Assembly: GCA_964016885.1 (NCBI GenBank)
Contig: OZ024758.1
Coordinates: 17,670,001-17,734,000 of the forward strand
Direction: 5' to 3'
Length of the DNA stretch: 64,000 nucleotides
DNA from: Eledone cirrhosa
Taxonomy: Eukaryota
A program made the translations under genes and the position numbers. The notes under the pieces were generated by a model, which had not been told where the DNA came from, did no database searches, and saw only the letters and a program-made list of their open reading frames with translations. Positions 1 through 64,000 of this stretch are shown piece after piece; the stretch's first letter is position 1, and each line of letters begins with the position of its first letter.

Positions 1-1152
1 TTTCACTCTCATTCTCTCTCTCTCTTGATCTCTCTCTCTTTCTCTCTCTCATTCTCTCTATCGCTCTCTTACTCGTTCTATCTCTCTTTCTCTCTCTCGC
101 TCACTCTCTCTTGCTCTATCTCTCATTCTCTCCATCTCTCTCTCCATCTCTCTTTCTCTTTTGTCTCCCCCTCTCTCTGTTTTCTCTCTCTCTCTTTTTT
201 TTCTCTCATTCACATACACATATGTATATACACATTAATTTGGGAAATGCAAATAAGGTAAAGAAATATTTATCTATTTATTCTGTGTCTCTACAGCAGT
301 TTCATTTAGAAAACTCATCATGAGCTGTGAACATTTTCAAATAAGAAAGGGAACATTTTCAAATAAGGGAACATTTTCAAATAAGAAAGGAACATTTTCA
401 AATAAGAAAGACTGTGTTGTTCACAGGACAACATCAGGGAACATTTTCAAATAAGAAAGACTGTGTTGTTCACAGGACAACCTGTCTAACCCATGCTAGC
501 GTGGAAGAACGGACGTAAAACCGTGATGATGATGATGATGATGATGATGATGACATGATTGACCACATGATAACTGGTGCTCTTTGACAAACAGAGATTG
601 ATGAAATATGTACCATACTTTGAAAATAAGCACTGTGATGAAATAAACCTTGGAAGATGTTACCCAAGCATGGCCAAAGTCCAATGCCTAAAACCTATAG
701 ATAAGTCAAATAAAATGGGACATTACTTAGTTAATGTTAGCCATTTCCTTCAGATATTTATAATCTTCATCATCATCATCACCGTTTTACGTCCGTTCTT
801 CCACGCTAGCATGGGTTAGACGGGTTGTCCTGTTGTGGGCAGTGTCTGGTCGGCTGACCATGCCTTGCTCATACAGGAACTGATCTGGCTTGATTTCTAC
901 AGCTGGATGCCCTTCCTAACACCAACCTCATTTACAGTGAGTGCTGGGTGCTTTTTCGTGGCGCCTACACGTCCACTTTACAGTGTGGGCTGGGTGCTTT
1001 TTTTGGCGCCTACACGTCCACTTTACAGTGTGGGCTGGGTGCTTTTTTGCCGTGGCACCTCCACGACCACCTTGCGGTGGGGGGGGGGGGGCATATTGTT
1101 TATATGCTTCAGCATGTACCCATGGGAGGTCGGGTACCCTGTATTACTGCGT

Positions 1153-1266
1153 GACGCCATTTAATCTTATTAAATGACGCCATTTAATCTTATTAAATGA
1201 CGCCATTTAATCTTATTAAATGACGCCATTTAATCTTATTAAATGACGCCATTTAATCTTATTAAA
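1153..1266. repeat. 23-bp tandem repeat x5
   Basis: tgacgccatttaatcttattaaa. Confidence 0.9.
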
Positions 1267-2248
1267 TAAAATGTTATTCTCAGTTTCTTAGTAGTTATAA
1301 AGATTTGAAAACAAACATAACTACATACTAACTTTGCATTCAATTGTTGTCTACACAATCTTACATTCAACTATATCATATCATTTCTTACCCTATACCT
1401 ATTTTCAGACATAGGATAGTAGGGTTGGTTTATATTCAAGTATATATGGCATGATTGACCTCATGATAACTGGTGCTTTTGGGCAAACAGAGATTGATGA
1501 AAGAGTTACTAGACCAGTCATGGGCACCCTCAAGCCCGCGGGCTGCATGCGGCCTGTGAAGCTTTCTGAATGGCTCGCCTAACTCACCTAAGTGAAATCT
1601 TTCTGACTTTTATACCCCAACTTTTCAGTCGTAATTTATAATAATAATAATTGTTTCTACTTTTGGCACAAGGCCAGCAATTACCCGGTGCATTACTGGT
1701 ACTTTATTTTATCGACCCCCGTAAGGATGAAAGGCAAAGTTAACCTCGGCGGGATTTGAACACAGAATGGCAAGGGCCGTAAACTCTTGCCATTCTGTGT
1801 TCAAATTATTGTGTACAGTGCTCAGGTGCACTACAACTCATCAAAGGAGCATGTAAAGTACATAGAATAATGTTCAAATGTCAGGAAAATGAACAGTGTT
1901 TGAGTCATGAAATACATGTGTGTGTGTGTATTGAGGGGTAGAGGAAGGATATCAGGTGTAGTGTTGGCAAATTTCTATCATTTTTGCGATCGAGCAAAAC
2001 AACGTGTACGAATTCTGAAGACACAAATGAAAACAACCTGAGTTACTGCCCTTTTTTTAATGGGGGCACGAATGTAGATTAGCACTTGCAGCCCATCTGA
2101 TGATAAGCCATATCTCATTTTGCCTGCTCTTTGAAAAAGGTTGCTCATGCCTGTAATAGATAATAGACTTTGAAAATTAAGCACTGTAATCAAATAAATC
2201 CTGGAAGGTGTTGCCCAAGCATGGCAGCAGTCCAATGACTAAAACCAA

Positions 2249-2698
2249 TCATCATCATCATCATCACCGTTTTAAGTCATTTCTTCCACGCTAGCATTGG
2301 TTAGACGGGTTGTCCTGTTGTGGGCAGTGTCCGGTCAGCTGACCTTGTCTTGCTCATATGGAAACTGCCTTGATTCTGGCTTGATTTCCACAGCTTGATG
2401 CCCTTCCTAAAACCAACCTCATTTACAGTGAGTGCTGGGTGCTTTTTTTTTCGTGGCGCCTAAACGTCTACTTTACAGTGTGGGCTGGGTGCTTTTTTGC
2501 CATGGCACCTCCACGACCACTTTGCAATGGAATGACAGGGACCCAGTCCTATCATATCATTTCTACAGCTGAGTAAACTGGAGCAATGTGAAATAAAGTG
2601 TCTTGCTCAAGGAAATAACACATCACCCGGTCCCAGAATTGAACTCACAACCTTTCGATTGCAAGGCCAATGCTCTAACCACTAAGCCATATGCCTTC
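2249..2698 (-). mobile_element. SINE family 1 copy with the alternative (type B) RTE tail
   Basis: Same head and body as 7502-7835; tail ccaatgctagcgtggaagaa..(TGA)n. Confidence 0.85.
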
Positions 2699-3191
2699 AC
2701 AATAAATAAGTAAAATAAAGAGAGAGGCAATACTTCGTTGTTGTTAGACATTTCTTTCAGATATTTGTACTTTTATTAAATAAAATGTTATTTTCAGTCT
2801 GTTAGTAGTTTTGAAGATTTGAAAGAAAACTTTCCTAACAATGGTATTTTACCTTATTTTCAATAAAATAACTTGAGACATGTACACACACATTCACTAA
2901 GTGGTTCATTGCTAGCTGAGTTCTTAGGAAGAAAATGTCTACAGTTTAGCAAAGTGACATTTAGATTTATGCAGATATTATGTTATGTATAGAACAAATG
3001 ATGCAGCCTCAAGATAATTTAGATGAATAAAGTCGCTGGTGTTTTATTTGTCAAATAAACATACATGACAATAAAAATAGTTTGACCCTGAAACTGACTG
3101 TCATGAAATGAAAATAAAAATTAAAAATAAATATATGATAGTATATGAAAAAATGTATATATATATATGTGTGTGTGTGTATATGTATATA

Positions 3192-3268
<77 letters not shown>

Positions 3269-3813
3269 GCCCATATATATATATATATATGTATGTAATA
3301 TACATATATATACATATATATATGTATGTATACAGAAAGAGAGTTAGAGAGAGAGAGGGGCCCTCAAAAAATCAATATGCACTTACACTATTCTAAGATA
3401 TACAGGAAGAGTTGGTAGAAATTCAATAATATGCAAGGAAATACTGAAAAGATGTAGTGACATTTCTGGCAGGCTGACATTACACCCAAGCATCAACTTG
3501 TCAAAGTCCGCTATCCTTTGTCTGAGAGGAAGAGAACACTGGGTTGGGATTGGTATTGGACATACTTGAGTGAGCTATGTGTATGAGAAAATAATAATGG
3601 TGAAGAAGCAAATCAGGTGGGGAGTAAATGTAATGGACATAGGATCAAATCAGAAATAAGTCAAAGTAAATATCACAATCTTTAGAATTCTAGATGTCTT
3701 CTGCAGTCGGTCTAACATTGATATTTAGAATTTTTTGGCATGACCGCATCCCAAATTAAGAATTTATAGCAAAGGCTAAGCTGAATAATCTACTGAATAA
3801 CATCACTGTAAAA

Positions 3814-4386
3814 TGGTAGAAGATACTTAGACATGTTCCATCAATGGCGACTTCTGGTGTTCTTGGCTCTAGGTAGAAGATGCTTAGACATGTTCCATCA
3901 ATGGAGACTTCTGGTGTTCTTGGCTCTAGGTAGAAGATGCTTAGACATATTCCATCAATGGAGACTTCTGGTGTTCTTGGCTCTAGGTAGAAGATGCTTA
4001 GACATGTTCCATCAATGGAGACTTCTGGTGTTCTTGGCCCTAGGTAGAAGATGCTTAGACATGTTCCATCAATGGAGACTTCTGGTGTTCTTGGCCCTAG
4101 GTAGAAGATGCTTAGACATGTTCCATCAATGGAGACTTCTGGTGTTCTTGGCTCTAGGTAGAAGATGCTTAGACATGTTCCATCAATGGAGACTTCTGGT
4201 GTTCTTGGCTCTAGGTAGAAGATGCTTAGACATGTTCCATCAATGGAGACTTCTGGTGTTCTTGGCCCTAGGTAGAAGATGCTTAGACATGTTCCATCAA
4301 TAGAGACTTCTGGTGTTCTTGGCTCTAGGTAGAAGATGCTTAGACATGTTCCATCAATGAAGACTTCTGGTGTTCTTGGCCCTAGG
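3814..4386. repeat. 57-bp tandem repeat, about 10 copies
   Basis: Unit aggtagaagatgcttagacatgttccatcaatggagacttctggtgttcttggctct. Confidence 0.95.
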
Positions 4387-6769
4387 GCCACCTCCCTTCT
4401 TACCACCATCAGCATAGAATGCTACCTGCAGGTGTGTGTCTCATGAAGTAGAATGTCTCATCCTGTGGGCTTCCTTCACCATCCTCTGGGAAAACACCTC
4501 TATTTTGTCTGCCGAACAGTCTAAGAACGTTAGAATTTTACCTTAGCAATTTAAATCATCCCAAATATTTTCAGATTTGTTATTAAAATTGCTAAGTTCC
4601 ACCATTCTCAATTTTTTCTCAGTTCTTTTGTCCTATTTCCTCTAATTCTTATTACCTTGGCATTTATAATCTGACACGCATTTTCAGGCTTCCAAATAAT
4701 TAAACTTAATTCTTAGTTAAATTTGTATTTCTTATTCCACAATGCTTCAAGCAAACTACAACACTTTGTTTTCAATATTGTAAGTATCTCATCGAATTCT
4801 CTAACAATTCCACCAACACTCTACCTAAAGACCTGTACTTTATTATTTATCAACTTCCAAAAGATGGAAGGTAAGGTTGACCCAAGTGTGATTTGAACTG
4901 ATAGCGTAGAACAAATACCACAGATTATTTAATCCAATGCACTAGCATCTCAGCCTATACACTGCTGCCAACAGCAATAGGTAGATTAAACAAACATGCT
5001 CCTCTGTTACTGAGATAACACTTCAAAAGTATTTGTTCTTGAAAAGTTAGATTACTCAGTGAGTGAGAAAATGAGTGAAGAATGAGCGACATTAAACATT
5101 GAAATACAGTATATCATTGTCCTGTAAAATAAAGTAGAAACTAATATTTTGCACAGTGATTGGTGCTATGTGAAGAATTAGTCTCTAATCAACTTCACCG
5201 TAAAACAATATAAAGCTCTTCAATTTTCAATTTGTATCTGATTTTTCGCCACATAAGCCATTACTATCTGACCAATGTTAATGAATATCCTTCAGTAATG
5301 TGTCAAATATGTCAGCTACACCTCTAAACATAAAAGTTATCATCTCATCTATGGTTACACATTCAACTATGCACATAGTAATCTTATCAGGAAAGACTGT
5401 AGAAATTAAAGACAGCTAATTAGAAACAACCAAAGGTAGTGTCACAATTAATATATTGCTGTAATTTTGAATTGATTTTTCCATACTTTAGATGATGAGA
5501 TCAGACATATTGTTGTGGACTATATTGCTTCAAGAGAAAGAACTTTAACCATTAGAATACAACATAACAAATCACAGTACATACACTGGTGATATGAATA
5601 GACAAATATTACATTGTATTATATATTAACGTAACTTTATACAATATGGTTAAATGATATTTGGACAATGATATTTCATCGATTTCAATGGTGAACATTC
5701 AGTTGTTTGATCAACTGAACATCCAAGTTGTGAATTAATGAGTAATAATAATGATTTTTTTTCTAAAGACACCAATTTGGGAAAAAGGGAAAGCCTATTA
5801 AATCAACCCCAGTGCATTACTGGTGCTCTATTTTATTGACCCTGTAAGGATGAAAAGCAAAGTTAGCCTAGTCAGGGTTTGAACTCAGAATTTAAAGGGT
5901 GGTAAATTTATGCTGCAAAGCATGGTGTCTGACGCTCTACTGATTCTGCCAATCCACCACCTTGTTAATGAGAAATAATAATAAGGATTTCTACTATAGG
6001 CTCAAGGCCAGCAATTTTCAGGGGAGTGAAAATTCGATTAAATCGACCGAAGTGCAATACTGGTACTTTATTTTATCGACCCCGTAAAGAGAAAAGGTCC
6101 GTGGCTGAGTTTTTAGAGATTGTGAGTTCGATTCCTTGAGCAAGGCACTTTATTTCACGTTGTTCCTTCTACCTGGAGTTGCGACCGATAGATAGTATCA
6201 GCAATTGGAAAGACCAATGGAAACAGTTTCCTCGGTCCGATTTGAAGAAAGTCAATCGACTGTCATTGGAGGATGAAAGGTAAAGTTAACCTTGGTGGGA
6301 TTTGAACTCAGAACGTAAAGGGTCATAACTCTGTGCTACAAAACAGTGTCCGACATAGTGCCAATCCACCACCACCATCATCATCGTTTTTATGTCAGAT
6401 TTACCATGCTAGTCTGATTAAGTAGGTGAATATTGGATAGACATGTATGATCCATCCAGCAGGGTTTTACACACTTTCCATTTCCCCAATTCCACTCATA
6501 TGACTTGGGTTGACTCAAGGCTATTGTATGATAAAGACACTTGCCTAAGATGATACACAGTGGAATTGAACCAAGAAACTCAGGATTTCAAAGTGATCTT
6601 CTTAGCCACTCGAATACACCTGCATATCTCTATGGCCCCACTACGTCACAAATAACCATGGTTTTTCACCTAGAAAGTTTCCCTCTGAGTCACAAACCTG
6701 GGCAAGGTCTGTTTTGTGGAAGACCAGTAGTTGCCCATGTATACCACACTCCCCTCTGCATGCCACCAA

Positions 6770-7950
6770 TGTTGTCCAAGGGAAAGGCAATGGCAGAATA
6801 CAGCTTGACACCAGTGACGTGACAACATATATATACATTATATACATACTATATATACACTATATATATACTATATATATACTTTACCCATCATATATAC
6901 ACTACATTATATATGTTGTCCAAGGAAAAGACACTGGCTGATACAGCTTGACACCAGTGATGTGACAACATATATATACATTATATACATACTATATATA
7001 CACTATATATATATATACTATATATATATACTATATATATATATACTATATATATACTTTACCCATCATATATAAACTACATTATATATGTTGTCCAAGG
7101 GAAAGACACCAGTGACGTGACAACATATATATATATATACATTATATAATTGCTATATATACACATTATAGTCTATATATACACTATATATACATATTAT
7201 ATATATACTTTACCCATCATATATACACTACATCATGTATGTTGTCCAAGGGAAATACAATGGCCAATACAGCTTGGTTCCAGTGTCGTTGCAACTCATG
7301 TACATTATATAACTATATATACAGTATATATATAGTATATATACAGTATATATACAGTATATATACAGTATATATACAGTATATATACAGTATACACTTG
7401 ATATACACTATACATGATGATGTCCAAGGGAAAGGCACTGGCTGATACTGCTTGACACCAGTGACGCTGCAACTCATATATATATACTATATATACAGTA
7501 TATCATTTCATTTTACGTCCACTTTTCCCTGCTTGCAAGGGTGGGACGGGAACTGATTCTGGCTTGATTTCTACAGCTGGATGCCCTTCCTAACACCAAC
7601 CTCATTTACAGTGAGTGCTGGGTGCTTTTTGTTGCCATGGCACCTCCACGACCACTTTGCAGTGGAATGATATGGACCCCAGTCCCTATCATCTCATTTC
7701 TACAGCTGAGTAAACTGGAGCAATGTGAAATAAAGTGTCTTGCTCAAGGAAACAACACATCACCCGGTCTGAGAATTGAACTCACAACCTTTCGATTGCA
7801 AGGCCAATGCTCTAACCACTAAGCCATGTGCCTCCAGTATATATACATTATATATGCACTATATCCAGTATATGTATACACTATATATATATGATGTCCA
7901 AGGGAAAGTCTATGGCCGATATAACTAGACACCAGTGAGGTCGCAACTCA
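6770..7950. repeat. Irregular tandem array of a ~55-bp SINE-internal segment alternating with TA-rich spacers (about 6 units)
   Basis: tgtccaagggaaaggcactggctgatacagcttgacaccagtgacg recurs at about 6772, 6916, 7091, 7242, 7421 and 7895. Confidence 0.8.
7502..7835 (-). mobile_element. SINE family 1: tRNA head + CORE-like segment + RTE 5'UTR-derived segment + RTE 3' tail
   Basis: Head ggaggcacaTGGCTTAGTGGttagag (A box)...GAGTTCAATTC (B box); CORE-like ccttgagcaagacacttta...cagtttactcagctgta; gttaggaagggcatcca shared with the LINE 5'UTR; 3' end shared with the LINE. Confidence 0.88.
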
Positions 7951-8525
7951 TTTTTCCAGCTGAATAAACTGGAGCAACAAGAAATAGTGTGTTGTTCAAG
8001 GACACAATGCATCTCCTGGTCTGAGAATCAAACTCATAATTGCAAGCCCAATACTCTAAACAATAAACATAGGTTGAATAGCCGAAAGTATGGGATATAA
8101 CATTACTTAGATATTAGAGTATGAATTCAAATTTGCTGCAAATATTTTGTTCAGTTTGTGTTCAAATTGGTTTGTTCTATCTTACCTTAGTTCCCCTATA
8201 TTTGGATATATATTCCACTCTATCTGGTAATGAATGTTAACAATGATATACTGCTGTCATCTTCATGGGAAGACATATTTCTCATGTGAGTCATATTAGG
8301 AAACTATAGCTAACAACAGGCTCTTAAAAGCCCATCAGGATTGAGGAGCATTTACATACATACACACATACATATATATATTTATATATAGATATATAGA
8401 TATATATTTACACACACACACATATTTGTGTATACACACACACACACATATGTATGTATACATATATACATACACAGATGTGTATATATATATAATATGC
8501 ATGCATATATATATAATATGCATGA

Positions 8526-8556
<31 letters not shown>

Positions 8557-8597
8557 ATAATATGCATGCATATATATATATATATATATAATATGCA

Positions 8598-8656
<59 letters not shown>

Positions 8657-9577
8657 GCATATATATATGTAGTGTCTTTATCTAGAAGCTTTGGGGACAG
8701 ATGTTAGATAATATAATTAATATTTGGGTATACAAATCTAGCTTCAGATTCAGTTGATATATAATACAATTGTAGATAGAATCAGTAATAAATGTAAATG
8801 ATACGGTTGCAGTTGTGTTGATATCTTAAGCTTAAAAATATGTGTTACATAGTAGAAAGTAATACTCACTGGAGACCAAGAATAATGTTTGAAATTAGGC
8901 ATTCATCAAATTTTAGTAGAAAGTTTTAATGAGGGGTATAGACTAAAATATGAGGAAGAGAGTTAATATGAAGGTATTCAGTATTAAGTTCCAGAGGGTT
9001 TTGATTATGATGATGCTGATGATGGTGATGATGATGATGATGATGAAGGCAATGATTTCATTATGAATATACACTCCTGAAAGCTATGATTACAGCAATG
9101 CTGAATATATGATCACACCTAATGACTATGATTTCAGCTTGTATGTGAGCATTATCATCATCATCATCATCGTTTGATGTCCATTGTCTATGCTAGCATG
9201 GGTAGCACAGGCTGTCTCTTTTTGAGAGAGCAGGTTGGAAGGTGTGTTTCGTTCACACAGGACTGATTTTGGCTTGGTTTCTACAGCTAGGTGCCCTTCC
9301 TAATGCCGACCATATTTACAGTGTGTGCTGGGTGTTTATACTTGTGTCAATGATGATACAGACAGAAATATGAGGAAGAGTCAACATAAAATAATTTATG
9401 TATTAAGTTCCAGAGAATAATAATGGTGATGATGATAATGGTGATGATGACCACATGTTGCTGATGCAGATAAGGTTATACTACTCTGAAGCTTATTGAA
9501 GAATGCTTATTTAATTTTATTTTGTATACTATTATTCAAAATACTCAATCATTCCATGTAGACAATTATTCACACAT

Positions 9578-10010
9578 ATACAGTAGTGAGACATTGGCAG
9601 TAACTGTGGAGGATATGCAAAGGGTGGAGAGAAAGGAAGCAAGAATGCTCTGATGGATGTGCAGTGTCAATGTGCGTGAATCACTAAGCGTTGACAAGTT
9701 GAGAGTGAAACTGTGTATAAGAGGGATAAGCTGTAGTGTGCGGGAGAGAAGACTACATTGGTATGGCCATGTGATGCACATGGAAGATGACCGCTGGGTG
9801 AAAAAGTGCCAAGTAATACCAGTGGAAGGAAGATGGAGTTGAGGAAGACCAGGGAAAACATGGACGAAGGTGGTGAGAGCTGACCTCAGATCACTGAAGC
9901 TTACAGAGTAGATGACGAAGGGCCGTGACAAATCGAGAGATGCTGTGCTGAAGAGGATTTATCCCACCCTTGCAAAGAGGGTAAAGCGGACGTAAAATGA
10001 TGATGATGAT
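9578..10010 (+). mobile_element. 5'-truncated, decayed RTE LINE copy
   Basis: Encodes MCSVNVRES...[21 protein letters not shown], matching the C-terminus of the full ORF. Contains in-frame stops and ends gcggacgtaaaatgatgatg. Confidence 0.9.
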
Positions 10011-10239
10011 ACAGTGAGATATATAATTAAATACACAAATATTTCCAGAAACAACCATGAATACACAGGTAACTGTCTATCAGAATATAATACTATACTA
10101 GCTGGCCTTGTGCCATCAAAAATGATGGTTAATTTAGATATGTATATATAATATAAAAAAGAGATCTTTGCTTGTTAGTTGGTTGGTTCCTTCGCATTCT
10201 CTTACACAAGTGATAGAAACATACAAACCTTTCTCACTT

Positions 10240-10490
10240 AACATTATCCCCCCTTCCCTCCTCGCTCAACGTTATCACCCCTTCCTTAGTCAACGTTATC
10301 ACCCCTTCCTTCCTCAGTCGATGTTATCATCCCTTCCTTCCTCAGTCGACGTTATCACCCCTTCCTTCCTCAGTCGACGTTATCACCCCTTCCTTCCTTC
10401 CTAAGTCAACGTTATCACCCCTTCCTTTCTCAGTCAAAGTTATTACCCTTCCTTTCTCAGTCAACGTTAGCACCCCTTCCTTCGTCAGTC
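10240..10490. repeat. ~28-bp pyrimidine-rich tandem repeat, about 9 copies
   Basis: acgttatcaccccttccttcctcagtc(a/g). Confidence 0.88.
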
Positions 10491-11540
10491 ATCTCTTGGG
10501 ATGGACAAAAAACACAAGAGTATTATATATTAGTAGATGCTTACAAACGAGAAATGATGAACTGTAGTGCTAAACACATTTTACACAATACTAGTATAGT
10601 TTGTGGTTTGTATTATTGTATTTCAGTCAGTGAATATATTAACAATGATCATGCTGCAGTCAATTTAAATATTGCTTTAAGTAAGAATGAATGATCATTC
10701 AAGCAATAAGTCTATAACATAATTTACATATTAACATTGCAGTCAGTTTTAAAACACTTTTACCACAATCTAGAATATCAGTATCAGTAATTTCTGTAAA
10801 AGTAGGAATGTTTTCATCACCTTACTTTTAAAAGTTCATTGTGTAATATAGTGAGACAAAGTAAACATGACAAACTATGTTGAAATCAATACGAGGTTTA
10901 GTCTAAAATATATTCATGTTATGTTAGAAACTTACAAAATAAACTTTACTTAGTATTGGTACCAATGTAAACATAACTTATCTTTCCTAGTAATACCAAT
11001 TGATGATAGAAAGCACCATAAAAAAACTCAAGCTAAAAATGGTTATATAACTAGAAAATATCATCATATACATTGGCATAACCATAGAATATGGTTTAAG
11101 TAACTAGAAAACAGCATCAAATACATTGGCAGAATCTGTGCAAAAGAGCATCTAGCAAAAACGTGCAACATTTTCACTTTGTTGTTTTACAACTGTAGGA
11201 ATATAACCAGAACAAACTACATTTTATGAAGATAAACAACTAATAAAAACGTTTGAAGTAACAACACTTCAGCCATATACATGGAAATACTGGATCTCAT
11301 AGTATAATCATGTTAATCTAATATATAATGATTGGAGAACTGTGCAACTGTGTCAGGGATAATTTTTCTGAACAACCTTATTAAAATAAGTTGGATTACT
11401 TTGAATAAATCCTGAATGAATATTATATAATTCATCTACTAAATTTTGTAGCTCTTGATTAAACATAAATTTTCTTATGTATTGCTTATTTTAAAATTCA
11501 CTTCTTTCTGGTTGGCATCCATTATATCATAACACATAAA

Positions 11541-11868
11541 GGGCGGTGGATTGGCAGTATCGGTAGAAGGTCGGACGCCATGCTGGGGTCGATTTAATCG
11601 ACTTTCCCCTCCGCCAAAATTGCTGGCCTTGTGCCTATATAAGAAACAATTATATCATAACACATATCATAACACACGGGCGGTGAATTGGCAGTATCGG
11701 TAGAGGGTCGGACGCCATCCTTTCCAGCATAGTTACGTCCCTTTACGGTCTGAGTTCAAATCCCGTCGAGGTTAACTTTGCCTTTCATCCTTACGGGATC
11801 GATAAAATAAAGTACCAATAATGTACTGGGTAATTGCTGGCCTTGGGCCAAAAAATAGAAACAATTAT
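11541..11868 (+). mobile_element. Two tandem SINE family 2 copies (first internally deleted)
   Basis: Family consensus; attatatcataacacata repeated at 11521, 11649 and 11864. Confidence 0.82.
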
Positions 11869-12468
11869 ATCATAACACATATAGCCGTATGCTATATCAC
11901 ACTGGTTATATAAACATTCATATATTTGCACCATAACGTTTATATTTCCATCACTAATTTTCTCCTTTTTTGTTTTCATAACATTTTGCTGTAATGCAGT
12001 TTATATATAATATCGTCATTTTTAAATGCATCATGGATTACTTTATCGATTACAGAAGAGTATAACAGTCTCTCTCCAATTTCTGTGCATATTGTCAATT
12101 ATGATTTTATTTGACATATCATATCTATATGCATATATATTTGCGTATAATATCAATATGCACACTTTAGCTGTTTTTTCTGCTAGTCTATATAATATTT
12201 GTTTTTTAGTAATGAAGGGAATAGCAATAATAAAACTCCAATCTCACATATGTGGATGTGAACAAAATAGATTATTTTATGCTAATACATAGTTCAATTA
12301 TGAATTTCATATTCTAACTAGACAAACGTGAGCTGTCGGGTCACGTTCACTTAAAAATGTTTTAAAAATCATGTTAACTTAAAAATAATTTTTAAATAAT
12401 CAAATTATACACACATGTATATAGGTAAAATGAAATTGGAAAGCCCACACATATATATATATATATAT

Positions 12469-12635
12469 ATAGGAACAAGTAAGACCCCGACGGCTGAGCT
12501 CAAGCCGTTTCATCGAAACGGCTTGAGCTCAGCCGTTGGGGTTTTACTTGTTCCTATTACCCACTCTACTACCCTAAGTATTGAGTACTTTGGTGCATTA
12601 TGGTCCACCTGGTTCCTTACCACATTTCCTTCGTT
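12469..12635 (+). mobile_element. Hairpin-plus-tail element, family d, copy 1
   Basis: Inverted arms 12469-12557 (centre atc) plus a 78-bp tail; flanked by (TA)n; homologous to the copies at 42688 and 55605. Confidence 0.8.
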
Positions 12636-12700
12636 ATATATATATATATATATATAGTTCAAAATATTAATAAATGAAGACGTTCACATAATCAAAGTAT

Positions 12701-12770
12701 ATGTTTTATTATATATATTTCGGAGGTACTGTGCTGTTTTTTCAGTACGTCCTCGTCAGATAAAATACAT
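12701..12770 (-). ncRNA. Type I hammerhead ribozyme in a solo fragment (about 12657-12798) between (TA)n tracts
   Basis: Minus strand reads ttttat CTGACGA ggacgtactg..cagtacctcc GAAA tatata TA ataaaa, with palindromic stem III ATATATAT. Confidence 0.78.
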
Positions 12771-13124
12771 GAATTGATGTATGACATACCTCAAAGTTAT
12801 ATATATATATGTGTGTGTGTGGGGGGAGGGGAGGGTATATATATATTCTCTCCTTATGATTCTCTTTCGATCTACTCTCTCACAACCACTATCTCTTTCT
12901 CTATCTTTATTTATGAAGCTACCTGGAAAAACCCCCGTATCTCAGGAACCCATGCTCCTATTTATGTGAAACTGTTTTTTATTCCATTTGAATTCCAATT
13001 TCAAGGGCAACTTTCTTTCAAATTATTTTCCCACTATGCACCGTTGTGGCTGCATTAAATAAGACAAGCACACAATCTCAGAAGTTTTAATAATATACCG
13101 CCTTGCCTAAGTACAAAGCGAAAC

Positions 13125-13500
13125 CTACAGACAGTAGGCACCTCTAACAAAAATACGCCCCGTGCAACTACCCCCACCCCATCCACACCACCCCTTCCAA
13201 TGTAAAGTTATGTTGGTACCACAACATCCAGTCCGAAACAAATGAGATCGTGTAGGTGTCACGACAATAAAACACACAGTCCACGCTGTAATGTGGCCAT
13301 GTAGGTAACACGGTAAAAACCTCCCAGTCCACACTGTAAATGTGGTTGGTGTTAGGAAGGGCATCCAGCCATAGAAAACCCGTCAGACAGTTCTATACGA
13401 GCAAGACAACCAATCTTGCCTCAAGTGGTAAAATTCCCGTCCAAACCCATGCTAACGTGGAAGATGGACGTTAAACGATGATGATGATGATGATGATGAT
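13125..13500 (+). mobile_element. Non-autonomous RTE-tailed element with ~48-bp internal repeats (family 1b). Related copies at about 768-1078, 9153-9350, 20481-20925, 38900-39115, 46100-46430, 55294-55460, 57403-57690, 63010-63497
   Basis: Repeated ccagtccacactgtaaa.gtggt unit, then gttaggaagggcatccagc, then tail cccatgctaacgtggaagatggacgttaaacgatgatg. No tRNA head seen in this copy. Confidence 0.75.
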
Positions 13501-13949
13501 AGATTATATATTTCACACAACTAATTCTTAGGGGTTGATCTTATACTGCAAATATTGGGGAATCAGTCTCAAAATTAAGGTCTGATCTTCATATTTAACT
13601 CATTCATACTTACATACATATTTTACTTTGCATGTCCCTTATAAACTCACCATGCATAAATTTTGCAAACTTCCACATCAGACTATAAAGAATGGCTCAA
13701 CAACTGACTGTTAACAGATGTGGTAAAATGACCAAGTAGTAAATGTAAGATGAAAGACATTCAAACATAATATATATTATCTTCAGAAATAATAATAAAG
13801 CAAAGCTTGCTGTCACAGTTTCTGTGTGATTGTAAAGGCTAGAGTGACTTTACCCTGATAGATTAATGTTTGTCCTAACACGCAAACTAAGAACAAATCA
13901 CCTGCCAACCAAAGGCAGCTGAAGAATATTCCTCTCCCTCTGTCTATAA

Positions 13950-13970
13950 ATATACATTGATATATATACA

Positions 13971-14040
<70 letters not shown>

Positions 14041-14043
14041 CAA

Positions 14044-14088
<45 letters not shown>

Positions 14089-14094
14089 TATATA

Positions 14095-14125
<31 letters not shown>

Positions 14126-14149
14126 GTTTAATGTCCATCTTCCATATAC

Positions 14150-14193
<44 letters not shown>

Positions 14194-14328
14194 GTATGTA
14201 TCTATATATATATACATATGTATATATATATAAAGTTATATATATATATATATATATATACATTTGTATATATATATATATATATACATATGTATATATA
14301 TATATACATATGTATATATATATATATA

Positions 14329-14382
<54 letters not shown>

Positions 14383-14437
14383 TATATACATATGTATATA
14401 TATATATACATATGTATATATATATACATATATATAC

Positions 14438-14535
<98 letters not shown>
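13950..14535. repeat. Long (TA)n/(CA)n microsatellite, representative of dozens of (TA)n, (CA)n, (GA)n and (CAT)n tracts in the window
   Basis: Direct inspection. Confidence 0.95.
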
Positions 14536-14649
14536 CAAATAGTCTGGAAATAAATATCTGTTATAATTCATTGTTTCATCTCAGACATAAAAATGATGAT
14601 GGAAATATAATATATTGTCTTAAGAAAAATAATGATTTAAAAAAAAATA

Positions 14650-15195
14650 ATGATACTGATGATAATGATGGTATTGGTGGTGATGGTGATGGTGGTGAGG
14701 GTAATGATGGTGGTGATGGTGATGGTGATGTTGATGGTATTGGTGGTGATGGTGATGATGGTGAGGGTAATGATGGTGGTGATGGTGATGTTGATGGTAT
14801 TGGTGGTGAAGGTGATGGTGGTGACGGTAATGATGGTGGTGATGTTGATGGCGATGTTGATGGTAATGGTGATGGTGGTGATGGTGATGGTGATGATGCT
14901 GACGTTGATAATGATGGTGATGATAATGGTGGTGATGGTGATGATGATGCTGGTGATGGTGATGATAATGGTGGTGATGATAATAGTGGTGATGGTGATG
15001 ATGGTGATGGTGATGATGGTGATGGTGACGATAATGATGGTGATCGTGATGGTGATGATAATGGTGGTGATAGTGATGATAATGGTGGTGATGGTGATGA
15101 TAATGGTGGTGATGGTGATGATAATGGTGGTGATGGTGATGATAATGGTGGTGATGATGATGATGGTGATGATAATGGTGATGGGGCTGGTGGCG
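14650..15195. repeat. Compound (GAT/GGT/AAT)n low-complexity tract
   Basis: Degenerate trinucleotide repeat. Confidence 0.9.
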
Positions 15196-15277
15196 GTATT
15201 CTTTATTCTGTAATTTGTTACAGTAATATTGTTAATTCTGCTGGTTTTTTGTCCACTTAACACTAAATCACTGCTTA

Positions 15278-15595
15278 TCATCATCATCATCATCATCATC
15301 ATTTTATGTCCGCTTTTCCCTGCTTGCAAGGGTGGGACGGGTCCTATTCAGCACAGCATCTCTCCACTTGTCACGGTCCTTCGTCATCTCCCCCGTGAGA
15401 TTCAGCAATCTGAGGTCTGCTCTCACCACATCTGCCCATGTTTTTCGTGGTCTTCCTCTACTGCGTCTTCCTTCTACTGGGATTTCTTGACACTTCTTTA
15501 CCCAGCTGTCATCCTCCATGCACATCACATGTCCATACCATCTCAGCCTTCTCTCCTGCACACCACAACTTATCCCTCTTATACCCAGTTTCTTT
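15278..15595 (-). mobile_element. 5'-truncated RTE LINE copy
   Basis: ORF 15304-15561 [16 protein letters not shown]...[11 protein letters not shown] plus (TGA)n tail. Confidence 0.9.
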
Positions 15596-15621
15596 CTTAA
15601 CTCGTCTATGTATATGTAAGT

Positions 15622-15956
15622 ATCATCATCATCATTTCATCATTTCATTTTACGTCCGCTTTTTCCCTGCTTGCAAGGGTGGGACGGGAACTGATTCTGG
15701 CTTGATGCCCTTCCTAACACCAACCTCATTTACAGTGAGTGCTGGGTGCTTTTTTTCCGTGGCACCTCCACGACCACTTTGCAGTGGAATGATAGGGACT
15801 GGGGTCCTATCATCTCATTTCTACAGCTGAGTAAACTGGAGCAATGTGAAATAAAGTGTCTTGCTCAAGGAAACAACACATCACCCGGTCTGAGAATTGA
15901 ACTTACAACCTTTCCATTGCAAGGCCAATGCTCTAGCCACTAAGCCATGTGCCTCC
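15622..15956 (-). mobile_element. SINE family 1 copy
   Basis: Near-identical to 7502-7835 with a small internal deletion. Confidence 0.88.
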
Positions 15957-16014
15957 ATATGTGGATGTACAAATGATGAAGATGATGGTGTATAATATAT
16001 CTATATAAATACAT

Positions 16015-16125
16015 TTTGTCATCTCTTCTGTGAGTTTCAGCAATCTGAGGTCTGCTCTCCCCCCCCCCCCTGCCCATGTTTTTCGTGGTCTTCCTCTACT
16101 GCGTCTTCCTTCCACTGGCATTTCT
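16015..16125 (-). mobile_element. Internal RTE fragment
   Basis: [17 protein letters not shown]...ADLRLLKLTEEMTK. Confidence 0.8.
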
Positions 16126-16224
16126 TTACGGTAGATATTTAGAACATATCTTAAGGTTCTAGCTGTATCAAGGAAGGGAGTGAATTGGTAGAGTCATTAG
16201 AGCATCTGGTAGAATGCTCTATGT

Positions 16225-17165
16225 CAGGTATGTCAAACTGAGGGTACCCCGAGGGCCACATGCGTCACATATGTGTCGTCTGAGGGCCACATGGGTCACA
16301 TATGTGTCGTCTGAGGGCCACATGGATCACATATGTGTTGTCTGAGGGTCACATGGGTGACATATGTGTTGTGTGAGGGTCACATGGGTGACATATGTGT
16401 TGTCTGAGGGTCACATGGGTGACATATGTGTCGTCTGAGGGTCACATGGGTGACATATGTGTTGTGTGAGGGTCACATGGGTGACATATGTGTTGTCTGA
16501 GGGTCACATGGGTGACATATGTGTTGTCTGAGGGTCACATGGGTGACATATGTGTCGTCTGAGGGTCACATGGGTGACATATGTTTTGTCTGAGGGCCAC
16601 ATGGGTGACATATGTGTTGTCTGAGGGCCACATGGGTGACATATGTGTTGTCTGAGGGCCACATGGGTGACATATGTTTTGTCTGAGGGCCACATGGGTG
16701 ACATATGTGTTGTCTGAGGGCCACATGGGTGACATATGTGTTGTCTGAGGGTCACATGGGTGACATATGTGTCGTCTGAGGGCCACATGGGTGACATATG
16801 TTTTGTCTGAGGGCCACATGGGTGACATATGTGTTGTCTGAGGGCCACATGGTTCACATATGTGTTGTCTGAGGGCCACATGAGTCACATATGTGTTGTC
16901 TGAGGGCCACATGGATCACATGTGTTCTCTGAGGGCCACATGAGTCACACATGTGTTGTCTGAGGGCCACATGGGCCAGATGTGTTCTCTGAGGGCCACA
17001 TGGGTCACATATGTGTTGTCTGAGGGCCACACTCGACAACTAATTGCGCACCTTACAACTCATTTAAAAAATTTTATATTACAAAGATAAAACATTCTTG
17101 CAAAGTAAAAACCTTTGTGAGGGCCACAGGTGTGTTTATAAAGGGCCGCATGCTTTACATCCCTG
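16225..17165. mobile_element. Non-autonomous hAT (Charlie-like) element containing a minisatellite, inserted into an old SINE head
   Basis: Ends caggtatgtcaaac / tttacatccctg; gggccaca/gggccgca subterminal motifs; degenerate 8-bp TSD ctctatgt/cattatgg. Confidence 0.62.
16251..17030. repeat. 31-bp minisatellite, about 25 copies
   Basis: Unit gagggccacatgggtgacatatgtgttgtct. Confidence 0.95.
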
Positions 17166-17360
17166 CATTATGGTATTCATTCTGACTCTCTCTGCTCTCT
17201 GAGTTGAAATTAGTTTCCCTATCACAGTCTCAATAGTATCATTATTGATGATGTATGTTTTGGGTGTAATACGGAGGCTATAGTTCATATATATCTCTTT
17301 CAGTCACACTGCATTTTGGTTGAATTTCTTTTTCTCACCTCAAATTTTTCTCCAGAAGGA

Positions 17361-17681
17361 ATCTGCCTTTCTGGGACAGAGCCTCAGTCACATTTATTGA
17401 TTTGCCCCTCATATTTCTATAGACCGATGTTTAGTTTCAACTGAATCTTTTATCAACCATTTTCCTTTCAGTACCTCTCTTCTGATATCTGAGTTTCTTT
17501 CTGACAGCTCTGTATTTTTAATTCTGCCTTTCTGGGACAGAGCCTCAGTCACATTTATTGATTTGCCCCTCATATTTCTATAGACCAATGTTCAGTTTCA
17601 ACTGAATCTTTTAGCAACCATTTTCCTTTCAGTACCTCTCTTCTGATATCTGAGTTTCTTTCTGACACCTCTGTATTTTTA
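17361..17681. repeat. ~162-bp direct tandem duplication
   Basis: tctgcctttctgggacagagcctcagtcacatttattg... at 17362 and 17523. Confidence 0.9.
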
Positions 17682-18959
17682 TTTCAGTTTGAGCAAATTC
17701 TATTGAAGAGTTCCCTTTGTATTCTCTCCAAACATCAATTTTGTTTTATTTTTCACTCTTTGTTGATAAAGAGTGTAATTTTTCGGTTTTATTTACATGG
17801 AATAAGCATTGTCAAATGGCTAATAGTTTTTCGTAGGTCAACGATTGTCTTTTCTATATTGAATACATGATAGCGTTTTTTTTGTGGTTTATTTTTCTCT
17901 TAGCATCTCTATTATCACCAAGATAATGTTTAGACAGACATTAATTTGCCATATGTATGTGTGTGTGAGTGCAAGCTTGCATGCAGGTCTTTGTGTATGT
18001 ATGTTTATATGTATGAATGTATCCAAAAATGTGTAAATATGTATATACATATGTGTGTATGTATATATGTATATATGTATATACATGTATACATATGTGT
18101 ATATATGCTTGGGGACATAGAAATAATCTGGCTGGATACCTGATTGTGCAGTTTAAACCACTGGGAGTGAAGGACCTCTGGCTTTTGTCAGGGCATTCTT
18201 CTAGGAGAAGGTAACTCAGGAAACTGGGATAACTCCGACATAAAACGTCAGTAGTTACTGATAATGTTGATATTTTTTTCTTTTTGAGTTATATCTACTG
18301 TTGCTCAGAGAGTGGGATTGGCTCAGTGCACAGTCTTTCCTCACTTAAAAAAAAAAATCTTCATGCACAGGCATTGCACGATAGAATTAATTGATAATTA
18401 TCAATAATTATTTCTACTTTTGGCACAAGGCCAGCAATTAAACCAGTGCATTACTGGTACTTAATTTTATTGACCCCATAAGGATGAAAGGCAAAGTTAA
18501 CCTCGATGGGATTTGAATTCAGAACTCTATACTGCAAAGCATTGCATCCGACCCTCTCCTAATGTTATCTGTGCAATGGCCATACGTGATATAAAGGGAG
18601 CAGCCATCATGTATGAATGTATGTATGATTGTGTGTGTGTGTGCATCTACGTATGTATGTATTTATTTATATATCATAATCATCTGCAGCATCACTTACT
18701 GTAAAGGTTCATCCAACCTGTCAGTAATGGTTGGATGGATCTTAACAGATAGTATCAGTACTCAAGTAATGTTACTGCTTCTCAGTTGGACCAGGCATCT
18801 GCTTCTTCCTTACATATAACCCCATGGTCTAATGAATACATTTTACCATGACACCACTACAAATGAGTTTATATCTTTGACACAAATGAAGGGTCTTCCC
18901 AACCATTTGTTTGGTAGATTTTCTATAACTAGACGCCTTCTTATTGTGAACCACTTGAA

Positions 18960-19298
18960 TCCTTTAGTATTCACATTACTCTATATTTTCTATTATATTT
19001 TTGTTGTAAAGGCTTTACCTCACATAATTATCTCACATAATATTGAATCTACGAGATTTTGGAATTATTTATTTTGAGAACAATACCTTAACATCAGTAA
19101 GAGTGACCAGTTATGGCCAGTTTGAACAGAAAGAGGTGAGAGAATTCTGGCCGGATATGGCCGGTTTAAATGCTAAAGGGTTTAAAGATTTTGATGTTAT
19201 TTATTTTGACATCAGTATGAACAGCCAGTTGTGGCCAGTTTGAACAGAAAGAGGTGAGAGAATTCTGGCTGGATATGGCCAGTTGAAATGCTAAATGG
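18960..19298. mobile_element. piggyBac-type MITE (~220 bp) plus a partial second end
   Basis: TIR ccctttagcattta / taaatgctaaaggg with TTAA-like flanks; body shared with other copies in the window. Confidence 0.7.
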
Positions 19299-21127
19299 TT
19301 AAAGAGTGTACTGGGTGTGTTTATCTTCTTAATCGCCAGCACGATGGAGGTAATCATTTATTTGGCACAACTGCAGAGTCCTTCCTACAAGTTATTCCTA
19401 TTAGCTGCTAGTTTACAGCATTTTGCATGTGATATGTATGACAAATGTGGTATGATGAGGAAGTAAGAGGTGAACTCCGATAGTGTGTGAGAGATATATG
19501 TCTTTGTCAATATGCCTATGTGTATGTATATATATATATAGATATGTATGTAAAAGGTAAACAGAAATAACAACACAATCGGTACAGTATATGAAAGGAA
19601 TATATAAGGTTAATGCTTGATATAGCAGGGAGAGGGTCTTAACGTTTCAGATGCCAGTCCTTCATTAGAAGAAAGAATGAGAAATAAGATAAATTGAGGG
19701 GGCAGGTGGGGTGGAATTGGAAAAAATATCTTTAGATAAAAATAATAGGTCCATTCCTGTTGACATCTCTTGGAACATATATATATATACACACACAGAC
19801 ACACAAACACACGTGTGTGTGTGTCCACCCCATGCAAGAATGGAAAATTGGATGTAATGTAAAAATGATTATGCTGATGATGATATATACATACCTATGT
19901 ACGTACATATATTCCTTCATATATATATATATATATATATTTCTAAAGATATACAAGCATGCCCAACAACAGTCCTGATATTATTACTTTGTACAGAAAA
20001 ATTTTCTATTTTTTATCCTCCTTTCAAAATATTGTACAGTAAAATAAAAGAATTCTACAAAGTATTGATGAGATTTTACACCACATTACCCCAAGCAATA
20101 CTTCCTGTAAACTATTCTTTTCTGTATTGTTGTTGAATTCAGTCTCCGGTACACATTATAGAAGGTTATCTGTATATTTTTATAGGGTTATATTTTATGT
20201 AAGTCAGTAGGGGGAATCAATAAGATCGAATCTTTAACATCTTTTTATGTACTGCAATTGTTGCATGGCATAGTCCATAGTCCATATTTTCTTATTTTAA
20301 ACGTTATTCAATATCATGAATATATACATATATATTTTCTATTGAATAGTTTAATTCTTCATTGTTGTGTTCTTTTAATGTCTGCCTAGTAGAATGTGTG
20401 TATACTTACATAAACATCTCTCTCTCTAGATATATATATATATATAAAATGATATATTTATATCATCATACTAACTTAAACCTACAGCCAGTAGGCACCT
20501 CTTAACCCAATATGCACTCCACCCCACACCCACTACTCCATCCTCCCACTTCTGTCCACTGTAAAATGGTTGAGTAGGTGACACAAGAAAAAGCACCCAG
20601 TCCACACTGTAAAGTGGTCGTGTAGAAGACACAACAAACAAACCTTTCTCTACACTGTACAGTGTTCATGTAGGTGACACGACAAAAAGCACCTACTCCA
20701 CACTGTAATGTGGTCATGTAGGAGATACGGTAAAAAGGCTCCCAGGCCACACTGTACATGTGGTTGGTGTTAGGAAGGGCATCCAGCTGTAGAAAACCTG
20801 CCAGAAACAGTTTTGTATGAACGAGACATGGTCACCAAACCAATCTTGCCTCAAGTGGGACAAACCAGTCCAACCCATGCTAGCGTGGAACATGGACATT
20901 AAATGATGATGATGATGATGATGATATATATGTATATATATATATAAAATTAAAAAATGTAGTTGAAACTCACAATCATCCCCTATAATTTAATGAAATC
21001 AAGGAACATATTCTGGGCTCTTTATATATCAGCATATAGAGAGAAATACACATAGATATGTGTTCAACAGAGGTTTTACATCCCCTATGATTGAACATGT
21101 ATATGTATGTGTATTTCTCTCTATATC

Positions 21128-21177
<50 letters not shown>

Positions 21178-21470
21178 ATGTTGAAAGGGACACACTAGAG
21201 ATATAAGAGAGATTGTGAATCATCAATAAAACAGGGAAAACCAACTAATCGATAAATAAATCAATGCATTAGGAAATAAAATACAAATTATATAAAAATC
21301 AGAAACGTGCATAAAAAAATGTTATATTTATATTATATATTTTCGTTGTTTATATAAATGATTCAAAAGCTCAGTTGAACAACACCAGTTCAATACTAAC
21401 ATATTTGAGCAGTCTTAGTCTAAACAATAGACAATAAAACTAATTATATGTACTGAAGCAAAATAAAAAC

Positions 21471-21554
21471 TATGTATTGGGTTGTCGTCAAGTACGAAAT
21501 TTGTAGAAAAAAGGCGAATTTCTACAAATTCCATACTTGATGACCTAATACATA
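21471..21554. mobile_element. ~80-bp mariner-type (MADE-like) hairpin MITE
   Basis: Imperfect inverted repeat tattgggttgtcgtcaagtacgaaatttgtagaaa / tttctacaaattccatacttgatgacctaata. Confidence 0.55.
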
Positions 21555-21767
21555 TTCTGAAGCAAAAACCAAATCAAACCAAACAGTGAGTGTGTTTTAC
21601 TATATTTTTCTGGCAATAATAAGATAACATGACCCTCCACAAATATAACAATATTTATATTTGTTTTATATTTTCATTATATAAATGATTTAAAAGCTCA
21701 GTTGAACACCAGTTCAATACTAACTTCTTTGAGGAGTCTTAGTCTAAACAATAGACAATAAAAACTA

Positions 21768-21936
21768 TCGTATTTCCCGCCACTGAAGATGCTTCGTCCT
21801 TGAGAACGCACCCTAATTTTGACAACCAAAAATTTGAAAAAAAATAATAAACAACTTTTGGCCTCCAGGATACATGGTAGATTTTAGAGATTTATTTTAG
21901 GAAAAAAGTAGCATCTTCGATGCTGGGAAATATGGT
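21768..21936. mobile_element. pogo/Tc2-like MITE (TA TSD)
   Basis: TA-tcgtatttccc...gggaaatatgg-TA; inverted homologue at 29554-29723. Confidence 0.68.
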
Positions 21937-22998
21937 AATTATATATATTGAAGCAAAAACCAGACCAAACAGTGAGTGTGTTTTACTATATTTTTCTGGC
22001 AATGTTAAGACAACGAAACTCTCCACAAATACAACAATATTTATATTTATATTAAATAATTTCATTGCTTACATAAATGATTCAAAATCTCATTTGAATA
22101 CCAGTTCAATACTAACCTATTTGAGGAGTCCTGGTCGAAACAATATTATGATGTTGTAGTTTGCATGAAGCATTGTATATGATATATAATATGAAAAGAG
22201 ATATAAGGTAAGATGTAGGTAACAAAAAAGTAAGTTACCTGGCAATCTTTGTTTTCTTTTTTGTTATTGCTGTTGCTTTTTTCCATCCTAATATTTTGAG
22301 ACTTAAATTCCCTTCTTCCGAGTATTTAAGAGGTAACATTTCTCTAAAAAAGTTAACATTTTTTCAGATGTGTCTACTGACTGTAGGTTTAAGTTTGTAT
22401 GCTGATATATATATATCTAGAGAGAGAGATGTGTATGTGAGTGTACACACATTCTACTAGGCAGACATTAAAAGAACACAGCAATAAAGAATTGAACTAA
22501 GAGAATAATATTAGTATTTCTAAAAGAGTTAACATTTCTCTGAGTTTCTTATACAGTTATACCATTGTTCACATGGTGTTACTGTAAAGTTTGAAAGTCA
22601 ACACTAATTATATATAAACAGAATGCAATTGTAGTAGTAAAGACTTCTAATCTGTTATCCAATATTCTTTGTAATTAAGAAACCAATCAACTGTCAATTC
22701 AATTTTAGTGGTGATATGTCCTTGTGATAATATGCCTTTGTTTTAATACCAGAACAACCCAAATTGAGTAGACCTTTGATCAATTGTATTCTGCCCATGA
22801 ACATTCTTTATTTTCTTTGATGTAGTGTATCTAAAATTGCATTATCTAATGTAATGAATGCAGGTATCGTTGGGTAATTAAAAAGTTAAATTCGCAATCA
22901 TAAAGACCTCGGTTTGAGCCCATAGTATAACATATTGTGCAAGTTTCTTTGCAAAGCACCTGGTAAACCTGAGCCATGGGAACGAAAATGGTGTGAAG

Positions 22999-23165
22999 CG
23001 GCATCAGATTTACCATTGTGCTTAAGTGTGCTTAAGTACATGGCCCTGTTGGCCAGGGGGAAGCTCATCTTCCTGCCCCCAAAATGTTACCTCCTTCAGG
23101 TCCCAAGTAAGGGGCCTCATAACTTAACTAGCACAGGGCCTCATTTTTTCCTAAATCCAGCACTG
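22999..23165. mobile_element. hAT-type MITE
   Basis: Imperfect TIR cggcatcagattta / taaatccagcactg; 8-bp TSD gtgtgaag/ggctgaag. Confidence 0.55.
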
Positions 23166-23430
23166 GGCTGAAGGAAACTCTGTAGAAGCCCATCAGATGG
23201 TTTGTGCCTGTAATTCAAAGGTCCAGCCTTGACACATATTTTGTCATACTGACTCTCCCTAAGAATTATGTTAAGGGTACATATATCTGTCGAATATTCA
23301 ACCAGCAACATGTTAATTCATGAACTGGACACACAGTTGATCAATCAAACAACAGGTTAGCCATTGCCATCATTACAGATGATCCATCATCTATTATATT
23401 TTCCCACTTTTGAAGCTGGTTGTGATTGAA

Positions 23431-23863
23431 CCCTTTAGTATTTAAACCGGCCATATCCGACCAAAATTGTTTCACCTCTTTCTGTTCAAACTGACCATAA
23501 CTGACCGCTTATACTTATGTTAAGATATTGTTCTCAAAATAAATAACATCAAAATCTTTAAACCCTTTAGCATTTAAAATTATAGCAAATCCCTTTAAAT
23601 TCTATATAAATTCAAACAGTATATTTCAGTAGAAATATGGTAATGAAAAGGTTAACACTTTAGTATTTAAACAGGCCATATCCGGCCAGAATTCTCTCAC
23701 TTCTTTCTGTTCAAACTGGCCATAACTGGCCACTTATACTTATGTTAAGGTATTGTTCTCAAAATGAATAATATCAAAATCTCATAGATTCGATATTATG
23801 TGAGATAAAGCCTTTCCCATGAAAATACAATAGTAAATATAGGGTAATGTAAATGGTAAAGGG
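23431..23863. mobile_element. piggyBac-type MITE, compound copy
   Basis: ccctttagtattta...ggtaaagggTTAA, with internal repeats of the same terminus. Confidence 0.7.
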
Positions 23864-24639
23864 TTAAAGACATTTGACTGCTATTTTTAGCAGATCAATT
23901 AACCACACAGAGGATTACTCATTGGATCACGACAGCTATGGTGTACATCATCATATTTAGTGAATTGGAATTAGGTAATCAAAAGTTAGTAATATTGGTG
24001 AGCCAACAGTAGATTGATGTATTATTTCTGACATGCTGACTGCATTATAATGAATACAATGAAACATTTAGGGAGATTCACTCTCTTCTATGTGACCAGG
24101 TTACCTGAAAACTGAGTAGAATAACTAATGCAGGATATATGCTTCAGTGTAAATTTAGAATATATGAATATTTCTAATACCTGCTAAATCCTAATTTGAA
24201 AGAGAGAGAGAGAGAGAGATAGTGTGTCCATGCGAGATGCAGAGAAATTGTAAGAGTTTGTGAAAAAGCAGGAAGAAGACATGATCAGCTAGTATATTAT
24301 AATTTCACACATCCTTATGCTAGATAGAGGTAATATAATGTGTTCACTTGTTCAGGTATATACCAAATATAGAAATATGTCCAAGGTTGGCAGGTGACAT
24401 CAGTTTATTAAAAGTCGAAGGGCATAAATTCAAGAAAGTACCAGTGTGTGAATGGATCTATGAGTTTGAAATACAGCAATACCCTATACTTTAAATATTG
24501 TTGGATTTTAGTGTCATCACCATCATCATCATCATCATTTAATAACAATTTTCCACACTAACATGGGTTTTTTGTCATGTCATATATTCAGAAAAGATGT
24601 GAAGATGCAGGGACTTCTAAAATGATCCAACATTTTAAT

Positions 24640-26232
24640 AATGGTTTCTACTTTTGGCACAAGGCCAGCAATAACCCAATGCATTACTGGTACTTTATTC
24701 TATCGACCCCGGAATAAAGTACCAGTAATGCATTGGGTAATTGCTGGCCTTGTGCCAAAAGTAGAAACAATTATTTTAATAATGGTTTCTAATTTAGGCA
24801 CAAGGCCAGCAATTTTGGGGAGGGTAAAGCTGCTTAAATTGGCCCATTACTGGTACTTTATCGACCCCGTAGTGATGAAAGGCAAAGCTAACCTTGGTGA
24901 GATTTGAAATTGGAACCGTAACTCTATGTTACAAAGCATGTTGTCCAACGCTCTACCGATATTGCCAATCCACTGCCCTAATAGTAATAATAATAATAAT
25001 AATTGTTTCTATTTTAGGCACAAGGCCAGCAATTACCCCAGTGCATTACTGGTACTTTATTTTATCGACTCCGTAAGGATGAAAGGCAAAGTTAACCTCA
25101 GAGGGATTTGAAATCTGAATGTAAAGGGCCATAACTCTAAGCTGCAAAGCATGTTATCTGATGCCCTACCAACACTGCCATAATAATAATAATTGTTTAT
25201 ACTTTTGTCACAAGGCCAGCAATTACCCCAGTGCATTACTGGTACTTTATTTTATCGACCCCGTAAGGATGAAAGGCAAAGTTAACCTCGGCGGGATTTG
25301 AACTCAAAATGGCAAGGGCCGTAACTCTTTGCTGCAAAGCATGGCGTCCGACCCTCTACCTATACTGCCAATCCACCGCCCTTATAATAATAATGGTTTC
25401 TTATATAGGCACAAGGCCAGCAGTTTTGGGGGAGAGGAAAGTCAATTAACTCAACCCAAGTATATTACTGGTCGTGTATTTTATCGACCCCCGTAAAGAT
25501 GAACAGCATAGCTAACCTCGGCGGGATTTGAACTCAGATCATAAAGGGCCGTAACTCTATGCTGCAAAGCATGGTGTCTGACACTCTACTGTTACTGTCA
25601 ATCCACTACATTTACTGTAAAAAGATGTGTATATTTATGTTTGTGTATAAGTGTGTGCATGTAGAAGTGTGTATGTGCATAGGATTGCATGTATGTGCAT
25701 GATTGTGTGCGTGTATGTGTATGAATGTGTAATAGTATGTGCATGAATAAGTGAGTGTGTATGAGTATGTATGTATGTATGTGTGTGCGTGTGTATATGT
25801 GTGCATTATTACACTCTAGTGGAGGATTGGCAGAATCGGTAGAGGGTCGGACACCATGCGTTGACGCATAGAGTTACGACCCTTGTCATATCCTGCCGAG
25901 GTTAACTTTGCCTTTCATCCTTACGGGACCGACAAAATAAAGTACCAGTAATGCACTGGGATAATTGCTGGCCTTGTGCCTAACGTAGAAACAACTATTA
26001 CACTCTAGTTTGGGCGCTGGATTGGCAGTAACGGTAGAGTGGGACACCATGCTTTGTAACATAGAGTTACGGCCCTGTACGATCTGAGTTCTGGTCCTGC
26101 TGTGGTTAACTTCCCCTTTCATCCTTACGGGGTCGATAAAATAAAGTACCAGTAGTACATTGGGGTCAATTTAATCAACTTACCCCTACCCCTCAAAATT
26201 GCTGGCCTTTTGCCAGACATAGAAACAATTAT
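24640..26232. mobile_element. Cluster of about 8 SINE family 2 copies (minus-strand run 24780-25610, plus-strand run 25818-26232, fold-back at 24640-24775)
   Basis: Repeated ggcacaaggccagcaat...actggtactttattttatcgaccccgtaaggatgaaaggcaaagttaacctcgg. Confidence 0.85.
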
Positions 26233-26607
26233 TACACTCTAGCATGTTAGTAAATTACGCTTTAGTCATAAATAAAAGTTTTAATAAAACTTTAATAAAA
26301 TTAAAAGCAGAATTCTCCTAAGTCAGCACCTTAGGTTTTTAAAAGCCAATTAAAACATTTTTTAATACATTTTACCAGTCATCAGGTGCTAAGAAAGACA
26401 TTGATGTCATTAGCTCATGATTACATCCTCAACAACTTTGAAGGCTCCTGTCTGTTTATGAAGCAATTAGAACTTTTTTTGGCAATTTATTTCGTCGATA
26501 TTAAAAGTCTATTAATTTATTTATCAATTAATAATAAAGTTCTTTGTACAGTTTAACACAGATATTTATGTGTATATGTAATATATATTCATATATCTGT
26601 GTATGTG

Positions 26608-26670
<63 letters not shown>

Positions 26671-26791
26671 TCATCATGATCATCATCATCGTTTAACGTT
26701 CATCTTCCACGCTTGCATGGGTTTGGACATATATATATATTTATATATATATATATTTACATACATATATTTTTTTTATCTACATACATAA

Positions 26792-27136
26792 CATCATCAT
26801 CATCATCATCATCATCATTTTACGTCCGCTTTTCCCTGCTTGCAGGGGTGGGACGGGAACTGATTCTGGCTTGATTTCTACAGCTGGATGCCCTTCCTAA
26901 CACCAACCTCATTTACAGTGAGTGCTGGGTGCTTTTTTGCCATGGCACCTCCACGACCACTTTGCAGTGGAATGATAGGGACCCCAGTCCCTATCATCTC
27001 ATTTCTACAGCTGAGTAAACTGGAGCAATGTGAAATAAAGTATCTTGCTCAAGGAAACAACACATCACCCGGTCTGAGAATTGAACTCACAACCTTTCGA
27101 TTGCAAGGCCAATGCTCTAACCACTAAGCCATGTGC
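26792..27136 (-). mobile_element. SINE family 1 copy
   Basis: Near-identical to 7502-7835. Confidence 0.88.
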
Positions 27137-27382
27137 ATACATGCATCATATATATATATATAAATATTTTTTTATCTAGACATAACATATATGCATCATA
27201 TATATAGATACATATATATTTATATATATATATATTTATTTACATCTATGCATCATATATTTTTATATACATACATAAAACGCATACATATATGTATCCA
27301 CGTATGTGTGTAGATATATATATATATATTTATTTGCATATATGCATCATATATTTTTATATACATATGATGATGATGATGA

Positions 27383-27454
<72 letters not shown>

Positions 27455-27457
27455 ATG

Positions 27458-27512
<55 letters not shown>

Positions 27513-27770
27513 TTTTTTTTACATTTATGCATCATATATTTTTATATACATACATAACACATACATTTATGTATTGGTGTATGTATATATATATATATAT
27601 AAATATGTATTTTTATTTACATATATGCATCATATATTTTTATATACATACATAACACACATACATATATATATCCATGTATATGTGTATATATAGATAT
27701 ATAGATATATTTATTTACATACATAAACAAATGTTTATATACATACATAGCACACATAGCATACATCATG

Positions 27771-27848
<78 letters not shown>

Positions 27849-28249
27849 TATAGACATGTCTATGTATAACTGCTACTCTGGTGTTTCTGTTTGTTTGGTG
27901 TGTGTGTATGAAACTGTTTTATAATTTTTCAATTTAATTTAATTCTCCCTGTGATGTTGTCTATATTCCTCTTTATAAATCCTCTTTTATTAATCTTTGA
28001 TTAGTTTACATTTACATGGCACATATTCTACATTATAACTCCAAAACCTATCATTTTTAACCCTTTAATATTTATATTACTCTATATTTGCAATAGTATT
28101 TTCACAGTAAAGGCTTTATCTTACATAAGCATCTCACATAATATTAAATCTACAAAATTTTGATATTCATTTTGAGAATAATTACCACTTTAGTGTGTGG
28201 GTTGGGTGCATTTTGTTGTGACACCTGCACAACCACTATACACTGTGGA

Positions 28250-28299
<50 letters not shown>

Positions 28300-28387
28300 G
28301 CTTATATACACTCATATATATGTAGATCTATGTATAAATAAAAATTCCAAGCTTATAAAGACAATAACATAGAATTCTCAATTCACA

Positions 28388-28558
28388 ATCATCATCATCA
28401 TCATTTTACATCCTCTTTTCCCTGCTTGCAAGGGTGGGATGGGTCTTGTTAAGCACGGTATCTCTCGTCTCCATCACAGTCCTTTGTCATCTCCTCTGAG
28501 AGCGTCAGTGATCTGAGGTCTGCTCTTACCACCTCCGCCCATGTTTTTTGTGGTCTTC
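28388..28558 (-). mobile_element. Short RTE 3' fragment
   Basis: Aligns by eye with 57961-58113; (CAT)n tail on the plus strand. Confidence 0.85.
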
Positions 28559-29141
28559 CAATATATATATAATCGTTTTACTCAAATAGAATAGGAAAAA
28601 CTATGTTTCATTTTTTGTAATGTTTAATAGAATTTAGTTTAGTTTTGTTTTAAGGCATCAAATTAATTAGTTTGTGGGATTGTAAGGGATTATGTATTGA
28701 CTTCCTACAGAGATGCAATGTGATATATTATTTCTGCTAATAGATTTTGTCTAGGTTTATAAAGCATATGTGACTATGCATGGAATCATACTGGTTTATA
28801 TTCTAAAGATTATTTGGTTGACAGACAAATGTTTTAAGATAGGTTTTCTTTTTTTTTTTAGAACCTAATTATTGAAACAGAAGTAATTCAAGTTTAATGG
28901 AGAAAAAAAAGAAACATGAAAATTCTCTTTTTCTACACAAACACATACATACACATGAACAAGACAAAAAACAAAAACAATATATATATATATATACACA
29001 CACACATATCATTTCATCATCATATGAAATAAATGTTAAGACAGAAGTTACACTATTGTATTTATACATACATACATATCATCATCGTCTTTACATCCAC
29101 TTCTTCATGCTTGCAGGGGTTGCAGGTATATATATATTTTA

Positions 29142-29176
<35 letters not shown>

Positions 29177-29342
29177 CAGGAAAGAAGGTTGACATGGTTT
29201 GCTATACAAAAAAGGTTTTTAATCTCATAGCTGACAATTGTTTCTCTGAACTGGTAGGTCTAGAGATCACTATTCGCTTATTTTCACGTTACTCGATCGC
29301 CAATACAAAATTGGACTGCATTTAACTATTATTTGTTACCCC

Positions 29343-29420
<78 letters not shown>

Positions 29421-29553
29421 GAGATAAAATACAGGTATCTACTTTTTGTAGGACAGCTTATGTACTTACATATGTATATATTTATTTATATACATACTTT
29501 ATTTTATAGTTATTTTGCAATGTCCTTGATTTGAAATCGTGTGTTGAAACATA

Positions 29554-29723
29554 CCGTATTTACTGGTACTTACTAGATGCTACTTTTTCCTCAAATAAGT
29601 CTAAAAAAATCTGCCATGTGTACTGGAGGCCGAAGGTTGTTTATTATTTTTTTTCAAATTTTTGCTTGTCAAAATTAGGGTGCGTCTTCGAGGACTAAGT
29701 CTCTTCAGCAACGGGAGATACAG
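29554..29723. mobile_element. pogo/Tc2-like MITE (TA TSD), second copy
   Basis: TA-ccgtattt...gggagatacag-TA; reverse complement matches 21768-21936. Confidence 0.68.
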
Positions 29724-30816
29724 TATATTGTTGTAGTTTGTTAGAGTTATTTTTCTAATGAAAACACATGCACTTTACAGGTAAAGAAGATAATTAATCT
29801 TGCAAACCAGTTAATATAAATCAACAAAATTAAATCATTAATTTGTGAAAGTTCTATCATCACAGTCAAAATTAAACAAACGAGACGGTTATTTTAGAAA
29901 AACGAACGAGATGGTTATAAAATATCAGACACAATCAGCGAGTAAGCTTAAATAAAATCCTTGAATTTTGGGCAGAAGGCTTAAATAAAATCCTCGAATT
30001 TTGGGCAGAAGGTTTAAATAAAATCCTCCAATTTTTGGCATAATTGGACAAGCATATAACAGTAATAAGCGGATAATTATGGGATTTTAAAATACAAGAA
30101 GATTATTTAGAACAATCAGACAGAATTATAGAATAGCATTGAGAAAGAGCAAAGATTTGATTCTGGACGATGATACGGATAGATGAATGGACCGGCGGCA
30201 GATGGACAGAAGAGAAAAAAAAAAGCACCCAGCACTCACTGTAAATGAGGTTGGTGTTAGGAAGGGCATCCAGCTGTAGAAATCAAGCCAGAATCAGTTC
30301 CCATCCCACCCTTGCAAGCAGGGAAAAGCGGACGTAAAATGATGATGATGATGATGATATATATATATATATATATATATTAGGTTATGCAAGAAATGCT
30401 TAGGATTATCCTGAATGCAGTAATGGTTAATTACGATACTAGATAGAGTCGACGTACAGTGAGGGTTATTCAATGAGTTATGGAAGAATAGTTGGAAAAA
30501 TTCAGTTTCTGATCCTTCTGTATTCCGGAGTGTAGATAAAGAATGAATCATAACAGGTAGACATCATAAAAAGGTAATTTATTCCGAGTGCTTACAAATG
30601 TTTCAACAGTAGTTATACAACCTAGACATGCTATGTGCAAATTGGTGATTATTTGATTGCAGACACTCAATTTTCAAATGCTGTGACTACCGTTTCCTCA
30701 GAGCAGAATGGTTAAAATGTAAATACCCTTGTATTTCTTAAGGGAAGTTATTTCTACTCTATCTTCTCCAATAACTTCCTTTAAGAAATACAAGGGTATT
30801 TACATTTTAACCATTC

Positions 30817-30933
30817 TGCTCTGAGGAAATGGTAGTCGGAGCATTTGAAAATTGAGCGTCTGCAATCAAATAATCACCAATTTGCACATAGCATGTCTAG
30901 GCTGTATAACTACTGTTGAAACATTTGTAAGCA
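30817..30933 (+). ncRNA. Type I hammerhead ribozyme-like motif with a 90-nt stem II domain
   Basis: Stem I tgct/agca; CTGAGGA 30821-30827; stem II base aatggtagt/actactgtt; GAAA 30918-30921; stem III ACA-tt-TGT; predicted cleavage after GUA at 30929. Confidence 0.68.
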
Positions 30934-30971
30934 CTCGGAATAAATTACCTTTATATGATGTCTACCTGTTA

Positions 30972-31143
30972 GTATCGGTAGAGGGTCGGACGCCATGCTT
31001 TCCAGCATAGTTACGTCCCTTTACGATCTGAGTTCAAATGCTGCCGAGGTTGACTTTGCCTTTCATCCTTACGGGGTCGATAAAATAAAGTACCAGTAAT
31101 GTACTGGTTAATTGCTGGCCTTGTGCCTAAAGTAGAAACAATT
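30972..31143 (+). mobile_element. 5'-truncated SINE family 2 copy inside the palindrome arm
   Basis: gtatcggtagagggtcggacg...gtagaaacaatt. Confidence 0.88.
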
Positions 31144-31153
31144 ATTCATTCTT

Positions 31154-31217
<64 letters not shown>

Positions 31218-31592
31218 AGAATATTTTAAAATAGTTAAACATGGTAGATTATACAAAAACTTAATTTAGTTGCAGATACACACACATACTGAAATCCCTG
31301 CTATTTTTCTTTTATTATTTTTTAAACACTTAATTGAGTTTCGTTTCGTTGTAAGGCATTAATTTAATTAGTTTGTGAGAATGTAAGGGATTAAATATTG
31401 ACTCCCTACAGAGATACCTTGTGATATATTATTTCTGTTAATAGATTTTGTCTTGGTTTATAAAGCATATGTGACTTTGAATGGAACCCTACTGGTTTAT
31501 ATTCAAAAGAATAGTTAGCTGACAATGTTATAAGAAAGGTTTATTTCCATTTAGTTTGAAACAAAAGTAACACACATCTAAATCACTCTTCA

Positions 31593-31629
<37 letters not shown>

Positions 31630-32639
31630 GTGAAGAGTGATTTAGATATGTGTTAGATGTGTGTTATAAATATATATATATGTGTGTGTGTATATGTGTA
31701 TATATATGTGTGTATGTATGTGTGTATATATATATATGTATATATATGTATATATGGGTGGATGAAATAATTACGTACACACATATATCTAAATATTAAT
31801 AGATAGAAAGATGGTTGTATTTATATAGATATATTATACACCATCATCTTCATTTTTCCATCTACATACATACATATACATGCATGTATATATATATGTG
31901 TATATATATATATATGTGTATATATATATATACACATATATATATATATATACATATATATATACATATATATATGTATATATATATACATATATATGTG
32001 TATGTGTGTATATATATATATATAATTAAATTTATTGCTGATTAATCTGTATGAAGGCTGAATCCAATTTACAATTTTAATTAAGGCATAACGTTCTACC
32101 AGAATTACTAATCCCATGGTATTATCATTTGTAATACACATATGCTAATGATATTAATATAACGAAGCACCACAGCATGACGATGAGAAGTAAGTTAAAA
32201 TTAGGAGCTTGTTTTTATGAACTGTATGAACTTTTAGTAGTGAAACCAAAGCTGTTTGTTTACCATAAACAGATGTTCATAATTTTACCTTTCACTTGTT
32301 CCTTGAATATATGTATATATATATATATTCTTTAATTTCTCATATTATTTTCTGATGACGGACTAGTGTAAAAAACGTAAAGAATCTTTTCCTATAATAT
32401 CAAGCATAAAAATTAATATTATATTTCTTCATTGTACTCTGTCATTTGCTTTGTTATTTCTGTTTGTCTTTTGCATACATATCATCATCACCGTTTAACG
32501 TCTATTTTTCCATGATATCATGGGTTAGATGTCTTGTCCTCTTGTGAGAAATGCAAGGTGAGGTGACCATGTCTTGCTCATACAGAACTGATTTTGGCTT
32601 GGTTTCTACAGCTGGTTGCCCTTCCTAATTCCAACCTTA

Positions 32640-34290
32640 TTTACTGTGAGTACTGGGTGCATTTTGCCATGACACCTACACGACCACTTTACAGTGTGGA
32701 CTGGGTGCTTTTTGTTGTGATACCTACACGACCACTTTACAGTGAGTACTAGATGCTTTTTGTCGTGACACCTACACAACCATTTTACAGTGAGTACTAG
32801 GTGCTTTTTGTCGTGACACTTACATGGCCATTTTACAGTGAGTGCTAGGTGCTTTTTGTCGTGACACCTACATGGCCATTTTACAGTGAGTACTAGGTGC
32901 TTTTTGTCATGACACCTACATGGCCATTTTACAGTGAGTGCTAGGTGCTTTTTGTCGTGACACCTACATGGCCATTTTACAGTGAGTACTAGGTGCTTTT
33001 TGTCATGACACTTACATGGCCATTTTACAGTGAGTACTAGGTGCTTTTTGTCATGACACCTATATGGCCATTTTACAGTGAGTGCTAGGTGCTTTTTGTC
33101 GTGACACCTACTAGGCCATTTTACAGTGAGTACTAGGTGCTTTTTGTCATGACACTTACATGGCCATTTTACAGTGAGTGCTAGGTGCTTTTTGTCGTGA
33201 CACCTACATGGCCATTTTACAATGAGTGCTAGGTGCTTTTTGTCATGACACCTACATGGCCATTTTACAGTGAGTGCTAGGTGCTTTTTGTCGTGACACC
33301 TACATGGCCATTTTACAGTGAGTACTAGGTGCTTTTTGTCGTGACACCTACATGGCCATTTTACAGTGAGTGCTAGGTGCTTTTTGTCGTGACACCTACA
33401 TGGCCATTTTACAGTGAGTGCTAGGTGCTTTTTGTCGTGACACCTACATGGCCATTTTACAGTGAGTGCTAGGTGCTTTTTGTCGTGACACCTACATGGC
33501 CATTTTACAGTGAGTGCTAGGTGCTTTTTGTCGTGACACCTACATGGCCATTTTACAGTGAGTGCTAGGTGCTTTTTGTCGTGACACCTACATGGCCATT
33601 TTACAGTGAGTGCTAGGTGCTTTTTGTCATGACACCTACATGGCCATTTTACAGTGAGTGCTAGGTGCTTTTTGTCGTGACACCTACAAGGCCATTTTAC
33701 AGTGAGTGCTAGGTGCTTTTTGTCATGACACCTACATGGCCATTTTACAGTGAGTACTAGGTGCTTTTTGTCATGACACCTACTAGGCCATTTTACAGTG
33801 AGTACTAGGTGCTTTTTGTCGTGACACCTACATGGCCATTTTACAGTTAGTGCTAGGTGCTTTTTGTCGTGACACCTACATGGCCATTTTACAGTGAGTG
33901 CTAGGTGCTTTTTGTCATGACACCTACTAGGCCATTTTACAATGAGTGCTAGGTGCTTTTTGTCATGACACCTACATGGCCATTTTACAGTGAGTACTAG
34001 GTGCTTTTTGTCATGACACCTACTAGGCCATTTTACAGTGAGTACTAGGTGCTTTTTGTCGTGACACTTACATGGCCATTTTACAGTTAGTGCTAGGTGC
34101 TTTTTGGCGTGACACCTACATGGCCATTTTACAGTGAGTACTAGGTGCTTTTTGTCATGACACCTACTAGGCCATTTTACAGTGAGTACTAGGTGCTTTT
34201 TGGCGTGACACCTACATGGCCATTTTACAGTGAGTGCTAGGTGCTTTTTGTCATGACACCTACTAGGCCATTTTACAGTGTGGACTGGGT
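32640..34290. repeat. 48-bp satellite, about 34 copies, expanded inside a family 1b element (from about 32482)
   Basis: Unit ccattttacagtgagtgctaggtgctttttgtcgtgacacctacatgg, preceded by ctacagctggttgcccttcctaa and an RTE-type tail. Confidence 0.95.
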
Positions 34291-37200
34291 GTTTTTTTTT
34301 ATGACGACTACACAACAACTTCTTGTTGGTCCATTACACTTAGCTGAAAATGAGTACCAGGAGTAGCTGGGAGTTAACGCATCCTGTCTAGTGGAAAGTC
34401 ATGTAATCTCTGTTGTTTAACAAACAATGAAAAGTGAACCTGGGAATAAGCACCAGCTTGATGTGAGCTTTGTGGCTTGAGGTACACTTTAACCTTTTGT
34501 TTTTACATATTCACACATTTGCTTCCTCCCATGCATACACACCTACACATTTACATGCATATGCACACACACACACACACATACATGCGCATATATATAT
34601 ATATATTATACACTCATGCACACACATATATATATATGCATGCACACATAAACACACATATATGCTCACATCCATATATACACACATGCACACCAGCACG
34701 CACCCACATACAAACACATATATACCCTCATCCATACACACACATACACCCTCACACATACACACGCAAATACAAACACATATACACCCTCACACACATA
34801 CACCCACATATACAAATACATATACACCTTGACACATACACACCTTTACATATACACACATAGATATATACACATATACACACACACATATACAAACACA
34901 TATACACCTTCAAGCATACACATATACAAACACATACATTACATATACACCCACACACATACACACCCTCACACAGCCACATACACACACGTTATACTAA
35001 ACATTAAGTTTACAGCACTATAAGAACATGTTATGAATGAATCAGCTAATACACGCTAGTTTCAAAAACCATAGGATACCAGAACCTAAATGAACGCAAC
35101 TGATATTAAATAAATGAAAAGATTCAATCTATAAAATCAAGATAGATAATCGCTCTTTTCCATTATAATGAAACTACAGTAACATTGGATGTATTACAAA
35201 AATATATTTTGAAGAATACAGGTAAAAAACAACAACTATATTTAAAAATAAAGCTATAATTTGGGCATTATCTGGTGTATTGACTGATTTTAGATAGGTC
35301 TGATTTATTACGTGGTTGTTGAAATAATCTAATTTGAGTATAGTATTTCATTACAAATTTAAACCTCTATTTCCTATGCTTGAAAGCTGTCCTCCATTGC
35401 AGGCAAATCTATCTATGATTTCTTGGAGTTAATTATTTAAGAATCTCTCATTTTTCTTTCTCTCTCTCTCTCTTTTTTTCTGTTTCTCTGTCTTTATGTT
35501 TTCCTCTCCCTTCATCTCTATCTGTTGCTTGCTTTCTCTCTCTCTGAATTAAAAAAAACTACAACAACAAAACAATACACTGTTGAATACAAACAATACA
35601 ATGCAGTTCTCTCAATGAGTTTTCAGGGATGAAAAGACTTGCACTGAAATCTGAAATCTCATTTAAACACTTGTTAATTATACAGCGAGGTGTTTTTTTT
35701 TTTGCAATCTCTCAGAACATGACAGCTATTTTTATACCTAAGTGCAATCAGCTTTTGATAGTCAAATAACGTTTCCAGAAATACAGAAAAACATAGGTGA
35801 AGATTAGAACCTTTTGATCACAAATCAGTTGATCTGCTGCATCACATTTTATGGTTAAGACAAGGTCTGAAAAATAACTATTATTGTAATCATAAAAGAA
35901 GATAAAGATCTCATAACTCCTTGTGGAGTTGTAGAGGCACTGTCATACGACGTGTCTAGGGCACTTTTATACTTGGTGGTGCCCAGATATATATTATTAT
36001 TATTTTAACGTTTATAGGCATTTTAATGGATCACGTCCGATATTTGCAGTTTTTCACTTAAAGATTCTTACATAAAATTATGATGAAACATTTTTAGATA
36101 ACTATAAATATTTTACAATAAATAGTTTTGAAACCTATAACCAGTGGTTTATTATAAAAAAATGTTGATTCATCTTAAAACGTTATGATTTTAAATCTGT
36201 AGCTACTACAATAGATCTGGTGAACTAAATATTTAACTTTCTCATTGAAATAGAACTACAATGCAAGCATGTGCAATTAACCTTATATGGATATTGTATA
36301 AATTTAAGGAATAAACTAAATCAAACAAGTCTGATATGTGAATTTAAATATTTACTGCAAGACATCTTCTTATTTTGAAGCATTTGGTGGATTTATAGAT
36401 TTATCTATATTAAAATTGAAAAAAAAACAACATTTAAATGGAACAGAAATATGGAAAACCATTTCTAAAGAAAAAACTCAAGGAGCTTAAAATATAAAGT
36501 TAAAAGTAAAAATTACACCCACACACATATATATATACACACACACATATATATACACACATATATATATATACACACATATACGCACACACATATATAT
36601 ATGCAAACACACACACATACATATATACACACATATATACACATAATACATATATATACACACACACATATACACACACGCACATATATACACACACACA
36701 CATATATATATATATACACACATCATCATCGCTATCTTAATTTTACGTCAATTATTTTCTGTATATGTATGTATATAACGTAATATAAGTGAAGATATTT
36801 TCGGTCATCAAAAGTATACCTGATATAACCAGGCTACTACTTCAAAGAAGAATCTGGGACAGTCAGGAATATCTTGTTATGCTTTATCTGTACCATCCTT
36901 TTCAAGTTATCACTGCAATATTTGTTATAAATTTTAAACTTTATGGGAACATATATAGCAATTTCAAGAATGAAGGCTTAGTTCAGTTGTTCATCTATAA
37001 AAGCCAAAATTTCTCATTGAAAATTGTACTCATATTAAACACAAATTGCTATTTTCGCGTATTATTTTTCCAATGGATTACAGTGAAGTCTTCGATGCAT
37101 ATATATATGAAAATAGAAATTGTGAGGGAAAATATTGGATTCAATTTCTTGGCAATTTACATTCTGCTTTATTCTAGGCAATGTATATAACCGATTCCCT

Positions 37201-37561
37201 GAAATAGATTTATAACTTCCAATCTACTTATCAAAAAAAAAAAAGAAAAAAAAGGAAAAAAAAAAGATAATAATGATAAATAAAATAAATATATCAATCT
37301 TTATATTTCTTTACATTTATATCTTATTATAGTTTAGCCGTTATGTATATTCTTATCAATCTTACCTTATTCTACTGCTCATTTACTCTTGTTTACATCT
37401 CTGCAATTCTTATCATATACCCACCTCTTTTCATTTATATATTCTTCCTTTTATCCTGTTCCAACCCTCTGGTCTTCTTTTCAAGTCTACTGTCTTATTT
37501 ATTTTAATCTGCCCACAGCTCTTTCTCATATCCACAAACACATATCTGCTTATTTCCTTTG

Positions 37562-37620
<59 letters not shown>

Positions 37621-39539
37621 AATATATCTTCCTTTCGAAATGTCTTTACGTTCTTTGTCTTCAGTTATATCTGCTGCCCCTCGAGTAGATAATCATATAT
37701 TTTACCTATTGCTTACCAATATTCATTCTCTGCTTTACCTTATATATCACCAGCCTCCCCCTAAATCCTTCTTATTTGTTACATTTTTATCGATTTGATT
37801 CTTAAATTATAAATTTCTCTTGTTATTGCCATTTGTGAACAACACTACTGGCTGTAAGCCTCTAGAAAACTCATTGTGTAACCCAAGGCTCAGTTCAAAA
37901 TTATTTTCCTTTACATTTAAGATAGTCAATAGCCAATCTTAGAGTGAATATTATTAATCATCCATCGATTGACACATCTGCAGATTTCGTAATGAGTAGT
38001 GGTCCTATGGTCGGGTGATTTTGTTTTCCCTGGTCATCATGGGGATATGAAACTTTACAGAATTTTAACTCAAAGGACAAAATGGGAGACTATTTTTTAA
38101 CTGTTCTTTCCTCCAAAATGTTTGAATCAATGCTAAGGGGTTCTACCTTGCATTGCTATGTTCCTGATTTCTTAAGATATCGCAGAAGATAGTATTAACG
38201 AGTATATATTTCTAAGAACATATTGTACATTATTTGTCAATTAAATCCCAAAGGTCAGTTTATAACTCAACAGATAGTTTATTTTTTGCTGTTGTTAGTT
38301 AATGTTTGACTATAGTTCAAAATTAGAAGCTCAATGTGATTTTATGTCATTGATACTCAATAAAATTTGATTGAGAAGAAATATCCATGAGAAAATTTAA
38401 TTAAAAAAATAGATGATAGCTGAATGTCATAATATTGATATGTGTACCTCTGTGCAATGTTTAGTTTCCAGTTTGATTTCTTTCAATAGCAGCTGTATGT
38501 TTGTTTAGATATTTGATTCAAATGGCTCCATCTAAATATCCTTGATATTTTTAATGAATTAAGCAGCTTAGTGATTTATACAGTGTCTGTCCATTGTATA
38601 ATTATTATCAGGGCTGAACCGAGGGGAATGCAGAAGGACAGGCGGCATGACAATCTTTGTTTCATTACAGGGGAAGGCCTCTCATCTAGAATGCTAGATG
38701 CTGTGACATCTTCTCTAGTGGCAACCAGCCAGGGCTCTGCTGCCTGGCAGATTGAAGAGGTGAAAACTCTCCAAGTATTGGCTGCTCTCTGATAGGTTTG
38801 TGGTAGAGACTTCCAGCATTGTTGGCCCTCAGACTATACCCCTGCTCACTGCTGTTCTTTATATCCATATGTCTATTTTTGAAACTTTCTGCTTCCATTA
38901 TCATCATCAATGTTTTACGTCTATTCTTCCACACTCCCATGGGTTAGGAGGGTTGTTCTGTTGTGGGAAATGCCAGGTCAAATAACTGACTTGCTCATAC
39001 AAAACTGATTTTGGCTTGATTTCTACAGCTGGATGCCCTTCCTAGCACCAACCTCATTCACAGTGAGTACGGGGTGTTTTTTTTACCATGGCACCTACAC
39101 AACCACTTTACAGTGGGAAGTTGGATCCTCTGTATTACTGCGTAATGCTAGAGGTCTTGGTCCTGTGTCATCAACTTTACTTCATGATCAGTAACATACT
39201 GGAGAATTTGTTGTAAGTAGTTTACTGTCTTTGTAATCTAGATCTAGATATTGGTTTAAATTTGGTAAGTGCCATTGGTAGTGGTGTTTTTGGTTTTGTG
39301 AATTAATATTTACAGGAGTAGCCAGGACACATTTGCCAAATCAGAAAGAATGAGGGAAAAACTATGAACTGCCCCTATATGAGAGAAAGAGAGAGAGACA
39401 GAGAGAAAGCTTCTGGTGAGGAGAACAAAGCTCTTCAGAAAGGATATGCTATCATTCTCAATACTCAAGGAGATAATGTTTGTCATTAGAGATGAAGAAA
39501 GAAGCACTAAACCATTAACTGTGCTAAATGGAACGAGGA

Positions 39540-39625
<86 letters not shown>

Positions 39626-40409
39626 AGGAAAATATTGGCTTGTAGATTCAAATACTACATTTGAGGGTAAGGGAGAACAAAGTGATTAGAAATAAGTACA
39701 AAAAAAATGAATAATGGTAGAAATCAGAGATAGACACACACACATTTACACACAGCCACACACATTCACACACATTCCCACACACATTCACACACACACA
39801 CACATACACACATATATATACACATGAATTAACATAATACTTTGGCCCCGCTGAATGAAAACAAACAATATCCCAGTTACATCAGAATTTAGAATTAATA
39901 TTGTTTTCTGCTTTAATAATTAATTTGCTGTGTTCTGATATCTGTAATGCTTCTTTGAATGTTGTTCCTGGAGATTTATATGTGCTGGGTAAGAATATTA
40001 ATAAAACATATTGCAGATATGCAATTGTAAGTCTGCAAATGTTGGTTCTGTTAATAAATGTTGATAAATTTTCTACAAGATATGCAGAATCATGTTTATA
40101 ATGATATCAAACTTTTTTCTTCCAACTAAGCTAATATCTCCACACTATCATTTTATGTATTGTCTTATTTTGAAGGAATTTCTCCAGTTGGTGTGTCTTC
40201 CAATCTTATATTTTTTTATTGCTGTCAGATTGTTTAGTATTTACTTCATATACAAGATTTAGATATTAAAAGCCTCTACTCTATTACATGGCTTTATCTT
40301 ACTTAGCTTTATTAAGATCAATTGTTTTTAGCTTTGTTTTCCCTTTCTGTTTTGTGATAAATATGTTTCCTGTTAGATTTGAGTGGTCTATTCTAAATGC
40401 TGACTCCCC

Positions 40410-41470
40410 ACCCAAGTCCCAAAACCACACTATAAAGTGGTTCCCCCGTGGAGCCATGACAAAATTGCCCCAGTCCACACCATAAAGTGGTCCCCTGGAG
40501 CTATGACAAAATTATCCAGTCCACAACATAAAGTGCACCCCCACCCTGGAGCCCTGACAAAATTACCCAGCCCACACTATAAAGTGGTCCCCTTGGGGTC
40601 AAGACAAAAGTGCTCAGTCCACACCATAAAGTGATTCCCCTGGGGTCATGACAAAATTATCCAGCCCACACCTTAAAGTGTTCCCCACTCCCCGGAGCCC
40701 TGACAAAATTGCCCAGTTCACTCCATAAAGTGGTGCCCCTGGGGTTACGATAAAATTGCCCAGTCCACACCATAAAATGGTCCCCCTGGAGTCCTGACAA
40801 AATAGCCCAGTCCACATCATAAAGTGGTCTCCTGGAGCCATGACAAAATTGCCCAGTCTACACCATAAAGTGGTCCCCCTGGGGTCATGATAAAATTGCC
40901 CAGTCCACACCATAAAATGGTCCCCCTGGGTTCACAATAAAATTGACCAGTCCACACCATAAAGTGTTTCCCCTAGAGCCATGACAAATGTGCCCAGTCC
41001 AGTCCACAACATATAGTGTTCTCTGCCCGGATCAATGACAAAAGTGCCCAGTCCTTACCATAAAGTGGTTCCCTTGGGGTCACGACAACATTGCAGTGTC
41101 CACATTATAACGTGGTTATGTGTCACAACAAAAGGTATCACAACAAAAGGTGTCACAACAGAAGGTGTCACAACAAAAGCATCCAGCACACATTATAAAG
41201 TGGTCATATAGGTGTCACAACAAAAGCACCCAACACACATTATAAAGTGGTCATGTAGGTGTCACAACAAAAGCACCCAACACACATTATAAAGTGGTCA
41301 TGTAGGTGTCACAACAAAAGCACCCAACACACATTATAAAGTGGTCATGTTGGTGTCATAACAAAAGTGCCCAACATACATTATAAAGTGGTCATGTAGG
41401 CGTCACAACAAAAGGGCCCAACACACACTGTAAATGTAGTTGGCGTTAGGAAGGACATCCAGCCATATAA
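40410..41470. repeat. Diverged 47-52-bp tandem array of the same unit in the opposite orientation
   Basis: cccagtccacaccataaagtggtcccc..gtcatgacaaaattg units, then cacccaacacacattataaagtggtcatgtaggtgtcacaacaaaag units, ending gttggcgttaggaaggacatccagc. Confidence 0.88.
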
Positions 41471-41879
41471 ACCAAGCTAAAATCAATTGTTTCATAGAAT
41501 CATGGCTAGTTTAGGTTGGTTTGGTAGAAAGAAGGGCTAACTAAGATCACAATTTACTAGAAATAATTAATGTTCCAGTTTTTTTATCATGAGTTATTTA
41601 CTTATGCTTGTATAGCTTCTTGTAGGTGATGGATTGATTCATTATTATGCTGTTTGAGTAAATATCTTTTGAGAAAATGGTAACAATTTTATCTGAAATC
41701 TGAAAAGCCTTAGGGAAAGTTTATGTTATTAAAATTCATGGTAATTTTGTAACCCGACTGTTTCCAACTTCATGGTTTTCCAAATGCGCTATTACATTCC
41801 AATATGACCCTAATTACATATTTCTTCACACATGTTACAACTGTTATGATTCACAATACCTCATCACATACAACTCTGC

Positions 41880-42375
41880 AACACCACAATACCACTACAC
41901 CGCTACACTGCTACACTACTACACCACTACTACACCACTACTACACCACAACACCACTACACCAGAACACCACTAAACCACAACACCATTACACCACAAC
42001 ACTGCAACACTGCTACACTGCTATACCTCTACACTACTACACCACTACTACACCACAACACCACTACACCAGAACACCACTAAACCACAACACCACTACA
42101 CCACAACACTGCTACACTGCTACACTGCTATACCTCTACACTACTACACCACTAACCACTACACCACAACACCACTAAACAAGAACACCACTACACCACA
42201 ACACCACTACACCACTACACCGCTATAACTCTACACCACTACACCACAACATCACTGTACTACAACATCACTACCCCACAACATCACTGTACCACAACAC
42301 CAGTGTACCACAATACCACAACACCACTGCAACACACCACCTCTACATAGCTACACCCCAACACCACTACACTAC
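41880..42375. repeat. CAC/CTA low-complexity repeat
   Basis: Variants of caccactacaccacaa. Confidence 0.85.
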
Positions 42376-42377
42376 AC

Positions 42378-42416
<39 letters not shown>

Positions 42417-42592
42417 GTAGACCACGAAAAACATGGGCGGAGGTGGTGAGAACAGACCTCAGATCATTGAAGCTCACGGTGGAGATGACGAGGGACCGTG
42501 ACGAGTGGAGAGATGCTGTGCTGAATAAGACACGTCCCACTCTTGCAAGCAGGGAAAAGCGGACGTAAAATAATGATGATGATGATGATGAT
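42417..42592 (+). mobile_element. Young RTE 3' fragment, nearly identical to the full-length copy
   Basis: [49 protein letters not shown] is identical to the end of the 1038-aa ORF. Confidence 0.92.
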
Positions 42593-42650
42593 GTGTGTGT
42601 GTGTCCAACCCTTGCAAGCAAGGAAAAGCGGACGGAAAAAAATGAATGTG

Positions 42651-42687
<37 letters not shown>

Positions 42688-42690
<3 letters not shown>

Positions 42691-42881
42691 GGAACCAGTA
42701 AGACCCCGACAGCTGAGCTCAAGCCGCTTCGACGGCTAATTCTGCCGAGAATTAGCCGTCGAAACGGCTTGAGCTCAGCTGTCGGGGTCTTACTGGTTCC
42801 TATTACCCACTCTACTACCTCAAGTATTGAGTACTTTGGTGCGTTATGGTCCACCTGGTTCCTTACCACATTTCCTTCGTT
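42688..42881 (+). mobile_element. Hairpin-plus-tail element, family d, copy 2
   Basis: Inverted arms 42688-42803 (centre gccg), same tail, (TA)n flanks. Confidence 0.8.
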
Positions 42882-42900
42882 ATATATATATATATATATA

Positions 42901-43319
42901 TGTGTAGGAGGTGAGTTTTATTGTAGTACAATAAAGCAATGCAGATATCGGATAAGTAGCACTCTACAGTTTGTAGGACTGGAGTATGCATAATATAAGA
43001 TCAAAAGATGGTTAAAGGAGTTCCATGTATTTTATTATGCGCATTTCAAAAACAAACATCATCATGCAATAATATTTGTGTTTTCATCAGATAAAACAGG
43101 AGAACATGATATGAAGGCTAAAAAACACTTGTGGATAGTGCAGTTTTAAATCTACATATATGTAGATTTAAAACTGCACTATCCACAAGTGTTTTTTAGC
43201 CTTCATATCATGTTCTCCTGTTTTATCTGATGAAAACACAAATATTATTGCATGATGATGTTTGTTTTTGAAATGCGCATAATAAAATACATGGAACTCC
43301 TTTAACCATCTTTTGATCT

Positions 43320-43327
<8 letters not shown>
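42901..43327. mobile_element. Palindromic hammerhead-containing element (Penelope pLTR-like): 169-bp arms 42990-43327 plus unpaired tail 42901-42989
   Basis: Apparently perfect palindrome centred at 43158|43159, with (TA)n on both sides and a hammerhead core in each arm. Confidence 0.75.
43219..43290 (+). ncRNA. Type I hammerhead ribozyme (mirror copy on the minus strand at about 43027-43098)
   Basis: Stem I tgttttat/ataaaata; CTGATGA 43227-43233; long stem II hairpin 43234-43269; GAAA 43270-43273; palindromic stem III ATGCGCAT; predicted cleavage after AUA at 43281. Confidence 0.8.
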
Positions 43328-43383
<56 letters not shown>

Positions 43384-43384
43384 A

Positions 43385-43633
43385 CAGGGTGCGGATGATA
43401 TTTGTTCACAAGATTACTGTCTAGGAAAAAATAACACAGTACTTTTATTTTTTAAGATATATTTAGCAAACTTGGGTCAGTTTGTCTTCATGACTTGTTC
43501 TTTCAATCTCACTCAATAAACCCGCTATTGGCTTTGATTACGGCCTCAAGGCGGCCTCGGAACCGGCTACAGGCCTTCGTCACTGTCCCCCGACTTAGGC
43601 CCCTAAAGGCACTTGTGATCCTGGCCTTAAATC
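43385..43633 (-). mobile_element. Right end of a Tc1/mariner-superfamily transposon: transposase C-terminus plus TIR
   Basis: Minus frame FKARITSAFRGLSRGTVTKACSRFRGRLEAVIKANSGFIE* resembles the typical Tc1/maT C-terminal helix; terminus TA-CAGGGTG at 43385. Confidence 0.75.
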
Positions 43634-43658
43634 CTATATATATATATTTATGTATGTC

Positions 43659-43706
<48 letters not shown>

Positions 43707-43708
43707 TC

Positions 43709-43741
<33 letters not shown>

Positions 43742-43965
43742 GTAGGTCTGTGTGTGTGTGTTTACACATATGTTATACTCACATATAGATGTCTGTTCAT
43801 TCATGTTTATATGTGTGTGTGTGTATGTGTGAATGTATGTGTGTATATATGAGTGTGAATGTGTGTCTGTGTGTGAATGTATCTGTGAATATTTGTGTAT
43901 GTGTATTTCTGTGAATGTGTGTATATGTGTATATGTGTATATGTGTATATGTGTGTGTTTACATG

Positions 43966-44013
<48 letters not shown>

Positions 44014-44342
44014 ACACACACACAAAGATATGTATGTTTATTCAAATATATCTTAAAGTTACTTTTTGTTATATTATTCATAGTGTCACCAGTTATTAAT
44101 TACCAAGAAAGATTAGATTTTCTGATATGTTCGTAAGAACATTTAAATGTCATGATACATTTAGAATATAAGTTATCACAGCCATTTATTATCAGATAAT
44201 TTACCAATATAAATATGTGCCAACAATATCTGGTCAACTAGATAAAAGTGTTAACATCATTCATTGTATTCATTCCTGCTGTGTCTACAAAAATGTGCGT
44301 AAACATTGTAGTATATTTCTTTTGTTTGATGAAAAAGTTTAA

Positions 44343-44612
44343 CCCTTTAGCATTTAAACTGGCTTAAACCTTTAGCATTTACATTACTCTATATATACTA
44401 TTGTATTTTTGTGTTAAAGGCTATCTTACATAATATCTCACATAATATCGAATCTAGGAGATTTTGATATTGTTTATTTTGAGAACAATACCTTATCATC
44501 AGTATAAGTGGCCAGTTACGGTTGGTTTGAACAGAAATAGGTGAGAGGATTCTGGCCAAATATGGCTGGTTTAAATGCTAAAGGGTTAAACCGGCTGTAT
44601 CTGGCCAGAATT
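44343..44612. mobile_element. piggyBac-type MITE nested within the end of another copy
   Basis: TTAA ccctttagcatttaaactggc TTAA acctttagcattta...tgctaaaggg TTAA accggctgtatctggccagaatt. Confidence 0.72.
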
Positions 44613-45145
44613 TCCTGAGTCATGTTGGTGGAGTACTGATGAATTTTTCTCTCATTCTGGATTTCTCACCAGACACAAATCAGACACACAGAGATACAAC
44701 AAACAACCAACTAGTGACAAGTAAATAAACACATAAATAAATAAACACACATACATACACACACACACACGGAGGTAACGCATGCACAAACTAAGCACAC
44801 AACACACAACATACAAAACAAGATGGTATAGGACAGAACAAAGGAGGGACACAAAATAAAAAGCCAGTCACTGAGGAGGTCATAGAATGTGTGACGTAAG
44901 AACTTTGGCAATATATAAACAACCATCCAGTTATTGAACCAATCAACCAACCAACTGGATATTTATAGTAAATTAAGTGAAAACCAACAGGTGCATGTGT
45001 TTTTATTGGCAGCATGACTCTCCCAAAGTATAACAATATCTGTTTCAACACGTGTTTTCAGATAAGAAATCTTGCAAAACAAATTTAAAAACGAAATATA
45101 TATATATATCATATTCTATATTATATTATATTATATTATATATAA

Positions 45146-45525
45146 AGGCGGTGCATTGGCAGTATCGGTAGAGGGTCGGACGTCATGCTTTGACGCAAAG
45201 AGTTGCAGCCCTTTCCATTCTGAGTTCAAATCCCGCCGAGGTTAACTTTGCCTTTCATCCTTACGGGGTCGATAAAATAAAGTACCAGTAATACACTGGG
45301 TAATTGCTGGCCTTGTGCCAAAAGTAGAAACAATTATATTATATATAAAGGGCAGTATCGGCAGAGGGTCGGGCGCCATGCCTTCAAGCATAGAGTTACG
45401 CCTCTTTATAGTCTGAGTTCAAATCCCACCAAGGTTAACTTTATCTTTCATCTTTGCAGGGTTGATAAAATAAAATACCAGTAATGCACTGAGATATTTC
45501 CTGGCCTTGTGCCAAAAGTAGAAAC

Positions 45526-45530
<5 letters not shown>
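45146..45530 (+). mobile_element. Two tandem SINE family 2 copies
   Basis: Family consensus twice. Confidence 0.85.
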
Positions 45531-45563
<33 letters not shown>

Positions 45564-46900
45564 ATATATATACACAGTTCAAGAGTAACCAATCTTAAAG
45601 AGAGATATGGAGATAGGAGAGGAGAGATTGGTGAATTAGTTAGAAGCCAAAGCGTAAAGGCATATATATATATATATATATAAAACCACCGTCTTCTTCA
45701 TCTTGATTTATTCTGCACCTCAATGCCCACCAGTAGATTTTGCTTAGAAATCAAATGTAGACCTTTCAGTCATATGAGAGCAGGTAATAAAACCAGGAAA
45801 AGTTTAAGACATTGAAGAATCTCCAAAATTTTTCCCTGGTGTATGTCAGTTAGATTCATATTTTTTGTTCATCTTTCTCATCAGCAATTTCTACTGCTAA
45901 GATTTCACTTCAATACACAAATTATTGATTTTCGTTGAATAGAAGAGAATTATTCTCTGAAATTGTATCCATGATTTAGTCTTGGATCTTTTAATACCTA
46001 CAGCAAAACAAATGCAAACACCACATTATATTACATCTATTCTAATTAATGTTGGACTTATTCAGTACATTATTTTCAAGTTGTAATCATCAAGTTGTAA
46101 TCATTGTTTTAAGTCCACTTACCATGCTAGGTTGTCCCATTAGAGGCAAGTTGGATCAGGTGACCATGTCTTGCTCATATAGATTTGGTTTTGGCTAGGT
46201 TTCTACTGCTGGATCCCCTTCTTAATGCCAACCACATTTACAGTGTATGCTGGGTGCTTTTTGTCGTGACACGTACATGACTACTTTACAGTGTGGGCTG
46301 GGTGCTTTTTGTCGTGACTCATACATGATCACTTTAGACTGTTGGCTGGGTGCTTTTTTGTCGTGACTCCTACATGACCACTTTACAGTATAGGTTGGGT
46401 GTTTTTTGATGTGTCACCAACATGACCTAAAGTTATGTCGTGAAATAGAGAGAGACAATAATTTGTACACAGTTTTTTCCTTGTTTGTTATTTAATTGAC
46501 TGCTTTTACTTTTCTGAATTTCCTCACATTTAAGTTTTTCCTATTGCACATTTTCACTGCATGATAATCCTCTCACTTGCCCTCATGTTGTCTAATTTCT
46601 CCAAACAATTCGATCTTTCAGAAATATAAAGAGAGTTGAGAGGGTTGGGAGGAAAGTGAAGGGAGATAGTGTGGGAAATTAGCAGTTAGGAAAAAATAAA
46701 TCACAAAAATAAATTCAGACATATATCTCAACTTCAGTTATAAGAATTATCACCCCACAAATAAACAAACACACACATATATATACTCACAAACACAGAG
46801 ACACACATATCTTTACTCATTTATGTGATCAAATATACAAATTATTACTTCCACAGTTCTTCAAAACTGACAATTTTCTACAAATGGTACAAAACTTTAA

Positions 46901-47110
46901 CCCACTTACCTTTAAACTGGCTGTATCCGGCCAGAATTCTCTCACTTTTTTCTGTTCAAACCAGCTGCTCTTATTGATGTTAAGCTATTGTTCTAAAAAA
47001 AAATATATCAAAATCTCATAGATTCAATATTATGTGAGATAATTATGTGAAGTAAATCTTTTACCATGAAAATATGATAGTAAATATAGAGTAATGTAAA
47101 TGATAAAGAG
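46901..47110. mobile_element. piggyBac-type MITE, diverged (partial copy also at 28061-28180)
   Basis: TTAA on both sides; same body. Confidence 0.68.
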
Positions 47111-48726
47111 TTAAATATTTATTCTTTTATTGCTACTTCATTTGTTTTCCCAACAGTAAATTAGTTCCCCAAGAAGCAAGGAAAAATATTTAAGAACATT
47201 TTGTGTCTAAAGATTCTTCAGTGGTCAAGATTCCTATGTGAAAGGAAGTTATTAGTTCCAATTACAATCAATAGTTAAATCAACATCTAAAGCAAAGCAT
47301 ACGTCTATGTCTACATTAGAACATTATCAATGCAACAAAGTAATCTATCTTTATCTGCTTCTAATGACATTCAATTAACTGCTCTGTTTATATAAAGCTG
47401 ATAGTTACAAACATATTCCATTTTCCCTTGTCTTGTCTTGAGAACATTTTATGTAAGATACGCCTGTTTAGTCTACAAAATCAGATGCTTTTGAATTTAA
47501 TTTGATTTAAAGGATCAAAAACTGGAAATGAAATAATTGAAAAACTAAGAAATAATGAAATTTTAGAAGTAATTCAGACATAAGTCTTAGATTCGGATGA
47601 ATAAAAATGCTAATATGGAGATGGATGGGGCTTTTATGTGATTTGCTCAAACTGGTCTATGTAGCATCTTCTTTTCTCTGGAATGTTCAATAAAAAATGT
47701 AATGTTTTCTAATTCATACACAAGGCCAGCAATGTTTTGGGCAAAGCTAAATATACTTGGTTTCTTTATTGACCCCAGAATGTTAAAAAGTTAACCTCAA
47801 TAGGATTTGAACTCAGACTGTAAAGAGATGGAACAAATGCTGCAAAACGTAGACCATCTGTTATGGGGGAGATGCCAGATCTTGCTTACATTTTTGCATT
47901 TTACTGAGTTCACTGAATGTGTTGTATTGTAGCACCAGCTCAAAAGAGGTCATCATGTCTTTGATCTAACTGACAATTTTGTTGACCCTTTATTTGGCAA
48001 AATTTCTCTGGCTGGGTGACTTTCCTAACATTCTGTTTATCTACAGAAAATTGTTGTAGAACACAGAGTATATAACCTATTGCAGATATAGAAATAATGA
48101 TTTGTTGCAAAATATCCTTTGCAATTTTGTTATTTTACCATTTTACCATATTGATTCTTTTGCTTCTGCTCAAGGCGAAATCTGTAAGGAGAGTGGTATA
48201 TTAGAATCATTCAACCACAGGATTGTAAAAGTTTATTGCTTCTACCTTGGAGGGATTCAAAGAAAACAAAAAACCGAAAATATCACAGAAAAATTTCAAA
48301 AGAAATGTAGTTATATATATATATTGTTTGGAACCCTATTGTAGCAAAACATAGCATTCATTCTTTATTTGATATTTTATATTCTAGATTAATTACACTG
48401 GATCCAATAAGTAGAAAATTTCAAGTATTCAGGTAGTTGTATTCTGATAGTAAAGGAAATAATAGCATGGGCATTCTTGATGCAATGAACTTTCTTAACC
48501 ATAAAAATATGCTGAAAATTATATTGCAAATATTCTCTATTCTCTTCTTTGAAAACAAAATCTATTCAATTATCTTGTCTAAAAATCTTCCATGTTTAAC
48601 TAAGAATCTTATCTCCTTAGTTCATTTGTATGCCTCAAAGCACAGCTTGTTGCATTTCTGTATGGAAGAGCTAGCTAAAATATCTATCTTGTCTTTCTTC
48701 CTATCATCCTTGGGGCTACTACTTCT

Positions 48727-48794
<68 letters not shown>

Positions 48795-49824
48795 CACTAC
48801 TCCTACTAAATAATAATACTGCTAATACTAAACAATAATAATAATAATTGAGATGTATCTGGTGGTGCAGTAATAAACTGCCAGAAAACTGCTAAACACA
48901 TGATGGCCATGATGATGATGAGGACGACGATAATAATAACAATAATAACAATGACAATAATAATAATATTAATAATATTAATGATTACAAAAAAAACATT
49001 TAAATAGAATGCAAAAAAAAATAAAATAAAATAAAATAAAATAAAACTGGGATGATTCTAGAATTCAAGAAGCAGGTAAGATAAAGAGAAAAAAAATCTA
49101 GAAAATAAAACGAAAACTTTACTTTTTAGTATTTATTTTCTTTTTATACGCAACATTTCTTTTGATTTAGAAGATATAGTTGTAGATAATCAAGTTAAAA
49201 TATAGAATGAACCAACGAGAAAAGTTGAATAAAAGGAATTAAAATTTCTTCGAATGCCATAATTAGTAATATTGTCATGCCATTTTCCAAAGACATTCTG
49301 TCTGTTATGAGCCTTTATATTCAGTAAAGAATTTTGTCTACAATAGTCTACGATACTGAATAAGTTATAAAAATCTTATTTCATGTATTCAAATTTATGT
49401 TCAAAAATAAAATTCTTACTATATGATTTTTGTTATGATACAATTTTTATTTTTTTTTATTTTTGGTAAGGTGGGGTAGTGGTTATTTTTAAATATTTAT
49501 TTTCATTTTTCAAAATTATAAATTTAAAGTAAAATAAAAATATTGAAAAATATATTTTAAAAAATGTATATGAATGCAGACTATTTACAAAATAGAATTG
49601 TTGAAAGCAAGCCAAGGAGGTATACAAGATATTTGTAAACAGAATATAGATCTGAATGTTGACCTTGAATTCATTTTTGTTCACAACAATGAAGTGTTAT
49701 GATGTAATGTGATCACCATCATTAATATGATATTAATCAACATTTGAATGTATGGTCTGTATAGAAAGAGCTTCAGATTCAGAGGATGATGAACTGTATC
49801 TTGGGAATAATATGAAGATGAACT

Positions 49825-50161
49825 ATCATCATCATCATCATACGTCCGCTTTTCCCTGCTTGCAAGGGTGGGACGGGAACTGATTTTGGCTTAATTTCTA
49901 CAGCTGGATGCCCTTCCTAACACCAACCTCATTTACAGTGAGTGCTGGGTGCTTTTTTTTCCGTGGCACCTACACGTCCACTTTACAGTGGAATGACAGG
50001 GACCCCAGTCCCTATCATCTCATTTCTACAGCTGAGTAAACTGGAGCAATGTGAAATAAAGTGTCTTGCTCAGGGAAACAACACATCACCCGGTCTGAGA
50101 ATTGAACTCACAATCTTTCGATTGCAAGGCCAATGCTCTAACCACTAAGGCATGTGCCTCC
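49825..50161 (-). mobile_element. SINE family 1 copy
   Basis: Near-identical to 7502-7835. gatgaactat / catgaactat flanks suggest a TSD. Confidence 0.88.
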
Positions 50162-50237
50162 ATGAACTATATGGAAATATATTGTTGTACCCCTGTCAAA
50201 ATATCTAGAGTGTGATTTGCATTGAAGAAGTTCTAAG

Positions 50238-50400
50238 CAGGGCCTATGAAAGTGAGGTCAAGCGGGTACATTGTTCTGAGGCCCAAGACCTAAAAAGGCC
50301 CAAAGCAACAATGCAATGTCCATTTTAAGAAAAATCTTTGCCTGCTTTGAGCTCCAAAGGGGTCTTGTATCACCTTGCAAAATTTCTATTGGAGGCTCTG
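50238..50400. mobile_element. hAT-type MITE
   Basis: cagggcc..ggctctg termini; 8-bp TSD gttctaag/gttccaaa. Confidence 0.5.
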
Positions 50401-50529
50401 GTTCCAAAACCTGATTTGTGTGCTACCAAGGAGGAGAGTGTCACTAAAACTGAAGAGAAAGGTGTATTCTGCATGTGTGAGAAGTGTTTCTCATGATATT
50501 CATCAACATTTCAATGTATAGTATAAAGA

Positions 50530-51160
50530 GCTACAGATTGAGAGGATGATGAACTCTATCTTGGGAATGGTGGGAAGATAGATATGAAAATATTTTGTTG
50601 CTTTGGACACATGTTGAATGGAGAAGGGAATTTAACTCTGTCACAGTATCTAGAGTGGGAATTGCATGGAAGAATGTACAAGAACTGATTTGTATGCTAA
50701 CAACGTGGTGTGAGTAAGTTATGCCTGGAAGGAAGGTTGGCTGGTAGGAGAAACAGATGCTGGTAGCCAAAACGGTGGCTTGATAATGTCAAACTATGGA
50801 CTGGAGTTGATCTTTGCTCTTTAAACTCTGCTGATGGTGATCGAATTTTGTGGAGAAAAATATCTCTTGTTGATGCGCAGTCTGCATCTGGTGGAGTTTA
50901 GTGTCACTAGAAGGTGGTGGAGAGAGTAACTTAAACTGAAGAGAAAGGTGTATGCTACATGTTTGAGAAGTGTTATGATTCATAAGAGCAAGACATGAGT
51001 GATGGACATGGAGCAGTAGAGATAGCTGAAAAGAAAAAGAAATGAAAATGATTCATTGGATGAAGGGAATATTGCTTAGAGATAGTAGGTAAAAAATAGG
51101 GAATTTGAAGTGGATGATGAGTATAGTATCAGTGATGAATGTTGTGAAGAGAAATGACAG
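50530..51160 (+). mobile_element. Old, frameshifted RTE-like LINE fragment of a different subfamily (partly duplicated at about 49740-50500)
   Basis: Pieces translate as ..KIFCCFGHMLNGEG..SRVGIAWKNVQEL and KVYATCLRSVMIHKSKT. These parallel [25 protein letters not shown] and [18 protein letters not shown] of the intact ORF. Confidence 0.6.
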
Positions 51161-51444
51161 CTCCCCTAGCATTTGGTGACCTGCATGATAAATGCACCCA
51201 GTACATGTGATGTGGTTAGTGATAGGAAGGGCATCCAGCTGTAGAAAGCTTGGTTTGGGAGGACAGTTATGTCAAAGACATGACAGCCTCTCCTGTGCAC
51301 TTGGTAGAATTGTGACCATACATAAACGATATAAGAGATCCCTGGCTTGTCTAGCAGATCAGTAGCCCTGCTTCAGTACTGACTTAGTCTATATAGACCT
51401 GTCCAACCCTTGCTAGCTGGGAAAGTGAACATTAAAACGAAGAT

Positions 51445-51638
51445 AATAATTGTTTCTACCTTTGGCACAAGGCCAGCAATTACCCAGTGCATTACTGGTA
51501 CTTTATTTTATCGACCGCGTAAGGATGAAAGGCAAAATTAAGCTCGGCGGGATTTGAACTCAGAATGGAAAGAGCCGTAACTCTATGCATCAAAGCATGA
51601 AGTCCGACCCTCTACCGATACTGCCAATCCACTGCCCT
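51445..51638 (-). mobile_element. SINE family 2 copy with TSD (other copies at about 1640-1783, 5750-6370, 18405-18555, 47705-47850, 56830-56975)
   Basis: Flanked by the direct repeat aaaacgaagataat. Confidence 0.85.
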
Positions 51639-53146
51639 AAAAACGAAGATAATGATGATAACAGATATATATTCTTTACAATGCACTGATCCAATATTTT
51701 TGACAATAGAATCTTGTTCAAGTTTCTACCAGAAGTGAAATTGCTTCAATTATAAAACAAACTGGAATATCAAACCATTGAAAAAACCCTACAGTAATTT
51801 CTTTGTAATCACTGTTATCATTAGGGGAAAACACAAGGACTTTATGTTACACAGCTGGAGAGCTCAACAAAACATCATTAGTGATATACATCAGGAATGG
51901 TGGAAGCAATAGTGAATGAGGGGGGGGGGGCAAATTTGGTCAATTTAATTGTAGCTCTTTGCACTTTAAAATGCTCAACAAACATTGATATGCGATAAAT
52001 ATAACATGTACATAAATTGTTGCACATATACAAATAGATGTGTGTTTTGTTAGTTTGGGGAGAAAAATATAATTGTTGGAGGTGGGGTGTGTATGACCCC
52101 CCTCGCTCTGTCCCCACCCCAGTTCTGCTGCTCCTGCACATGTGTCAGCCATCCAGTAGAAATGTTCATCAATTAGCTAATGACAGACACATGATGCCAA
52201 CCATCTGACCTTCAAATGTTACACAATATTGAGAACGATAGCAAATAAATGTGAACAAGATTAACCCGATGATGATGATAAAGCAAAACTATGTCATGGA
52301 CTTATCGTAGCATATTTTCTGCTCTAAAGCATGCTAATGCAGATCAAACTATAGAATTAAAGCTCCTAAAATACTTTCAATATCTGAAGACTTTTGAAAA
52401 AAGTGTAAGGAATATATTTAACCAGATTTATGCAGTGAACCTGGAACTAATAAGATTACCATCTATCTCAAACAGGTTTCCTTCAGAACCTGAATGTAGC
52501 TATCGAATCATATAATTTATTCTATCTTTCTTTCGTCTCAAATTACATACATATATAGCTTATTTATTAGCTACAAGGCTAATTTTGTATTATTTATTAA
52601 TACATTAACCCCAAAACTATGAAATGGGAAGATAACTTTTATAAAATACAAACACAGACTCGAATAACTGAAAGCAACCATTTTGTTCATTACCATCAGT
52701 GAAGCCCAATAAAGGTTTGTAAACTTGCATCATTCCTTTCAAAAGAGCTCTACAAATTTTATGTATATATATATATATATACACATTGTAGGTTTGGATG
52801 GAGAATAATTGAATTGTTAGAAACAGGGCTTGTATTTTCTTACCTTAATTCATTCATATGTCCTGGTATTTCGAGATTAATACCCCTTCTTCCGAGGAAA
52901 ATAAAAGAACTATTCCAGTGTCCAATATGGCTTGCTATACCATGCTGGAAGAGGTTTTCACCCACACACACATATATATTGCTGTGGTATATGTCTGGGG
53001 TCGTTTTTTTGTCACACTTTCTAACTGGATGATAATGTATTAAGATATCACTCTATTGAGTGCTCTGTGATTGCCTCAAACAACTCGATTAATACCCGTC
53101 TATATGGCAGCCACAACTTCGATTCAAACCTAATATAATATATATA

Positions 53147-53486
53147 TCATCATCATCATCATCATCATCATTTTACGTCTGCTTTTCCCTGCTTGGAAGG
53201 GTGGGACGGATTCTGGCTTGATTTCTACAGCTGGATGCCCTTCCTAACACCAACCTCATTTACAGTGAGTGCTGGGTGTTTTTTGCCATGGCACCTCCAC
53301 GACCACTTTGCAGTGGAATGATAGGGACACCAGTCCCTATCATCTCATTTCTACAGCTGAGTAAACTGGAGCAATGTGAAATAAAGTGTCTTGCTCAAGG
53401 AAACAACACATCACCTGGTCTGAGAATTGAACTCACAACCTTTCGAATGCAAGGCCAATGCTCTAACCACTAAGACATGTGCCTCT
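53147..53486 (-). mobile_element. SINE family 1 copy (left member of head-to-head pair)
   Basis: Family consensus with (CAT)n at the left end. Confidence 0.88.
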
Positions 53487-53497
53487 ATATATATATA

Positions 53498-53832
53498 CAT
53501 GGCTTAGTCGTTAGAGCATTGGCCTTGCAATCGAAAGGTTGTGAGTTCAATTCTCAGACCGAGTGATGTGTTGTTTCCTTGAGCAAGTCACTATATTTCA
53601 CATTGCTCCAGTTTACTCAGCTGTAGAAATGAGATGATAGGGGCTGGGGTCCCTATCATTCCACTGCAAAGTGGTCGTGGAGGCACCACGGCAAAAAAGC
53701 ACCCAGCACTCACTGTAAATGAGGTTGGTGTTAGGAAGGGCATCCAGCTGTAGAAATCAAGCCAGAATCAGTTCCCGTCCCACCCTTGCAAGCAGGGAAA
53801 AGTAGACGTAAATAGATGATGATGATGATGAT
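53498..53832 (+). mobile_element. SINE family 1 copy (right member of head-to-head pair)
   Basis: Reverse complement of the family consensus, ending in (GAT)n. Confidence 0.88.
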
Positions 53833-53932
53833 AGTGAGAGAGAGAATGAATTGTACATGTGTCTGTATGAGTATATCTCTGTTTCTGTAAAAAAAAAAAA
53901 TATATATATATATATAAATCATTTATGTATGG

Positions 53933-54006
<74 letters not shown>

Positions 54007-54012
<6 letters not shown>

Positions 54013-54454
54013 GATATTAAACAAATGGAAACTATATTTATAAAACCATATTTATTTCATTAGACATATTTCGGGGATACCATATTAAAAATATGGCATG
54101 CCTTCTTCAGATAAAATACAATATATAAACAGTTTTATAAATAATTTTGACGTACCATAAATATTGAGCAACCGTTATGTAGGAAGCCGGCTTCCTACAT
54201 AACGGTTGCTTAATATTTATGGTACGTCAAAATTATTTATAAAACTGTTTATATATTGTATTTTATCTGAAGAAGGCATGCCATATTTTTAATATGGTAT
54301 CCCCGAAATATGTCTAATGAAATAAATATGGTTTTATAAATATAGTTTCCATTTGTTTAATATCGTATATCTACTCCAAAACTTGTCGAGTGCTTTATAT
54401 CAGTTATAAAATATTTACTTGTTGTAACCCAACAATTTTAAATAAAACTTTTGC
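54007..54454. mobile_element. Palindromic hammerhead-containing element: 182-bp arms 54007-54370 plus tail 54371-54454
   Basis: Centre aggaagcc|ggcttcct at 54188|54189; one mismatch seen between arms; (TA)n on both sides. Confidence 0.75.
54259..54324 (+). ncRNA. Type I hammerhead ribozyme-like motif
   Basis: Stem I tattttat/atgaaata; CTGAAGA 54267-54273; stem II atgccatatt-ttt-aatatggtat; GAAA 54305-54308; N6 tatgtc; UA 54315-54316. Stem III pairing is weak. Confidence 0.7.
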
Positions 54455-54477
54455 ATATATATATATATATATATATA

Positions 54478-54542
<65 letters not shown>

Positions 54543-54577
54543 TTGTATATGTGTCTGTATGTGTATATAAGTGTTTC

Positions 54578-54622
<45 letters not shown>

Positions 54623-55461
54623 GAGAGAGATAATTGTGTGTTTGCGTGTATCTGGGTTAGTGTGAGAGTGTAATTAGTAAATATATATATATATATATTG
54701 AGAGAGAGAGAATTGTCGATGTCTATTTATATATATGTATCTAGGTTATGTTTATGTGTGTGTGTGTATGTAATTGTACATTGAGAATAAATTTGTAAGC
54801 TTTTAGGTGGTTGACATTTTCAGAAAAGACAATACTAATAAACATTACTTTGATGATGACGATAAGAATAAAAACAACAGCAAATTTTTACAAAGCAAAA
54901 TACTGCTAAGATACTTCTCAATATTTCTATCTAGTCAGGAAATTTATATTCTTTGGGAAATTGAATGGATTAAGTTTGTAACATTGTTTCACTGTTTTCT
55001 ACTTCACACTAGTAGCAACAGTACCATCAGTAGCAGTAGTAATATTAGTGGTAGTAGTAGTAATAGTAGTAGTAGTAGGGTTAGTGGTGGTTGTAGTTGT
55101 GGTATTAGTAGTAGTAGGTGAAGAAGAAGACACTAATTTCACATTGTTGTCATCTTATCTATTGAATTAGTCCTGATATTCTAAAATGTTGTCCTCTTAA
55201 GCTTCAAGCTGTCAATGACTCTTAATACTAACATAAATACAAGCATAAATATATCTGTATATGTGAGTGTGTGCCTGCATGTGTGTGTATGTATCATCAT
55301 CATCATCATCATCAACGTTTAACGTCCGTGTTCCACGCTTGCATGGGTTTGGACGGGGGTAGTCCCACTTGAGGCAAGAGTGATTGTCTTGCTCGCATAG
55401 GACTGTCTGGCAGGTTTTCTACAGTTGGATGCCCTTCCTAACACCAACCACATTTACAGTG

Positions 55462-55493
<32 letters not shown>

Positions 55494-55535
55494 TATGCAT
55501 ATATATATATTTGTATACACACATATGCATATATA

Positions 55536-55572
<37 letters not shown>

Positions 55573-55604
55573 TCACACACACATGCATATAATTATTTAT
55601 ATAT

Positions 55605-55809
55605 ATAGGAACAAGTATGACTCCGACGGCAGAGCTCAAGCCCTTTTGATGGCTAATTCTGGACTCATTCTGTCCAGAATTAGCCGTTGAAACGGCTTGA
55701 GCTCTGCCGTCGGGGTCATACTTGTTCCTATTACCCACTCTACTACCCTAAGTATTGAGTACTTTGGTGCATTATGGTCCATTTGGTTCCTTACAACATT
55801 TCCTTTGTT
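55605..55809 (+). mobile_element. Hairpin-plus-tail element, family d, copy 3
   Basis: Inverted arms 55605-55731 (centre ggac-tcattct-gtcc), same tail, TA-rich flanks. Confidence 0.8.
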
Positions 55810-56163
55810 ATTTATATATATATATATCTATAATGATTTCGGCTGAAAAGTTCATAGGTGGAGTATGATGGAGTGACACTAGAGCTGTGAAATCTAGAGC
55901 TGTGAAGTTGGTCTAACCAGCCAAACTGGGTGAAAGTACATTCACGACAGAGGTTAATAAAGATAGGAATTCAATTACAGTGGATGTATTATATAGTAAT
56001 AATAAATGTGAAGAAAAAAATCTGAAGAGTACTCAATAAAGATTATATATATATTATTTTTCTTACTCTTCTTTTCTTATGTATATTTCCCATTATTTTC
56101 CCAGCCTCACCTCCAATTTTTAACAGCTTTTAAATCTCATTTCATATCTTTTATCTATAACAT

Positions 56164-56231
56164 CTCTGCCTGACGACCGATCCAGACATATATTATTATC
56201 GCCTGTGATCCAGAAACCTTTGGTAATGGAG
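56164..56231 (+). ncRNA. Degenerate hammerhead-like motif
   Basis: CTGACGA 56170-56176; gatc..cag/ctg..gatc stem; GAAA 56213-56216; stem III ACC-ttt-GGT; GUA site. Closing pairs of stems I and II are mismatched. Confidence 0.45.
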
Positions 56232-57018
56232 TAGTTATATTTTCTGTTGTTCAATTTCTAACTAAATATATATAAACCCGTAGAGCAAAGATTTATTATA
56301 AGAACAGATTAAAGTTCAAGCAACAAATCGCTGCTTTCACCCTTAACGGGATCTTCTAAAACTAAAAAAAATCAATCTGTGGATGCAGAAGTAAATATTT
56401 CGAAAAATTTTAAACGGAAATTTACCAAATTCCAAGAATATTTTGCTAGCCTTTGTCATTTCTATACATCATCGGATTTCTCTCCGCCATTATTCTCTTT
56501 AATAAGCTGTTCTGGTTCTTGCTATTTCATAATATTTGGAATTTTACTAATCTTCTATCCATTATGTTGTTCTTTCACTACAGCAAATCTATTTCTGTAA
56601 TTATCTGCGAATGGATTAATCGTAGACATCTTTAATAATAATTCCAAGTAGTGTGTATACATATGACTGGATTATTCTGATAAGATAACTCATTTCCTTG
56701 TAAATGTTTCATTTGAGTAAATACATGTGTATATATATGTTTCTGTGTATTTATATATCATCATATACATATAAAATGAATGTAAGAATGCTTACACACA
56801 CACACAAACACACATGTATGTATGTGAATTAACATTTATTAGCATGTCAGATAGAATGCTTTGTGGTATTTGTTCTGACTCTCTTCATTCTGAGTTCAAA
56901 TTCCACTGATGTCAACTTTAACTTTCATACATCTTGAGGTTAATAAAAAAGTACCAGTCAAGTACTGGGGTTGATTCTTCCTCTATATCTCTTTCTTTCT
57001 CCTTCTGCAGCACACACA

Positions 57019-57067
<49 letters not shown>

Positions 57068-57288
57068 CTCTCCGTCTTAGGAATAAATTTGCTGTATTCA
57101 AACCTGGAGAGGTATGGCTCAATCAGGTTTGAAATATCAAAGAGAGGCTGTATGTTTCTATAGTACTGATACAAACCCGCTATGAGTTATGCTTCCATAC
57201 ACACACACACACAAAGACACACACGTATATATATATATACACAAAGACACATAAATATATACACAGACACATATATATATATACACAG

Positions 57289-57359
<71 letters not shown>

Positions 57360-57688
57360 CACATATATACATATACACAGACACACACACATATATATAT
57401 ATATCATCATCATCATCATCATCGTTTAACGTCCATCTTCCACGCTTGCATGGGTTTGGACGGGAGTTTTCCCACTTGAGGCAAGATTGGTTGTCCTGCT
57501 CGTATAGGACTGTCTGGCAGGTTTTCTACGGCTGGATGCCCTTCCTAACACCAACCACATTTACAGTGTGGACTGGGAGGTTTTTACCGTGTTGCCTACA
57601 CGGCCACATTACAGCGTGGACTGTGTTTTTTTGTCGTGACACCTACACGACCTCATTTGTTTCGGACTGGATGTTGTGGTACCAACAT

Positions 57689-57740
<52 letters not shown>

Positions 57741-57747
57741 AACACAG

Positions 57748-57786
<39 letters not shown>

Positions 57787-57935
57787 AACACAGACACATA
57801 TATATATATACACACACATACATATATATATATACAAAGACACATATACACTGACATATATGTATACACACAAAGACATATACACACACCCACACACACA
57901 TATATATATATACACAAAGACACACACACACACAT

Positions 57936-60900
57936 ATCATCATCATCATTCATCATCATCATTTTACGTCCGCTTTTCCCTGCTTGCAAGGGTGGGACGG
58001 GTCTTATTCAGCACAGCATCTCTCCACTCGTCACGGTCCCTCGTCATCTCCACCGTGAGCTTCAATGATCTGAGGTCTGTTCTCACCACCTCCGCCCATG
58101 TTTTTCGTGGTCTACCTCTACTACGTCTTCCTTCAACTGGCATTTCCTGGCACTTCTTCACCCATCGGTCATCCTCCATGCGCATCACATGTCCATACCA
58201 CCTCAGTCTCCTCTCCCGTACACTACATTCTATCCCTCTCAGACACAGTTTCTCTCTCAACACATTTATGCTGGGTCGTTCACGCACATTTACACTGCAC
58301 ATCCAACGGAGCATGCTTGCCTCATTTCTCTCCAGCCGTCGCATATCTTCTGCGGTAGCTGCCCATGTCTCACTACCATGCAGCATCGCGCTCCTCACAC
58401 AGGCATCATACAACCGGCCTTTCGTACGCAGGGAGAAACCCTTCTTCGTCAACAGAGGAAGCAGCTCCCTAAACTTCTTCCAACCCGTCCTTATTCTAGA
58501 TACTATGGCCTCGGAACACCCTCCTCCCATGCTAATCTGATCTCCTAGGTACCGGAAGCTATCCACCACTTCTATAGCGCCCTCTCGCATTTGAAAAATG
58601 TGTCTATCAGTGCGACTTCTACTGTCTAATTTCCCTGTACATCTACTGCATACATATTTCTCCCTACCTGTTAGTTTGCCTGCTATCCCGCTACATCTCT
58701 TGTGTACCCAGGACCTACATTGTGTGCATTTTATAGAATTTATGCCAGTTCCTTTTCTGCATATCGAACATGGCCATTTCCCTGACGGAATCAGGGTTTT
58801 GTCCTCTTTTCTACTCATCAACACTTTTGTCTTAGCTAGATTTACTCTCAGTCCTCTTGCTTCCAACTGCTGTTTCCATAGCCGGAATTTATTCTCTAGC
58901 TCCTCTACTGATTCTGCCATAAGAGCCAGATCGACAGCATAGAGAAGTTCCCATGGACAGCCAGTCTTAAACTCCTCTGTTATGGCTTGGAGGACTATAA
59001 TGAACAAGAGCGGGCTGAGGACCGAACCCTGATGTACTCCTACTTGTATCTGGAATTCCTCACTAAACTCCATTCCTACCCTGACTTTACTGAGAGTACC
59101 TCTGTACAAAGTTTGCACTGTCCTTACAAGCCATTCCTCAACACCCAGCTTCCTTAGGGACCACCAGATGACAGATCGGGGTACCCTATCAAAGGCCTTC
59201 TCTAGGTCAACAAAGGCCAAGTATAGTGGCTTATTCTTCTCTAAGAACCTCTCTTGCATTTGTCTCACCAAGAAGAGGGCATCTGTTGTACTCTTCCCAG
59301 GCACAAAACCAAACTGCATCTCATCTAGTTTGACCCTTTCTCTAATTAGTTGTGCTAAAATCCTTTCTGCCACTTTCATAACCTGATCTATCAGTTTTAT
59401 ACCCCTATAATTGCTCCTCTCCAAAGCATCCCCTTTACCTTTGTAGCAATTTATGAGAATACTGCTGCACCAGTCTTTGGGTATGACACCACCATATATA
59501 GCCTGATTGATTATGCGTGCAACCAGTTTAGTGCCTACGTCCCCTGATGCCTTCAGCATCTCAGCAACTATTCCCGATGGTCCGGCCGCCTTACCATTTT
59601 TCATTTCCCTAATCGCCTCTTGGACCCTATATTCGTCAATCTCAATAGCTGGTCCCTCTGTCGGATCTACCAAGGGTAATTTCTCTCTCTCCCATTCGTT
59701 CTCCACATTCATCAGTCTCTCATAATGGCATTTCCAGGCCTCCTTTTTCTGGTCATTCGTGACACTAAGTACACCGGCATCATCCCGGACACATTTATCA
59801 CCAACAACATCCTGATTTGCATTGACACACTGCCTTGCAATGTGGAACACCGCACGCCTCTGATCTTCCCGTCGCAGAACATTGGCAAACCTCCTACTCT
59901 CTGCCTCCCTGCGTGCTAAGTACACCTGACGTCTAGCTTCTCTCTTAGTGGCTGTATATTCTTCCCTACTCCCACCCTTATTCCAAGCCTTCCATGCTAG
60001 TCTTTTGTCTCTAATAGCCTTATCTACACTGCTGTTCCACCACCAGGTCACTCTCTGTCTGGTTGGGGCTCTGCTCCAGCCACAAGTTTCATCAGTAGCC
60101 TTCAGCAAGTTGTCACGTAAGAACTTCCAGTTATTATCTATGTCATACGTCTCTAAATCGTCTTCTTTTTCGTCATATACATCTTGAAGGGCTTTCCTAA
60201 ATTTGAATTTTAGTGAAAGGTCTTTTAGCTTCCAGACCTTTCTTCTCCACACCTTCCTATATGGCTCATTCCATCTCTTGCTTACTGAGATATCACTAAC
60301 AACTAACCTATGCTGTGGGGTACATTCTTCCCCAGGGTATGCCTTGGTATTAGACACTATCTGCCTGTCCCGCTGCCTAACTAGCAGGAAGTCAATCTGG
60401 CTTATGTGCTCACCAGATTTGTAGGTTATTAGGTGATTGGCAGGTTTCTGGAAGTTTGTGTTGCAAATAGTCAATGTACTTGCATCACAAAATTCAAGAA
60501 GTCTCACTCCTTCTTCATTTCTTGAACCGTAACCATGCCCACCATGTACCCCAGTGTAACCATCCTGGAGCTGTCCAACATGACCATTGAAGTCTCCTGC
60601 TAGCATAACGATGTCTCCGTCCTCTGTCATTGTGGTTGTTTGCAAAAGTTGCTCATAAAAGCAGTCTTTCTCATCTTTGCCTAGGCCTGCTTGGGGAGCA
60701 TAGACCGAGATGATTGTCAGTAGTCTCCTACCTACAACTAATCTAAGCTTAATTATTCGATTACTAACTCGAACTACCTCTATTGTCTTATTGATCCATT
60801 TCTCAGCCAGGAAAATGCCTACTCCCCCTAACCCATCATCCTTACCTACCCAGAATAGCTTATAGCTAAGACGCTTGCCTACGACTAGTCTCGCAGAGGC

Positions 60901-61223
60901 ACCTCTCCATCTCACCTCTTGCACGCAGCACACATCCACCTGCCTTCTCTCCAGCATCTCCGCTATTTCAGCAGATCTACCTCTGAGAGTGCCAACATTA
61001 AGTGTTGCAACTCTGAGATGCGACGTCTTCATATTTTTTTCTATGCTGTTTTGTTGCTGTGCTGATAAGCTTTTTGGCATTGATACACTGGTTGGATGCC
61101 CTTCCTAACACCAGCGCCACTTTACAGCATGGACTGGGTGCTTTTATTTGTGCCACCAGCACTAGAGAGGATGTCTTACTAGACTCAAGGGCCCTCTCTA
61201 CCCCTCCATTTTACAGCATGGTC

Positions 61224-61227
<4 letters not shown>
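57936..61227 (-). mobile_element. Near full-length RTE LINE (5' UTR, single ORF, stop codon followed directly by (TGA)n tail)
   Basis: ORF above. 3' end reads aagcggacgTAAaatgatgatg on the minus strand. About 150 bp of 5' UTR precede a T30 run. The true 5' boundary is uncertain. Confidence 0.9.
57964..61080 (-). CDS. RTE-clade non-LTR retrotransposon ORF: APE endonuclease + reverse transcriptase with inserted PHD-type zinc finger
   Basis: Uninterrupted 1038-aa ORF. APE motifs [44 protein letters not shown] motifs [39 protein letters not shown] (canonical YADD), FRYLG. RTE-typical C-terminus [11 protein letters not shown]...RGRPRKTW. Confidence 0.96.
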
Positions 61228-61259
<32 letters not shown>

Positions 61260-62094
61260 TATTGACACGACTCACACACTAATACTCATGCATACAAACC
61301 ACAACCACACATACCAACACTCATTCATGCATACAATCACACACACAACTCACAAACACATATATATATATACATATATTACCGACAGTTCTGATACAAA
61401 ATCAAAATCAAAGTCAAAATCGTCAAAATCACTATCATGTCAACTGTTGACCTTTCCCAGTCCAGTTCGGCTTGTATATAATAACAATAACAATAATAAT
61501 TGTTTGTTTACGCTGGTAATGGCGGTGGTGGATGGTGTCAGTGTGGTGGTGGTGGATGGTATCAGCGTGGTGGTGGTGGATGGTCAGTGATGGTGGTGAC
61601 AGTTGTTGGTGCTGTAGTTGTTACTGTTGTTGTTGTCCTTCATTTCACTGCTGCTGTTGCTGCAGACAATGGTGTTGATGCTGTTATTGCTGTCGCATAT
61701 ATACAAATACATACACACACATTCAACACAGACGATGGTGTTGTTGCTGTTGTTGTTGTTGTTGGTGTTGCTGCTGTTGTTGTTGTAGTTGTTGCTGTGT
61801 TGAAATCTGGTCGCATCCACAGAGATATACACATATACACACACATACACATATGTATATACACATACATACATCAAAAGATAGTCAGCAGTATGTCAAC
61901 AGGGGACAGGACAGCGACCTTAGAGTAATGTGGTGATGGTGGGGAGCGAGTGTAGGCGTTATTGTTATTGTGGTGACGGGGGGGGGGTCAGTGAGATGTT
62001 ACAAGTTCATAGATCACTTCTCTCTTTTCCTCTCTCTTCAAAATTTTGAATTTATGGCCTTTTGCAATGGCGGCCAAGTATATATAATATATAT

Positions 62095-62430
62095 GAAGCA
62101 AAGAAAAGAAAATTTTCACTGATATGAAAGATTTCCTGGTAGAAGTTCAGGTGTATTCAGTGATTGGTATCCAGTTTCGGGGTATCCAATTAGAAAATCC
62201 AACGAATCTTTAAGAGGGGTCCACGCAACCATTGATATATATATCTATATATGTAAAATGCAAGCAGAAATGACAACGAAAGATTTCCTGGTAGAAGTTC
62301 AGGTGTATTCAGTGTTGGTATCCAGTGTTGGGGTATCCAATTAGAAAATCCAACGAATTTTGAGAGGGGTCCACGCAAGCATATATATAGATATATATAT
62401 GTATATATGCAAAATGCAAGCAGAAATAAC
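62095..62430. repeat. ~152-bp direct tandem duplication
   Basis: gaaagatttcctggtagaagttcaggtgtattcagtg...ggggtccacgcaa at 62126 and 62278. Confidence 0.85.
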
Positions 62431-63149
62431 AACACATATACTAATGAACATACATTAAACACAGAGGGACTGTAAATGATGATAGCAATATCTAGATATA
62501 AATATATAAATGTACATATCTCTATTGGTCTCATAAATTTTAAATTTTCTCTTTCCTCTTGTGTGTGTGTAGCAACACGTGGTTGTGTGTTGCTGCTGAC
62601 TCTAGCAGAGCCCAAGAAAACACGTCTTGCCCTAACAGCTGCTGCTCCCTATATCTATACATAAAGACACACATATATATATATATAAAGACACACATCA
62701 TCATCATCATCATTTTACATCCGCTTTTCCCTGCTTGCATATATATAAACACACAGACACATATGTTCATATGTGTGTGTGAATGTACAATATAACTGAA
62801 CATATGAAATCATATGTTCAATGTATATTTGGTTTATTTATTACCATTTTAAATCATTCTTTATTTCTTCATATCGATTTGCCTCTATTTACTTAATCAG
62901 TTGAGAATGTTATCCAATCAACTTATGAATGAATAGTGTCAGTACCAAAATAGAATGGAAAGAATATTAACATAAATTATTAAATATAGTAAAGTACTTT
63001 TAGATGTTGGTGTCATGACAAAAAGCACCCAGCCCACTCTGTGAAGTGGTCCTGTAGGAATTATGACAAAAAAGCACCCAGCCCACACTGGTAGTAGTCA
63101 TGTAGAAGTTATGACAAAAAGCACCCAGCACACATTATTAATATGGTTG

Positions 63150-63338
63150 GCGGTGGATTGGCAGTATCGGTAGAGGGTCAGACGCCATGCTTTCCAGCAT
63201 AGTTACGTCCCTTTACGATCTGAGCTCAAATCCCGCCGAGGTTGACTTTGCTTTTCATCCTTACATGGTCGATAAAATAAAGTACCAGTAATGCACTGGA
63301 TAATTGCGGGCCTTGTGCCTAAAGTAGAAACAATTATT
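63150..63338 (+). mobile_element. SINE family 2 (tRNA-like head, Meta-domain-like core, aaacaattatt end) inserted into a family 1b element
   Basis: ggcggtggattggcagtatcggtagag...gttgactttgcttttcatccttacatggtcgataaaataaagtaccag. Direct repeat attattaatatggttggcg at 63134-63152 and 63333-63351 (TSD). Confidence 0.85.
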
Positions 63339-63503
63339 AATATGGTTGGCGTTAGGAAGGGCATCCAGCCAGAGAAGACAAGCCAGAAACAGTTCTGTGT
63401 GAGCAAGAGGGGTCTCCTGATCCAACTTGCCTCAAAACGTGACAACTGGTCTGGCCCATACTAACATGGAAAAATAGATGCTAAACGATGATGATGCTGA
63501 TTA

Positions 63504-63887
63504 TAATAATAATTGTTTCTACTTTAGGCACAAGGCCAGCAATTACCCAGTGCATTACTGGTACTTTATTTTATCGACCCCGTAAGGATGAAAGGCAAAG
63601 TCAACCTCGGCGGGATTTGAACTCAGATCATAAAGGGACGTAACTATGCTGGAAAGCATGGCGTCCGACCCTCCACCGATACTGCCAATCCACCACCCTA
63701 ATAATTGTTTCTACTTTAGGCACAAGGCCAGCAATTACCCAGTGCATTACTGGTACTTTATTTTATCGACCCCGTAAGGATGAAAGGCAAAGTCAACCTC
63801 GGCGGGATTTGAACTCAGATCGTAAAGGGACGTAACTATGCTGGAAAGCATGGCGTCCGACCCTCTACCGATACTGCCAATCCACCG
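63504..63887 (-). mobile_element. Head-to-tail dimer of SINE family 2
   Basis: Two ~190-bp near-identical copies (63504-63698 and 63700-63887). Confidence 0.88.
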
Positions 63888-64000
63888 ACCATTATATTAA
63901 TAATGATTATAATAATAATGATGGCACTTAACCTTTTGCCTGACTGACAAACCAAAACTAACAACAGTTAAGTAACACCATTAGTTTGTTTCCTCATAAC

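What the first reader, a model, noticed from the sequence alone, without database searches (positions are those of the whole stretch)
42901..43327. Family of fold-back DNA elements at (TA)n, each arm carrying a hammerhead ribozyme
Seen: three long palindromes with unrelated sequences (30551-30971, 42990-43327, 54007-54370) share one architecture: (TA)n flanks, 170-200 bp arms, an unpaired tail on one side only, and stemI-CUGANGA-stemII-GAAA-N6-UA-stemI' in each arm. A solo copy at 12701-12770 (minus) has the same layout. Stem II differs completely in sequence and length (31, 36, 31 and 90 nt) yet still pairs, which argues for selection on RNA structure. Established: Penelope-like elements carry type I hammerheads in their pseudo-LTRs and often insert with an inverted partial pLTR lacking the 3' extension. 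Inference: these are short, ORF-less, (TA)n-targeted ribozyme retroelements from several distinct Penelope-like lineages. Because they are palindromic, transcription from either strand gives one sense hammerhead plus its full antisense, a built-in choice between self-cleavage and long dsRNA.
Basis: partly seen in the sequence, partly recalled or inferred. Interest (0 to 1): 0.9.

Follow-up and report, generated by a model that had tools for sequence, protein, structure and literature searches.

The report
Cap-ended hairpins of Penelope-like retrotransposons
These DNA hairpins are ends of very active jumping genes (Penelope-like retrotransposons) joined head to head; thousands of copies stop at one spot, often with an extra G that likely records the RNA cap, so they likely form when the element copies the front end of its own messenger RNA twice at one insertion site.

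Summary
The palindromes and all seven hammerhead motifs are real and sit where stated. They are not a separate ORF-less family. Each arm is the terminus (pLTR, optional 'tail') of an ORF-bearing Penelope-like element with Hydra-clade motifs; family A (43 kb) has an intact 821-aa RT/GIY-YIG frame and at least 6,002 arm copies. Inverted, tailed, hammerhead-bearing PLE ends at (TA)n are published. What I did not find in print: short arms end at one position (an Initiator-like +1), and where (TA)n abuts it the extra base is G in 85 of 96 copies (background 11%), as cap copying gives in L1. Head-to-head pairs carry exactly one tail (33 of 35), are both short or both long (34 of 35) and share rare variants. 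Best reading: both strands of a cut (TA)n prime on one capped, uncleaved RNA, at the two ends of the tail, run to the cap and join. Few copies start at the ribozyme cut site. The proposed cleavage/dsRNA switch is unlikely, because antisense is transcribed first from either side. Neighbouring family E has its +1 inside its ribozyme. No RNA data or cleavage assay.

The parts
42901..42989 (-). Family A tail (5' UTR of the parent element; lies between pLTR end and ORF in full copies)
42990..43159 (-). Family A tailed arm; starts at inferred +1 (43159); hammerhead CUGAUGA 43090-43084, cut after 43036
43158..43327 (+). Family A tail-less arm; starts at inferred +1 (43158), 2-nt AT overlap with the other arm; hammerhead 43227-43281, stem III AUGCGCAU palindromic
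43328..43385 (.). (TA)n target, right flank of A
42881..42900 (.). (TA)n between family E tail and family A tail
42691..42880 (+). Family E hairpin copy: inverted arm 42691-~42748, sense arm ~42749-42800, tail 42801-42880; holds only the 3' half of a U3-A8 hammerhead
54007..54190 (-). Family B tail-less arm; hammerhead cut after 54061; starts at parent +10
54187..54370 (+). Family B tailed arm; CUGAAGA at 54267, cut after 54316; joined through a 4-nt CCGG overlap
54371..54455 (+). Family B tail
30382..30550 (-). Family C tail (169 nt; precedes the ORF in L192)
30551..30752 (-). Family C tailed arm; hammerhead 30701-30593, 90-nt stem II
30751..31153 (+). Family C tail-less arm, hammerhead 30821-30929, interrupted by a SINE at about 30970-31142
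12657..12794 (-). Family D solo arm without tail, starts about 32 nt downstream of the family's +1; hammerhead 12759-12710
12472..12634 (+). Second family E hairpin copy, next to D
55608..55805 (+). Third family E hairpin copy

Best explanation
The hairpins are insertions left by ORF-bearing Penelope-like retrotransposons with Hydra-clade motifs, and each is likely made when both strands of a cut (TA)n site prime reverse transcription on one capped, uncleaved element RNA, run off at its 5' cap and are joined head to head. Shown: arms are pLTR termini of RT/GIY-YIG elements; short arms end at one position; an extra G often sits there; pairs have one tail and share variants. Inferred: that position is the transcription start; the G is the copied m7G cap; the two primers anneal at the TA-like sites at either end of the tail (one copy gets the tail, the other does not); joining uses 2-4 nt microhomology or a few added bases. 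The hairpins are then by-products, probably without promoter. The hammerhead is selected in the parent element, not in the hairpin; my best guess is that two copies pair through the palindromic stem III to cut (perhaps circularise) long RNAs that template the more-than-unit-length copies.
For: Parent: 821-aa frame with YRDD and a GIY-YIG-like domain, bounded by arm+tail upstream and arm downstream; ORFs also linked to B, C, D and E arms. Fixed end: of 95 arms taken in genome order, 32 end within 2 nt of +1 (18 exactly), 16 further in, none 3-57 nt upstream, 47 further up. 4,314 arms have a non-parent base at -1, while copies continuing upstream keep the parent C in 4,002 of 4,028. With (AT)4 abutting +1 the -1 base is G/A/C = 85/8/3 in A, 43/33/5 in D, 79/15/6 in the first 100 of 184 in E; background G is 11%. 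Context is YY-C/T-A(+1), Initiator-like (recalled consensus), in A, B1, D and E. Pairs: one tail in 33 of 35 (a 34th has a partial tail); 19 short-short, 15 long-long, 1 mixed against 17 expected; rare variants shared by both arms. In 10 of the 60 insertions the tailed piece is shorter than its partner or is tail only, which simple fold-back does not give. Some junctions have the G on both arms (L223/224). In vitro a PLE cuts and extends both strands, starts at two sites bracketing the tail and prefers uncleaved RNA (PMC11167929); L1 full-length insertions carry a cap G (PMC11702581).
Against: No RNA data: the start site and cap are inferred from DNA (one search listed no RNA holder). The window's own A and B copies carry no extra G. 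Family C shows no single 5' end in 30 arms, and the (AT)4 test found 0 matches for B1. Reverse transcriptases can add untemplated bases for other reasons. Unequal arms can also come from later deletion at a palindrome centre, and shared variants from gene conversion or fold-back. Pfam and PDB searches gave no RT or endonuclease hit; the protein call rests on motifs and on by-eye likeness to published Hydra proteins. The ribozyme's role is a guess.
Confidence: 0.68

Rival explanations
1. Same parent elements and cap run-off, but one primer only: the tailed cDNA folds back at its 3' end, copies itself, and the endonuclease or repair trims the second arm at the TA-like site before the tail.
For: Perfect or near-perfect centres recur; arms share variants; 5 pairs have the tailed arm longer. 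Self-priming was proposed in PMC3846280 and EN-mediated resolution of the tail in PMC8557442.
Against: 10 of 60 insertions have the tailed piece shorter than its partner or tail only; junctions with G on both arms and a 2-nt centre; the antisense-template version does not explain a G at the sense +1.
Confidence: 0.2
2. The short copies are self-propagating non-autonomous ribozyme retroelements (first reader; retrozyme-like), transcribed from their own loci and copied by the PLE protein in trans.
For: About half of A arms are short (50 of 95); some junctions recur; an internal promoter is known for Drosophila Penelope (PMC2377424), so a copy starting at +1 might be transcribed.
Against: Junctions are diverse; no short-only subfamily held up; TATA-like boxes of D and E lie upstream of +1 and are lost; no head-to-tail arrays of short units in the 60 insertions examined.
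Confidence: 0.08
3. The hairpins are ordinary random 5' truncations or assembly fold-back artefacts.
For: 5' truncation with inversion is the published description; family C ends look scattered.
Against: Single-base 5' boundary with G excess in three families; asymmetric tail; arm mismatches and a SINE; opposite-strand joints at the same boundary in public short-read contigs (one run may be the assembly's own sample).
Confidence: 0.04

Closest known systems
Hydra-clade EN+ Penelope-like elements (Craig et al. 2021, PMC8557442), including Hydra-1_Obim from Octopus bimaculoides and Penelope-13_HM
   Same: C-terminal GIY-YIG, DKT, CxCX5C linker, CxxC and CxH, no CCHH, hammerhead near the 3' end, (TA)n targets; Penelope-13_HM has an inverted 5'-truncated copy with the hammerhead listed on both strands.
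   Different: Different families (other hammerhead sequence than Hydra-1_Obim); A unit 3.86 kb rather than under 3 kb; longer stem II (31-90 nt); fixed G-marked 5' ends not described in the passages and table read.
Minimal hammerheads of metazoan PLEs (Cervera and de la Pena 2014, PMC4209133)
   Same: Core, short palindromic stem III for dimers, dual motifs 100-700 bp apart on opposite strands ascribed to truncated PLEs, U3-A8 variant.
   Different: That paper gives no account of how the opposite-strand pairs form; family E's stable stem III with the start site inside stem II is not in the parts read.
PAc Poseidon element in vitro (Frangieh et al. 2024, PMC11167929)
   Same: Two internal start sites bracketing the tail, both strands cut and extended, predicted dimer, uncleaved RNA used.
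   Different: Other clade; did not describe inverted products or cap run-off in genomes in the parts read.
L1 twin priming and cap-derived G (PMC11702581)
   Same: Second primer from the other target strand; extra G at complete 5' ends; microhomology joins.
   Different: L1's two cDNAs cover different stretches; here they mostly overlap fully, giving a palindrome.
Non-LTR retrozymes (PMC7229834 listing; bioRxiv 10.64898/2026.07.22.740005)
   Same: Short PLE-derived sequences with type I hammerheads.
   Different: Retrozymes are head-to-tail tandems thought to propagate via circles; these are head-to-head pairs of parent termini.

Membership tests
EN+ Penelope-like element | Single ORF with RT and C-terminal GIY-YIG endonuclease | tested here: met
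   821-aa frame, YRDD at 378, IYECKII..YFG at 700; by motif only, no Pfam hit
EN+ Penelope-like element | Pseudo-LTR from partial tandem, inverted 5' copy, optional tail | tested here: met
EN+ Penelope-like element | Hammerhead in the pLTR | tested here: met
Hydra clade | DKT instead of DKG; GxKF/Y absent | tested here: met
   A and E proteins; definition
Hydra clade | CxCX5C linker, CxxC and CxH, no CCHH | tested here: met
   CNCRIKNKC, CNLC, CLH in A; CNCPDRSIC, CNLC, CKH in E
Hydra clade | RWK motif | tested here: inconclusive
   RWT in A, RWR in E
Hydra clade | (TA)n insertion preference | tested here: met
   3' flanks
Hydra clade | Generally under 3 kb (a tendency, not a definition) | tested here: not met
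   A unit 3,864 nt in L172
Hydra clade | Placement in the RT tree with reference Hydra proteins | not tested
   Reference proteins seen only in a supplement; compared by eye
Type I minimal hammerhead | CUGANGA / GAAA / UH core with stems I-III | tested here: met
   Only position 7 of the core varies among 19 variants picked by a core-requiring scan; covariation of stems
Type I minimal hammerhead | Palindromic stem III allowing a dimer | tested here: inconclusive
   Perfect in A (-10.5 kcal/mol) and D; imperfect in B and C
Type I minimal hammerhead | Self-cleavage | not testable with these tools
   needs an assay
Non-LTR retrozyme | Head-to-tail tandem of short hammerhead units, independent of an ORF | tested here: not met
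   Pairs are head to head; arms shared with ORF copies
Non-LTR retrozyme | Circular RNA | not testable with these tools
   no RNA holder listed
MITE / fold-back DNA transposon | Symmetric terminal inverted repeats from a DNA transposon | tested here: not met
   Ends asymmetric (tail), sequence belongs to an RT element

The most novel reading that the evidence does not exclude
The hairpins are a genome-wide fossil record of the Penelope-like cycle: a dimeric RT-endonuclease primes twice on one capped RNA, giving cap-ended dead-end hairpins, while ribozyme cleavage and ligation supplies cap-less circular templates for the more-than-unit copies that regain a promoter; family E hard-wires this by starting transcription inside its hammerhead, so that only the downstream copy is a complete ribozyme.
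Probability: 0.3. Interest if true: 0.78.

Novelty: new variant of a known kind. Interest (0 to 1): 0.52.

Why it matters
How Penelope-like elements make their inverted repeats and tails, and what their hammerheads do, are named as open questions in PMC8557442 and PMC3846280. Thousands of young copies give base-level clues: a capped sense RNA as template, two primers, an uncleaved ribozyme. The intact 821-aa ORF with near-identical copies is a ready substrate for in vitro tests. The genome also holds an estimated 1,200 perfect or near-perfect hairpins from the youngest A subfamily alone (extrapolated from 38 of 95 arms to 6,002), a possible source of small RNAs and instability. The objects themselves are a known kind.

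Tried and rejected
Rfam: no hammerhead among 150 of 270 matches shown. Pfam and PDB: no RT or GIY-YIG hit. Homolog search: 25 proteins, one named, an automatic 'GATA zinc finger' label from Argonauta hians, not informative on function. Runs: no RNA holder listed, so expression is untested; laid contigs cannot show starts or levels. One search used a mis-registered structure and was redone. A short-only subfamily seemed to appear; it came from my sampling pattern, as 9 of 30 copies of that subfamily continue upstream, 5 of them to ORF. LTR-like strand transfer after cap copying: expected G at -1 in long copies, found 1 of 4,028 in A and 0 in E (no denominator counted); not supported, though not excluded if the extra base is trimmed. 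Cut ribozyme fragments as main templates: 38 matches, 18 of 30 examined truly start at the cut site, against about 1,100 estimated at +1; a small excess over background is not excluded and copies with A at the junction are invisible to this test. B1 (AT)4 test: 0 matches. The large B count (37,130) covers many related subfamilies, not one. Earlier findings of this scan: none.

Full report
Observation. The three palindromes are present with arms of 170, 184 and 202 nt and 0, 1 and 7 differences, each between (TA)n runs with a tail on one side. A strict type I hammerhead scan gave 5 motifs against 0.02 per shuffled window; a relaxed scan gave all 7 at the stated positions. The 54-kb pair was missed by the strict scan because its stem II opens with a mismatch. 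For 19 hammerhead variants that I picked from the 201 distinct motifs, 97% of cells pair and 10 of 14 pairs show compensatory change (one search was mis-registered). Relatedness can inflate the shuffle control, but all slid controls are far lower. The fold is under selection; cleavage is untested.

What they belong to. The host is a 3.0-Gb animal genome, probably an octopod (SINE recognised from memory; one homolog named from Argonauta). The 43-kb arm (family A) has many 100% identical copies, some flanking an ORF. The protein search scored 124 matches at 97-100% identity, many with an open frame of 821 aa. Full copies read pLTR, tail, ORF, about 1.1 kb of 3' UTR, pLTR, so the 'tail' is the 5' UTR. 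B (54 kb), C (30.5 kb) and D (12.7 kb) arms are likewise linked to ORF pieces 30-70% identical to A; I did not find intact full ORFs for them. Exact motif counts: A 6,002, B group 37,130 (many subfamilies), C 193, D 1,059. The A protein shows DKT, CxCX5C, CxxC, CxH and no CCHH, the marks of the Hydra clade, which carries hammerheads, targets (TA)n and already includes an octopus family (PMC8557442). Pfam and PDB searches did not recognise it. Inverted 5'-truncated copies with a tail and opposite-strand hammerhead pairs 100-700 bp apart (PMC4209133) are published. The architecture is therefore known.

A fixed 5' end. I took 95 of the first 100 A arms in genome order. Thirty-two end within 2 nt of one base, 16 further inside, none 3-57 nt upstream, 47 further up. 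The base is the A of parent TTTTC|ATATG; B1, D and E show TC|ACT or TT|AGT at their boundaries, Initiator-like by recalled consensus, and D and E have TATA-like boxes about 30 nt upstream. Genome-wide, 4,314 A arms have a non-C base at -1 (first 100 by recount 45 G, 44 T, 11 A), whereas arms that continue upstream keep C in 4,002 of 4,028. Where (AT)4 abuts the boundary, the -1 base (T excluded by design) is G/A/C = 85/8/3 in A, 43/33/5 in D and 79/15/6 in the first 100 of 184 in E; background after (AT)4 is 11% G. An extra G at complete 5' ends is the cap signature of L1 (PMC11702581). I infer run-off at a capped start. Against: C shows no single boundary in 30 arms, the B1 test had no matches, and the window's own A copy (both arms at +1, 2-nt overlap) and B copy (both at +10, CCGG overlap) carry no G.

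Two primers on one RNA. Of 35 head-to-head pairs, 33 have exactly one tail, one has a partial tail, one has two tails and differing arms. Nineteen are short-short, 15 long-long, 1 mixed, against 17 mixed expected for independent arms. Rare variants are shared by both arms. In 6 pairs the tailed arm is the shorter and in 4 unpaired arms the partner is a tail-only piece (more), so neither piece contains the other; in 5 pairs the tailed arm is longer. Both RNA sites are TA-like and could anneal to the target. This fits the in vitro behaviour of a Poseidon element: both strands cut and extended, two start sites bracketing the tail, uncleaved RNA preferred (PMC11167929). Fold-back followed by trimming or later deletion remains the main rival; self-priming on an antisense template (PMC3846280) does not explain the G at the sense start.

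The ribozyme. Short copies span the cut site intact, and few begin there (18 of 30 examined among 38 matches), so templates were mostly uncleaved. Yet 15 of 20 full-ORF copies reach upstream of +1, which a once-capped unit transcript cannot template; circles, tandem read-through or template jumps are needed. A jump after cap copying left no G scar. Ribozyme-made circles, proposed in PMC4209133, fit but are unproven. In a read-through transcript of a hairpin the antisense arm comes first from either side and the whole folds to -288 kcal/mol, so the proposed switch is unlikely.

Family E. Directly beside A (42691-42880) lies a fifth family with the same hairpin-plus-tail layout, 34,379 motif matches and a 786-aa frame with Hydra motifs. 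Long copies fold into a full hammerhead with a U3-A8 core and a stable stem III, and the G-marked boundary lies inside stem II. Its hairpins hold only half a ribozyme, so a complete ribozyme is not needed in the hairpin.

Independence of the short copies. 66 of 96 short A arms are within one substitution of a long copy in hand; the apparent exception has ORF-linked copies. A self-propagating short lineage is not shown, though only a few hundred copies were examined. Public contigs (not on record as RNA) show opposite-strand joints at the boundary and much higher summed depth over +1 to tail end; this is no copy number, and one run may be the assembly's own sample.

Literature seen. Parts 1-2 of 4 of PMC4209133 and PMC11167929; passages, section 11, supplement part 2 and supplement hits of PMC8557442; part 1 of 5 and passages of bioRxiv 10.64898/2026.07.22.740005; passages of PMC3846280, PMC2377424, PMC11702581, PMC13282606 and PMC8969392; PMC7229834 as a listing only. 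Searches showed no report of cap-ended or twin-primed PLE insertions; subscription papers (such as Arkhipova 2006), unread parts, figures and other supplements may hold it.

Verdict. Real and mostly of a known kind; the cap-ended, doubly primed reading is the new part. Identity as PLE termini about 0.95, cap run-off about 0.85, twin priming about 0.7, ribozyme-made circles about 0.35.

Noticed in passing
window 42691-42880, 12472-12634, 55608-55805; L494:3379-5736: Family E, another PLE with Hydra motifs (34,379 motif matches); its U3-A8 hammerhead has the inferred start site and a TATA-like box inside stem II.
   Followed up: yes
tails of A, B, D, E (window 42901-42989, 54371-54455, 42801-42880; L187): Shared motif ACTC..15-20 nt..GAGT(G/A)CTT at the start of the tail, also resembling the end of Hydra-2_Amil in the supplement; candidate protein-binding element.
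   Followed up: partly
alignment A1, columns 19/49: Stem II keeps a mostly pyrimidine-pyrimidine mismatch at one register in most variants.
   Followed up: no
C1 sample: The tail lies on the minus-strand arm in 24 pairs and on the plus-strand arm in 9; orientation should be random. Unexplained.
   Followed up: no
L161:4129-6591, about aa 590-680: Asn-rich insert between RT and endonuclease, recalling N-rich inserts in rotifer Penelope ORFs (PMC3846280).
   Followed up: no
window 53279-53698: Palindrome of two head-to-head SINE-like copies around a short (TA)n; no hammerhead found.
   Followed up: partly
window 63133-63905, 24663-24749, 30970-31142: Copies of one SINE, several in inverted arrangement.
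   Followed up: no
window 57964-61104 (-): 1,046-aa open frame with endonuclease- and RT-like motifs, RTE-type LINE by recall; catalytic motif reads YAVD.
   Followed up: no
window 32606-34333 and 3756-4421: Long tandem repeat arrays that read as repetitive open frames.
   Followed up: no
L045, L018, L197, L387 and others: Further unrelated type I hammerhead families in flanking DNA, with palindromic loops such as UGAUCA and CACGUG.
   Followed up: partly
family D, +28 to +32: AGACA at the canonical DPE position (recalled consensus), with TATA at about -30.
   Followed up: no
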